Below are positions 1 to 64,000 of a stretch of 64,000 nt of DNA, one piece after another; positions within the stretch are counted from its first letter, which is position 1; the number at the start of each line of letters is the position of its first letter. The translations under genes and the position numbers were made by a program. The notes beneath the pieces are model-generated. The model had not been told where the DNA came from and made no database searches. It saw only the letters and a program-made list of their open reading frames with translations. The stretch is taken from the NCBI RefSeq assembly GCF_021028975.2, contig NC_059425.1, positions 124,868,001 through 124,932,000 on the forward strand. The letters run 5' to 3'. The stretch is from Sphaerodactylus townsendi (Eukaryota).

Positions 1-1428
1 TACACTGTATATGTGAAGGATGGCTATAGAGTGGTTTTATTTCCTGGAATTCAAAATACAACTTGAGATCTGGTACATGCTTCACACTTTAAAGAATTCA
101 GCAAAAACAGGAAGTTAACCCAGGAAGCTCTCTGGGTCACCAGCTTTTACTAGTCGCGATTTGGAGTGAGGTGAGGTCTTCAATAGTAAAGGAAAATATG
201 GTACACTTTCCTAAAAGTATTTTCAGGCTGAAATGACTCTGCTCTTATGACAGCCACACAGGTCCTTATTAGGATAATAGTAAAATCTTCATTCCATACA
301 CAACAGATGGGAATGGGACATACTAGTACTATTCGTTGAAGTGGGAAAAGAGTGCTTGCACACACAAAGCAGAGGCACAATCCAATAGTTCAAGTGGGAA
401 ATCACAAACATATGAGCTGAAGACTTCCAAAAAACAGTCCAATACACAGTACAATAAAAAAAATTGTAGTATGTCAAGAGTCCTCATCCAACCAGTCAAA
501 ATTCATTCAATTACTAATTAAAACTCTCATAAGTAGAACAGCCTTAAACATCTGCATAGAACAGCATGGATAGCACTGCTTGAGTCATGACAACAGCCCA
601 TTTTAGTGCTCCAGTGCAATTATCAAAAGGGGAGGGGAATAAGTCACACCACCAGTGTTCTCATACTCCTGTAAAGGGGGGTGAATAGGAGGAGATGGTA
701 CAAGAAGCAGAATTGGCATGCTCACAGAAGCAAAGTGTCCTTTAGCTATATGGGCCCTACGACATTTATGGCTTTAAAATGTTGGAACTAAATTAAACCT
801 AAAAGCTTACTGACTGCCAAAGTGGACATTCTGAAACTGAGTGTATTTGATATTGCATTTTTAGCTAAAAACAATGGGTCCTAAGTCAAAACACAAGCCA
901 CAGCCTTCCAAAACAGCCCAATTCATAGTGCACCGCAGTAACTTCACCTCAAATTTATGGTAGAATTGATTGGTATGGCCGCTTTTAGTTTATATACAAG
1001 AGGTAATTGTTAAGAGAAAAACCAACACCGTATTCCATGATAAACAGAACAAGGTCCAACGATCTTTCACAGAATCTGCCGATTACAGAAGCACTTCATC
1101 TATTGTTGGAAAACAACCTTCAGACAAGATCACAGAAAAACAGACAAGATCACAGCAAGTGATTACTTCAGGGGGTGGAGATGGATGTTTATCAGTTTGT
1201 TGAAATACTAATTTTAAAAATCTCAGAAAGTATATGAACATTCCCATGCTTGAATAGTTGTACTGGTGTTTAGCTTTCCTACTACAAAATGAGAGAAGGA
1301 GGAAAGCTGTGTACCTCATCACTATTAATATGCCATGTACTAATATTTCATAAATACCCTTGGGATTTGTGCAACCACATTGTACACAGCAATCATAACA
1401 AGTGAATCAATATTACATTTATTTAAAG

Positions 1429-3016
1429 GAGGGGTCCTCAATGTGGTGTGTATGAATGCCAGGCCCAAAATAAAGAAGCCACAATCAGATTGTTTAAAGC
1501 AAAATCTCTGGCACAATTGTTGTATGGTGCCATGTTCTGTATCGGTTGTAATAAGACAATTGCTGAAAGAGCACAGTCGAAATTTTTAAGAGCAATATTT
1601 CAGGTTCCGCCAAGTATTTCAAATGCTGCTATCAGACTAGAGGCTGGAATGATTATGACAGAGGCAAGAATCCAGTTGGCAGCTATTATATATTGGAACA
1701 GGTTGTTTGACTCTTCTAAAAGCTTATTACATAGCACAAAGAACTCATTTATCTCCCCATGGCATAGAGAGGTGGAGGCTAAGATGAAGTATTATGGTCT
1801 ACCAAAAACTCTAGCAGACATGGATAATACACAAGCTAGGGAAACAAATAAACAGAAACAAATTGATGTTGAGAGATGCCATGGTTTAAACAGAATAAAG
1901 AACTTCCTTTTCCATTCTGAAACACTGAATAAAGTAATGATTACACCATATGTTAAGTATCTAGAAATTCCTGATCTTAGAAGTTTTACTTCAGCTAGAT
2001 ACGGTGTTTGCCTACAGCAGTTTTATATGGTAAATATAAAAGAATACCAAAGGGAGATGTTCTTGTGGTGAAAACTCAATGAAGATGCTTGAGCACCTTT
2101 GCTTTGATTTTAAAAATTTTGCCCATACTAGGGAAAAGTTAATTAATCCTGCCTTGTTCCAATTCCCAGGTATGGATAGAAAATTTCTTATGTCTAGACT
2201 GCTGTCAAGTAAAGATTGGGAGACTACGATTAAAGTTGCCAAGTTTGCCTGGATTATGTATAAAAGTGGGAAGAGTGGGGTTACCAATTTATTGAAATAA
2301 TGAAAGAGTCCAGCAAATGGTGCTCTAATCTCTCCAGAAAGGTAGAGAAGTATTTTATAAGATAAAATGATAATAAACAGGCTGTTTAAATAGGCAGACA
2401 AATGATAAATTTAACGTCTTAACATTTTATAACAGTTATAAGCATGTTTTTACTTAAATATTTTAATTGTAGAGATTGACTATCAGTGGTTTATACTATT
2501 TGCTTTATGTAATTCTTTAGCAAATTGATTAATGAATTGGGTAGTATTATAATAGAGTGAATTGATGTATAACCTGGAAACGGTACACTGGTCTATGATC
2601 GTAATAAAGATATTCTGTTCTGACCTATGAGCGCCATGGCACCCACCAACACTTTCCTAGTGCCTGCCAAGTGTTTTTAGAAAGTGAGTGGGGTCAGGGA
2701 AGAATTTTGACCAGTAGAGCTACTGGAGATACAGTTGGCTGTGCAGAGCTTTTAAAAGCAGCCATTTGAATGCTATGATCTCCACTACATTATACAAGAA
2801 AATGTTTTTTTTTTTCAAGTTCATTTTAAACAACGTCTTTTTAGGCAGTGTTTATACCTGGAATGTTGAACAGTCATTTACAGTTAATCAAAGCCTCACT
2901 TCCTGACATTTTGTGTTTGGGTTCGCCTGCTGTGGCAGCCATTTTGTGGCTGTGCCCAGCATCCTATATCAGGATTCAAAACGTTCCTTCAGGCTTGAAA
3001 ATGTTGGGAACTCTTG
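1429..3016. mobile_element. Non-autonomous hAT (Charlie/Buster-type) element interrupted by a LINE
   Basis: Degenerate TIRs gaggggtcctcaatgt / atgttgggaactcttg, with an 8-bp TSD atttaaag (1421-1428) / atttaaac (3017-3024) that has a central TA. Confidence 0.75.
1456..2623 (+). mobile_element. 5'-truncated non-LTR retrotransposon 3' end (RTE-X-like; clade uncertain)
   Basis: ORF 1448-2071 has post-RT motifs (LLYG...QSKFLRAIF...NAAIRLEAG...YWNRL) and a frameshifted Cys/His knuckle remnant (CSCGE...LEHL). An AT-rich 3' UTR ends in AATAAA and an (ttctg)-like tail. Confidence 0.75.
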
Positions 3017-4738
3017 ATTTAAACAATGTTTATACCTTGCTTTTCTTACCTGTCAAGGTCATTTACAGAAAAAAAAATCCCACTAAACACAAACAAACTA
3101 ACTGCTGCAGAGATAACCCTAATTCTTAAAAGGTTTGGACAAAGAGAATTGTTTTGACATTTAAAGGATGGAAACAGAAAGGACATTCAAATAACTGTTT
3201 CTGGAGCATTCCATATCAGGCTACATTTACAAAAGGAACCCCATGACACCATTCTCCTGATGGCAGAGCTTTCTGTCAGCCAAAGAACCTTCTTATACCA
3301 AGACTCAGGTTGTAAGATACCAGTCCCACTGTCAAAGCAAAACTTCAACAGAAACATCAGGACAAATTGAGAACTATGCATTTGTTGAACTATATCAGAC
3401 AGACCATAATGGCTCCTTCACATTTCTGCAACAAACAGAGCATATCAGACTTTGAGGTCCTGCTAAACTGACAAGAGATGATGGGTAACATTTTGTCATT
3501 TTGGTACATTTCTATGACCTGTTCTTCTATGGTACCTAACAGAATGCTACAGGGTCACATGGCTCCAGTTACTAGCTCATCTTTCAATTTGCATGTCTCC
3601 AGAATGAAAATGAACTACTACTTTGTCGGGGGGGGGGGGGGCACACATATTGTTTCATTTTTTATATCGTGTGATACTCCAGCACCACTTAAATAATGGA
3701 AATTTACTGTCAACACAAAGCTACAATTTCTAGTTTATAAGTGTGAATTCATTTTTCTGCACCATTACCTTAAATGTGGATTAACACACCAAATAAAAGT
3801 ATAAAATTCATGTAGTTAAATTCATGTAGTTATTCTGAATAAGATTAAAGTTGCAACCTATGAGCAATTTAACCCTCATGTATTAATCAAAATATATCCA
3901 AGTATCTGAGGAGAAATCAAAGCAGCCCTATTAAATTTTGATGTAAAAGGGTACTGCAACATTAATTGCAAACAATGAAATGAGAAGTCTGTGGTTTGCT
4001 ATTGTTTGCCAAGTTGTGTGAACTAAAGTAAATTGATCAGCATTTCAGCTGTCCAAACGCTACAGTAGAAACCAATTCTAGTCACCTCTAAGCTGTAAAA
4101 GCCAATTCCTGCAACACAAATGTAATATAAATTGAGCCTGGTGTTCCACCCAGAGTGGGAAACTTGAAAATGGCCTTCTGATTTGAGATCAAATGTAACG
4201 TTAAAATTATAAATTAATGAAGATCAAAGCCAAGAAAGTGCTTAGCTTGTTTCTATATTTCATGGTGGCATTTTGCAACTTATGCCTCTCACTGTGCAAT
4301 GCCTGGGATTTTTCTTTGCTTGAAAAATCTGCCTAGCTGTGTCGGTGCTTGCCTATCTTCTTAGCCCTTCTTCCACACCATCTTTCATGCAGGAAATATC
4401 TTCCTGGAATTACTCCATGAAGTCACTTCATCTACTACTTTTGCACATCCTCATCAATAACCATTAATATTCCACTGTAGCATGCATTATACAATAAGTC
4501 TGCAGTGACCAGACATTTCAATCAGGTCAAGGCCCACTTTACTTGGCATTAATGGATATTCATCCCTATCAATCACTCATCATCAGTAGTGATACTCCTT
4601 ATTATAGATGTCAACAGCACGTTTTCATTGTTCAGCATTCCTAATGCTGGGGATTCAACATGCAAGCTTGAGTGTGTCTGTAACACAAGCTTTGATGTCA
4701 TGGAAGTGATGTACTGGTTAGAACACTTGACTCTAGGC

Positions 4739-5278
4739 CACGGGTCTGCAACCTGCGGCTCTGGAGCCGCATGCGGCTCTTTCAGTCTTATACTGCAGCT
4801 CCGCATGGCCTAGAGGCCAGAGGGTAGCGTGGGCATGTCCCTCCAGTCTACAGAGCAGTGCTAGGAAAGGTGAGTGGAGGGACCAAACTGACCCCTGGAG
4901 GTCAGAGGGTAGCATGGGCGTGTCCCTCCAGAGCAGCTGCCATCCCCCCTCTGCCATCCCCGCAGCTGCCACCCCCTTCTGCCCCACGGAGTAGGCAGCT
5001 GCCTGCTCCATCAGGCAGAGCGGGTTTCCCTGCCCAGCGCCGCTGCCTCCCGCACCGTGAGAGATGGTGGCACCGGGCAGGCCGCAGCTGCCATCCCCCC
5101 TCTGCCGTACGGAGCAGGTGGCAAAGGGGGTTTCCGTGCCTGGCGCCTCTGCCTCCTAGTGCTGGAAGGAAAGGTGAGTGGAGGGGGCGAACTGGAGCCT
5201 CTCCGGCTCGGTAAATCTTTGGGGCCATGGAAAACAGGTCCAAATGGCTCTTTGGGTGGTAAAGGTTGCCAACCCCTG
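4739..5278. mobile_element. hAT (Charlie/Buster-type) MITE
   Basis: TIRs cacgggtctgcaacct / aggttgccaacccctg and a perfect 8-bp TSD ctctaggc (4731-4738, 5279-5286). GC-rich interior with internal repeats. Confidence 0.9.
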
Positions 5279-5289
5279 CTCTAGGCTAT

Positions 5290-5480
5290 GGCAGATCCGG
5301 TCTTAAATTACCACTCTGTTGTGAAAGCTGTCTGAGAGACCTCATGCCAGTCACTATCTCACAGCCCAATCTTACTCACAGGGTGGTGGCCAGGGTAGAA
5401 TGTTAGAAGAGAGAATGCTACTCATAAGCTCTTGTGGTTCCCCAATGGAGAGAAAAGCAGGGCTTAAATATCTAAATAAA
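5290..5480 (+). mobile_element. Degenerate Squam3-like SINE
   Basis: gccagtcac...cagccc...ctcacagggt...gagaaaagcaggg...taaataaa; similar to the copies at 59.7 kb and 62.3 kb. Confidence 0.55.
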
Positions 5481-6333
5481 TTATCATGAATTAAACAAAC
5501 ATCTAGAAAAACCAACCATTTCCTTCTAAAGCTGCCAAGTTTTTAGAGTTCTACCACTTATTGATCAGAATGACACAGAAGCTGTCACACCTGAATAATA
5601 ACCTCACAGATCTAAACAGTACAGTCTTTGAGGCCTCCAAGTAATGCAGTCTCTTACCACATCTACTTTGAGCAAGGTCACTCACCTCCCTCCCACCCAA
5701 GTCGAAATCTCAATTCAAACCACATCATCACCCAGGATTGTTATTCTCTTAACATAAAAGAAATTCTATATCAACCTCCTTATGTTAAGATTTGAAATGC
5801 TTTAGCACCTAGGACAAGCTGTTCAAGAACATAAATGCTAAAGATGTTGCATTCCAGCTGTTGTATCAGCAGGTCATCACAAAATATGTCCCTACATGCT
5901 GCTGCTGTTCAGAAAATATCTCAGCCCTAAAGAGAAACTGCACATTTGTGTCATCTGTTTCACCTAAGCAAACTTCTAGGCTGTACATCCAACACAAGAC
6001 ATGCATATGCAAACTTAACTAAAGGTAATATATAGTCAGAAAGTTTTTGATACAGGCAAGAGAATGCAACATCCAGAAAACTGGAGCAAATTCTGAAAGT
6101 AAGCAATTCTTATGTGAAAAGCAATGTAAATCGATGCCAATTGTATGTTACCTTAGTTTACAGTGAGTTTTCTGGATGCAACATATAATGGGCAATCACT
6201 TAAGTCTTTTCATACTTTAGAATTACTGGATATGAGTCTGCAAAGAAACACCCCTTTTCACAAATTATTATGGACTATTAAAACTTTCAGAAAAAAAATC
6301 ATAAATAGAAAATAAAGTTAGTAAATTAATTAC

Positions 6334-6518
6334 CTATCTCCCTTTGGCTTTCTTTTCTGTACTGTCTTTCCTTTGGGTCGTCTCTCACTTCCTAAACAGG
6401 GACTCCCACCTGGACCTGTTACCCGTATTGATTCAAGGCCTTTGGAAGATTTCTTAAAAGTAAATTCCACTGGTTCTCCTTCTTTTAGGCTTCTAAATCC
6501 TTCCATGAAAAGCTTGCT
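6334..6518 (-). CDS. LIN28B: LIN28B coding exon 3 (end of cold-shock domain and basic linker/nucleolar localisation signal)
   Basis: Acceptor ttttcctgttcacag| and donor GATAG|GTAATT bound 185 nt starting in phase 0. Translation: SKLFMEGFRSLKEGEPVEFTFKKSSKGLESIRVTGPGGSPCLGSERRPKGKTVQKRKPKGDR. Translated by hand; not in the ORF track. Confidence 0.98.
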
Positions 6519-6871
6519 CTGTGAACAGGAAAAATAGTCTTGGTTACCACAGACTTAACAATTTTGATGTCTGGTTTTTTTTAAAAAAAATAGGATTGTA
6601 TTGATTGTCCTGTAATGGTTGTCCTATAAAAGTACAATGAGTGCAGTATTCCCTACATAACATCCACTCAAAACTACTGCTTCAGTTTTGCACATGGGAG
6701 TTCCAATACATACAATGGAATGGTAACTGCACCATTATATAGTGAGTGAACAAGAACTCACTCATGTGGAAGCTTCACATGCTCACCAAATAAACCTATA
6801 AGAGTCTGGATTAAAGCCTAAAGTCAAAATATTTTTCTGACTCCAGGGGAGGGCGGTATAAAAGTGGAACG

Positions 6872-6873
6872 AA

Positions 6874-6914
<41 letters not shown>
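6872..6914 (+). repeat. (AAAT)n microsatellite, probably a retroelement tail
   Basis: About 10 tandem AAAT units, preceded by ggagggcggtataaa as in L2/SINE 3' ends. Confidence 0.9.
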
Positions 6915-6917
<3 letters not shown>

Positions 6918-7224
6918 ATAATATAATTTTGCCATACTTAATTCCTTTCTTTTGCTGCAAGTAAATAGCATTCCTGTGGAACACAAGAGATCTAGAAGAA
7001 AACCATCATTACTATCTGATCAGTTTTGAGTTTTCGCATTGAGTTATAGCTGCTTATTGGATGTGGTTTTAGTTGAGGATTTATGACTGATACTCCTCCC
7101 TATCTGTGTTATAGTGTTATATAAAACACTATGGGTGCCTGCTTGTGCAAAAGTGCATGAGGAAAAAATTCCACCCCTTTGCAAACTTTTGTTCATTTAC
7201 TATTTATATTTATTTATAAAACTA

Positions 7225-8030
7225 TTATTTATTTATTTAGTTTGATTTATATGCTGCCCTCTCTTCAAGGGCTCAAAGCAGCTTACAACAGTAGGTAACA
7301 TATAAAATACAATTAATAATAATTAAAACAATTAAAATGATTGTAATTATTAAAATCCAGTCAAAAAATCTAGATAATACATTTAAAATTTTAACATCAA
7401 CTAAAAAACTTTAAAACTTCAAATCGGAGTTAAAATAGACCGGCATCAGATGCCATCTAGAGCAACTAGGGGATTAAGGATTTAGGCCGGCAACAATGTA
7501 AGTTAGAATAAAGGTTTCAGTTTTGGGCCTCAGCCAAAAGCCTGGCAGAACAACTCTGCCTTACAGGGCCTGTGGAATTGCATTATATCCCACATGGCCC
7601 TGATGTTAGGTGGCAGAGTATTCTACCAGGTAGGAGCCAGGGCCGAAAAAGCCCTGGCTCTGCTTGAGGCCAATCTAATACTAGCAGGGACCACCAGGAG
7701 GTCAGCAGTTGCTGACAGGTTTATTTGCAGGGCGGGTGGGGTAATGCAGTTTTGGAGGTATGCAGGTCCCAGGCCGCTCATGGCCTTGAAGGTCAAAACC
7801 AGTACCTTAAACCTGATCCGGAACTCTACTGGTAGCCAACGCAGTACACGGAGAATGGGAGTGATATGCTCCCTCACTGATGCCTCATTAAGGAGCCTCA
7901 CGGTTACATTCTGCACCAGTTTCAGCTTCCAAATCGGAGTTTAGGACAGGCCAGCATAGAGCGAATTACAGTCATCTAACCTAGAGGTGACCGTTGCATG
8001 GATCACAGTGGCTAGATTGGATCGACAGAT
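7225..8030 (-). mobile_element. L2-clade LINE 3' fragment
   Basis: ORF 7623-7916 has HITPILRVLRWLPVEFRIRFKVLVLTFKA...RAFSALAPTW, typical of the L2 ORF2 C-terminus, followed by an AT-rich 3' UTR and an (AAAT)-like tail. Confidence 0.85.
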
Positions 8031-8187
8031 TGGATCGACAGATATGGTGAACTTCAGCACAAGTCATGGCTTGAAAAAAAACCCTGTTCAAAGCTGGATA
8101 TACAATATAAATCTTAGATAATTATGGAAACACCATTAGTTTTTTTACCTATATATAACATACTGGGCTGTAAATAAGATTTTATGT

Positions 8188-8327
8188 NNNNNNNNNNNNN
8201 NNNNNNNNNNNNNNNNNNNNNNNNNNNNNNNNNNNNNNNNNNNNNNNNNNNNNNNNNNNNNNNNNNNNNNNNNNNNNNNNNNNNNNNNNNNNNNNNNNNN
8301 NNNNNNNNNNNNNNNNNNNNNNNNNNN
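8188..8327. other. Assembly gap (140 N)
   Basis: Run of N. Confidence 1.
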
Positions 8328-8340
8328 AGAACATCTAGTG

Positions 8341-8801
8341 CAGGAGTAGGGAACCTGCAGCTTGAGAGCCGCATGCGGCTCTTCTGCCCTTGCACTGCGG
8401 CTCCATGAGCCGAGCCGCTGGCCCCATCCTTGCCGCCCTGCAGGCAGCAGGGTGGGTGCACCAACTGCTTGCAGCTGGCTGGGCCGCTGTATCTTCCCCT
8501 CTCGCCTGCCCGTTGGAGCCCGGAGGCAGGCGCTTCCCAGCGGCAGCGTAGCGAAGGTTGAGCCAGCTGGCCCCTATCTCTTGCTCTTTTAAAAGCCCTG
8601 CACCGGCATGTCAACCAAAGGAAGCCGAGGACACATCCATGCGCTTCTCAGAATGAGCGGAGTAAAAGGTAAAAAAAACCCAATATATACAGTGTTATCT
8701 TTATTTTAAATGTCAAAAATTATTTGCGGCTCCAAGTGTTTTCTTTCCCATGGAAAACGGGTCCAAATGGCTCTTTGAGTGTTAAAGGTTCCCTACCCCT
8801 G
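8341..8801. mobile_element. hAT (Charlie/Buster-type) MITE
   Basis: TIRs caggagtagggaacct / aggttccctacccctg and a perfect TSD atctagtg (8333-8340, 8802-8809). Shares subterminal gccgcatgcggctc and gtccaaatggctcttt with 4739-5278. Confidence 0.92.
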
Positions 8802-10945
8802 ATCTAGTGGGATCAAAACACGTCAGGTTTTTTTTGGAGTAGATTCTGGGATATTTTGTGTAAGAACCTAACAATTGATATCCTGATGTTAATAGGTCAC
8901 CAAGGAGGTGAGGACAAATGAGCAAAGTTCCACCTCACAAATTTTCAGGATCCCTTCTTTGTTCCATATTCCAAACTAGCTTGTAATAATCAATTTTTTT
9001 GTAATAATAATAATTTGTGGCAATAATTAGTGTGAGCACTAATTATTTCATAATTGCATAATGTTACAATCATTTTTTTTCTGAATAGTGTTAAAACCAT
9101 TCACTCACTCTGTTACAAGTGACATGAGTTTAGTGTTATCTTCCAGCAGGAGTTTACATTAAAAGTAAATCTCATAAGATCATGGCTTATTTGATTTCAT
9201 AACCATACTGGTACCATAAGAGTAATTATTCACTTTAAAAAGTAGTTGCATGGATCAGAAGGAGGTGTCCACTTCATAGTGCACAATATATCTTACTGAT
9301 GATTGATACTAAAATGATTTCAATAGCCTTATCAATGTTCCATCATTTTTATGCCTTCTTTTAACTAAATGGTGGTTATGGTTTGAAAAATTTATTTCTT
9401 CCCGTTCCTCATTGTTATGAAGCCAAATTCTTATCCTTTTCATTTCACTTTAATAAGTTTTTGCACTTCAACTGATAAGTCTCAAAGCAGACAAGGTAAA
9501 TTTCACAGAATTCCATTAACTCATATTGGGAATGCTTTACATGTTTTGTGTTGCAAGTTGCCTGCTACCTAGAGAGTGATGGCATAATGAGAGACTGGAA
9601 AATGTCCAGCTGCCATTGCTAGAGGGAATGCTTTACAACCTATTCCTGTTGCCCGCGCACACGACATTTTTCCAGCTGTATACTATACTATACTATACTA
9701 TATCTGAACAGTGAGAAAATGGACAAGCAGATCTCCCACTTCAACTCTCATTGCCCACCATTGCTCAGACAAGTCATGGGAGGAATTTCTCAGGTGAAAT
9801 GGGGAAATGACATCATAATGGAGTGAATGCTTGTGTGTCAACCACAGCTTAATGATGTCACACTGATGTCATTGTGAATAAGGAAAGAAGCAGTTCTCTA
9901 TACCAGTATTTATTTATTTATTTATTCGATTTATTATACCGCCCCATCCCCGTAGGGCCCTAGAAGTTGTTTCCAAAGTATGAAGTTGTTTCCAAAGTTC
10001 AGCACAGATGGTAATTGGCTTTTTAAAAAGATGCCAGTTTGCCAAAGGTCTTAATGCTTTTCGAATATGATAGACTTAGACTTTCAACCAGGGAACCAGG
10101 GAACATTGATAAGTAAATAGAAACAAGCAAACGAACACTGCTATGTGAAGTGTAAAATAATCACATGCTGGGCAGGGACACTTGTTTTTCTTTTAGAGGA
10201 GAAACAGAAGAATTTCCTTATAACTCTGAAGAAATCACTTTTTTAAAAAAGTGCTGTTTTTTCCCTCACCATGCAGAATGTAAATCCTTCAATTAATTAG
10301 GCTTGAATACAAAATCAAATTTAGTCTTCAAGCTCACTGCATCAATTGAAAAATCAATTGTGGATTCAATTGTGAGTGGTGTTGTAAGCCGCCCTGAGCT
10401 CATTAGGGAATGGGTAGCCTTTAAATCAAATTATAAATAAAATTTAAAAATTTAAAAATAAATAAACAAAAGACAATACATATTGATATAGATAAACATG
10501 GGTGTCCACACCAGCATGGTAAAAACAAATGATACAGAGGCCTTTATCTGCACCACAATGATCAGAATAGTATTTTCTCAGATATAATTGTTACCATGCT
10601 AGATAAAGGTAAGTCATGATCAGTAAAAGAACCATTAGTTTAAGTCTGTTTTACCATGACAAAGAGAAGTTCTTCTCAAGAGCATGTGCTTTAAAATTAA
10701 ATACTAACAGTAGAAAGCAACACTAAAATATTCACTCAGCATCACCACAACAAATAAAGAAGCATGCAACCAGAAGCCACACATACCATTGTATCTTAAT
10801 GCTTTCTTCTTAAAAGGTATTGTCTTGCATATTCTGCTAGAGGCATCCTTGGCACAAGAGCCATTGTAGTCAATCCTATTCTGAGTGTTCCATTGATTTC
10901 AGTGGGGTTTTACACACGAGAAGTTCCTGCTGCATTGTGCCCAGT

Positions 10946-11155
10946 GTCAGTGGGTGCTTCAGAATCTGACTTGCATCTACAAAAGGAAGGAAACTCCGAC
11001 TTAGGCTCATTATGGCAGTCTATTCTGTGTGATATGCGTGTGTCACTCTTATTAGCATGCGCATATAGAGGAGAGAAAGGGGTTCCATAATGAGCCTTAA
11101 TTTAGAATTTCCTCTCTTTTGTAGACATCCAGTCAGGGTTTAAACACCTGCTGGT
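10946..11155. repeat. Long degenerate inverted repeat (hairpin)
   Basis: Arm 10966-11015 is an imperfect reverse complement of 11085-11136. Inner and outer segments also pair. Confidence 0.8.
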
Positions 11156-13665
11156 GCAGCATGGAATTATCGGGGGTGGGGTGGGGTTGCTTAGATAATT
11201 TCCCCTTATACTCAATTTTTTTCCCTTAATTTTATTTTATTGTCTTAAAGCCTAATCAAGATAGTTAACTTACTGTCAAAGGGATCAAAATTAAAATAAC
11301 TGCAAAAGTTTCAGTAAACTAAGAGCTTATTCAGATGGCCATGTTTTTATATACTTGGGGGAATCCTCTCTGTGCCATCTGCTGTCACAGAGGCATTATG
11401 GTCTGAGAGCTGACAGTAGGTCATTGAATAGACAGGACAGATTACATGATCTTCAGAATAGATTCTGGAGTCATTAAAAAGTTAAACATGTCACCTGAGA
11501 GGTTCCTGCTCAAATTGTACCATTCGAATGCAGGCCACACCACATGCATGTAAGAGGGCTCCATGACAGACAAATAAAATAATTAGCTGCCTACACTGCC
11601 AATCAAAAAAAGTTACATCATGGAAATAAACAGAATCCAATGATAACAAGGCAACAAGTATTCCAAATCATTTGCAAATATCATAAGCATTACATTTATA
11701 GAATATGTTCCTTGAAAAACAGCTCCATTTGCCATAAACTGTTCAAGGAAATTTCTGTTAGAGGTACATGAAAACTGAATCTGTCTAGCTTTTTAAAATA
11801 AGTAATCTAGGTTTCCATGCTAGCCAGTCAATACTTTTTCTAACTCAAATGGCCATACTGGACTAACTTTATGACATGTCGAACTAGCACAAGTGCTTGT
11901 GGTATCAAAGGCAGAAGCTGCCAAAATACTTACAGAAAGAGGGAAATATCTAACTATCCATGCAATTTATAGAGCAGCACTTTTCCCTCCCATTGCACTT
12001 CAATGAGTCCCTATCCTTCAATTTTGTTCTTGGTGATCAGCATCAGAGGTAATTTGGGCATCAATGGGAAGGGAAATCGCTTAATCTCTTCCTTTTCTTC
12101 TGATGAATTAAAGACAATTAAGTATTTCATATTGGTGGCTGGATACATGATAATAAGCAAGATGTGTTTTTTTTTACTTTATAATACAAGCCTTTTCATA
12201 GGACTAATTTCTCCAGGTCATTGTTCATATGGCAGCACACATAACACCTGGGTTCCAACTCCTCCTTTAATTAGGGCTGCCAAGAACCACTATAGGCCCT
12301 TGGACAAAGATTCCGCCTACAAACAGATATTACATCTTCCACCAATACAATAATAATAACAACCACAGTACCTGAAGAGAGAATTCTAACTTCTGTTCCT
12401 CGTATATAATTACCAAAACAGATTAACGTTCAATTACTATGTATGTAAAAGGTGGATGAAGGAGAAGAATCCTTTTATTATTTGTTAAATCATGGGGAAA
12501 TATTACCTTTCCCCTTCTGTTCATAATACTAACAAAGGTCTGCTACTATACTGCTGCTAAGTACACTTCATTGCCAAGCAGGATGGAAACGAGAGGGAGC
12601 TGAGACCAACACTTGAGAACAAATAGGGAGGGGAACATGGAAAAATTAGATGGAGGGAGAGATAAATGAATAAGAATCAAAGTAATTAAGGAAAAAGTAA
12701 TTCAGAGTGGAGAGTAATTAAGTAACTAAGAGCTGAGAATAATTAAGGAAAAGAAAGGGAAAGTTTGTTCCATTTTGCAACAACTACTGCTTCGCTTCAG
12801 TCTTGCAGATAGTCAACGTGCCTTTTGCTGGGCTCAGACTTCCCTGGGCCCCTAGCAGAGGCGAAGCCACCAGGGGACGGGCGGGTGGGCAATGCATTGA
12901 TTCTGGTCACATGGAGGGCGAAAAATCCCCCCACCCGCTCCTGGGGGGGAAGCCAGATTGTGCACCGGGCGCACTCTGGCCTAGCTACACCTCTGCCCCC
13001 CAGTGGCTGCAACTAGAACCACACTGGAACTAAACCATTGGAAAAGCATTTGGCTGAGACCATCCAGCTGGCCACACCCTCTCCCGGAATTCTGTCCCAC
13101 CACTTTCCCTGCCTTTCAAGTCTTCTTAACAGATTTAAGTTCATGAAAGACCTTGTAGCCCAGGTCTACATAAAACCAATAAACTACTGGGACTGCAAGA
13201 CTAAAGGGTTACCAAACTATACAGATAAGCATATTTAGTTTTAAAAATCAGGAACAACTGTACAAGCTAGAAACTTGATTCAAAAAGCCTTCATGGTTTT
13301 GATCCTCTGGTATCAGAACCATGAGAGTTTGTAATAGTGATTAATAGTCTCTGGACATAGCAGGAAATGAGTGAGTAAGAACTAATTTTTAAAATAACAA
13401 AAAATGTGAAATGGAGACAGCAAAGTTGGGTAAGAGAGGAAGGAAGCAAACTCTCACATTAAATTGTGTACAAACACTTTTGACTTTAGTAACTGCCATT
13501 TTTAGCCTTGCAATCCAGCACATACTGGTAGTCAAGAGGCCACATATTAATATTAATATTTTTATTTCTTAAATTTACATATAAAGTGGTTTCAGGAAAA
13601 AAAATCTCTGCAAGAAATCCACAGACCTAGGGTGACAAACAAATGAAGCTGATATGCAAACTATT

Positions 13666-13776
13666 GCTGATTCAGCATAGGCCAAAAACAGCGGTGTGAA
13701 AATGATGTGAAAACACTGTTTTAAACCATTTTACACCATTTTCACACCGCTGTTTTTGACCCATGTGGAATCCATC
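13666..13776. mobile_element. Short palindromic MITE (Harbinger-like, family uncertain)
   Basis: caaaaacagcggtgtgaaaatg pairs with cattttcacaccgctgtttttg; the whole element folds back. Confidence 0.7.
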
Positions 13777-14457
13777 TGCGTTAGCGACATCTTGATAAAA
13801 CATGAAAACTAGTTTGGCCTTTGACTTATTATTCATTTTGTGGCAGAGTCAGCTTTGAAGAAGTTGCCTACCCCGTTCAAGCTCCACACTATGGAGCATA
13901 TTATTTCCAAGATATTGTACTGAGAGCTGGAATGTACTGAGCTTGTTGCATAAATAAAAATTACACAAAATTGGCTGAGATTCCGATGGTGCACTTAAAA
14001 TATATATTATAATAATCTTAAGGGGTCTGCAGAACTAAAGTTTCCATTATGTCACATTAGCATGCTAAGAACTACAATTGCATTAGGAGATGGGGGGGAG
14101 GGAAGAAGAGCAGTGACTCAGCACAACACAATGAAGTCTCAAGAATCTTATATTTTAAAACATAAAGCTGTGCTTAGCTCCCAAACACCCCAACATTCCC
14201 AGCAAAATAATGTGAATGGGACAGAAGTATGTGGAGTTAAGACTGCTCATTACTCTACTGTGCAATTTTAAACCAATTGCTTTAGAAGGGTATAGCCACA
14301 TTTATGACTGCACTTAACTTACAACATTCCTATAAGAAAATAGATTACAAAAGTAGCATCTGGTGCTGAGCTGCACTGTGTTCTTCCTGCTGAACTCCCA
14401 GTACTTTCAAGATCTCTGGTCATGGGAGGAAGAGGCTATAGCACAGGCCATCCAAAC

Positions 14458-15915
14458 ATTCATTCATTCATTCATTCATTCATTCATTCATTCATTCATT
14501 CATTCATTCTACCGCCCACCCCGAAGGGCTCTGGGTGGTGCACAACATATAAAATTCAATAATATAGACCCAATTACAACATGAAACTAGTTAAAATTAA
14601 CAAATACAATACAAAAATACAATGTAAGTATAAATAGATGGCAAGATGGTAATTCAATCAATCTATCAAGTGTGGTAGCAGAAAGTTCTACTGGGCAGGG
14701 GCCAGGGAACTAAAGGCCCTGGCCTGGGTGGAGGCTGCCGTATCATGGAGGGGCTCAGGACCACCAGTAAATTGGCCTCTGCATTCTACCGCCCACTGGG
14801 GACATAGAGGGATTGACAGTCCCTAAGGTATGAGGGCCCCAGGCTGTGGAGTGCTTTAAATATTAGTACCAATACCTTGAAAACGATCTGGTGTTTCACT
14901 GGGAGCCAGTGTAAGCGGCGCAACACAGGAGAGATGTGGTCATGTACTGAACTAACTATGAGCAGTCACGCCGCCACATGCTGGACCAACTTCAACCTCT
15001 GGATCAGTCGCAAGGGAAGGCCCGCGTAGAGTTAGTTGCAATAGTTAAGTTTAGAGGTGACCATAGCATGGATCACAGTGGCCAGGTCAGTCTGGGAGAG
15101 GTAAGGGGCCAACCACAGTGCCTGCTGCAGATGAAAAACCACAACCTGGGTTATATGGGTCACCTGGGTCTCCATAGATAGAGACGAATCCAGGTGGACC
15201 CCCAGACTGCTAGTTGAGGAGGCCTCCGGCAAGGAGAGCCCCTCAAGCAACGGTGGCTGAAATCCCTCCCCCCTGTTTTGGCCTACCCACAGGACCTCTG
15301 TCTTAGCTGGATCCAGTTTTAACATGCTATGCTTCAACTACCCAGCCACTGCTCCAAACAGCGCTGCAGAGCTTCAGGGGTAGCGGCTGGCCCATCCTCC
15401 ATCAACAGAATGAGATGAGTGTCATAAGCATACTGATAACAGTATGCTTCGTACCAACTGAGCAAGGGGTTGTATATATATGTTAAAGAACAGTGGGGAT
15501 ATTAGGGCCCCTGTGCCACACTGCACTGAAGCGGGCTCCACTGGGAGGCCCTCTCCCCAACCCTTACTTGCTGGTACCAGCCCTGGAGGAATGAAGTGAC
15601 CCATTGTAAGACCATGGCCTGAACCCAAAACGGCCAGGCAGTGGGTCAAAAGATTGTGATCGACCATATCAAATGCTGCAGTAAGATCTAGCAATATCAG
15701 CAGTGCCGATCCACCCCGGTCAAGCTGCATACAGAGTGTATCTGTGATGGCAGTTAGGACAGTCTCTGTCCCATGCCCAGCACAGAAGGTGGACTGGAAT
15801 GGATTCAAAGCCAATGCGTCCTCCAGGAAGCCCTGAAGCTCCTCTAACACCACCCTTTCAATTACCTTCCCCAGAAATGAAAGATTCTAAATGGGGCGAT
15901 AATTGGTCAGATCTC
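14458..15915 (-). mobile_element. L2-clade LINE, 5'-truncated and frameshifted, with (GAAT)n tail
   Basis: ORFs 15422-15853 (HGTETVL...LILLDLTAAFDMVDH) and 15032-15337 (LKLDPAKTEVL...LGVHLDSSLSM...TSKLNYCN) are L2 reverse transcriptase. (TTCA)n at 14458-14508 is the tail. Confidence 0.92.
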
Positions 15916-15918
15916 TAG

Positions 15919-16049
15919 GACACAGTGTATAACAGACTTTCCTCTGTGAAACACCTCTGAAGATGCCAGTCACAGATGCAGGCGAATTGTTAGGAACAAG
16001 ATCTACCAGACCACAGCCACACAGCCTGGAAAACCCACAACAACCAGTT
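15919..16049 (+). mobile_element. Penelope-like element terminal-repeat fragment with mutated hammerhead core
   Basis: Near-identical to 18561-18690. CTGAAGA is present at 15957-15963, but GAAAC has changed to GAATT. Confidence 0.8.
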
Positions 16050-16079
16050 TTAGAATAAAGTTTACACAGCCTGCATTAT

Positions 16080-18320
16080 AAAAACCCCTAACTGTACTAG
16101 TAAGAGTCATATTTGAATCAGCCAAATCTCTGACAAAGAGCAAAACTAAATCACTGATAAAGCCTGAAAACAGCTTTACAGTAATAACTCATGAAATTCC
16201 CTGTACAGATCCCTTTATTCTTGTAGGACCAAGACTTTCCTGTAATTTCTTTTAGAAATAACAAGCCGGACACTGGTGAAATCAGATGAGTCTCTTTTAA
16301 AAGAATGTTTCCTGGAATAAAGATCATGGGCCTAGTTGCCAAGCTACAGGAAAGATACTTTCATTAATGCACCTTTGTTTAGGAGCTCTCTTCTTGAGGT
16401 ATTGGTTGCAAGCTCTTGTTGATGCCTCTTCAGAGTTAGGTCCTAAGATAGCTCATTGCTCTACTAACTCTTTCTCTTTGATGCCTTTCGCTTTTAGAAG
16501 AGTCTGGTCTCATGAGGCTGTGAAGCCCCTCTTTACCATTTCCTTCATTCCCTTTGCCTCTTAATCACCTCCTTCCTGCTTCCTGTCTCTTTCATCCTGC
16601 TTCTGAGTACACTTTTATTCCCAAACTGCCCTTTACTAGCAACGTTAGTGCTTTCAAGAAAGTCCACTTCCTGCTCTCTAATGACCACTGGAGGACTATT
16701 CTGATCAAGCATCATCTTGGTAGCTGAGCCACTGTTCCTCCTGAGACTGCTGCTTTGCTCCCCTTGTTGCCCCTTGTGCCTTTGATGCCAAATGATAACA
16801 GCACAACTCTGCTGCACATGTAAACACTCTTCTTTATAACAGCCATCTCAAAAAAACACAGAGGACCTGTGTTTAAAGAAAAGGAAGTTGGAGGACTTAT
16901 CCAAGAATACTGGCATGATGCCCACACAGGGGTAAAATACTGGAGTGGAACACTGAGGTGAAGCAGAAGCTAAGGCGAGAGCCATCAGACAAGAGAACAT
17001 ATGGAAAAATTGAGAAGTCAATTAATTCTGGCTTCTGGAAGGAAGTGGATCAGGATCAGGAGCAGAGTATCTGTCCTTGGCTTTCTATTTTCTGGCGGAG
17101 CTGTTTCCAGATAACTGTTATTCTATCAGAAATCAGCCAGTATTAAGGGAGATAGGTATAGACCAGGGGTAGGGAACCTGCGGCTCTCCAGATGTTCAGG
17201 AACTACAATTCCCATCAGCCTCTGTCAGCATGGCCAACTGGCCATGCTGGTAGGGGCTGATGGGAATTGTAGTTCCTGAACATCTGGAGAGCTGCAGGTT
17301 CCCTACCCCTGGTATAGACAGAACCCACATGTCCCCGTGGGCAGTACGTCACTGAATATCAGTCTTTCTTCTGAAAATTTCTGGGTTTTTTAATTTTCTT
17401 GCATACAGCAATCTATTAGTTCTCAGGTTCTTTACTGACTGCATTTTTCTTTCTGTCTCATCTTTTGCTACTTTGCCAATTCTAAGCATCTCTGGAGGAA
17501 CCACTCCTAAAATTGTGCCTTTTGTATCAGTCTTCTACATATTGCACATACATCAGGATTATTACTTTTTCACAGATGATTTGCAATTCACTCTTTCATT
17601 CCAGATCCTTAGGCTTCAGTATACCACGCTTTCACTTCCTTCTCATTTTTAATGGCCCTGATTGGGGCAGAAGTATTAATCCTAATAACCTGATTCTACC
17701 TTTTGGATCTACTACTCTTCAGATATCTAAGCTGGGGGGTGGGGGGAATCTGTATTCAGCTCTCCACTCTTGGTTCTTTTATACATTCTACAACACAATA
17801 TTTTTATTGTAATTCTAAACTATTCCTTGACTTTCTCCTATGACATTCTACTAATACATTAACATTCACATCTCTTTTCTCATTTTGACAACTACAGTAT
17901 ACTTCTCCCTGGTCTTCCAATTTCTCAAATCTGTTCCGTTGCACATCTGTTTATCCCTTTTCTTCCTTTGACCTTGAGTGTATCACCTTGGAGGCTCTTC
18001 CTCTACCGCTTCCTTTTCCTCCATGTTTCAAAAAGTATGCTTTTTGTTTGCAAGTGCAAACATTCCTCCCCATTTTCTTGTCTTTCTTCCCTTTGCTTCT
18101 TCTCCACAACCCTCTCAACCTTTTGGTTCTATCTTTTTATCTTATTGGCATGTTATCATCTAAGACTGTGATGTATTCTCAAATCTTTCTTACACCTTTT
18201 CCCATATACACCCTCTTTTAAAATGAACTTCCTCTCTTTTTTGCCCTGTGCTTATACAATAAACAAGGCATTTTCATAAACATTTTTGTTAATTTGTATT
18301 ATTTCCCCCTAACCCTTCCC
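16080..18320 (-). mobile_element. Highly degraded L1/Tx1-like LINE fragments
   Basis: T/C-rich plus strand (A-rich minus strand). Remnants of an ILLKETHL endonuclease-like motif (ORF 16151-16342) and an RLLYARK-like ORF2 C-terminal motif near 17400. Confidence 0.5.
17164..17311. mobile_element. Palindromic 148-bp hAT MITE
   Basis: caggggtagggaacctgc...gcaggttccctacccctg is almost perfectly self-complementary, with a perfect TSD gtatagac (17156-17163, 17312-17319). Confidence 0.95.
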
Positions 18321-18486
18321 ATACTATATCTCTTAAATTGTAAACCTGAATTTAAGAGTTTGCCTTTTCTTCTTTTAACTAGTACTCAGGCACAGACACT
18401 AAGAAAGGTTGTGATTTGACAAGCAGCTATACCTTTTCCCAATAAAAGATCTAACTACAGTTGTTCAGCAGAAGTAAAAGTAGCAT

Positions 18487-18687
18487 TGTACTGTCGAAGG
18501 CTTTCACAGCCAGATTCAACTGGTTCTGGTGGGTTTTCCGGGCTGTGTGGCCGTGGTCTAGACACAGTGTGAAACAGACTTTTCTCTGTGATACACCTCT
18601 GAAGATGCCAGCCACAGATGCAGGCGAAACGTTAGGAACAAGATCCACCAGAACACGGCCACACAGCCCGGAAAACCCACCAGAACC
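18487..18687 (+). mobile_element. Fold-back Penelope-like element (inverted terminal-repeat pieces) with intact minimal hammerhead motif
   Basis: Inverted arms at about 18519-18560 and 18648-18690, a 14-bp TSD agtaaaagtagcat (18473-18486, 18688-18701), and a CTGAAGA...GAAACGTT core. Confidence 0.85.
18596..18636 (+). ncRNA. Minimal type I hammerhead ribozyme motif (Penelope-associated)
   Basis: CCT-CTGAAGA-T-GCC(agccacagatgca)GGC-GAAAC-GTT-AGG: stem I CCT/AGG, catalytic boxes CUGANGA and GAAA, palindromic AACGTT stem III. Confidence 0.7.
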
Positions 18688-19114
18688 AGTAAAAGTAGCA
18701 TGTTTCTGCAGTTCAAAGTAGTCCCAATTTTCTAGAAGTATTAGTCCTTTATAAGCACCTCAGTTGTCAATAACATTATTCTGTGCACTATGAAATTCTG
18801 AACTTCGATAAAAAAGCATTTATAATACCTTGAATGACTATCAGCAAGACTTGTCTTATTGACTAATTTTGCATACAGAGATTATCCATCCTATGTGTTA
18901 CAGAGTATCTGGCATAGGACAAAAGAAAAAGATAGAAGTACTCTCTTTAAATGGGATACTCCACAATTGCCCAATAGATTAACATGTGTGTTAGAATATA
19001 CCCCCTATACCAATAAGATAAAACAAATTATATATAAACACGGGCACATTATTTCTGATGCCCCAGTGTGCTCACTTTACCCTAGATTTGGGCTGCATAG
19101 AAAAAATACTCTTA

Positions 19115-19984
19115 GGTCATTTTCCCACTAAGAAATTAAATCCAGATACAATCAGGTTTCAAAAGAAATGGCATCTTTTCATCACGGTTTTGCCCTTCCC
19201 ACTGCAGTGTGTGTGTGTGATGAGGACATCCATGTCTACCATGCTTTCAAACAGTGCAGCACTCCCCACGATCATGCAATCGATCGCGCAGTCTGCTCAG
19301 TGGCTCTTTCTTCCTTGTCCTGATTGGTTGTTGTGCTGTGTTGGGGCGGGATTTTTTTTTAATGCATTGTCAAAGGGTTTCATGGCCGGATTCAGCTGGT
19401 TGTGGTGGGTTTTCCGGGCTGTGTGGCCGTGGTCTACAGCCTGGAAAACCCACCACAACCAGTTTTTTAAAAACTTTTTTTTGCGCAGCTATGTCATCAG
19501 GCACATGCATAGATAAGATATTAGATGTTTTTTGCGCTAAGCTATGTTTATGCGCAGCTTCCGAACTCTTTATCCACACAGCTCCACTGGCACAAAAGTC
19601 TAATTTTAGTTTACAGTTGGCACAGAAATCATGTTCCACGCAGCCACATTTCAACATAGTTTCCATTGGCACGAAACAAAAAAGGGGCAGCACGCACTTC
19701 GCGCATAGCAGCACTTTAGCTGGAAGGCTCCACATCACTCCTTACGGCGGGAAATTAAATCTAGATTCAACCCCTAAACCTCCCCACCGATCTGGGTTTG
19801 GTGTGTGCTTTTTTAAAAGGGGCACTTCCTTTCAGGTTCTTTAAAAAAACACATGATAAGGGGGAGCAGGAGCGCCAGAACCGGGATGAGTCCGTGTTCG
19901 GCCATCAGACAGTGGGGAGTTCTTCATGAAACCTGGATATTTCACATAAGTATCACACGATTAACTGACCATGGGGATTCAACC
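19115..19984. mobile_element. Non-autonomous PIF/Harbinger-like element
   Basis: TTA TSD (19112-19114, 19985-19987) and imperfect TIRs ggtcattttcccac / atggggattcaacc; precisely interrupts the PLE reading frame. Confidence 0.75.
19363..19462. mobile_element. Short fold-back Penelope-like fragment lacking the hammerhead
   Basis: Same family as 18487-18687. ctggttgtggtgggttttcc pairs with ggaaaacccaccacaaccag; flanked by ttttttaa duplicates. Confidence 0.8.
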
Positions 19985-21479
19985 TTAGAGATTCTCTTGT
20001 TAGAACTGACTTTCTTCAAGTTGCATGCCCTCCTTACCCCATTATAAGACATTACAAATACGAGCATTGCAGCATCTGCCACCTGTATCAGAGTTTATCT
20101 ATCCTAATTTAATCAAGAAATTGACTTGGCATGTGCTCACTACATGTAGCACCAGGGCACGTGTTTACCTGATCCAATGCCCATGCTTGCTTTTGCACAT
20201 TGGGGAATCTACCAGGACGCTACACACACATTTAGTGGGACATTGCTCAAAGATTAGAAATAAGTGTGCAGATGCACCATTGGTGCAACATTTTATAGAA
20301 GAGGGGCATACTCAAGATGACTTTAAATTTTGTGTACTGAATGAATATAAGAGACACCCCTTTAAAACAAAGCAATGTCAAATGTATACTACTCCAGATG
20401 GAAGCCAAGCTTATTTTTGATTTCCATTCATGTTTCCTTTCTGGTCTTAATAAATGAGATAGACTACACGTGTTTTCTTTGATATGACTTTGTTTGGGTT
20501 GTGTTGAGCTGTTTTCTCTTTGGGGACATGATACTTTGCTCGTCATGCTTGTTTCTGACATATATCTGGAATAAAAAGACAGTCATTAAGATTTTTTGAA
20601 ACCTTTAGTCTTTTGAAAACTTTTTCTGGTGCTGATTGCTTACAGCTGCACCTAATCTATTGGCTCATAATATATCGCAACTTCCAGCATGTGTTAGTAT
20701 CTTATTACTATGTTTTTATTTTACTTGTGGGTATATAGTCCAACATGAATGGGAACATGAGGTTTTCATGATTACTATACATGTTATTGGTTTTTAGAGG
20801 GCTTATTTATTATCAGTAATTATTATGTTATTGATCTTAATATTTATATGACATTTTAATGTATTTATTATAATATATTAAATTCTTGTTATGCAATAAT
20901 TAATAATATTTAATAAGTTTTGGAGCATGTCTTTACTACTTCGTATAACTTAGTAAGATCATATTTTACATGATACTATATTCATTATACTTATTCTTTT
21001 AAGCCTTCAATTATTTATTTTTTTATATTATTAGATGCTTCATATTGATTCCCAAGACTGGAGATGCTACTAAGGTATTGGAAGAGATCAAGTCCTTAAC
21101 ACTGACAGCAAAATGTGACTTACCTAATCTTTGAATCTTCCAACAATTACAAGAGGAACCTGTTCCATGGGACACTACTCCATTACCATATAGAATTGGA
21201 TTGAAGACCAGCTGACTTACCAGTGATTCTGTTACGGAATTTTGTTGTGGTAGACTAATGCTCTCATTTATGCACTTTGGGGGGGGGGGGTTTACATTAA
21301 ATACAACATATTTTCCATTCTTGTATTTTTGCCTTTGCCTTGGTGTAGTGGGTTCTCTTTTGTTCCCCTCTTTATCAGCAAGACCTGCCTTTTTTTATAG
21401 GGGCGCCTACCATTTTCCTCCCTGTTCAGGAGCCTCTCTGCTGCCGCAGCCATTTTAAGAATGTTTCCAACAGTGCTTA

Positions 21480-22330
21480 TAGCTCATCTAATGGGCATTT
21501 TAATGAAACACTTAGATGAACAAAGTCTGTTTATCCTGGTGATCTCGTGAACATGTGGTTCTTTCTTTTTTAAAAAAATTAGCAATATTTGAAGCTTTGC
21601 AGATCACATATTAGAACAGCAGCCTCTTGGAGGACTGGTCTACCTCTCTTTCAGAAGCATTGGGTAGGCCTGGTCTCCCAATGGTCAAGGCACTATAAAT
21701 ACTCTTTTATCAAAGTTCAATGCTTCATAGTGCGCAGAATAATGGTTTTGACAATGACAGAGCTTAAAAATGACTCTTTAAGGCTTCTAGAGAATTGGGG
21801 GGAGAACTGGGTAAGCATTAGGGCCCCCATAAAGCATTACTCCACAAAGAAGGTCCCGAAGGAAGTAGTGGCATATTGATTCACAGTCTCCCTTGGATCT
21901 TTATGTGGAAAAGGTGGAAAAAGGTATAAAAAAGGGAACACATCACCAAGACCCAAAAAGTCTTATTGGCCCAAACCAAATAAGTTCAGATGAAAATGCC
22001 TTAGCCAAGCAAAACTATCTGCAGTAAATAAAATGACAACACAGATATTACTCCATGAAAATCATGAAGAGAAAGAAATGAATGGAAAATTAACATCCAA
22101 AACAATTTTTAAAATCACATTTTGTGCATATTTGATCAAGCTTTCGACACAAAGCTTCCAAAATGCTATCCATATGTTCAAGAATGTGGTTTTCAAGACA
22201 TTTTCTCTCAGAAGTTTGGATTTTTTTCGACAGAGCCAAAAAATGAAGCTAAAAATTGGATCTCTAATGATACAAAGACTCACTGTCTGAAAAACAGAGA
22301 TGTCCTACAGTTATGTGAACATACATAACA
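21480..22330 (-). mobile_element. Possible degraded L1-like ORF2 3' fragment
   Basis: FIFWLCRKKSK in ORF 22062-22283 resembles the L1 C-terminal HxFWxC motif; otherwise weak. Confidence 0.35.
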
Positions 22331-22834
22331 ATTTTTTTTGTTAAGCTGCTTTTTAATATTGCATATGCACTGAAACTCTATGCAAATTAAAAATTGTCAT
22401 TACAGTTGAACTTTTAAAATCCAGGTTTTTCCCCCCACAGGCTAAGTTGAAACAATGAAAAACACATGTACATTTAACATCTCCTGACATAAACCAGATT
22501 TGAACCACTGACCTTCGAATCTCCTTTGCACAGGCCTAACAGGAGCCGCCTTGGTTACTTTCTAAGCTAGTCACTAGCAAAGAGCTTCACAAATTGCTGA
22601 GTCAATTAAGCAACTATTTGTTCTTTTGCTGTACCAGAGGGAATGAAATAGCTACTAGTAAAATCTGGAGCTGCCATTTTAGAATCTGGGATTCTGTTCT
22701 TCTGTGATCTCCTATAATTTTGTGGTTAACATTCTTTTTTACCCTTAAGCAGGAAACAGTTCAAGTTTCTTAGTTTTATACAAGACTACTGTGTATGAAA
22801 GTGGAAAACAAAATGAAACGCCCATCAAGGGAAA

Positions 22835-22986
22835 NNNNNNNNNNNNNNNNNNNNNNNNNNNNNNNNNNNNNNNNNNNNNNNNNNNNNNNNNNNNNNNNNN
22901 NNNNNNNNNNNNNNNNNNNNNNNNNNNNNNNNNNNNNNNNNNNNNNNNNNNNNNNNNNNNNNNNNNNNNNNNNNNNNNNNNNNNNN
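22835..22986. other. Assembly gap (152 N)
   Basis: Run of N. Confidence 1.
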
Positions 22987-24244
22987 GCCCCACTTTCTTG
23001 GATCATAGCTCAAAGCAATAGAAGAAACTCTTCTTTATTCCTTCAGGAGTCTAACCAAGATATTAGCTATCATATATAAGGTAAAGCATAGCAGAGGAAA
23101 ACAAAAGGAGAACACTGTGTGTTTGCCTCTTCAAAACTCCTGGTACCTGAAGAATGCTCTCTCAGCAGTAAGCCTTTTACAAACAATTCATCTTTCATAA
23201 AGAAGAGCTGAAACCTTGCAAAGTCCATCCAACTGTCCTTCCAGTCACAACTGCCAGGTCAGAATGCTGAAAGATAATGTTGCAGTGCCACCAACCTGAA
23301 AAAAATAATCCAGTCTCTCACAGTCATTTTCAGATTGTGGCTGTCGAGTGTTAAGACTCATATCTCCTTATGAGTCCTTTGTTCTGCTGCAACCATTTAC
23401 TATACTGCATTACAGTAAATATTTTACAACAAGATTTATCACCAATTATTTCATTTATCTACAACAAATGCATGTCAAAAGCTGTATGAAAAAATTAGCT
23501 TTCCTGGGGTCTTTATGTGTAGTCTTTTTCCAGATGGTAACAACCTAAGCAAAACCAGAATACAACTATTCATACTGAACTGAAAAAAATATACTGGTTT
23601 TCAGTGAAAGCATTCCACAGGATCCAAACCAATCCACCTAAATATCGAATTTTTATTCTTATTTCTACCTTCATGTAATTATTTTTCCATTGCTTTTATT
23701 TGTAATGCACCATTTAAGACTGGCAACAAAACATGACCAGGCAGTCTTAGATAACAGCTTCATTTCTTTTGCACCATTCTCCTGTGCATTAAGTGAAATA
23801 CAGATCTTATGAAAAAGAAGAAGGAATCCAAAAGATAAGGTTGGACAGGATATTAAAGATTTCCTTATCTCACGTGGCCTTCTAGAGTCTGCAGAGCAGA
23901 CAGAATAATGCACAGGTTCCAATACCTTTTGTATTGTCAAAGCTACTCCTGCTCTTTAAGAAACCTTTGCTTTCATTTTAGCTTCACTCTTCCAGCCTTT
24001 CTACTTGTGCATGTCACAAGACTCGACCTGACAGGCCTTATCATGTTTGTGAAACAAACATTAGCATCTCCTGTATTGTGACCAGTTCAGTCAGAAACTG
24101 AAAGCCCAAAAGCAAAGAGGTTATGGTAGAAATAAAAGTTTAACAGACTGGATCAATGAACAATTACATTGTTTCACTGTTGTTCCATCCTTCCTCTAAG
24201 GAGTTCATAAGGAGTGTAGTGGAAACTATGTGTGGGATTCGCAT

Positions 24245-24425
24245 TGTGTAAGTGTGTCAAGTTGCAATTGCCTTATGGTGACACCAGTGGAGGGGGGGCG
24301 GGGCTCAAAGCAAGTGAGAAGCAGAAGTGGTTTGGTATTGCCTTCATCTGCAGTGTCTTCCTTGATGGTCTTCTGACTCAGCTTGGTTTCCAAGATCTGA
24401 CAAGACAGGGCTGTATCATTCCATC
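24245..24425 (-). mobile_element. SINE/LINE-tail fragment related to 29524-29672
   Basis: gtcaagttgca...cttatggtgac...gaagtggtttggtattgcc resembles 29524-29610. Confidence 0.5.
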
Positions 24426-27400
24426 CACATATATTTCTACCCTCCTTCCAGAGCTATTGATCAAGCATTGTAACCCTGTCACATCTGGATCTCATAGGAA
24501 CACATAAACATTCCAAGATTCCCAGCACACGTAGGGATATGGCAGCCACTTTTTAAGGCCATCCAAAAAATCACAGAACCAAAAAGGTACCAAAAAAGAC
24601 AACAAAGTCAGACTTGCAGATATTTCAGCAGACATGTTCCTGAATAGTTTGGAAGACACCATAATTTGTTCAAATGCTTAGAAGTAAAATGGATAAATTC
24701 TTGTTCCAAATGTTTTTTTTAAAGTCCCTCCCTATTTTATTTAAGACCATTAGTCTCACCATTCTAGCTTTGTTTTAGTGAGAACTATTCCTTAAAGCCT
24801 CAAATGGACAGTCAATACAGTTCCAGACAATCAGCTCCAGACAATCCTATCAGCATACCAGACACTGTAGCAGCAAGCACACTGTCTCGTAATGACAAAT
24901 CCCAAATTATAAGTACCCCAAGTTCTCCTTACATCCGGCAGGAGATGCAAGAGACAGCAGGCATTCGCAGAATCAGGGATCAATCAAGCCCTGGGTAGCT
25001 GACGCCCCAGACCACGTGGGGCTTCTTCCTGTTCCCACAGTATTTAAGCCATGAACTAAGGCAACAGCAGTGCTGATTCAACCAGTTCACATGGCTGGTG
25101 CCTCAGCTCCACTGTGAACCAAAACCTACTAAATACAGACTGTGACTCTGTGGTGTTCTGAAAACCAGACCTGGACTTCAGCTACAAATTCCTGCTCCTG
25201 AGGAGTCCCTAGTCAGCCTCAGGGCCTACTGCTGATGACAGAACAGACTACCCCTATGTTATAGAATAATTTTAAGGTATTAGAAAATTATTGAATTCTC
25301 CCCATCCACCCACCCACCCCCCACTGTTCCCATGACAGTGGCTGGCAACTTAATTCTCACTTAAACAGCATATTGGACAAGATGAAGGGTGACAGGCCAA
25401 ATCCTGCTCTCAGATCACATCACACACTAGCCTCTCCTGAGGCAAAGTTTGTCTAACATACGTTGGCTGGCTAAGACCTTCTGTTACTAGCACAAGGAAA
25501 AGGGCCATCTTAGATAAAAGGGAACATTCCCATCCCTGACCCACTATGCCTACCAGCTATAGGTCAGAAAGGCTCTTAAAAAACAACAGTGATGAAGCAT
25601 AACGCATTAGTATTTTATTTTCAACTTCCTCTTTTTAAAAGTGTTTCTGCTGACCATAATGCTGACAGCATCTTATTATTAAAAAGAAAGCAGCTAAGGA
25701 CAATTTTTCACACCCTGATCAAGTATGCTTTCACATGAACATGCTGGGAACATCAAATTTCACTGATCCCATAAACTTTCAATGAAAAGATATGCCACAT
25801 TGATGACACTGGATTTATGTGGAAAAGGATTACTTAAGAACTTTCATGATTTTATCTTAGATTTTTCCATAAAATGATGCCTAACCCAGAATTCTGTAAG
25901 TGTTCAAATATCCACAGAGCATTTGACTATTTTGCTTATAAATCTTTAGCTCTAATAGCATTAGTATCTTAGCAGGGCTTGTTTCTGAGGTCAAAGAAGT
26001 GCAATAATTTTGCTTGTCTGTAATACAAGCTGCTCTTCATTGTGACACAGTACAAATCACAAGTATGAGAGAGAAACTGCTACCTGGCTACAGCCAATGC
26101 GATACAGTGGATGTAAGTAGTCGATTTGGGTCAAACCAAACAAGGCATAAAGAAATCAATGAGTAGATCTCCCCACATTATTTTTAAAAGGATAAAAGCC
26201 ATTCTGGGGGATGGATAATTCAAACTGTGAGTCAAGCATTGTCTTAACATCATTCCCCAGTGTGGTTTTCTCACTGCAGATACCGTCCTCTACCACAACT
26301 CTGTGCTGGGTGGGTGGGGAACATTATAAATACTTTCCAGTCTAAAGACTCTACTAATCAAAGTGAACTTTGGCCCACAGCAGTTTATGTAACAAAGAAA
26401 TTTAATCTTTAAGGTACTACAATGCTCTGTTTTTCATATACAGATGTGATCATAATTGGACTGATTGACTCACATCCCAGATCCAGTAAAAAACATTATG
26501 CCATTTGGGTGGCCTCTAACTGAAAAATATAATGTTTGAACAGGCTATTCACCCTTTCCCTTTCTCTCACACACATACACACATATACAGATACAATAAT
26601 TAAAAGCATTTTGTCAGTATATAAAATTCTAAAGCCTTCATTCTCTGTCAAGATAGGCTAATGCAAGCACAGGAAGTATTAAAGCACTCCCCTAGTAAAT
26701 TTAAGAAGATTTCAGTTTGCAGCAAGAAAACATTTTTGGTTCTCTTAACATTTCCTTCTGATTTTTTTTTTAAAAAACTCGACTTCAAAATTTAACACAA
26801 CAACTCCAATTCAGAAACACGCAACAAGAAGCTTCTCTCTCTTTTCCCAACACAACTGATGTGGTCACTTCTCACAGGTTTATCTTATCACAGAGGAAGA
26901 TTGTGCCTGGATCCAATGTCCCACTAAAAGATGAACAAAGCCGTAAGAAAAGACAGTATCAGAATTTCTTCAATGAGTACACAGGCCTGGAATCAGTAAG
27001 GCATTTTATGCAGATGTACAAGTTTCTACACAGGGATTGCCCTTGAAATAAAAGGCAAATCACTGCACTGATAGTGGTATATTCCACAAGTATTTATATA
27101 TAAAAATAACATTTGGCAATTCCTTGTTCACTGGACTACCACTTAACTAAAAGCAAATGTTTAGAAAATGAGGCTGTCTCATCATTAATCAATCCCATTC
27201 ATTTTTATCATACAACATAAACCGCACAAAATCAAAATAAGCAAAGCTAAAAGCAAGAAGTGTCTGAGCAAAGATCCTTTTTATTTTTAAACACCATCTA
27301 ACAATCTTAACAAACCAGAAAAACAATCCAAAGTGTTCAGCTGAAACAAACTGATATACTACAATATTTTAATGCAACAAAAGTCTTGATAGCAAACATT

Positions 27401-29523
27401 TGCATGCATGTGTGTTTTACAGCCAGTGTTCTCTGTCAATAGGATCCAGAGGCTTCTATGCTGCCATTCAACTGTGTTTGTCATCAGATTTCAGCCTCAC
27501 ACAAAAGCTATCGCCAACCACCACAAACAGCAGCTAGGTGGGTGGGTGGGTGAGTGCCCTTCCCCCACTTCAACAGCCATACAGTTCTGAGGAAATATGG
27601 TTGCATTCAGCAACCTCAAAAGGCATCCAGAACAGGAAACATTTCTCCTCTGGCCTCCCTGCCCACCCCCCATGTTAATGCGCATACTTGAGAGACTTGC
27701 AATTATTTGGGTTGGCCTCCTCCCTCCCCTTGCGATACCTTATTGAGTTCTGCAGCTTAAGCCTTATTAAAGAGGGAGCGAGAATGTGCTAGCATTTCAA
27801 GATAAACATCAATAAAAGGTAAGCATGTGTCTCGTATCCTGTGTTACGAATTCAATTAAGGGCTGTTTCAGCTCAAAATTTGTTGTAAATGTCAAAATAA
27901 GATTTTTGAACTCTAAATCATTTTCTCATTCACCTTCAACCCCTAGCCATGACTCACAAAAAAGGGAAGTCACGTGAACTGGAAGCACTGAAAGACAAAA
28001 ATCTGTTTTCTTTTCTTTGGGAGGAGGGGTTAGTTAAAAAAAATCTTTCCAGCCGAAGAAATAAAGCCTGGTATTAGCTGCAGAGGGCCATTAATAACTG
28101 AGGCTCCATCCAGTTTAACCTTTTGAATGCACCCACATTTTTTTTTCCAAAGGAAGAAAATGTGAAACTGCATCTTACCCAGGCACATTGCAAGAGCAAT
28201 TATTCAGGCATTTTATCTGAAGTCAGCTTTACAATCAAAGAGTATGGTTGTGACATTAATTCATCATTTCAATTGTTTTGAAAGCTGGTTCTCCTTGAGC
28301 TGCCATTTTTTAAAAATAAAGTGTGTGTTTGTGGGGTGGGGGGAGATACTGCCTTTCCCACCACGATCCACGTGCACTTTGAAGGCTTTTTGTATCCTGT
28401 ATCAAGGTAGAAATGCCAAAAGTATGCTTGGGAGGAGCATAGAAGAACAAAACATGGAGTGTTCATTTCAAACGAAGGCTGCTATTTGATCTTTAATTAA
28501 TAAGTATAAATGCTATTACTAAAGAGATGAGGGGTACATGTTTGCCTTTCCCCAGCATGTGGCAATTTGTTTCCAGTAGACATGATCCAGCCAAGTAACT
28601 CATTTCAAATCCAATTACAATGGGAGCAGTAAATGAACACATATTGTTTTCACTGAAATCAAAGCAGATTTTAATGACACTTTGACTATCGCATATCTAA
28701 AGTTTCTGTCACATACAATGACACAGGTAATATTGTAACATTACTATTTATAAAATGTTTCTTTTTCATAACAATCCTGCAAGGTAGGCAATGATCCACA
28801 AATGTCTTAGCTACTCCATTATTTAAGCTTTGGACCCGATAATGACCTAAGCACACATATCAAAGCCACGTCTTGAATCCAAATGTCCACAACCCAGTTC
28901 CAGCTTTCTAGGCCCTGGGTTGTCATCAAGGAGACAATATATTCTGATGATAGTTTACTTTAGGAGTACACAATGGTCTTCTTCCAATAAATGCACAGCT
29001 TAAATTTGGCTGACACTGGGAAAACACACACATACCACCAGAGAAGCAGGTATTTCAGAGGCATTTGTATTATTTATGTTGCAAAGTAAATTAGGGTTTT
29101 GGAGAGCCAAACACCTAGCAGAGAAGTTATAAATGCCTGAGGAAATCTTAGGCAATTAATAACTGTGACCTCTTACTTCCCTTGGTTGACCAAGAGGCTC
29201 TGCACCCTGAGCAAAAAGGGTGCAAATTCCTCACCCTCCACAAATCGGGAATAGAGTGGGGGAGGAATTAGTTAAGCGGGCTTCACAGCCATTCAATTTT
29301 CAGCTCAGCACTGGCAGGGCAACATCTTTACAAAAAAGAAAGAAAAAACAACCACCACCAAGTACTCTTCTCTGGAGCAGTTGTTTTTTTGAAGTTCAAC
29401 CACATCAAGGATACTGTGTGAAATGTATCACACAAAGAAGGCCATTCAGAAATTATATAACCAGCCATTACTATAACCTCCAAATGAACACCTGAATTGA
29501 ATTGACCAATGGGGGCAGAAAAT

Positions 29524-29820
29524 GCTGTCAAGTCACAGATGACTTATAGTAACTCCAAAGGTTTTCAAGGCAAGAGAGGTTTGGAGGTGCTTTGCCATTG
29601 CTTGCCTCCACATGGGCAGAGAGTTCTGAGAGAACTGTGACTAGCCCAAGGTCATGCAGCAGGCTTCATGTGGAAGAAGAAGAAGAGTTTGGATTTATAT
29701 CCCCCCTTTCTCTCCTGTAGGAGACTCAAAGGGTCTTATAATCTCCTTGCCCTTCCCCCCTGACAACAAGAACCCTGTGAGGTAGGTGGGGCTGAGAGAG
29801 CTCCAAAAAGCTGTGACTAG
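29524..29820 (-). mobile_element. Two adjacent squamate SINE fragments; the second (29675-29820) is Squam3-like with a (TTC)n tail
   Basis: gaagaagaagaagagtttggatttatatccccc...ccctgtgaggtaggtggggctgagagag...ctgtgactag. The ctgagagaactgtgactagcccaaggtca core appears in both pieces. Confidence 0.75.
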
Positions 29821-31047
29821 ATGTATGCTAACCTCATTTCTATATGCTCCCAGAAGCTGTGCTAGGTGTTTGTAAATGTTTTAATCTTCATTTAACAGTT
29901 CTGGTCACATCAGTTTTACAAACTGGAAAAGAACTGAGGATATTGGGCATTGCTAATGAAACTATTCTGTGAGAACAGTGGTACTACCTGAGGCCTCTAC
30001 TAGACATAAATGTATAATGGCATATTTTCTTATGCTCTTACAGATAGGAATTGACTGTTAAATTTAAAATACCTTATAAAAACTTTAATGTCTGCATTTG
30101 ATCCCTGGCTCATTTAAACACAGCATACCTTTGATTTCATGCAGGAGCCTCATAAACTAGCTGAAGTTATTGTGAGGCATTCCAATGCAAGTGAATTTCA
30201 TGTACTGTATCGAAGAAAAACTGGATCACTATCAGGACAGCCGCATTATGTTAGAGCTGAAAACCATGGTGGTCTCACTTTCTGGCATATATTACTGTTC
30301 TGTCTTTTAAATCAGAAGAACTTATCCTGTATGCATTGCAACACTGAATTTCTTGTTCAGCTGTGCCTTCAAAGTTCAAAATTCAAAACTGCAACTTAGA
30401 ACATCTACTCCAAATCCCACCTGACAATTTTCCTTGAATCCTTTATATAAACCAATGAATAAATTCTGGTAGCATTACAATTGAGAATTTATCTCAGAAT
30501 ACTGAAAGGAATTCAAAGATCACACACAAAATTTTACATAGCAGGTGGCACTTGGGTTTATACTGTTCCCCAGTAAGCAAACAATTCTGCATGGAACCTC
30601 AGATCTCACAAAACCAACATTAAAGTTGCACTCTAGGGCTTTGTGTGGATCTTTGTTTCATGCATGAGCTAAGGGAAGAGGGGAGATAAGATCTCACCAC
30701 TACTGAAAAATTATTGTTCATATTTCAAATACACCTCAACTAACTGTGCATTTTAATTACACAATATGTACTAGAATTACTTTTCCCTCTATAGCTGTTA
30801 TTTTAATTTATAGGGACTATCAGAAACACTAGAAGTATCTTCAGAAGCTGTGATAGAATGGAATTCTCTAACATTTCTAACTTGCCAATGTTTGCAAAAC
30901 ATTCTGGCAATGGTACAATAATATGAGCTGTTTATCTACCAATCCCAGTTGATGGAAGAAACTATGGAACCTGGATTGGTTGGGGAGAGAGTGAGTGACA
31001 AAAAAGAAAGCAAGCAAGCAGTGGTGCCTCCAGCTCACATGCCTGCA

Positions 31048-31400
31048 CAGAGGTGTAGCTAGGGAAAATGGAGCCCGGTGCAAAATCTGAGTTTTGCGAG
31101 ACACCCCCCCCCCTTCATTTTTTGTATTTTGTAGTGTTTTTTTCAATCCTTGGCCTGCAGGGGGCGCAGTTTTTAGGCTAGCAGCACCAAAATTTTACGG
31201 TATCTTTAGGAGACTCTCCTGATGATACCACCCAGGTTTGGTAAAGTTTGGTTCAGGGAGTCCAAAGTTATGGACCATCAAAGGTGTAGCCTCCATCTCC
31301 TATTGCTCCCATTGGAAACAATGGGGGATGGGGACACCCACTTTGGCAGTCCATAACTTTGCACTCCCTGAACCAAACCTCACCAAACCTGGGTGAAGAT
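31048..31400. mobile_element. Non-autonomous DNA-transposon-like fragment
   Basis: Starts cagaggtgtagctagg, the reverse complement of cctagctacacctctg at about 12980-12995. Internal inverted segments ccaggtttggt...tccaaagttatggac / gtccataacttt...accaaacctgg. Confidence 0.55.
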
Positions 31401-31527
31401 CCTCTGAAGATGCCAGCCACAGATGCAGGTGAAACGTCAGGAGAGAATGCTGCTAGAACACGGCTATACAGCCCGGAAACCACACAGCACCCAAGTGATT
31501 CCGGCCGTGAAAGCCTTCGACAATACA
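31401..31527 (+). mobile_element. Penelope-like terminal repeat with minimal hammerhead motif (31401-31441)
   Basis: CCT-CTGAAGA-TGCC...AGGT-GAAAC-GTC-AGG, then ...ccggccgtgaaagccttcgacaataca, the same 3' end that appears inverted at 18487. Confidence 0.82.
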
Positions 31528-32398
31528 CAACTGTCTGTAGCTATAAAAGGGAATGGGGAAATCAGCAGAACCTTTTCTTTCAGACTATACCTATGATCCA
31601 AATCAGGCAACTGCTAATAACCCAATTTAGGGCCATTCTGGAATCATATTGGCTTTGGTTATTTTAGCATGCACTATCAGGGTCCTATTGGACTCAGAAG
31701 ATGAGATACAAACTTTCCTGAAATGCTGAGACCATGAAATAAAAGGAGATGTGGGAGGGGGGAAGAAGGAATGAAAATATATGCAATAATTACTTTCCCA
31801 TGAAATCTAGTCTTCTTTAAATGATTTAATAACTGAACACATTCTTGCAGTTTGCATGTGAAATTATACTGTTAGGCATATTCATAATATTTAAAAGGAT
31901 CAATATCTTAGAGGGTTGTGGTTTTTTTTTTAAAAAAAAGAAGTGATAGTATATCTAATACTTGAAACACAGTTGCAAAGTGCTGCTCCCTGCGTACAGT
32001 TGCACACGTATCTTAATTTTTGCCACATGAAAGGCAGAAAAAAAAACTTGAAGGTAGAAAACTAGTCCTGTGGTAAACCAAAGCAAGTTTATTATCAGCA
32101 CAGGAACAATTTCAGGTTGACATGATGACTAGAATTACCAGCACATTTGGCTACTAAATTCTACTTTGTGATATTGAAAACACCAAACTCTTTAATTATC
32201 ATTAAACAAGTAATATCATATTAAGTATTGACAAGATTTACAGTTGAACAAAAATGTATTCTTCAAAATACTGTACATGTCCACATTACAGACAGGTACA
32301 ACAACATCAACATGGCCATTACCTAATGCTTTGGTCTTCAGTAAAAGATTTCACACTATACTTTCACACTACACTTCAGTAAAAGATTTCACACTACA

Positions 32399-33167
32399 CT
32401 TCTCTTTATTGTACCATCTGGTTAAAAATTGATTAAAGATGTCATATATACCTACTGAAAGCTTGCTTTCGTTTCATTCATTGTAAAAGGGAAAGGGGGT
32501 GGGTGAATTCAGTATTACAGTGCTGACAGGGCTCCAGTAGTCAGTTTCCATTCTTCCTCCATCTATCCTACAGTCTATGAAAGAGCTAACTGCTAATTTT
32601 GTGATCCAATGCTGTTCCATTATCTGTGGTACATATTACATTGTTCTTGTCACATTTTTCTTTAATTGTGTAACTGGGTTTCAGGATGGATAGCAGATTA
32701 TCAATTAAGAAAACAAATTATAACACAGATTTCAGCGCGACATCTTTGAAGATCAATTAATCATTTTAATGAGAGACTAAACTGGACTTCTAACATATGA
32801 AGGGAGCAATTCACTGAAAAAGTCAGATCCTTCACAGAGCTAGAATGATAGTGACTAAAATATTAGGCTTAAACCAGGGGTCACTGACTCAGCCAAAAGT
32901 GGTGAATTCACCACTTCTCATTCACTTTCCCTCCTGTCCATCAAAGAGATCATCATGGATAAGATAGGCAGGGTAAGGGTGAAATTTATCTTGATCCTTC
33001 AGAGCAGGCCCTGCCTTGTACTTAGATGAAGGGGGCCCTTTCTAAAGCTGTAGTAGCACTTTCTCTTTTAAACCTCGCTAAAGTGCTAGTTTGGAACAGA
33101 TTTCCTTCTCTTTATTGTACCATCTGGTTAAAAATTGATTAAAGATGTCATATACACCTACTGAAAG
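32399..33167 (+). repeat. 63-bp direct repeat pair (32399-32461 and 33105-33167)
   Basis: cttctctttattgtaccatctggttaaaaattgattaaagatgtcatata(t/c)acctactgaaag; one mismatch. Confidence 0.95.
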
Positions 33168-34029
33168 TTTTCTCTGACATATTACATGGTAGTATACACA
33201 GAGGAACACAAAGGGTTAGGACCACTTCATAGGCTTGACAAATTGCCTGTAAAAATTAATAAACCGACTTTTTTTGTTGTAAACCTTTATGCATTTTTGT
33301 AGACACAGTTCAAGTGTACAGTAAGCATTCTTTGGAAACTGTTGTGCATTAAACGCTTTACAAGGCAGTGTAGTAGTCAATATGTTATTGATGAAATTAG
33401 CCAATAAAATTCTGAAAGGCCCTTGGGCTAACAGCTTGCAAAATGATGTCATAAAAGCAAAATAAGACAATTACTGCTCAAGTATACACAGTCAAAGTAA
33501 TTATGAATGGAATTTTTCCCCCTGCCCCAAGAAATGCTTTCAAACTAAACAGAGACAGATTACTTTTCCTTTTTAAAAACTACACATGAAGTTTATTTGT
33601 TAGTGCAACCACCAACTGATGGATAAACAAATTTGTGTATCAAGGAATAATTAAGATAACCACAATTTGAGAGAAATTATTTGCCCTATCTGAAACATTA
33701 ATGGATCCATCGATCCATGACATTTAAGTTCTACCACATTAAAGCTTTCAAAATTCCTGAAAGTTAATAGGTTACCCAATTCATTGTGCGGATAACACAT
33801 TTTTCTCTGCATATTCAACCACATGAAATATGTAACTGCAACAACTGATGTGATCCATACAGTCCACATGGAATGTGGAATAAAGCAGAAACCCAGTAAC
33901 ACAATAAAAAACTAAAGAAATATAGTCCAACATAAGCTTTTGTGAGTCAGACCTTGTGTCATTAGGTGCATAGGAAATAACTCCCTCAGGCTGATGCTTA
34001 TATATTGTGGACATAAACATATGGAATGC

Positions 34030-34760
34030 ATTCTTCAATACAAATAATTTTGGCACCTGATTACCGTCAGGCACTAGCCAACAGCACATTTTGCCCATTT
34101 AAAACCTGTTACACTGGTTGCCTGTTTGTTCCAGAGTTTAATTCAAAGGGGTGGTAATAACCTGTTAATGGCCTTGAACCTTCATATCTGAAGCTTTGTC
34201 AGAACTGTTGGCTAGTTGTTCCCCTGTTTATGGTGGCCCATGTCATTTGCATGAGGCTGTTTCTTTTTTATATTGCCTCTCAACTTGTGGAAAGGGGTCT
34301 CTGAAGTGGTAAATCCATCATTATTTAGGAGGAACTATGGTGAAAAACTGAACATTACCTGGATCTCATAAAATGGATGAGTAAGCTCACCAAATACTCA
34401 ACAATGGTGAAACTAAAATCTTTGGTATTCAGCAGACCTTCTACAGAGTATGAAAGAAGATGGAAAATTTTCTTGGATTATGTAAATCAGAGAACAATAA
34501 ATTAAATAATCTTATAAATTATGATCTGGGCAACTAAAGACATTAAGGGCAATATAGATATTATTAGATGTTTAAATTTTTTAACTAGAATGTAATGATG
34601 TTGGAAAACTGGATGAAAAACTGGATATAAGTACGTTTCACAAGATGGCTACATTTGATTTTACTTTAATATAATAAAACTTTACCTATTAAAAATAGGA
34701 GACGCTATAGAACTATTTTATTTGTGAAGGATTTTAATGTGGTTTAAGCTGCGGGCAACA
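34030..34760 (+). mobile_element. Old LINE remnants (L2-like, then L1/Tx1-like)
   Basis: cactggttgcctgtt...ttcaaaggggtggta is an L2 HWLPV...FK remnant, followed by an A-rich degraded segment. Confidence 0.4.
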
Positions 34761-35409
34761 GGAATGGGATAAAATGGAATGTGTTTGTTTTTAATTCTGG
34801 AATTGTATGCTGCCTTGAGTCACAAGATATTAAAGTTATAAAAAATGTTAACATAATAAATGCACACCCATGGGAATCAATGGAGAGTCTGATGACCAAG
34901 CTCATGCTCATATCCAAGCCATATCATATTTTTCAGCTTCAGGTTCTCCCTCTTAGATACTAGAGCCACTAGTGCCACATTCCCTACTCCCCTGCCCTGC
35001 CAGTTATGACCAGCTTCCCTACCCCTTCAGTCAGCATTTGTACGGCTATTTATCGTTTTTGCATTAGAACTTCAAAGAAACAGGAGTTCCATACATGTTT
35101 TGCCCTTAGATAAAACTACTGGACCAGACTCACTTGCATAACAGGGAATCTTCAAAGAATTGAGTGATGCCACCTCACTTTCTCCTGTCTACTTCTCCGT
35201 GCTTTATTTCCTTTTTCCTTCCTCATTCAATAAGGGCAACACCCTTATTATTTCCCTTTTCCCTTCCTCATTCTCTCTTCTCAGCCGTTCACCAACATAC
35301 TTTTTATTGCCTCCCACTTTCAGATATATTTATTACAAACTTCATTTATACCTCACCTTTCTCCAGTGGGAACCAAAGAAGCTGATATTATTTTCCATTC
35401 CTTCACATG

Positions 35410-35598
35410 GGGCTGGAGATCTCTTGGAATTAGAACAGGTCTCCACCAAATGGAAATCTGTTACCCTGATGAAAATGTTGTGTAGGAAGATAGATGTTCT
35501 CACATTATATCTGGTTGAAGACTGTCCCCATACCCATCCTCCCTAGACTCTATCCTAAAATCTTCAGGAATTTTACAACCCGGAACTGGCAACCCTAG
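35410..35598. mobile_element. MITE fragment ending tggcaaccctag; related copy at about 59550-59730
   Basis: Both copies share ggctggagatctc...cctgGAGAAAATG...ctggca blocks. Confidence 0.6.
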
Positions 35599-36291
35599 CC
35601 CCAGACCTGGCCCAATGAGACCTTCCTCAAAGAATATAACAGCATTGGAACAGGCCCTTCCCCTTCCTTTTTCTTCACAGAAAGTCCAAGACTGAAATTT
35701 TGTGGTTGCCTGGAAATGGCCACTAAGCTAATCTGTTTCTTAAGGCCACAGACACTTCTTTTATTATTTTGGAATTTTTCAAAACACCCAATTTCTTTTT
35801 GTTGATTTCAGATCTTTCTGCAAACTAGGGTGTCTTTCAGATTTATAGAAAGATACTTCTTGCCAATTCACAATCCAATCATCAGTGCTGACCAACTTGC
35901 TTATTAGCACGTAAATAATGGGCTGAGAACTAGTTCTGAAATAGCTGTATCACCTCAAATGGTAAGTTCCAGTGTTTAAGACAATGTTCCCTGGTAGCAA
36001 GGCTGTAGCTCTGCAGACAAACTGGGTTAGTAACCAGATTCAGTATACAATTACTGGTTTCCAGTCGTTAAAGCTTCATGGTCTGTTTTATATCACTGGT
36101 CTATTCTATCTACTTTTCTTTTTTTATTAAAGGTTTTATGTCAATAAAGACTTGATTAATTTTAAAAAATAAAGGTCAAAAATTGGGTTCTGTATGCTGA
36201 ACACATTTCTCACATGCATTCAGATCCTTTGTACAGTTATTTTTAATTGGCAGAAATAAAACTAAAAATCTCCAATTCACTAAGAGTGCTG

Positions 36292-36386
36292 CATCCCTTT
36301 AATAGAGGCTTAATGTGTGGCAATGTGGAGATGAAGCTATTCATTACATGGGAATAAAACTCCATGAAGCCTCTATTAAAGGGATG
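36292..36386. repeat. Perfect 20-bp inverted repeat with 55-nt spacer (likely MITE interior)
   Basis: catccctttaatagaggctt / aagcctctattaaagggatg. Confidence 0.85.
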
Positions 36387-39300
36387 GGACATTTTCTTCT
36401 CTAAACTGCTAGCAACCCTGATACTTAGAGTGAGCCAAAATGTCAGTAAACAAACTTAAAGAACCTATATTCTGGACTACATTTCTGATGCTTCTCACAG
36501 TTACCAGAAAGATCTATTGAGCTGAACATGACTGATTTCTGATTCAACATGCTCAGACTGTACTGTACAACTCTTGATTATTTATGTGGAACTTCTACTT
36601 TAAGTGATTGAGTACATTTACTTGGGAGTAAAAGTACATCTTAAACAGAGAAAATAGCCCCACACCTCACTTCCAATATGATGCTCAGCAAGAGATGAAA
36701 TATCTTCTCTGGCACTGTCGCTTCAGAATATCTTGTCCAGATAAATTGACTTCTGTGTCAATTAGCCAAGATAGTGTGGCAGATATCACCTGAACTGCAA
36801 TCCTGTACACATATAAACAGATACTTTGAACATGGACAACTATAAATACCTGTACATTTGCCAGTGCAATGTTAAACATCATGGCATCATTGGCACGAAT
36901 ATGAATGCAATCTCTGGATGCATTAGTGCAATTTTGAATAGAATTAGACCCTTCCAGATTCACTGACATTAATAGGCATACAAGGATGTTATCTGGTTTA
37001 GGATTGCATTGTATAACAACTAACTGATCCAAGTAATCACTAAAGCTTTAAGTGAAAATAGAATCAAGCAAAAATGTTCACACTTGGAATTCTCTAGCAC
37101 ACTGATCATTGCGTATGATTCCTCTTCCAGAAGTAGATTTCAAGAAAACAGAAATTAAAAAATGGCTCTTCTGTCCATTTTGAGTCAACAACCAACTTTT
37201 TCTATTTCTTCTTACAATCAATTACAATCAATTTCATTGCTTTCTTTTTAAAAAATCTGGTTAGTGCTTAGTAATGATGGAACTTGAGCTCCTCTCCACT
37301 TTGAAAACATTTTAAAAATAAATATTATAGATAATATTTGCTTATAGCAAAGTGATATATGGAATGATACTTTACTTACAAGATTTTACATATATAAAAT
37401 TATTTTCCCATAAGAAACTACAAATATGCAGCTGAGGATTTACAATATACAAATTTAACAAACATTTAACTAACTGATAAACCAGCAAGGTGTTAAAATT
37501 GCCAACTCTTGGTCTCTGCCTCAGTCCTAAGTATATTTACTTGGAAATAAATTGAGCTGAAACATACTAAACAAAGTTCTCTGGCATCACAGTTTAAAAT
37601 AAAAAAAACATGAAATATACTGGTCTACCACAATATGTCATCAAGTTCTAGAGGAATGGTCATATTCAGAATGATCCTAAATAAGGTTCACAGAGTTAAG
37701 TTTCATTAACTTCAATAAGACTTGCCACTAGATCCAGAATAAGCAGGGTGAACAGAAATCCTGAATTCCATTTTCTCTTAACAACCTATTCCCTAACACT
37801 GATCAATGGAAGTTACATGAAGTATATTTGCCACTTCTAATTCAGTGGTTCATTATTTGGGGATGTAGCAATGTCATCTGAACCTTCTTGAAAGAGTTCA
37901 CTCCCTCTTTAAGAATCTCCTTAACTCACAAATGGAAATTGTTAGTTATCTTTTAATAGACTATGTACCAGTCACCATTTTCTTCCCAGCCTACCTTGCT
38001 TTCAATTAATCCAAATCACTAACAAAATATTACAATATCTCTGTAAAGATGTGAAAATCTACTCAGTGCCTTCCCACAAAACATCAAAGCACAGATCAAA
38101 ATGTTTCATAAACATTCTGAAAAGTACAGAAATCAAAAACTGTATGTGGGGTTCAGTTAAATGGATGAGAACATTAATCACATGTATATTATTAATTGCA
38201 AATTGCTTTATCATTCAAAGCTCTTATATTTATATTACTTGTATTCACCTACTGAGTCCTATCACCACTTGAAACTGAGAGAAATCTCACTTGAAATGAA
38301 GCTAATTTTAAAAATAACCTTATAACCACTTGGGTCCAGTTAACAGATAGTAAATGCCCAGAGATCACTGTGTTTCTATACTATGTTTACCATTGAATTC
38401 TGGGTTCTAACGTCAATTAGCAGGCTCATCTACATACACCTATACTTCTTCACTTCTCATCAGTACTGCAGGGAGCTATGTGTGGGAATGGCCTCCAATG
38501 AAAAGGACTGTAACACCTCACTCTGTGGAAACTACATTACATGTGGCTTTAATAAAGATATACTTCAGTTCTGCTTCTGAACAATAGGTTTAACCTGCTT
38601 CAGACAATTGCTAGGTTCCCGTAGGTGATTAAAACTCTCTTTGATCTATCATGTAACACATTCCATTCCTGAGCACACTGCTTTGTTTCCACACATGGAA
38701 AAGAAAGATATGTCAAGCTAAAACTCTGCTTTCTCATTTTGCTGCAAAACTTCTAACTGCCAAAGGGGAAAAAGCTACTGCATAGACAGGCATCATGTCT
38801 CTTTCAGCAGTACAAACGGTAACACTAAAGCCAGGAAACACACCTCCAGACGAATGTGCAGCAGTTCTTTCTTGCACAAGAACATCCTTTTTTCTTAAAT
38901 TCCAAGCAAAATGTAGACATACCCAAGCACAGGGTAACTACATATAGAGTTTGGAACTGTTGCATAGAAGTATCACATGTTCCAAGTATATCAATCAGGC
39001 TAACATTTCTAATTTTGTAATGAAAAGCTAATAATACTAATATAATGATAGTAATAATATTAGCATGCGATTAGAAACAGAAAAGTTTTCAGTTTTTAAA
39101 CACACAGGAACTATATGCTCGTAAACTGAAGTGACCCAAACATAGTGTTAGGGAAGTGTAAGGAAAAACAACGGAAACTGCTAATAAATAACACAGTAGC
39201 TTTCAAGCATGCATTTCTTATGTACGATAAAGCAAACAACATTTCTGGAACAGTAAACCAACCTAATTACAGATTTTTCACTCAGTTCTGTATCGAAACA

Positions 39301-40588
39301 ACACTACTGAAGAGCTGCAATTCTAAAAAGTAGCTGCACTGAATTCCATGAAACTGATTTAGGACATCAACCAGTCACTTTCAAATCAACTAGTTATAAT
39401 AAATACATTCCATAAAAACATATATACTATCAATACAAACACACCTGGCCTAAACTAGGCTTCTGGGAACGAAACAATGAAATATGTTGTCTGTAATCTT
39501 GATATAACAGAATATATTGTCATAATTTTGGTATCACAGTCACAACTACAACACTTTGGCTATCCTCACAGGACTGAAGCCTCAACCTTCTGCATAATCC
39601 TATGGCTCACACCTGGGAGTTAAAAGTCTACATTAAAGTTAGAAGGTGCTTTAAATATGTTAATGTTCTGCTTCTTACATTCTTTACAAACTCAACTTTG
39701 CTGCACTGAGGTTACTATAATAAAAATAAAATAAATAAGGATAATTCAGAATTCAACTACTGGTTTTAGGGTCTAATAAGAGAAAAACCCAAACACACCA
39801 CAGTTAAATGCAGTTTTGACAGTTTCCCCACAAAAATAATGTACAAGTCAATATGCAATATGCAGTTTTCATCATATGCCATTCTTAAAAAAAATAACGA
39901 CCACTGGATACTTTCCCTTTTAGTCCTGTATCTTATCAGAAATAGTGTCTAATAGAATATTGCCCCCCCCCCAAAAAAACTTAACATGCACAAAATGGGA
40001 ATAAGGTTAACCATATTTTACTATGGAAATTGTTTCATTCTGAGATGTAGTGGAATAAAGGAATTAATGCTCAAACTCTTGTACTTGCGTTAAATATGAA
40101 GGTATTTTTAATAACCTACACAAACAGTGCCTAATTATACAGGGCAAATTTTGTTAAGTGTTGCAACCATTTTCAAACTAGAGAAAGTTATTTGTTGTCA
40201 TTCATGGGGCCTGGCTTTCATTTTTATAATTATAACTGAGAAGGATCTAGCATAACCTGAACAGATGAGAAACAAATAAAAAAGCACTCAATTTAATTAG
40301 CAGAAAAAGAAGTGTTTGTATTAAAAACTGGGGAGGAAGAGGGAACACCAAAGATGTTGCACAGGCAACAAGCCTATTGATAACATCTTATTTAGCATGT
40401 TTTGGGTGATTTTTTTTTTTTTGTGAATTGGAAGAGGATCTGAAAACAGTTTTTTTTAAAGTACACACACAAACAACCATTCAAAGATGCCGCCCACCAT
40501 TTTTTAAAGGACACATGAAATTCACTGGGCAAAGGTGGCATTCGCAAAAAAAAATATGAGGGGGGAGAACAAAACAAACCGTGCTTAC

Positions 40589-40788
40589 TTGGTGTACAAA
40601 CACATCAACCGGTGCTTCCAAGGGGCTTCCCTCCCGGTTGATCATGGAAATAAATCCGAATCCCATTCGCACATTGAACCATTTGCAATGGCCCGTTCCG
40701 TGCAAGACCTGGGATTCCTCCTCCTCTTCCTCTTCCTCCTCTTGTTCCGGCAATTTCCCGGGTTCATCTCCACCTTTACTCGCCCCCG
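40589..40788 (-). CDS. LIN28B: LIN28B coding exon 2 (N-terminus and first half of cold-shock domain)
   Basis: Acceptor ttgccaaaccag| and donor CACCAA|GTAAGC bound 200 nt encoding (A)GASKGGDEPGKLPEQE9SQVLHGTGHCKWFNVRMGFGFISMINREGSPLEAPVDVFVHQ. This includes RNP1-like GFGF and RNP2-like VFVH motifs. The MINREGSPL and GDEPGKLP segments are B-paralogue-like rather than LIN28A-like. Confidence 0.98.
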
Positions 40789-41795
40789 CTGGTTTGGCAA
40801 AAGGAGGGCGGAAAACAAACACACAACAAAGGCAAAGAGTTAAATTCGAGAACCATCCCCTTGGCGCTTATCCAAGAGCGATTGCTTCAGAGGGCAGCAA
40901 ACACATGCCCGCCCGGAGGAACATTAGGAAATCCTCTCTCTCTCTCTCTCTGCGGGCAGCAACACCCACCCCAACGTCATACATTACGGTGTTTAGGGTC
41001 TTAAGGGAAAGCTTCCAAGCATCAGCAGGAAGGCGGCATCTGCTAAAATTTACTCTGCTTGGATTCTCCTTTTTTGCACAATACACGCGCGCAACCCCCC
41101 CCTCCCCCCGGAGCAGGCTGACCCCCTCTGCCCCGTACAGGCTCTGCCCTTTCATGCTATCTCTCACCACCACCACCACCTCCCGCAACCTCCCCAGAAA
41201 GCTATACTTTACTTGGATACTGCTGGTTGAGCACCGATCCCATCCCTGCCCAGAGGAATTCGCAGGCGACTGAGCCTCGGCCGGCCGGGCGAGGAAGCAG
41301 GAGGAGGAGGCGGCGAGGAGGAGGAGGAGAAGGAGGGGGGCGACCTAGCCGAGCGGAGAGGCGATTGCACAACTTGGAACGGCCCATCCAGCAGCCGGAG
41401 CCGCAAGCGCCGTGTGCTGGGGGGCCGAGGCGCTCATCCTCCTCGCGCTCGTCGCCCCCGGAGCCCGCACTCCGACATCCCTTCCAAGTCGGAGGAGGAG
41501 GGGGCAGGTGTCCGAGGCTTTCGTTGCCCCCCCTCTTTCTCCCCTTTCCCTCGGCCGCTGCTTGCTCAATCGCGCACGAACAATCGGCACAAAAGCCCCC
41601 TCGGCCAGCTTTGCAAGTTGGGTGAATCGGAGTGGGCGGTGCGCGGCGCTGGGGAGAGCCCGGCTCCAAGGGGGCTGCCTGTTCCCTCCCTCCCCTCTCT
41701 GTTAAAGGGGCTCTTGAAAAGGGGGAGGGTCGACGGAGCCGAAACAAAACCGCAGGGGGGAAATGCAACCCGGGCGGGGAGGGGGAAGAATTAAC

Positions 41796-41805
41796 CTTCG
41801 GCCAT
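41796..41805 (-). CDS. LIN28B: LIN28B coding exon 1 (ATG GCC GAA G, phase-1 donor)
   Basis: The minus strand reads GGGGCAAC ATG GCC GAA G|GTTAAT: good Kozak context and a GT donor at 41795-41794. It joins exon 2 in frame to give MAEAGASKGG, matching the LIN28B N-terminus. Confidence 0.93.
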
Positions 41806-42030
41806 GTTGCCCCGCGGGCCCTCCACTCCGAAGCGGCGACGCGGACGGTCAACCCCGGCTGGCTCTCAGCAGCCTCGGGCGTCAGCCGAACATCTTGATC
41901 GGACGCGGCCCCCCCTGTGGCTCGCATGGTCCAGCGCGCCCTCCTGCCAGTCTCTCTCCTCTCCCCCCCCCCCACGCGGCTCCCGCACCACTCCGGGAGC
42001 CCCGCGGGCACGTGACGCGCTCAATTACAA
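41806..42030 (-). promoter_or_regulatory. LIN28B 5' UTR with two upstream ATGs (41927, 41893) and an E-box near the TSS
   Basis: Minus strand: AATTGAGCGCGTCACGTG...GGACCATGCGAGC...ATCAAGATGTTCGGCTGA...GAGGGCCCGCGGGGCAACATG. The blocks resemble the human LIN28B 5' UTR as I recall it. Confidence 0.75.
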
Positions 42031-45000
42031 GCCTCCTGGCGACTAATTTTGCCCCGGCTCCTGCGAGGGGGTTTGGCAAGAGGTGGGAGCGACCAATCGC
42101 CGCCGCCGACAGCGGGCGGGACGCGCCGCGATAATTTATGAATGAATCACCGGATTGCCAGGGGCGCGTGTGCGTCTCTCTCACTCTCTCGGCGCCGGGC
42201 AGGAGGGGGACGCGCTGGGGCGGCCAGGAGCGGCGGCAGGTTTCCCGCGCGGGTCTTCCGGCGCCCCTCCTCGCCGGCCCGAAGGCGGCCGGCCTTTTGC
42301 CACCGCTGACCCACCGCGCTGGCGTGAAAGGAGCTCGGCTCCTCCACTCACGCCAGCTACACACCGGGGTGGCCAGCACCGAAAGCAGGCGTCGGTTTTT
42401 TCGACACGACTTCCTTCCCGAAAGACTGAACGTGGACATCCGTAGCCTACGAGAGTGGGGGTGCGACGGGCTGCCACCCTCCGCTATTCACGGGCCGATC
42501 CTAGGCGCGGCTCCTCGGGAGAAAACCGGGGTTCGGTCCAGCTGGTTTCCGCCCACGTGCGCACAGGATTGTAACCCTTCATACAAGTGTCACCGAACAG
42601 AAGAGGTCATTGGACTGCTAAGTAAGGTGTCATGAGGAGTGAGGAACAGAAATCTGACAATTTCATCTTCAAGACCTTGGCCAGATATTAGGCACGATCC
42701 TAGTCATGTTGTATACTAGTCATGTTCCTCCCCGGGCGAAGAATGCACGAGTAGGTTACAACTTAACCGCACCTTCCAACCCCCCCCCCCCCTCACTCCA
42801 ACTAGACGAGCTTGAGGTCCGACGGACATGCTCCTGCAATTACAGCCGCTGTGCATTGTGCATACGTGTGTATCCATATTGTAGGGCCGGGAGGTGTGAG
42901 ATGAGACTCCATAATAGTAGTAATTTGTGGCGGTTGTTACTGGAGCACCTCCCGGTAGCGCAGCCGCACCTGACTGTGATTCCGGCGGCCCAACGTTTGC
43001 GTGCATCGGGAGAAGAGACCCGGGAGGGAGGGAGGGAGGGAGGGAGGGGCCAGCCGGGCCAAGGATCGCGCTCCACAGGGCCCTCCGCCATCTCGTTCCG
43101 GGGGAGAGGATATGATTAATGACTTCCTACCTAAGGGGCCAGATTGCAAGGCGAGCATGATTGCGAACATCCACCAGCAACGATTGTTCGCCAGGAGCAG
43201 GAGAGAGTTAGGTGGAAAATACGAGAAAGGGAACCGGAGACTTTGGCCGGGAGCAGGAAGCCCAGCGGGTGGCGGCGCACAGGGAGCACGCGGGGGAAAG
43301 GGCAACAAAGAGGAGAGGCGTAAAGCCAGCCCTGGAGCCTGCGGTTCAAATCGACAGCGGGGAAGGGGCAGAGATCTCGGCCCCAGTAGCCGGAGGCTTT
43401 GGGCTGTGCACAGCGGCTGAAAAGGCAGAGCAGGAATTGCCGGTCACTAAAAGAAGACCCAGGCCCCCACTCCTCTTCTTAGTCTCAAGAATGGCACCTA
43501 TATTTCACATAAAAGTGTGAGCAGCAAGAAAGGCCACAAGGTCGGATGGAGATCGTTCGTTATGAAAGAAGAGAAGGAGCCTCCTGCAACAGTCCACCGT
43601 TGTGCTGACTACATACTACGTCAGTATGAACCTCGCCTGCAGAATTTAAGCCTATTTATTGTTTTCCGTAGAGTTTACAGCGCCCCCACTTCCGCCCAAT
43701 TTCAGCCACTTGACCTGACGCTTAGTGCTCAGCCCACATCCCGGCAGTTTTGAAGGCTGGGGCTTGACAGGGACCCTCTTAATGCAAGTTCCGCTTTCCT
43801 CTTCTGCTCCCAGCCCAGTTTGCCCTGAATATGCTTTTAGGAAATCGCTGGCTGTTGGTTTTAGAACTGGCGACAGACAGTCTGAACAAACAGCCAAGGT
43901 CTCGGACCGGTTGAAGGGGCCTATTTACTCCCTTTTGAGGGGTGAGTGGGGGAGTGTCGCTTATTTTGATTGTATTACTTTCTAGGACACCAAGGTTTAA
44001 CATTCGATCCGCAGGGGCAATCACGAATAATCCTCTCCCATCCTTCCGCAAGCACATACCAACTAGTAGACCTAAATCATGAAATTCCTATGCAGTCTTC
44101 ATCTGTAAACATTTGAGGAGTCTTGCTTCCGCCCCTCCTCTGGCTCGCTTTCCTCCTTACAAATATACGGCTGCCCTAAACAGCGGGCAGTAAAAGCCTC
44201 CCTGCCATTCTATGCAAACTTAGCGGGAAGTAAGCGCCATTGGATGCACGGGAGCTTACTTATGAGTACTATGTACCAGACTGACCTGAACATTCAACTA
44301 AAACGTAACGGAAATGTAGCCTGAACCAATGCCTGTTAAATACGAAGTACTAAGGTTTTGTCTCCAAGTTAAGCCAGAAAGGATTGCAGTCTATATAAGT
44401 GTCAATTTCTACTGCAAAACATTCTTTTAAAGGAAGAAACGTGTAGGGAAGAGGCAAAGTATTACTGCTGCCAATTTAATATGATTAATATGTTGTTGTT
44501 TTTCAGATACCCATTGACATGACCATTTCACAGATCAGAGATGTAACACACAAACAGATCGGATTTCCATAGTAACGCTGGGGTTCTAGGAAGAAAAGGA
44601 CAGGTTAGCTCCCTCTGCCAAATATAATTTCTTCCATCCTTAGATTAAAGATTGCATGAAAGACATAGCTGTTTGATAAAAGAAATACCCCAACATTTTC
44701 AGTCTTTGAAATGGACTGTTGTGCATTCTTTGGTACAATAAAGATAGAAGACCCAGGGACATAAACCCTTCTTTGAGAGCCTTGATTTGGTAAGTGGCTA
44801 GTTTTCACACACACAACTTTCAAGGCAAAAGGGCGGGGGGGGGGGGGGGGGATAGGACTCTCCCTGCCCAAGACCATTGTGGGTTTTTTTAAATTTTTCC
44901 ATGAAATTTTTGTAATTCTGACTTCATTCAGTGGGGCCAACGGTGAAGTGCCGAACTAGGTACCGCAGGATTCCCCCTCTCTACTTTAAAAAGACCAGGA

Positions 45001-45199
45001 AATACATGAAAGAGACAGGCATATATTTAATGGTAATTAACAGCAACACAACTCAACAAAAGTCGCCATTGAGCAAAACTAATTGGGGACTTGCTAGCAG
45101 CCTTGACTAAAATTTGCAGGCCTCCAGTATTAGCGGAATTAAGGTTGGGGTCAGCGAAATGGGCACCGATGTCAGATGTTATCGGCTCATTCATTTCCT

Positions 45200-48000
45200 A
45201 CAAAGGACTTTCGCCTTTTAAGTTCGGCGGAAGGTAAAGAGCCCAGAACGGTTCCCTTTCTCGGCCGCGCAACAGCAAAAGCCGGGAACGATATTTAGTG
45301 CGAAGGGGGTTCGTGGAAAAGCCACGACTCAGCAAGACTCGGGCAGCCCGCCTAGGCATGAGTCGTGAAACAGCAGCCCTGCGGTTGCAGAGGCGCTCCG
45401 CCCCACCTCAGCACAGGATCGCGCTCCCAAGCCGACCCCACCCCCAGGCCGAGATCCCTTTGATCCTGCCTCCCACAATCTTTCCAAAAGTCCCGCTTCC
45501 TTGGCAGAACGCCCCTTGCTTGGGCGGTTGCGTTTGTGAGGAGGTCCCCTCCGTCCTTCGGGTGGCCTCAGCAGCACCGGGCAGCCGTGTGACCCGTCGC
45601 TCAAAAAACCCTGCGTCCCGGCGCTGGCCTCTCTCCGGTCCTTCGACGTGTGGGAAGAGGAGAGCCCCACTTTTCTTGTCTGGGAGTAAAGAAAGCCGTT
45701 CGGAAGGCTTTGGCACGCGCACTGCACCACTTAAGGGAAGGACGGCTCAGCCTGCGCAGGGAAAAGCCAAATCCCACCCCCACCCCCCGCGGCGGAGGTC
45801 AGGCGACAGGAGGGTCCTAGCGCTGGCTTAGCCTGAGAACCTAGGCTGGTCCAAAGCAGATCTCCAAGACCGGCGCTCGCCTGGCGGCGTTTCTGACTTC
45901 AGCTGTAACCCTGACCCACCTTAAAAAAAACTTTGCCCCGAGAAAAACCTAGTTTCGGCAAGGTTGGAAAGGAAACCACTCTGCACATGTTCAGTAGCTT
46001 CCTCTCTGATACTTTCACATATGCCAAGCCGTCAATTTTGCAAAAGCGAAGGAAACCTAAGCGCTTGCAGCAAGTTTCGCACGTACACAAGCTGCAGGAT
46101 GGCGGGAATATTCTGCCCTCTCGGTAGTTGCGAGCTTCTTCCCTACTTGCAGCAGCTCCTTTCGCTGCTTTCTGCCAGAAAATATCCGCGAGGCGAAGAC
46201 TAGAATAATAGCACAGCTACTTGTTACGTGCCCTAAAAGCCGTATCCTCACGATACTTTCAAGACCCTGACAGTATCTATTCAAAGCGGGGCCAGGTTAA
46301 CTTCATTTTTAGCAAACCGGTCCCTCAGTAGAGAACTGAATCAATCGTAGAAATTGCCTCGACGGAACAGGCTTGATCGCTCTTGCAAGCGAACTTTATC
46401 ACGGGAAATTCTCTTGGAAATCTTCAAGCGCTTCCCTGGGAGAAAACCTCCAGCGGCACTTCCTTCTAAGTAAGCCAACACAGTAACCAGCCCAGTTGGA
46501 GCGAAAGGGGGCGGTGCAGAGGCAGCTTCTGTTTTAGGTTTCCGTGGGACGTCGACTAAATTGAATGGAAATTGACCAAGGGTCCACCGGTGGGCTCATA
46601 GCACCCAAAGATGCCCAGAACCCGAACTTTATCCTTGAAAATTTATGTCAGGTTTATCAAGAGACGCATTATTACCGTGTGTTTCGTTTTTTAAAACACA
46701 CATCAATAATTTAGTTTCGACTAACTTTGGCGGAAAGGTTCCGAAAGTCCCTTCGCTTCCTTTCAGCTGTAAAATTAAAAGTGTAGTAAGAGGATCTTCC
46801 TCTGGCGTGAAATAAAATAGGGGCCTTTCAGGAAAAGTCCTCTTCCAGGGTAGATATCCTTTTTTTTGCTACACACGTGATCAAGAGCGGTCGTCTGGAC
46901 CGCGGACCAGGTTTACGGAGCGCAAACTCTGCGGCGCAAATTTGCGGAACTGCAGGGGCGGGTCGGAGCCCCTCGGGATCCGGACAAAAGAACGGCAGCA
47001 GGAGTTGCGACGTGGGTGGAAATCGCGACGACCGAGAAGCCCGGGCAGTGTGCACGTCTGAAAGACCTTCGTCAAATTCAATCAGCGTTCAGGAGTACAA
47101 CTCCCGTTCCCCCCTCCCCCCCACCCAAGTTCGCTGTCCTGCAAACCGCCTTTCTTTTCACTAGACCTCCGTTTTTCCAGTTCCTGATTTTGGGAAGGAC
47201 AAGTAGAAATATTTGGAGTAAAGTGATAAACGACTCCCCCGCCCCCAAAATGATCCAGCACGCGAAGAGCCTCACGGCCGGGTCCCGCTAGCTTGCTTAA
47301 CTAGGAGAACTGTGAATGCGGCGCTTGCAGAGAGAAATCCGACGCGGGGCTCGTCGCCGCCCCCCCCCCCCCGCAGGGAAGTGTCATGTTTCAAACGCTC
47401 CCAATGGCAGGTCCGAGGCCTCCCAGCCAAACGGGACAGAGGGAGCGAGGCGATCCCTTCGGAGGCCAGCTCGTCCTTGGTGACCAACTGGCGTCAGCGG
47501 CTAAAGCAAAAGCCAGGGCGTGCTGCCACTGCACGGCCGGATCCCGTTCCCCTGAACAAAGTCGGCCTTACTTCCGAGTAATCTAGACTATCGGACTGCC
47601 GCAGCAACACCTGAGACTGAACTGCCTCGGCAGGAGCAGATAAGCGGCCCCATAATGGGATGGACATTAAAAAAAACTCCGGGGCAAAGAATGCAGGGAC
47701 AAACTGTTACGCCGCGGAAAGCAAAAAGCAATACAAAACAACTGAGCCAAGAGTTCCGACGTGCGGACTCACGTGCAAGCGCGTCACGGCTGCGGTTTGG
47801 ACTCACGATCGACCCGCAGCTCGGCCGGGGAGGGGGGCTCGTTCCGTCTCTCGCGTTCGTGGGCGGAGGTGCCGAGGCAGGGAGCAGGGAACCCGGGGGC
47901 GCTAGGGCCACGCGGAAGCAGCCCCGCAGGGGAGGAATCAGTTTTTCACTGGGGGATTTACAGGCTTCTATCGACTCCAGGACACGCGATTCCAGGGTGA
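45200..48000. promoter_or_regulatory. Second upstream CpG-rich domain
   Basis: CpG retained at only moderate GC content. CACGTG at 46874-46879 and 47770-47775. No recognisable coding ORF. Confidence 0.7.
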
Positions 48001-51000
48001 TTTTAGTACATGGTCACCGTACTTGGAAATAAAGGTATCTAGAAGTCTATGGAACTTACTCCCGAGTAAACCTAGTAAATACCTGGCTTCACCTCAGAAC
48101 GATATCATATCTCTGACCAGTGATCCTTTTGAGTTTTACTGGCCAATAAATTCATATGAGCAAATGTAGTTTGTTTTTTTTTTTTAAAAAAAAGGTCAAA
48201 TGCTGCAAAGCAGAGGATAGAAAGTGCTTTTCCTTTCTGGCTGACAAACATTCTTCCAGCTCCCTGCATGTGAATGTAAAATTATGCTTTCTTTCCAAGC
48301 CCCCCCCCTCCCAACTCCTAACAGAAGGCCAGCCTGAAGCTATAGGTACAGTAGACAACACAATTCCTGCCATGGTGTGGGATATCTCTTCCACACTGCA
48401 AACTTACTCTCCCCTCCACAAGCCATGTGGCTCAGAAATGCCCATGTCACTTGTTCTCAGTCAGGTAAAAGGAGCTGAAAACAAGCAATTCTTTTGGACA
48501 GGACCAAGCAGCAATCATTCTGAATTACCTTTTCCTTTCTCTATTCAGGGTCTGAAAACAAAGATAGTCTGGGTAGTCAAGATTTGGGTAGTCAGCAACA
48601 TGTGTTGCTGAAAATCTGGCAAGTTTGTTGAAAAGATACTGGTAACTTGTGTAACTTCTCCACACCTCCTGCACATCATTTGGAAGATGAACCAGAAGGA
48701 GGGAGCATTTATATGTAATTGACAAATACCTTGTTTCTTTACTGGATCAGTTGAAAGCAAAATATCTTCCAGTTAGTTTTTAATTTTATTTTTTCCTGCA
48801 ACATTTTGAGGCCTTTTTTTGCATTTACATCATCTTAATATCATTGTATATGCCATTGTTTTTCAAACTGCTTTTACATAAATAGGAAGAATCTGTGACA
48901 GGAAATAGACTAAACCAAGGTACTAGCATGCCTACAGTGGGATTTGCTTTAAGAATAAAGCGAGTGACATTATGGGTATTTATTTACCATAGGTCCAGCG
49001 TGCTCGAATGAGAGCAGCACAGCCATTTTGACCTAGGATTATACTTCCAATAAATTAGTAGATTTCATGTGAATAAAACCTCCCCAACTTTTTGCAATAT
49101 GGCACCACTGCACACCAATTAATAGCCCTTAGATCCAAGGAACAATTGTTTTACATTCAGGAGCCAGAAGGCCAGAATCAGACTTTGACTGAAGTAGAAC
49201 ATGTTCATTGGCTTATTCACACAGAAAATAACACTAATTCCAGGAAGCATACGGAAGGGTTTTTGTTTGTTACTCATTACAGTCACTAATGACATTGGCA
49301 ACCACAGACAGCACTAAGAGGGGAGGAGAAATAAAAAGGGAACTAACCTGGACTTGAAGAGACTTTCCAGAATGATCTCATAGTCTTCTGAGGTACCTAG
49401 AAATCAGAGAGCTGCAGTCATTACCATGTTAATTTGGCTAGAGCACTGTATTTCATTACCTCTTCTCCAGTTTAATAGCTCATTAGAAGGCCATAAAATG
49501 CCAGTTCTTGACTCTATGAAGTGACCTGTAAACTTTTTAACAGGTTGAGACTTACCTAGCTCATCACAATTGGATAACCAGGTTGTATTCTAATCAGTCC
49601 AATGTACTGAAGGAAAAGGGCTTTTCACACTTTTGTCCTTTAAATGGATTTCTCCACAAAGCAAACTACCTCATGGTGCCTTGATTGCACAATGCATTAT
49701 TCACTTAATTGCACAAGCAATTCTTAAGTCTGCTGGTTGCTCATTCTCCAGTAGCACAATACACCATATAATAAGCATGTTACACACAATTCAAACATCC
49801 TAGAATGCACTTTGATCAAGTGCAGTAGCAATCCACATGGGAAGCAAAATTTAAACAACCATTTGTTTCTACTGAATATAGTTTGGATGAAGTCCGTGTG
49901 TTTATTTCATAGCCTTCAACAAACTGAAGAGGAAGTGGCTTGTTTTGTTGTCTAGTGCCTGTATATATCATTGTCCAATATTTATTTTGAAAAGTCAATA
50001 TGTTTAGAATGAAATGGTTCTCTTTTGGTTGTTTCTTCTTTTGAATAGCTGTACACTTTTTTAGACCATATTAAACTAGAACAGGGCATACACACCTCAG
50101 AAATTGACAGCATAAGAACCACTGCCCCAACCTTGCTTCTTCAAGTCAACACAGTTATAAACCTAACATACTTCAAGGTTTTCTTCTGGTGCTGTGAACC
50201 ATAACACTTTAAAATCTGAATTCTCTTTACTTCTTCCAGAAATCAATCAAGCAAAAAAACTTAGCTAAGAATCCCGACAGTTATGGCAATTCGATATTCT
50301 GTAAGTTGCTGTAAATACTTGTTTATTGTAATTGTTTGTTATTGAAGGTAATGGATAAATCTTATCACAGTACACATAAAGCTACATTCTTTAAGTCCAT
50401 ATTCAGTACGCACTAAAATCACATGTCTATTTTACTCCTGCATCTTGCAGATTACAGACACATAGTATCCTAGTATGTGTGAATTATACAGAAATATCTG
50501 ATGAGTGAATGGAGTTTGCTTTTCTCATTCTAAGAGCAAAAGTATGTGGATTACCACTAATGCTATTGCAAAAGAGACAGCATTACTCGATGATAATTTA
50601 TCTTCTGGGATATAAGCAACAGGTTTATTACTACAAATTCATCTTCACTGTATATCACTCACCAAGCAGAGCACTCAAGTTTAACTATGAATAATTAAAA
50701 ATGAGATACTTTTTTCTCATGAAACAGCTGAATTGTATTTAGGTGGTGGAAGCTCCACTATTTCATTCTTGTAAACAAGACAATCAACTTGCACAGTTTG
50801 GGTCCTGTCATTTGTTGTGGTTAAATCCTGCTACTATTAAGCTCCTGTTGCAATAATTCCTGGATGACTGATTTCCCTGCTCTTCATTCCAATTCATTAG
50901 TACTTAAAGTCTTCTCCCTTGTGCTTGTGTTGTGCCTGCCATTCATTATGCTCAGGTGTTTCACAATCACATCTGCCAGTCATTAGGCTAGCATGTTCCT

Positions 51001-54000
51001 GGACAGAGGCACTAGAAGTAAATCAAGAGGGAAGGGGGAAATCACCTGACAAGTGCAAAACCCTTTATTTCATGAACATGAGAATCTCAGTACAGTGGAT
51101 TTGAGGGCAGGGTTACTGGAATTTCACATTGTCATTTCCATGAAAAACTTAAGAACCTATGAGCAATGTGATAGAAACATTGACTATACCATCAGAGAAT
51201 ACAGGATTATCCAGCCTTGCTGAATCAAACACTAAATTTTAAGAGTTCTTACCAAAAAGCCTTTAGATGCCCCAAAATAAAAAAAATATATTTGTCAGCA
51301 AATAAGACATCACCATGCAAATGTTAACAGGTTTTTAAATCTCTAGCTTTGCCAAAGAAATTCTTGTAGGTAATTTTTTTTTAATTTTTTACAATATAAA
51401 ATATTTTTTACGAAAACCCAGTGCCTCACTTTTAGAAACTGAAGGTTTAATAGGAATTAATTGAAAGTATCAGAATTGCTGTATCTTGCTATAACTTATG
51501 TCTCTAGTACCTCTAGTAGTATTAAGTCATTCACTAGTAATGTGATTTTAGCCAAAATAATGCTGTTCCTCTAAATTAGTCTCCCTCTTGTAATTAATTT
51601 ACTCATTCCTAGAATAAAATTGTTAGTATTCTATTTATAAAAGCTTTTAAAATATTTACTTTCATCTTGAAAACAAAGTCTTTCAAAGAAGTAAATTCTT
51701 TCTAACACCTAGACTCTGAAAGTTAATTTTTAGAATTTTTTTAGAATTTCTGAAAACTTGTCACACTACTATTATTGCTATTGAAAGATATGGAACAATA
51801 AGTTTGGATTGTGTAAATGGGGCATTAATTTTTTTAACCATTTTTGCTTATTAAATTTTACTTTCTAGCACTTCATTTGAAGTTTGATGGACTGAAGGAA
51901 GTATCTGTTTATGATCATTTTGAAGTATAGAAGCCCATTTAAAACCAAACAAACTAAAAGCCCAGCATTCTCAAAAATTTTACATATTTAGGGCATTCTC
52001 CTTAGTACAAAGACACTTTAGTTCAGGGGGAAATAATTTTAAATATTTAAAGCCACCTTAGAAATTAACAGGACTTACTTGTAAGAGCTTTTTACTTAGG
52101 AATAAGTCTCTCAGTAAATTGATTATTATTTTGGCTGCTTTACACTTTTTATAACCTATGCGATTTCCCCACTGAACATAAGGCAAGATTTAATTGTATA
52201 TTCTTTCTTGGTTTGCTCTAGAATTATCAATTTGAAGTTTATTTTGTCAACTTGGTTTCTTGAATTATCCAAGGTATTCAGATAGATGAAGCCAATTTAT
52301 AATAGAATTGTGTTTTTAGCTTCAATCATATATGAATATACAATTCATTTTTATTGATTGCAAAGAATCCTATTTATTGCTCTGGAATATTTATAAAACT
52401 AGTAATACTGAGTCAAGAAGAAGGTCCAGTTCGCTTATTACACAGACTTATTCTACTAAAATTTTTCTAGTCTCCATAGAATTGACCCCAACATTTATTT
52501 AAATCAGCCTCTAAAACCAGATTCAGATATATCACAACTACTGAAAATCTTCCTAAGAGTGGCAACCATGTTTTATTATTATTTCTGAATGCCTGTTCAT
52601 AGAATCCACTTTTTCAGGTTAATTATTTTATTCAAAATTTATTATATTGTCTTCATTTAATTAGATTTCTATTTTTTGGTAGAACAAAAACACCAATGTC
52701 CTTTTAGCTCACAGTATGCTATCAGTGCTCCTAAGTTCTCTGTATTAAGAAAAAAACTTTTTGTGTTTTTATTAGAAAATTAATATGAACACTACACATC
52801 ACAATTTAGTATGTGAAAGCTCCAATTTGATTAACTTTAATTTTGAGCTATAAATAACATAATTTACCACAAGATTAACTATTCTACTAACAGCCTAAAT
52901 ATCACCCAGGAGTTACTGTAGTACAGTAGTGTAAAGCAATAAACAAAGATGCAAACTAAAACAAAAGTTTTGTATTATATTTTAAATCACACTAGGTGCA
53001 AAACTATCAAGCTAAATCTACTCATTTATAGCAGGCAGTTTTTAAGTGTTTATTTGAAGCATTTTATCATTGGTGTTCTGTTTGATACATTAAAATAGTT
53101 TGGAAGGGAAGAGTATTTTTTCCTTCAGATAGAAGATTTATTTGACTATCTGTGTACTATGTGAACTGCTACAAATTCTGTGAACACCACATTTCTTATA
53201 AAGATAACTTACCTTGTACAAGATTTAAGGTATCTTGGCAGAACAAAACACCAATGTTTACTATTGTTTCAGCTCTTAACAATTTACTGGAGGGCAGGGT
53301 TTACCATCAATCACTTATGAATGTTTGATTTCTAGTAGGACAACACTTTTACATAGTAGGCAATACTGTATAAATAAATTATCAAGTTTACCTCCTTTAA
53401 AAACGCATTTATAAATATTTTCAGTTTAGTCACTAACCAAGAGCGAACTTTTGGACATGATTTTACATGTTAATGATACATGTTCACAATAATAACCTGT
53501 GAAAACATCATTCAAACTCATTCTTCAAGAAAAATACCTCCATTAACATTACAGTCAGAATAGCTCCAATTTATAATTTTCCCACAGCACAGTTTTTTTT
53601 AAAAAAACAGAACTGTAAGCCATATGGTTTTTTGAACATGTTTTATTCTATTTAATATTTCTACTTTATTTAATATTTAATTTATTCTATTTAATAAAAG
53701 CTAATATGTGAAATAAGATATGAATATTGAATGTTTTTAAATAAAAACAAACATAATACATACTGTGCTAACAGTATTCAGAAACATCCTTATAACAAAG
53801 GAAAACAACAATTTTTGAAGCAGTTTCCAGTTCCCAAGAAACTACATCAATGCTTAACACATTATCTTCAGTTTAAAAAAACCCTTCAAAAAAGTAACGA
53901 TGTCCCAAATTTCTGGATTTTAGATACAAAATTAGATGGACCCACAAATTTTGTCGGTACTGGATATATTGTGACTACGCATGATCTTTGTAGTACTAGT

Positions 54001-57000
54001 ATGAGGACAAGATTCCTACGTGGCACAATACGCATGTACACACACATACTTTGAGAAGAAAATTTATACAAATTAGTTCAAAACTTAAAACTAAAATTAT
54101 TCCTTGGGAAACTGTTAAAACCTGAATTGCTGGGTTAAAGCACATCAGAGGGCTCTTTTTATATAGATAAGCTTTTGTTCAAGCATAAGGCTAAGTAAAA
54201 ACTGATCGCTTGAAAATGAGCTGTGTGACCTTTGTCTTGATGTGTCACCTTTGGCCTTTAATTTGAAGATCCTGGATATCAATTCATTCTATTTTTAGAA
54301 ACAAGATGCCCAAAGTCATGTGTTAAGTATTTTTAATACATCAGAAAAAATGAGGCAGAATCCATTTAAGTGAATTACCACAGAGGTACTTTCCAGGAAA
54401 AAAAAACCCCACAGCTATTCTACAAATGATTTGTTTGTCCAAAAAATATTTTACATAAAAAATTCAGGAACACACATTAAGTTTTCATCATGCACTGCTT
54501 CAGCCTGCCATTGTTTAACTGTTGTATCACCAAATTATGCCGCTTAAATTTCACATAGGCTTTAATCAGCAATCACATATCAGTTAGAGTAAAAACTATT
54601 AATTTTCAAAAGCAATTGTTGCCACAAATTTAGTATAATGAATAAAAAAGCTTTAAATTAGCTTCTGGTGAAGAAATACTAGTGTATTGTGAATACACAC
54701 AGTGTTCAGCTGAAGCTGCAGGCATTGCAAATATGATTTTATAAAAGCCAACTTGTCTGCAGTAGTTTGTGAAATACTGGAAATAAAATGGATACAGTGA
54801 CTATCCTAGTAAGTCAAGCAATTACTAGTTGGAGATTCTCAACTGAACATTTTGATCAAGATGGCTGTCTTGATTCAGCACTTTGGCCAGCAACATCATA
54901 TATGTCATAGGAGCTGATATGTACACCCATTAATATTTCTGCAAATCAAAGCTAGGTTTATGTATTGTATTTAATTATTTAAAACAGAACTCTTTTAAAC
55001 ATACTGACAATATAAAATGTCTAAATAAATTAGGACCCATGATAACACAATCATTATTAAACATGGCTTCTAGAATGTGCCTTCTAGCATACTATAATAA
55101 GGAGACCTCGTGTAATGCTTAAGCCATCAAGTGATTCCTTTTCAAGGCAGATCATCTAAAATAAGCCACAGAAAGCCTTCAGGGGAAAAAAAAACAGGAA
55201 CACTTTAATGGTTTAGCATTTTCAATATGTTCTTCTGAGACGTAATCTGATAACGTTGCTTATGGGGGCTGGTACTGCATCCCAGCAATACCATGGTGAA
55301 AATACGGGCCTTGACAGAGACGATGGTTGCTTTTTGCTCACATCTGAAATTCAACACTCATCACCTGAAGGGCTGAACCACTTGAGGAGTACTTGAGCCT
55401 TTCGTTTTAGCATGCACTTTATATAGAATATTTAAAATAATGAGCACTAATCTTCCAGGAACCATGAAAATTTGGCTGAAATTTGATAATATGGCATAGT
55501 GGGATAATAAAGAATGATGCTCTTGCTATTTAGTCTCTTTTGTTAAATTGTAATAGTCAAAATACAGGTGTAAGTGGTTCTCATGCAAATTAAGGATTGC
55601 AATTTGACATCATGGTAGTTTTTGCAGGGGACAGTATGTTTAAGGATTTAGCTCCATGTTATGTATAATATTTTAAGTCTTAATACTGAAGTTATTCAGT
55701 ATTAAGATAAATTGTTTTCTTTGCAGCGGTCATTTTGTTCTTCAGAGCAACACCTCAGTATTAGACAACAGTATTAGCCACCTGTTTTCTACATGGCACT
55801 GCTGCATTACTGCATTACATTTTACCACCTGCCAGTTCTTAACAGCCAATCTGCTTGTCTGCTTCAAATAGACGTCTGTTTGATTGACATTTCATTAATT
55901 AAGAAGAACTGTTACGGAAAGCTGTTTAGACAGTGGCAGTCATGCAATGATTTTTAAGGCATCTAATACTTTAAAGCTGATTTATAATTAATAGAAATTT
56001 CCAGAGGTAGAATATCTGATAAACAATTGCCTTGAAGCTGGTATATATGTTAAGATTTGCATTTTGAACAGGTAAGTACATAACATGTTTTGAGAATAAA
56101 TTCAGCAGTACATCGTTTTAATCAAGCTTATATATTTATTATATAGATAATTCCACAATGCTGTAAGAAGCTTGGGACATGCCAGTTAAGTGCACTGAAG
56201 AAGAAAACCCACATTTAGTTCTGTCTTCGTTACTCATTAGTGGCTATGCAAGCAAGAAATTAGATGCACACAGCTTTAATGGCCAGGAAACTTTTAATCA
56301 CACTCTCTCAGGAGACAAACAAGTGAGACAGAAACCAGCCTATTTAAGAGCCATAAAGTCTTGTAGTGAAGACCTAGTCATCAATATGAACACCCTTAAA
56401 TATTTTATGGATTAAGGTAATAAAGTATTCCATTGTACTGTCTACTTAGAGTGTGAAGCATTTTAACAGATTTCCATCGAACAGTTCTGACTAAATCTCC
56501 ATCAGCCTTAGAAACCATGCAACAGAAACCATGCATTTTAGGTTCTTTATTTTCCCCTTCTATTACATGCCATCAATACAACCAGCTTCACAAGACATTT
56601 ATACTTCTGGCTCCATTGTACAGGAGTCATGCACAGAATCCTCTTGCACCCGGCAGCACTGGGAACAAATCTAAGAAAGCAAGAACACAAAGAGGCGTGG
56701 GGGAGGGAAAGCAAAGAAACAGCGTAAGATCTAGGATTTCATTTTCTAGTCTGTTACATGAAACGGCTCAAAATGGCGGCCTATTACTTACATTTTAAAG
56801 CCCCACAGAGAGGACCCCGACTTATACAAAGATCAAGTAACGGCACGCTTGTCCCTTCCCCCACAACCGCTACAAAGGGCAAGAATAGTTACCCAGGAAC
56901 ATTTTAAATATTAGCCTCTTTGGGTCACAAATCCACGAAAGAGAATGCCATCCTCTGCTCTTGCAGTCAGTTTAAGAGCTCACGCCCTGCTTAGCAAACC

Positions 57001-57519
57001 ATCTAGTTGTCCATCTCTCTCTTTCTCTTCTCGCTCCTTATCTTAGCATCCAAATACACAATCTGTCGCTTCTGGCTCGTTCTCCCGCCGCCAAAAGTTC
57101 TGTCTCGGGTTAATCCCCTTTAGGCTCTTCCTTTCCTCGCTACCATAAGATTAGTTGCTTTTTGCACATATAAAGCAAGACCTCTGCGCAACAAGGCGGG
57201 GGTGGGTGGGGAGAGACAAGAGGCAAACGGAGTGGGGGAAATAAGGAAAGGGTGCGATGCCCCCTGGCGTCCAGTTAAGGTAGCACGACCTGCAGGTACC
57301 TCTGGCTCTCTTAAGCGAGTAAGTTGCTACAACCATTCTGCAAGCCAAATGCAGCTCAGCAGCCCTCGTGCACGGGGCGGGAAACGTCTTGTTTCTATTC
57401 CATTGCTTTGAAAAGAGAGTCAATCTGCAGGGCTGAGTTTAAAGGTTCGATAAGGGGAAGGAAGGAGGAAAAAAAGGTGTGAACCCGGAAGTACACCCAC
57501 CTGCTCAGCATCCCATCGG

Positions 57520-58220
57520 CAAACACAGAATCCCCCACGCCTCCCCAGCAACTTTTCCTTGTTAGGAAAAAAAAAGCCATACACCCCTCCTTTGAGAAAG
57601 GTGCCCGCGGCAGAGAAGGCGCTCGCTTACCTTCCTCGCGCCATGGTGGCTGGGCTCGTGCGCCTTAGGCGTGAAAAATGGACGGGAGACTCTCGGAGGG
57701 ACGCGGGGTGGGCGGGGAGTGAGGGATGGGTGGGTGCGTGGGTGGGTGGAGGGGGAAGGAGGAGCAGAGATGCCCGCGTTGCCTGCCGGCGCCGAGGCAC
57801 CAGCCACTAACTTGGCGCCGCCGTGGGCGCCCACCTGCTTAAGCCCACCCGCCCGCTGGTCCCATTGGCCGCGCCAGCCGCCGCGAGCAAGAAAGTCCGC
57901 CCTCGAGCGGCTGACTTGCCAAACGCAGGGCGCAGATTCTCCGCACTGGCGTCAAGCTCCCCGCCCCGCGAAACCACGCCCCCCCCAGGCGGCCCCGGCA
58001 GCTGTTCGCGTTCCCGCAGGAGGCAGGTAAGCCCGTGCGGGTCAAAGACTGGCCCGAACCTCTTCCTTCTGGCTTCTCTTTCTTGTGAGTTTCGCACGGA
58101 GCCACACACCTCCCACCCAGGTTGCAGATCGCGACTGTTTATCGAGAAGCTAGGCTAAGGCTGGCTAGCAACGTATCCTGGTTCAGCGGTAGACGTCTGC
58201 TTTGCGAGCGGGAGGATCCA
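57520..58220. promoter_or_regulatory. Distal CpG island, putative bidirectional promoter about 16 kb upstream of LIN28B
   Basis: CpG-dense, with GC boxes and ATTGG (CCAAT) at about 57864. Outward-facing donors: AG|GTAAGC on minus (57630) and CAG|GTAAGC on plus (58027). Confidence 0.75.
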
Positions 58221-59549
58221 GGACAGGTCCAGTCTTAAAAGCATCCTAGAGAGCTGCTGCCAACCAAATGAGGCCATGCTGACCTTTAGTTTGAGGTCAG
58301 CTTCATGTGTCCATACTAGAAACCGGGGGGAAAGAAAGGCTTAGAAAAGAGTCCTTTCTTGATGTTTGTTGGCACAGTGTAGTGTCCATCCTGCCACTTC
58401 TCCTGGTTATGAGCTTTTTTTTTTAAAAAAAGGACTTGTTTATTTCAAAGGTATGCAGCTGACTTACTGAGTCAGAGACCACCATTTCGCATCGACAACT
58501 ATTTCAAGCGAACCATCACACAGATTTTTCACAGCCCCAGGAATTTTTTAGCTAGGGATACTGGGAACCGAACCTGAGAGCAAAGGAGGTGCTCTTAAAA
58601 ACGCTACACTCCTAGTATGGACTTTTTAACCTTACTGAGATGCTTGCCTTCCTCAGCAAAACTCTCCCTAGCAAACCCCTTCCAAAATGTGAAATGGTAG
58701 TCTTGAAGTCCTGATAGACTTGAAATATAAATTCAAAAATATTAATATAATTTACTCCATTCCAATCAGAAATCATCAGCTCTTAAAAAAAAACATTTAA
58801 ACCAAAAAGTCTATCTGGATTTCCAGTTAATAATAAACTTAGAGAAGTTCTTTAATCAGAGGAGCATACTTAGCCACCTCAGCTAGTTCCAATATTTTCA
58901 CAAGCCATTCTTCTACTATGGGTACGAATGAAGTTTTCCATTAAAAAATATTTTATTAGATTTAATATCCTGCCCTTTCATGGCACGGGGCTAGGCACAT
59001 ATTTTTGTTGCCAATGTTATATATAAAAACATAATTTTTCAAATTGTCTGTTTATAAGACCCCAAAGGAAAGTTTCTGGTTTCATTTGTATATTGGTCTT
59101 TAAAATCTTCTGGATTACTGAATATATCAAATAAATTTTTTTTTGCTTTATTACAAGTCCACCATTAATGGCAAAATGACCCTTCACGGTGTTCGTATTT
59201 CCAGCACACATTCAGAATATTTCTCCCGTGGCAAATGCCAATGATACATCACTTTCTAGAAATTCTCTTTGAGAATGAATGTAAATTTAAGACCGCTTAA
59301 CCACATATGGGTCTTTTCTGTATGAATTGTTTACAATGTATCATATTTTCGAATGCTACTTTTTCCCTTTAAATTCTGCACTAGTGGTAAAGCCCATTTG
59401 ATGGTGAAATAAAATGGGCTCTAGAGGGGGGAAGAATTAATATATAGTTAATAAATGAACAGTCTCCTTGCCCCTCCCTGCAACCCTTAAGGAGTTGCTC
59501 CACCCCACAGTGGGGTTTCATTGAATCCATCGGCCAGGCATCCCAGATA

Positions 59550-59920
59550 GAATTGCCAGTCTCTGGGTGTGGCTGGAGATCTCCCCCTATTACAACTGAT
59601 CTCCATGCAACATAGATCAGCTCACCTGGAGAAAATGGCTGCTTTGGCACAATACCCCACTGAAGTCCCCCCCCTTTACACAGACCTCAGGCTCCACTCC
59701 CCAAATCCCCTTCCTAACCCAGAGCTGGCAGTCGTTGATTTGGGAGACCCAGATTCAAAGCCTCACTCTACCATGGAAATATGCTGGATGACTTTGGCCA
59801 GACACACACTCTCAATCTTACCCACCTCACAGGGCTGTTGTGAAGACAAAATTGAAAGGAGGAAAATGATGGACGCTGCTTTGGGTTCCCAGTGGGGGAA
59901 AGGTAAACGAAGCAAATAAA
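59550..59920 (+). mobile_element. MITE fragment followed by Squam3-like SINE
   Basis: First half matches 35410-35598. Second half has a tRNA-like B-box remnant (gagacccagattcaaa) and cacctcacagggctgttgtga. Confidence 0.65.
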
Positions 59921-62289
59921 TCATTACATAAAACTAAGCTAATAACATCTTCTCTTGTCAATGGGGAGAACGGGAGGGGCTAGGGGAGAAAAGATTAAAA
60001 CATTGTCCAGGGGTGGGGGAAGGGGCTTGAGAGAAAGGTAGGAACATTGTCAATGGGAAGAAAGGGTGGGGGTGGGGGAGGTAAAATGTTGTAGATGGGG
60101 AGATGGATCAAGGAAGTGGACTGGTGACAAACTCTGCAGGGCAGTGGGTGGCAAGGCAATGCTGCCCCTCTGGACCTGGCACTGCCAACTAATCGCTTCA
60201 CAGGACTCACTTCCATGATTGGACTCTGTCCATGATTGGACAGAGCATGATTGGAAGTGAGCATGCACACCAATTGGTTAGGAGTGAGTCATTTACTTGT
60301 TCCATGTATTAGCCAATTATGTATTAGCATATTTTCCCCTCTGGTTCTGGAAATTCTTTCCCTTCATTTTTCCTCTGTTGCTCCCCAAACACTTTTACTG
60401 TGACTTTTAAAAATATATTTCCAAGTCAGCTTCCCTTGAGTTCACAATCATGTTTGAAAATTGTCTTATTTTTCTGCCCACCAAACACCTGGTCCTTATC
60501 TACAGCTCTGTGTAGTCGCCCAACCCCCCCCCCCCCTTAGCCATTTTTTTCTCCCTCTCCTTCGCTTTCAACAGAATTTTTATTATTATTATTCTTTGTC
60601 ATATTGCAGTAGTGATGAAACCTTAGGGCACAGATACATGGCAGGGCAATTCTATCAGCTTTGTCAATTTCATCTTGAATTAGTAATGTAACATTAAGGT
60701 GAAGATGCACTGTGTCCAGAGTTAGGAGCAAGTGAAATTGACAAGGGAAGCTGCTTTAGCAGGAGAAAATTGACAAGAGATTGCCACAATAATGGCAATG
60801 TTATAGCAGCTCCAATCTGTCTGAAAAATGTGGTTCTTTGTGAAGGAGTGTGTGTGCGCTGTGTTTTTGTGCTTTCAGGTGATGGGCCTGTTGTTTTGGC
60901 TTTCATTTTGTGTTGGGAGTTTTCAAAAATAGAAATGGAGGCTGAGATATTTTTGCCGTGCCATTTAGAAATGTAAGTGTAAAATAACACTAGAGTGCCT
61001 GTGCTAAAGAAAAAAAAGAAGGGAATTGTTCTTCTGCATCACAGATGACATCGCACCACTATCTGGAATCATATGTTTTCAGCAGTAGCATATGGAATAA
61101 ATGCAACTGAAGAGACAAGGTGGGAAAACCCAAAATGACTGCTGAAGGAAGTGTTCAGAATGTTTTCACGGAAAAAATTTCTAAGACCCAAGGTCTGACT
61201 GCTGGGGAAGTCTGTGGTACACTATGAATGCAGAAAAGGCCATTCTCCCTTGGATCCATCTGTATATTATGCCCAATGTTACTAGCCCATGTTATCTTTC
61301 AATCTTTCACTTGTTTAAATTTTCAGTAGAAGCTTATATCTTTTGGTAGCAACATGAGCATCATTCTTACATTGTTCTACTTCAAATTCAGTCTTAAATA
61401 TTAAAAACTATGAGATCTTTTAAATCTATTTTGACCCTAATAACTGTGCATACAAAAACCAATGACAGGTAAGTCCTGCTACTAGATTTTCTCTTGGTTT
61501 CATTTTGCATTCCAGTTGAAAATATCTATGCAAGTTTGCAGTAACTCTATAACAGCCCCATGGGGGGGGGGGGCAAATTCCCTTCTGGAGCCTGGTGTCC
61601 ACCCTGCTGGTGCAAGGGGCAAATATGCCAATGAAGGGGCAACTTACCTAGGTGGCTGGGTGCAGAGCATCTTTGTGGTGCCTGACCTGGAAACTGCTCA
61701 TTGTCCCTAGGCCCACAAGCACAAAAAGCTGCACTGCATGGCCAAGGGCGTTCCAGGGCTTGATCAGGGAGATGGGGGTGTGTGGAATGGAGCTGATCTT
61801 AGCTTCCTCCTTACCTTTGCCTGTCAGAATGTTAGTGCAGGAAGTTTGGGCTTTGTTACAACTTTTGGGCGGTGTAAGCCCATCGAGTCTATTGGGGAGC
61901 TGTTGGGCAGTGGGGAGGCTTTTTTTGTTTGTTTCATGCCTCCCTGCTCTGTGGAAAAGCACTTCTGGGCTTTTGATGGGGCTGTGAGAATAAGAGTTGG
62001 CTTTTATATCTGGCTTTTTTCTGTGCCATAAGGAGTCTCAAAGCAGCTTACAATTGCCTCCCCTCCCCTCACCATTTTCATCATGATGTCTGAGTACAGG
62101 AATTTCAGCTTAATTGTGACTTGTCAGGTAACTGTCTCCCTGGGGACAACATCACAGCAGCAAAGTGGCAATAATATCTTACTGTTCAGTTCTCATTGAG
62201 CACTCTCCAGAATATGCTTGCCACCTATTTTAGCATTTCACTGAGTCAGCCTCTGTTCTTTTCCCTGTCCATTCTCAGGAGAACACCCA

Positions 62290-62510
62290 AAATAGTATAG
62301 TGATTAGAGCACTGGACTAGCATCTGAAAGACCCCGGTTCAAATCTCCCCTTTGCCTTGAAAGCTTGGCAGGTGATATGAGACCAGTCCCATAGTCATAA
62401 CCGAACCTACCTCACAGGGTTATTATGAGAATACCATAGAGATGGGAGGAATCTTGGGAATTGTTTTGGGTCTTCAGTGGGAAGGCAAGTGGAAATTAAG
62501 TAAATAGGTA
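62290..62510 (+). mobile_element. Squam3-like tRNA-derived SINE
   Basis: A-box-like tagtatagtgattagagc, B-box ggttcaaatc, core cctacctcacagggt and an A-rich tail. Confidence 0.75.
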
Positions 62511-64000
62511 AGTAACCCTAACATATGCTCAGGTAGGAATGAAAGAAATATGGCTAAGCTGTGAGGCATTTGAGGTTGTGGGGGTTTTTTGCAGATAAAA
62601 TCTTGTTGCTCTGCTGTGGGGAACTGAAGGAAAGGAATTTATAAGCTGTTTGGAGACTCCTTTACAGGGGTTATAAATCCAAACTCTTTTTACCTCAGTT
62701 TCACAGGATCTGCAGCACAGAGCTGTTCTGCCAGGCCAAAAGCTGAGGACAGAAATGAGTATGTTTCCGTTGTAACTGACCTCCTTTCCCCCCCCTTTCC
62801 CTTGTTTAATTATATTGAATTTGTTCTAGGATATAGGGTTGGGAACTTTTCTGAACCTTGGTTGGACTATCTGCCATCTTTATACGATTTATAAATTTCA
62901 GTGCATTATGGCTTATTATACTTTTTGTATTATAATTTTATTGTGTTTATATTGTTAGCTACACTGAGCCCACTGCAGTTGGGGACAGTGGTATAAAAAT
63001 CAACTAATTGAATAAAATCTAATATGTGATAAAGTATATGCTTTTACTCATAATCACCACAAGTTTCTCCCTACAGTACACTAAGCGATCCATAGCACAC
63101 ACAAATCGATGCCTTCTTACCTCATCCCTAACACATTTCAGAATTTATTTTTGTTGTATGTGGTACAGGGTCTATGATTAAGGTTATATGTTGGGGTGAG
63201 AAAACCTGAAATTACCATGAGCACGAGATAGCAGATAGGTACCAAGATGTAACCAAACATACAATAATGTAGATGTGTAACAGGAAAGAAAGAATTTCTT
63301 ATTTTATCTCCATGTAACCCTCCCTTTATTGTTAGTAAACTCCTATATAAAAAGCAACTGAGAATCTGTCTCTTCTACTCAACACTTCTATCTCTAATCA
63401 ACTGAAAAAGGCATTATGTTCCATATTTGACTGGATTGCTAAGACTACAAATAGTATCCTATGCATGCTTCCTCTGAAGAAAGTCCACATCAATTGAATT
63501 TAATGTACTTCTGAGCATGTGGTTAGGATTGCTGCAATATATTTACTTCAGTTTAACTGTCTTAACAAACCATTCTCTCTCTATTCATTGAGAAAATGCC
63601 ATGAAAAGACCACAGTATTTTACACTTCCATATATTTCTCTACACCATACTATGTGTCCCTGATTAACTGCCTCATAAACATTTCTAAAATCCCCTTGCA
63701 TGCCTTAAAGAAAATTGCTTGCATGCCTTAAAGAAAATTTGCTTTCTAGTAAGCAAAGAAAAGGAGAATTCTGGGGTATCGTGATTTCATCAGACTTGAC
63801 TAACTGCATGGATAAAATTTGACAACATTCTTCACACTTTATGTATATCAAGTGTGAGTAGAAGATCTTGATCTGGGATAACTCTTAAAACATCTTGTTA
63901 ATATATTTGCTTTTATTAATTTTTCTCTTTTTATTCTGTTATTCCAGCCATGATACTCCTCTTATTTACAAGGGGTTAAAACTTTAATTTGTAAGCAAGA

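What the first reader, a model, noticed from the sequence alone, without database searches (positions are those of the whole stretch)
40642..41927. Overlapping upstream ORF: a hidden 92-aa basic microprotein spliced across LIN28B exons 1-2
Seen in sequence: an upstream ATG at 41927 (GGACC ATG C, A at -3) opens a stop-free frame of 44 codons in exon 1. It passes the LIN28B start out of frame (122 nt upstream) and reaches the normal donor in phase 0. It continues 48 codons into exon 2 and stops at TGA 40644-40642. Product: MRATGGAASDQDVRLTPEAAESQPGLTVRVAASEWRARGATWPK|RGRVKVEMNPGNCRNKRRKRKRRRNPRSCTERAIANGSMCEWDSDLFP, with an NLS/NoLS-like KRRKRKRRR. From memory (unverified), the human 5' UTR has the same uATG in the same relative frame (MRAKF...QDVRL...RARGATWPK), although the middle has diverged. 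Inference: this is a conserved translational brake on LIN28B, because ribosomes starting here cannot make the full-length protein. They could reinitiate at the exon 3 Met (6506) to give a cold-shock-truncated short isoform, or trigger NMD, since the stop is about 53 nt from the next junction and further junctions follow. It may also be a dual-coding microprotein.
Basis: partly seen in the sequence, partly recalled or inferred. Interest (0 to 1): 0.85.

Follow-up and report, generated by a model that had tools for sequence, protein, structure and literature searches.

The report
Gecko copy of LIN28B's PLUM uORF
The 92-codon upstream reading frame across LIN28B exons 1-2 is real and conserved from frog to sheep, but it is the gecko counterpart of the already published "PLUM" overlapping uORF of mouse Lin28b, so it is a correct rediscovery, not something new.

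Summary
On the minus strand an ATG at 41927 opens 44 stop-free codons. They pass the LIN28B start (41805) out of frame, reach the exon-1 donor in phase 0, run 48 codons into exon 2 and stop at TGA 40644-40642.

In this GC-rich gecko sequence alone, such an ORF is not unlikely (about 0.42 x 0.19 by shuffling). Comparison with other species settles it. The same uATG (A at -3, C at +4), frame and openness are present in sheep, pigeon, turtle, frog, an anguid lizard and another gecko (78-92 aa). Both snakes examined have lost it.

The idea is already published. Mouse Lin28b has a translated uORF called "highly conserved in vertebrates" (PMC4712605, 2016). It encodes the 85-aa microprotein PLUM, which overlaps exons 1-2 out of frame (PMC12657964, 2025).

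The "NLS-like" KRRKRKRRR is only the +1 reading of LIN28B's poly-Glu tract. The first half of the peptide evolves almost neutrally in squamates. PLUM's known partner L1TD1 exists only in eutherians. In the gecko a cis-acting translational brake is therefore the likeliest role.

No RNA data exist for this species, so the TSS and translation remain untested. The scan had not noted this element before on other DNA.

The parts
41925..41927 (-). uATG of the overlapping uORF (context tggaccATGc: A at -3, C at +4)
   Evidence: The same motif and context occur in sheep, pigeon, turtle, frog, Elgaria and Gekko kuhli.
41796..41927 (-). Exon-1 segment of the uoORF: 44 codons, reaching the donor in phase 0
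   Evidence: translation; 0 stops in this frame against 2 and 1 in the other two frames.
41803..41805 (-). LIN28B main start codon (exon 1a; strong context gcaacATGg), 122 nt downstream of the uATG in a different frame
40789..41795 (-). Intron 1 (GT at 41795, acceptor cag at 40791-40789). It also holds alternative first exon 1b.
40642..40788 (-). Exon-2 segment of the uoORF: 48 codons plus TGA, in the +1 frame of the LIN28B CDS
   Evidence: 51% identical to the sheep counterpart.
40642..40644 (-). uoORF stop TGA. It overlaps the LIN28B Met codon ATG 40645-40643 (AUGA) and lies 53 nt before the exon 2/3 junction.
   Evidence: The stop is at the same site in sheep, turtle, frog, Elgaria and Gekko kuhli.
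40717..40743 (-). KRRKRKRRR run of the uoORF, which is the +1 reading of the GAG/GAA poly-Glu tract of LIN28B
   Evidence: Read directly from the sequence.
40589..40788 (-). LIN28B exon 2 (200 nt), encoding GASKGG...VDVFVHQ
   Evidence: Identical to Sphaerodactylus townsendi XP_048349753.1.
41882..41893 (-). 3-codon mini-uORF (ATG TTC GGC TGA) nested in another frame
   Evidence: Kept in 8 of 9 species, snakes included.
42009..42014 (-). Conserved E-box CACGTG of the proximal promoter, 82 nt upstream of the uATG
   Evidence: aligned in all nine species.
42093..42097 (-). Conserved ATTGG (inverted CCAAT box) of the proximal promoter

Best explanation
This is the gecko orthologue of the overlapping upstream ORF (uoORF) of LIN28B. 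In mouse that ORF is translated into the 85-aa microprotein PLUM. The window matches Sphaerodactylus townsendi or a close congener.

Proposed mechanism:
- On transcripts that start at the proximal promoter (exon 1a), scanning ribosomes first meet the uATG at 41927. Its context is good but not optimal (A at -3, C at +4).
- Ribosomes that start there elongate straight across the LIN28B AUG, 122 nt downstream and in another frame. They cross the exon 1-2 junction in phase 0 and terminate in exon 2, so they cannot make LIN28B.
- Ribosomes that leak past the uATG use the strong main AUG.
- The uoORF therefore sets the share of ribosomes that make LIN28B from this transcript class, and it yields a 92-aa arginine/lysine-rich peptide as a by-product.

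What is shown: the sequence anatomy; conservation of start, frame and openness in seven non-snake tetrapods; and loss in snakes.

What is inferred: that the gecko TSS lies upstream of the uATG, that the uATG is used, and that the main selected role in squamates is in cis and not through the peptide.
For: Anatomy.

Orthology and conservation:
- The uATG sits in the same motif (gacc/gact ATG cgagc), 110-122 nt upstream of the main ATG, and reaches the donor in phase 0.
- The predicted products are 87 aa in sheep, 78 in pigeon, 86 in turtle, 85 in frog, 91 in Elgaria, 92 in Gekko kuhli and 92 in the window.
- The stop is at the same LIN28B 'SM[I/T/S]' site in six of the seven.

Frame signature:
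- There are 0 stops in the uoORF frame in all seven species, against 1-3 in each other frame.
- Shuffles of the AT-richer sequences stay open in only 7-12% of trials.
- All three indel events in ORF-keeping lineages are multiples of 3: +3 in squamates, -9 in Gekko, -9 in frog.
- The window gecko is only 52% identical to turtle over the uORF part, yet it keeps the ORF.

Snakes: they lost the uATG, and their frame then acquired 1-2 stops and non-triplet indels. This is what is expected if the ORF itself is the selected unit elsewhere.

Literature:
- PMC12657964 describes an ATG-initiated Lin28b uORF with a 'partial Kozak' that begins in the 5'UTR and overlaps exons 1 and 2 of the main ORF out of frame. 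It is 85 aa, is seen by Ribo-seq, immunoblot and LC-MS, and is 'highly conserved among mammals'. [quoted passage not shown]
- PMC4712605 reports translated Lin28b uORFs 'highly conserved in vertebrates'.

Cis over trans in squamates:
- pN/pS of the non-overlapping half is 0.56-1.04 among squamates.
- The second half is dictated by the LIN28B frame.
- L1TD1, the only known PLUM partner, arose in the eutherian ancestor (PMC4161310).
Against: - No expression evidence exists for this species. Whether the TSS lies upstream of 41927 rests only on conserved promoter boxes, ATTGG at 42097 and the E-box at 42014.
- In the gecko alone the open frame is not improbable.
- The whole promoter and 5'UTR is ultraconserved at DNA level in sheep, pigeon and turtle: 86-93% upstream of the uATG, 91-96% within the uORF part, and pS only 0.05-0.16. 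It stays conserved in snakes that lack the ORF. Much of the conservation is therefore not due to the ORF.
- In mouse, frameshifting the uORF left the Lin28b protein level unchanged. The published phenotype is attributed to the peptide, so a trans role in the gecko cannot be excluded.
- I could not see the published PLUM sequence, which is given only in a figure. I fetched no rodent locus. Identity with PLUM rests on gene, architecture and length.
Confidence: 0.8

Rival explanations
1. The ORF is incidental. The proximal promoter and 5'UTR of LIN28B form an ultraconserved DNA/RNA element (transcription-factor sites, an RNA structure or protein-binding sites). The open frame survives only because the nucleotides hardly change.
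For: - Sheep versus turtle, pS is 0.10 over about 320 My, and substitutions are not concentrated at third positions ([2,1,2]).
- The stretch upstream of the uATG, which cannot be coding, is 86-93% identical among sheep, pigeon and turtle.
- Snakes lost the ORF but keep the homologous stretch 67-77% identical to turtle and Elgaria. That is more than the ORF-keeping window gecko retains (52-58%).
Against: - The geckos and Elgaria changed 25-48% of positions and had indels, yet they kept the uATG, its context, the frame and zero stops.
- After the uATG was lost in snakes, the frame quickly filled with stops and frameshifts.
- Translation and a knockout phenotype are shown in mouse (PMC12657964).
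Confidence: 0.12
2. The 92-aa product is itself the selected function in the gecko: a PLUM-like trans-acting microprotein, possibly nuclear or nucleolar because of its KRRKRKRRR run.
For: - Mouse PLUM is a stable, detectable protein with knockout phenotypes independent of the Lin28b level.
- Short motifs persist from sheep to gecko: MRA, QDVRL, RARGATWPK and ...CEWD....
- The turtle-Elgaria pN/pS is 0.27.
Against: - The basic run is the +1 reading of the poly-Glu codons. It shrinks to 'SRQRT' in sheep, where LIN28B has EQAEDE.
- Mouse PLUM is cytoplasmic.
- Within squamates, pN/pS of the free half is about 0.6-1.0.
- QDVRL overlaps the conserved mini-uORF ATG, and RARGATWPK overlaps the main-AUG context, so their conservation has other explanations.
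- L1TD1 is eutherian-only.
- There is no Pfam domain.
Confidence: 0.25
3. Chance ORF in a GC-rich 5'UTR with no function, or not even in the mRNA because the TSS lies downstream.
For: - Shuffles give 0.42 for 44 open codons and 0.19 for at least 48 codons in exon 2.
- There is no RNA evidence.
Against: - The ORF is conserved in seven tetrapod lineages, with a fixed start context and phase.
- The promoter boxes lie upstream of the uATG.
- The mammalian orthologue is translated.
Confidence: 0.05

Closest known systems
PLUM, the Lin28b uORF-encoded microprotein of mouse (Hao et al., Nat Commun 2025, PMC12657964)
   Same: - Same gene.
- AUG start in the 5'UTR with a partial Kozak context.
- Out-of-frame overlap with exons 1 and 2 of the main ORF.
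- Similar length: 85 aa in mouse; 85-87 aa predicted here for frog, turtle and sheep; 92 aa in the gecko.
   Different: - The gecko's exon-1 half is only about one third identical to the sheep version.
- It carries a long Arg/Lys run that comes from a longer poly-Glu tract.
- PLUM's partner L1TD1 does not exist outside eutherians, so the published mechanism (L1td1 condensates) cannot apply as such.
- No expression data exist for the gecko.
Translated Lin28b uORFs in mouse ES cells (Popa et al., BMC Genomics 2016, PMC4712605)
   Same: Ribosome footprints show uORF translation in the Lin28b 5'UTR. The authors called the uORFs highly conserved in vertebrates, based on the multiz 60-way alignment, and proposed that they lower protein output.
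   Different: That paper does not describe the peptide, squamate sequences or the loss in snakes.
Classical out-of-frame overlapping uORFs that act as translational brakes by capturing scanning ribosomes (leaky-scanning control; established knowledge, not tested here)
   Same: A suboptimal uAUG lies upstream of a strong main AUG. The uORF ends downstream of the main start, so reinitiation at the main AUG is impossible.
   Different: This uoORF is unusually long, spans a splice junction in phase 0, and has a protein product proven in a mammal.

Membership tests
LIN28B overlapping uORF / PLUM | AUG start inside the 5'UTR of the LIN28B exon-1a transcript, upstream of the main AUG | tested here: inconclusive
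   The ATG lies 122 nt upstream of the main ATG and downstream of the conserved ATTGG and E-box.
LIN28B overlapping uORF / PLUM | Out-of-frame overlap with the main ORF across exons 1 and 2 | tested here: met
   Searches show phase 0 at the donor and the +1 frame in exon 2. The paper states an overlap with exons 1 and 2.
LIN28B overlapping uORF / PLUM | Product of about 85 aa | tested here: met
   92 aa in the window, and 78-92 aa in the six other species that keep it. Mouse PLUM is 85 aa.
LIN28B overlapping uORF / PLUM | Positional orthology and sequence similarity to the mammalian uORF | tested here: met
   Compared with the sheep locus L006, the start motif and distance are the same. The exon-2 piece is 51% identical (E 1e-14) and the exon-1 piece 13/26 identical. 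The published mouse sequence itself was not available as text.
LIN28B overlapping uORF / PLUM | Translated (ribosome footprints, peptide detected) | not testable with these tools
   No Ribo-seq, RNA-seq or MS data are available for this species.
LIN28B overlapping uORF / PLUM | Acts through binding L1TD1 | not testable with these tools
   L1TD1 arose in the eutherian ancestor (PMC4161310). From the literature, a gecko should therefore lack the partner. I did not search the gecko genome for it.

The most novel reading that the evidence does not exclude
The LIN28B uoORF is ancestrally a cis-acting brake, and its peptide was free to drift. It predates PLUM's eutherian-only partner L1TD1 by more than 200 My. 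In squamates it keeps its start, frame and openness while its free half evolves almost neutrally. It was discarded outright in the snake ancestor. On this reading, the PLUM-L1TD1 protein function is a late eutherian add-on to an old regulatory ORF, and snakes are a natural knockout for testing what the brake does.
Probability: 0.4. Interest if true: 0.45.

Novelty: already known. Interest (0 to 1): 0.25.

Why it matters
LIN28B is a master regulator of let-7, developmental timing and stemness, so any element that sets its protein output matters. The element itself is already published: it is translated in mouse ES cells (2016) and encodes the PLUM microprotein, which has knockout phenotypes (2025). 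This finding therefore adds no new kind of thing.

- The ORF is present, with fixed start context and phase, from frog to sheep.
- It survives heavy GC-biased sequence turnover in geckos.
- It is lost in two snakes.
- In squamates its peptide half outside the LIN28B overlap drifts almost neutrally.
- It is older than PLUM's only known partner.

Together these points argue that the conserved function is translational control in cis. They also caution against reading the basic run as a localisation signal.

Tried and rejected
**Searches and look-ups that gave nothing**
- RNA evidence: the look-up of sequencing runs (kind rna) returned four holders from one study, none on record as RNA.
- A search for annotated PLUM-like proteins used the uORF-frame exon-2 piece, lengthened upstream by 17 stop-free intron codons only so that the tool's length window would include 85-92-aa proteins. 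It found no candidate.
- A Pfam scan of both peptide pieces found nothing.
- Four look-ups found no gene on record: rat P0156, Latimeria P0194, Tiliqua P0318 and Podarcis P0322. As a result, no rodent, fish, skink or lacertid locus was compared.
- No supplement of the PLUM paper is held as text.

- After, no letters of 41787-41823, nor their translation, were sent to any search tool. The exon-1 piece was cut at 41826, and the multi-species alignment stopped 19 nt before the main ATG. Local scripts read the window, and one of them printed the window's full exon-1 peptide.
- The joined exon 1 + exon 2 product was never assembled or sent to a tool. The pieces were handled apart, which is possible because the junction is in phase 0. 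For that reason no structure prediction of the whole peptide was made.
- Human sequence was not fetched or compared.

**Ideas rejected**
- The NLS/NoLS reading of KRRKRKRRR: it is a by-product of the poly-Glu tract.
- Termination-reinitiation at the overlapping AUGA or at the exon-3 Met: it is possible on paper, but reinitiation after a 92-codon ORF is generally inefficient (established knowledge) and nothing here supports it.

Full report
**1. The observation**

On the minus strand, ATG 41927-41925 (context tggaccATGc) opens 44 codons with no stop up to the last base of LIN28B exon 1 (41796; donor GT at 41795). The product of this piece is MRATGG...RARGATWPK.

The annotated-type LIN28B start (gcaacATGg, 41805) lies 122 nt downstream in another frame. 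Exon 1 contributes only ATGGCCGAAG to the main ORF.

Exon 2 is 40788-40589. In the LIN28B frame it reads GASKGGDEPGKLPEQEEEEEEEEESQVLHGTGHCKWFNV...VHQ. In the uORF frame it gives 48 codons and then TGA 40644-40642, 53 nt before the exon 2/3 junction.

The nearest in-frame stop upstream of the uATG is TGA 42023.

**2. Is it more than chance?**

Not from this sequence alone. The exon-1 piece is 71% G+C, and 42% of mononucleotide shuffles keep 44 codons open. Codon shuffles of exon 2 give a run of at least 48 codons in the +1 frame 19% of the time.

The basic run KRRKRKRRR is the +1 reading of the GAG/GAA codons of the poly-Glu tract.

**3. What organism is this?**

The exon 2 and exon 3 peptides are identical to Sphaerodactylus townsendi LIN28B (XP_048349753.1, P0330). 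They differ from the five other squamate LIN28B proteins compared. The window is therefore from that gecko or a close congener.

**4. Expression evidence**

None could be obtained. The run search found four holders from one study, none on record as RNA.

Pieces were cut at 41826, and alignments stopped 19 nt before the main ATG. The joined exon 1 + exon 2 product was never built. The junction is in phase 0, so the pieces could be treated apart.

**5. Comparison with other species**

I started from the exon-2 LIN28B peptide and a full-length relative. With these I fetched the LIN28B 5' region of eight species:

| Locus | Species | Group |
|---|---|---|
| L001 | Chelonia mydas | turtle |
| L002 | Gekko kuhli | gecko |
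| L003 | Nanorana parkeri | frog |
| L004 | Pituophis catenifer | snake |
| L005 | Columba livia | pigeon |
| L006 | Ovis aries | sheep |
| L007 | Elgaria multicarinata | anguid lizard |
| L008 | Candoia aspera | snake |

In all seven non-snake species, window included:
- an ATG sits in the same motif (gacc/gact ATG cgagc; A at -3, C at +4), 110-122 nt before the main ATG;
- the frame is open to the donor in phase 0;
- the frame continues into exon 2.

| Species | Predicted product (aa) |
|---|---|
| sheep | 87 |
| pigeon | 78 |
| turtle | 86 |
| frog | 85 |
| Elgaria | 91 |
| Gekko kuhli | 92 |
| window | 92 |

The stop falls on the same LIN28B 'SM[I/T/S]' codons (ccATGA) in six of the seven, always 53 nt from the junction.

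The uoORF frame has 0 stops in all seven species, against 1-3 in each other frame. For the AT-richer sequences, only 7-12% of shuffles stay open. The three indel events in ORF-keeping lineages are +3, -9 and -9.

**6. Loss in snakes**

In Candoia and Pituophis the uATG motif reads gggccGAGccagcc and ggaccTAGacagcc respectively. The frame that reaches the donor in phase 0 now holds one or two stops, with no ATG after them, and the indels include +5 and -2. Pituophis, Candoia and the lacertid proteins also have SML instead of SMI at the stop site.

So the ORF decays once its start is gone. This argues that it is a selected unit elsewhere.

**7. What is being conserved?**

Two layers can be separated.

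(a) The whole proximal promoter and 5'UTR is an ultraconserved block.
- Sheep, pigeon and turtle are 86-93% identical upstream of the uATG and 91-96% within the uORF part.
- pS is only 0.05-0.16, and substitutions are not biased to third positions.
- The block includes ATTGG (42097-42093), 'gtaattga' and the E-box CACGTG (42014-42009).
- Snakes keep 67-77% identity in the former uORF stretch.

Much of the conservation is therefore at nucleotide level and does not speak for coding.

(b) In squamates the sequence has turned over (window versus turtle 52%, window versus Elgaria 58%), yet start, context, frame and openness persist. Meanwhile pN/pS of the non-overlapping half is 0.56-1.04.

The constraint visible in the gecko lineage is therefore on the existence of the ORF, not on the first half of its peptide. 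The second half is dictated by the LIN28B frame (51% identity to sheep).

**8. Literature**

The element is already described.
- Popa et al. 2016 (PMC4712605) showed DMDA-PatA-sensitive footprints on uORFs of mouse Lin28b. They called the uORFs highly conserved in vertebrates (multiz 60-way) and suggested that they lower protein output.
- Hao et al. 2025 (PMC12657964) showed that an ATG-initiated Lin28b uORF with a partial Kozak context begins in the 5'UTR and overlaps exons 1 and 2 of the main ORF in another frame. It encodes the 85-aa cytoplasmic microprotein PLUM. PLUM was detected by Flag fusions, antibody and LC-MS, and is 'highly conserved among mammals'. Frameshift knockout leaves the Lin28b level unchanged but alters pluripotency and implantation through L1td1.
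- A 2026 preprint already cites it as a textbook uORF protein.

Gene, architecture and length all match, so I regard the window's ORF as the gecko orthologue. I could not read the PLUM sequence itself, because it appears only in a figure and no supplements are held.

**9. Mechanism in the gecko**

Shown:
- a suboptimal uAUG upstream of a strong main AUG;
- an out-of-frame overlap that rules out reinitiation at the main AUG;
- deep conservation of exactly these features.

Inferred: leaky-scanning control, in which the uAUG diverts a fixed share of ribosomes from LIN28B on exon-1a transcripts.

A trans role for the peptide is possible but less likely here, for three reasons:
- the drift of its free half;
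- the artefactual origin of its basic run;
- the fact that L1TD1 arose only in the eutherian ancestor (PMC4161310).

A weak-context AUG at 40605 intervenes. Reinitiation after long ORFs is generally poor (established knowledge).

**10. Scope**

LIN28B in the window has three alternative coding first exons:

| Exon | ATG | N-terminus |
|---|---|---|
| 1c | 49381 | MRSFWKVSSSP |
| 1a | 41805 | MAE |
| 1b | 41243 | MGSVLNQQYP |

All three match NCBI isoforms of squamates. Only exon-1a transcripts can carry the uoORF, so it can regulate one transcript class only.

**11. Verdict**

The core interpretation is right but already published. The NLS, reinitiation and NMD embellishments are unsupported. 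Novelty: already known. The small new points are persistence through squamate sequence turnover, loss in snakes, and the fact that the ORF is older than L1TD1.

Noticed in passing
window 41212-41387 (minus strand), inside intron 1: Alternative coding first exon 1b: ATG 41243, MGSVLNQQYP, donor GT at 41212, phase 1 like exon 1a. Its N-terminus resembles that of LIN28A. An in-frame upstream ATG at 41387 would add 48 residues (MGRSKLCNRL...). The same exon is present in turtle, sheep (degenerate), Gekko, Elgaria and snakes. It is annotated in Pituophis, Varanus, Candoia, Latimeria and Callorhinchus isoforms, and the long form in Eublepharis and Liasis.
   Followed up: partly
window 49381 (minus strand): Alternative coding first exon 1c (ATG AGA TCA TTC TGG..., MRSFWKVSSSP, donor G|gt). 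It matches S. townsendi isoform X2 and most amniote 'isoform X1' proteins. I did not examine what lies there.
   Followed up: partly
window 41882-41893 (minus strand): A 3-codon mini-uORF (ATG TTC GGC TGA) nested in another frame within the uoORF. Its ATG, inside 'caaGATGtt', is kept in sheep, pigeon, turtle, frog, Elgaria and both snakes, and is lost only in Gekko kuhli. In snakes it is the only uATG retained from the ancestral 5'UTR.
   Followed up: partly
L004:3786-4010 and L008:3240-3429: Both snakes lack the ancestral uATG. They share a new upstream ATG (cagagcATGg) whose ORF ends within exon 1. In Candoia it stops 6 nt before the main ATG, in the main frame.
   Followed up: partly
window 41950-42160 (minus strand); L001, L005, L006 homologous stretches: The LIN28B proximal promoter and 5'UTR is an ultraconserved block: 86-96% identity among sheep, pigeon and turtle. 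It holds ATTGG, 'catgtaattga', the E-box CACGTG and 'ttcattcataaattat'. The geckos have replaced much of it with GC-rich sequence.
   Followed up: partly
window 40642-40645 (minus strand): The uoORF stop overlaps an in-frame LIN28B Met codon (AUGA), which is a stop-start arrangement. It is probably just a consequence of the conserved 'SMI' codons and was not tested.
   Followed up: no
P0005 (JGI metagenome contig, 3685 bp) and P0013: These are LIN28B-like proteins in which the exon 2 and exon 3 sequences are joined, with many substitutions. They look like processed pseudogenes or cDNA-derived fragments in non-vertebrate-labelled data.
   Followed up: no

What the first reader, a model, noticed from the sequence alone, without database searches (positions are those of the whole stretch)
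57625..58032. Distal bidirectional promoter with divergent first exons and a perfect Kozak ATG pointing at LIN28B
The minus strand reads GCCACC ATG GCG CGA GGA AG|GTAAGC (ATG 57644, donor 57630): an exact Kozak consensus 14 nt before a strong donor. About 400 nt away, the plus strand has CAG|GTAAGC (58027). CCAAT, GC-box and TGACG-like motifs lie between them. This looks like an alternative LIN28B first exon head-to-head with an antisense lncRNA, a position like that of human LIN28B-AS1 as I recall it. Direct splicing to exon 2 gives only MARGSGGE-stop, so the strong ATG would either act as a uORF favouring a short isoform or need a 3n+2 intermediate exon. Human upstream LIN28B isoforms are best known from a primate Alu promoter, so a non-repeat reptile equivalent would be notable.
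Basis: partly seen in the sequence, partly recalled or inferred. Interest (0 to 1): 0.7.

Follow-up and report, generated by a model that had tools for sequence, protein, structure and literature searches.

The report
Gecko LIN28B distal promoter with uORF
This CpG island 16 kb upstream of a gecko's LIN28B gene is likely the reptile counterpart of a far promoter already reported in mouse and human, and its strong start codon would open a 10-codon reading frame that ends on, and so likely dampens, the start of a longer LIN28B protein.

Summary
The divergent donor pair and the Kozak ATG exceed shuffles (8 and 17 of 5000); the CCAAT, GC-box and TGACG motifs do not. It encodes the start of a longer LIN28B isoform annotated from sharks to mammals. 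The island is unique and is the only one between that exon and the HACE1 promoter, so it likely supplies the missing first exon. If so, the Kozak ATG opens a 10-codon uORF whose TGA overlaps the exon's ATG (ATGA), most likely repressing that isoform. No RNA run was available, so transcription, splicing and translation are untested, and conservation of the ATG could not be tested. A non-Alu distal Lin28b promoter is already reported in mouse, which lowers novelty. The scan noted the same internal exon earlier in a shark (e1-9507051). In passing: a 92-codon counterpart of the mouse PLUM uORF is intact here.

The parts
57501..58300 (.). Distal CpG island, likely bidirectional promoter
   Evidence: GC 0.63, CpG o/e 0.78, 62 CpG; only island between the 49-nt exon and the HACE1 island; tested stretches single copy. 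Promoter activity inferred.
57631..57800 (-). Candidate distal first exon of LIN28B (3' end fixed by the donor; 5' end unknown, 57800 is a guess from CCAAT spacing)
   Evidence: Donor in sequence; exon use inferred, no RNA.
57641..57650 (-). Full Kozak context with upstream ATG (A at 57644)
   Evidence: Sequence; 17 of 5000 shuffles; unchanged in organism B, an uninformative close relative.
57625..57630 (-). 5' splice site AAG|GTAAGC
   Evidence: 7 of 9 matches to the donor consensus.
58027..58032 (+). 5' splice site CAG|GTAAGC of a candidate divergent first exon (lncRNA or distal HACE1 leader)
   Evidence: 8 of 9 matches; no plus-strand ATG between 57773 and 58026.
57849..57966 (.). CCAAT (57864-57868), GC boxes (57849, 57897, 57961; a fourth at 57710) and CGTCA (57950)
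   Evidence: Present, but at chance frequency.
49348..49396 (-). 49-nt internal exon: 15 nt, then ATG 49381 and MRSFWKVSSSP; acceptor TAG with pyrimidine fraction 0.71, donor CAG|GTTAGT
   Evidence: Peptide identical to the N-terminus of gecko isoforms P0001, P0129, P0145; this N-terminal class is 106 of 312 stored proteins; single copy.
49378..49381 (-). ATGA overlap: start codon of the long isoform and predicted uORF stop
   Evidence: In-silico splice of the distal donor to this exon; all three tandem acceptor choices keep the frame.
40589..40788 (-). LIN28B exon 2 (cold-shock domain start)
41925..41927 (-). ATG of a PLUM-like overlapping uORF in the canonical 5' leader (92 codons after splicing to exon 2); same reading frame as the distal uORF
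   Evidence: compared with PMC12657964.

Best explanation
The island is likely a bidirectional promoter whose minus-strand first exon would splice to a conserved 49-nt exon 8.2 kb away, and the Kozak ATG would then open a 10-codon upstream reading frame that stops on, and likely represses, the start codon of the long LIN28B isoform. Shown in sequence: island, donors, Kozak ATG, the 49-nt exon with its acceptor and own ATG, and the frame arithmetic. Inferred: transcription, the 57631-to-49396 junction, and translation. Predicted working: most scanning ribosomes start at the perfect-context ATG, translate 10 codons and terminate on the ATGA. Only leaky scanners reach the weaker start (A at -3, A at +4) of the long isoform. 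Ribosomes that reinitiate meet out-of-frame ATGs 51, 136 and 144 nt on and the first in-frame ATG 152 nt on, which would give a short protein cut inside the cold-shock domain. The plus-strand exon is likely non-coding and runs toward HACE1.
For: The 49-nt exon has an acceptor and a conserved 5' stretch (VPQKT here; the same or similar letters in passerines, turtles, a worm lizard, frogs and a chimaera; 16 of 312 proteins extend into it), so it behaves as an internal exon that needs an upstream exon. Frog and passerine models extend into such an exon. Lizard records of this isoform carry 2-3 accessions per protein (P0123, P0132, P0145), which fits several 5' leaders, though P0145 may be this species' own annotation. 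The island is the only one between that exon and HACE1. A crude filter found a good acceptor for 1 of 8 minus-strand donors in between (56791, a 78-nt 3n candidate that would not change the frame). Donor pair and Kozak beat shuffles. Mouse has a long Lin28b isoform from an upstream promoter; human has an upstream CpG-island DMR and a 258-aa isoform, the length of the mammalian MRSF-type proteins. Strong context and short uORF-CDS distance go with repression (PMC4890304); overlapping uORFs and main ORFs are described as mutually exclusive (PMC10275272).
Against: No junction or cap evidence of any kind was obtained. The ATGA ending is not improbable in itself: of the two out-of-frame phases, one always ends there. 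Where upstream ATGs are visible in other lineages (frogs, passerines, a pond turtle) they are in frame with the 49-nt exon, unlike here, and those upstream peptides gave no convincing match to this island (the frog ones were compared by eye only). A perfect Kozak is atypical of uORFs (about 17% beat the median CDS context). A stronger donor (8 of 9) lies at 49555, 159 nt before the 49-nt exon, and could end a nearer first exon; a human promoter DMR about 5 kb upstream is also reported. Promoter motifs are at chance level.
Confidence: 0.5

Rival explanations
1. The distal exon splices mainly straight to exon 2; the ATG makes an 8-codon uORF and reinitiation yields a short LIN28B.
For: Frame verified. 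3 of 312 stored proteins start at the exon-2 in-frame Met. A human upstream start region is reported to give a 209-aa isoform; the mammalian sequences held give 210 aa from that Met, close but not equal.
Against: It would leave the conserved internal 49-nt exon without an island-borne first exon; that exon lies directly on the path. Both routes may coexist.
Confidence: 0.15
2. The promoter and exon are real, but the Kozak ATG is a lineage-specific accident or a promoter element (the ATGGCG core resembles a YY1 site; recalled, not tested) with no selected translational role.
For: No conservation shown beyond a 1.2%-diverged relative, where no change in 38 nt is expected 63% of the time. After allowing for post-hoc choice a Kozak match has p about 0.04. 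Other lineages show differently framed ATGs.
Against: Any exon using the 57630 donor and longer than 14 nt carries the ATG, and a perfect context would be read whether selected or not.
Confidence: 0.17
3. The 49-nt exon is fed by a nearer start (its own, or an exon ending at 49555); the island serves only plus-strand transcription toward HACE1, or is an orphan island or enhancer.
For: Donor 8 of 9 at 49555; human DMR about 5 kb upstream called a promoter; HACE1 begins 19.6 kb beyond on the plus strand.
Against: The 49-51 kb region is AT-rich with no island; a strict minus-strand donor sits in the island (p 0.035 alone); mouse data place an alternative promoter upstream.
Confidence: 0.13
4. The Kozak ATG is a true LIN28B start: splicing to a second AG 10 nt inside exon 2 (exon start 40778) puts it in frame and gives a full-length isoform about the size of the canonical one.
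For: That junction gives an open frame through exon 2 and would explain the perfect Kozak.
Against: The AG is a GAG with pyrimidine fraction 0.35 against 0.76 for the normal acceptor 10 nt upstream; 0 of 312 stored LIN28 proteins begin this way.
Confidence: 0.05

Closest known systems
Mouse Lin28b-202 (ENSMUST00000214555), long isoform from an upstream alternative promoter (bioRxiv 10.1101/2023.10.17.562606, passages)
   Same: Upstream promoter with extra exons, not a primate Alu; rodent MRSF-type proteins exist.
   Different: Orthology of the promoter DNA was not aligned; no distal uORF is mentioned in the passages seen.
Human LIN28B-TST / AluJb-LIN28B and the 258-aa isoform (PMC10296230, PMC10363060, PMC12247766; passages)
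   Same: Upstream start adds N-terminal residues; 258 aa matches MRSF-type mammalian proteins.
   Different: Human start about 20 kb upstream in an Alu; here a unique CpG island 15.8 kb upstream and an out-of-frame ATG. That the human tumour transcript passes through the island exon and the 49-nt exon is recalled; the primary papers were not held.
Human LIN28B-AS1 and the placenta-imprinted upstream DMR (PMC10208000, PMC6390544; passages)
   Same: A lncRNA upstream of LIN28B and an upstream CpG-island region with active chromatin marks.
   Different: No transcript shown here; a shared promoter in human is recalled, not read; the gecko exon could be a HACE1 leader.
Mouse PLUM, an 85-aa overlapping uORF of Lin28b (PMC12657964; sections 6 and 13, supplement passages)
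   Same: Out-of-frame overlapping uORF that represses Lin28b in a start-codon-dependent way; the distal uORF is in the frame of the gecko PLUM-like ORF.
   Different: PLUM starts in the canonical leader and runs into exon 2; the distal uORF is 10 codons and stops in the 49-nt exon.
Viral TURBS stop-start reinitiation at AUGA/UAAUG (PMC10275272, passages)
   Same: AUGA overlap of stop and start.
   Different: Needs an upstream rRNA-pairing element; no TGGGA within 100 nt upstream of the stop in the model mRNA.

Membership tests
LIN28B gene (vertebrate) | Cold-shock exons most similar to LIN28B, next to HACE1 | tested here: met
   96% to Gekko japonicus LIN28B; HACE1 exon 1 hit E 5e-9; HECT hits on the plus strand beyond it.
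Long (MRSF-type) LIN28B isoform | Internal exon with acceptor, own ATG and phase-1 donor | tested here: met
   49396-49348.
Bidirectional CpG-island promoter | CpG island, non-repeat | tested here: met
Bidirectional CpG-island promoter | Divergent 5' splice sites flanking a core | tested here: met
   8 of 5000 shuffles; post-hoc choice noted.
Bidirectional CpG-island promoter | Enrichment of CCAAT, GC-box or CRE motifs | tested here: not met
   p 0.63, 0.07, 0.63.
Bidirectional CpG-island promoter | Capped transcripts in both directions | not testable with these tools
   No RNA holder listed.
Orthologue of the mouse/human distal LIN28B promoter | Alignable DNA and the same junction | not testable with these tools
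   No vertebrate relatives held; searches returned nothing usable. Position and synteny agree.
Repressive overlapping uORF | Out-of-frame ATG upstream, stop at or past the main ATG, stronger context | tested here: met
   In the in-silico spliced model only.
Repressive overlapping uORF | Translated, and lowers main-ORF output | not testable with these tools
   Needs ribosome profiling or reporters.
Repressive overlapping uORF | Conserved ATG and frame | tested here: inconclusive
   Only a 1.2%-diverged relative; in-frame ATGs in frogs and passerines.
TURBS-type termination-reinitiation | UGGGA motif upstream of the stop-start (motif letters recalled) | tested here: not met
LIN28B-AS1 counterpart | Spliced non-coding transcript ending before HACE1 | not testable with these tools
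   Donor only; 4 candidate acceptors within the window; no Rfam match in 40000-64000.

The most novel reading that the evidence does not exclude
Every LIN28B promoter is gated by its own out-of-frame uORF in one shared frame: PLUM on the canonical leader (intact from mouse to gecko) and a 10-codon AUGA stop-start uORF on the ancient distal leader. The distal transcript would be a translation-gated reserve, switched on by leaky scanning or by cellular stop-start reinitiation, and lineages would toggle it by moving the upstream ATG in or out of frame.
Probability: 0.15. Interest if true: 0.65.

Novelty: new member of a known kind. Interest (0 to 1): 0.36.

Why it matters
LIN28B sets developmental timing through let-7 and is reactivated in tumours from upstream promoters (established knowledge). 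A unique CpG-island promoter feeding an exon as old as jawed vertebrates would mean that the Alu promoter taps into an ancient distal unit. A uORF ending exactly on the long isoform's start would uncouple RNA level from protein level for that unit and is easy to test with a reporter. The promoter itself is an expected orthologue, and nothing here is shown at RNA level.

Tried and rejected
RNA evidence: no RNA holder listed (4 runs, 1 study, 0 on record as RNA); no evidence either way. Laying the 4 runs on 57300-58400 gave no joints; all were contigs. Read coverage across the whole span from island to exon 2 was not obtained, so no junction could be looked for there. Conservation: organism B differs at 9 sites plus 1 gap in about 750 covered nt, none in the ATG, Kozak or donors, which is uninformative. 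A degenerate pattern for the 49-nt exon found 0 metagenome stretches; the protein scan gave 3 loci at 44-49% identity over the cold-shock region only, not used. A protein search with the island's 129-codon open frame found 0 of 32 candidates at E <= 1. Retrocopies: none matching the distal exon or the 49-nt exon in the own genome. N-termini of 18 stored isoforms gave no convincing match to the island. A tally of second residues was circular (the pattern forced it) and was redone: 44 of 50 distinct N-termini allow an A after the ATG (17 forced, 27 possible, 6 impossible), suggestive only. The bacterial promoter scan does not apply. No Rfam family; only short simple repeats. The extended exon ending at donor 57500, or an unspliced RNA, stops the uORF after 5 codons. 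Literature: 8 searches listed no paper on a reptile distal LIN28B promoter or on this uORF; most hits were seen as titles and abstract starts only.

Full report
Observation. The letters are as reported: a full Kozak ATG at 57644 on the minus strand, 14 nt before AAG|GTAAGC (57630), and CAG|GTAAGC at 58027 on the plus strand. They lie in a CpG island at 57501-58300; the two stretches searched are single copy in G000. In 5000 dinucleotide shuffles of 57400-58200 a divergent strict donor pair arose 8 times, a minus-strand Kozak 17 times, and Kozak plus donor within 60 nt never; CCAAT, GC-box and TGACG counts were ordinary. The region was chosen after the fact, so these values should be multiplied by about 6.

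Gene and organism. Exon 2 (40788-40589) and exon 3 (6518-6334) encode LIN28B; the best hit is a gecko protein at 96%. One search found 397 proteins and stored 120; two cluster look-ups, listing at most 15 members per cluster, brought the set to 312. Their N-termini fall into three recurrent classes plus others: 76 canonical, 45 MGSV-type, 106 MRSF-type, 85 other. All three classes map to the window: start codons at 41805, 41243 and 49381. In 200 kb fetched beyond the window, the next island (77.3-77.9 kb on the extended scale) holds HACE1 exon 1 on the plus strand. The island of the finding is thus 15.8 kb upstream of the canonical LIN28B start and 19.6 kb before HACE1.

The missing piece. At 49396-49348 lies a 49-nt exon with a pyrimidine tract and TAG acceptor, 15 nt of leader, ATG, and a phase-1 donor. 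Its peptide equals the start of annotated gecko isoforms, and the class is found in sharks, frogs, turtles, birds, marsupials and placentals. In 16 of 312 proteins the frame extends upstream through the same 5-codon stretch; ten of these (6 passerine, 2 frog, 2 pond turtle) look like a spliced upstream exon with an in-frame ATG, six look like intron read-through (my reading by eye). So the exon is internal and needs a first exon further up. The island is the only one available before HACE1, and a crude filter found a good acceptor for just 1 of 8 minus-strand donors in between. An earlier agent reached the same view of this exon in a shark and reported a junction to a more distant first exon in a related species (e1-9507051; unreviewed, junction not checked by me).

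Mechanism. Joining the island donor to the 49-nt exon puts the Kozak ATG one base out of frame: 10 codons, then a TGA made of the last two letters of the exon's ATG and the next A. Two alternative acceptors 9 and 12 nt further in keep that frame. The upstream ATG has the best context on the message; the exon's ATG has A at -3 and A at +4. Published analyses link strong context and short distance to repression (PMC4890304, passages) and describe overlapping uORF and main ORF as mutually exclusive, with AUGA reinitiation known from viruses that carry an rRNA-pairing element (PMC10275272, passages); the motif is absent within 100 nt here. The likely result is low, leaky output of the long isoform, some reinitiation at out-of-frame ATGs (51, 136, 144 nt on) or at the in-frame Met 152 nt on, and possible NMD sensitivity (inference). 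In the long isoform's frame the island is open for 107 codons with no ATG and four near-cognate codons below 57900, so a non-AUG extension is possible but unsupported.

Against this reading. No RNA run holds the stretch, so nothing is shown at transcript level. The ATGA ending is the outcome of one of two out-of-frame phases and is not evidence of design. Visible upstream ATGs in other lineages are in frame, although protein databases cannot show out-of-frame ones. The one relative available is too close to inform, and four other attempts at comparative sequence were empty or unusable. A stronger donor at 49555 offers a nearer first exon. An in-frame route through a second AG in exon 2 exists on paper but has a poor acceptor and 0 of 312 matching proteins.

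Plus strand. The donor at 58027 is strong (8 of 9) and has no ATG in the 250 nt before it. It may end exon 1 of a LIN28B-AS1-like RNA or a distal HACE1 leader; the tools cannot separate these.

What is known. Mouse hippocampus shows a long Lin28b isoform from an upstream promoter at an ATAC peak (bioRxiv 10.1101/2023.10.17.562606, passages). Human has an Alu-driven start about 20 kb upstream that adds N-terminal residues (PMC10296230, PMC10363060; passages), upstream start regions giving 258- and 209-aa isoforms (PMC12247766, passages; its results and discussion disagree on which state uses the Alu), an imprinted upstream region (PMC6390544, passages), a DMR about 5 kb upstream (PMC12336879, passages) and an upstream lncRNA (PMC10208000, passages). 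The two primary papers on the Alu transcript were not held. Eight searches listed nothing on a reptile distal promoter or this uORF.

Side finding. Mouse PLUM is an 85-aa uORF overlapping Lin28b exons 1 and 2, described as conserved among mammals (PMC12657964, abstract, sections 6 and 13, supplement passages; Fig. 1f not seen). The window has an ATG at 41927 that opens 92 codons in that arrangement. Its first 41 residues align with a lemur isoform's N-terminus at 37% (E 0.005), and correcting for rodent length differences predicts exactly 85 codons for mouse. The exon-2 part is open in 74% of synonymous resamplings, so only the start position and length agreement count. That this ORF is PLUM is inferred from length and position.

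Verdict. A real feature, likely the gecko member of a known distal LIN28B promoter (about 0.7 that the exon is used), with a predicted start-stop uORF (about 0.5 for the whole model). Interest 0.36.

Noticed in passing
window 41927 (minus) through exon 2, stop near 40642: Intact 92-codon overlapping uORF matching mouse PLUM in position and corrected length (85); would extend PLUM beyond mammals.
   Followed up: partly
window 41243 (minus), upstream in-frame ATG at 41387: Third alternative first exon (MGSV-type), with an upstream in-frame extension shared with a leopard gecko and a python model.
   Followed up: partly
window 45201-46000 and 46801-48100: Two further CpG islands 3-6 kb upstream of the canonical start and downstream of the 49-nt exon, without strict donors; may correspond to the human DMR about 5 kb upstream.
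   Followed up: no
window 49555 (minus): Strong donor (8 of 9) 159 nt before the 49-nt exon's acceptor; possible nearer first exon.
   Followed up: partly
window 56869-56792 (minus): Candidate 78-nt (3n) cassette exon between the island and the 49-nt exon by a crude filter.
   Followed up: no
window 58245-58289: Short repeat fragment at the island's plus-side edge; many unrelated contigs align there in all four runs.
   Followed up: no
L003:3300-3900: HACE1 promoter island and exon 1 on the plus strand, 19.6 kb beyond the plus-strand donor.
   Followed up: yes
stored proteins P0289, P0296, P0009, P0163-P0168, P0210, P0221: Frog, passerine and pond-turtle LIN28B models have lineage-specific in-frame extensions upstream of the 49-nt exon, so the frame of the upstream ATG seems to vary between lineages.
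   Followed up: partly
stored proteins P0121, P0137: A lacertid and a snake share another 9-residue LIN28B N-terminus with no clear match in this window.
   Followed up: partly
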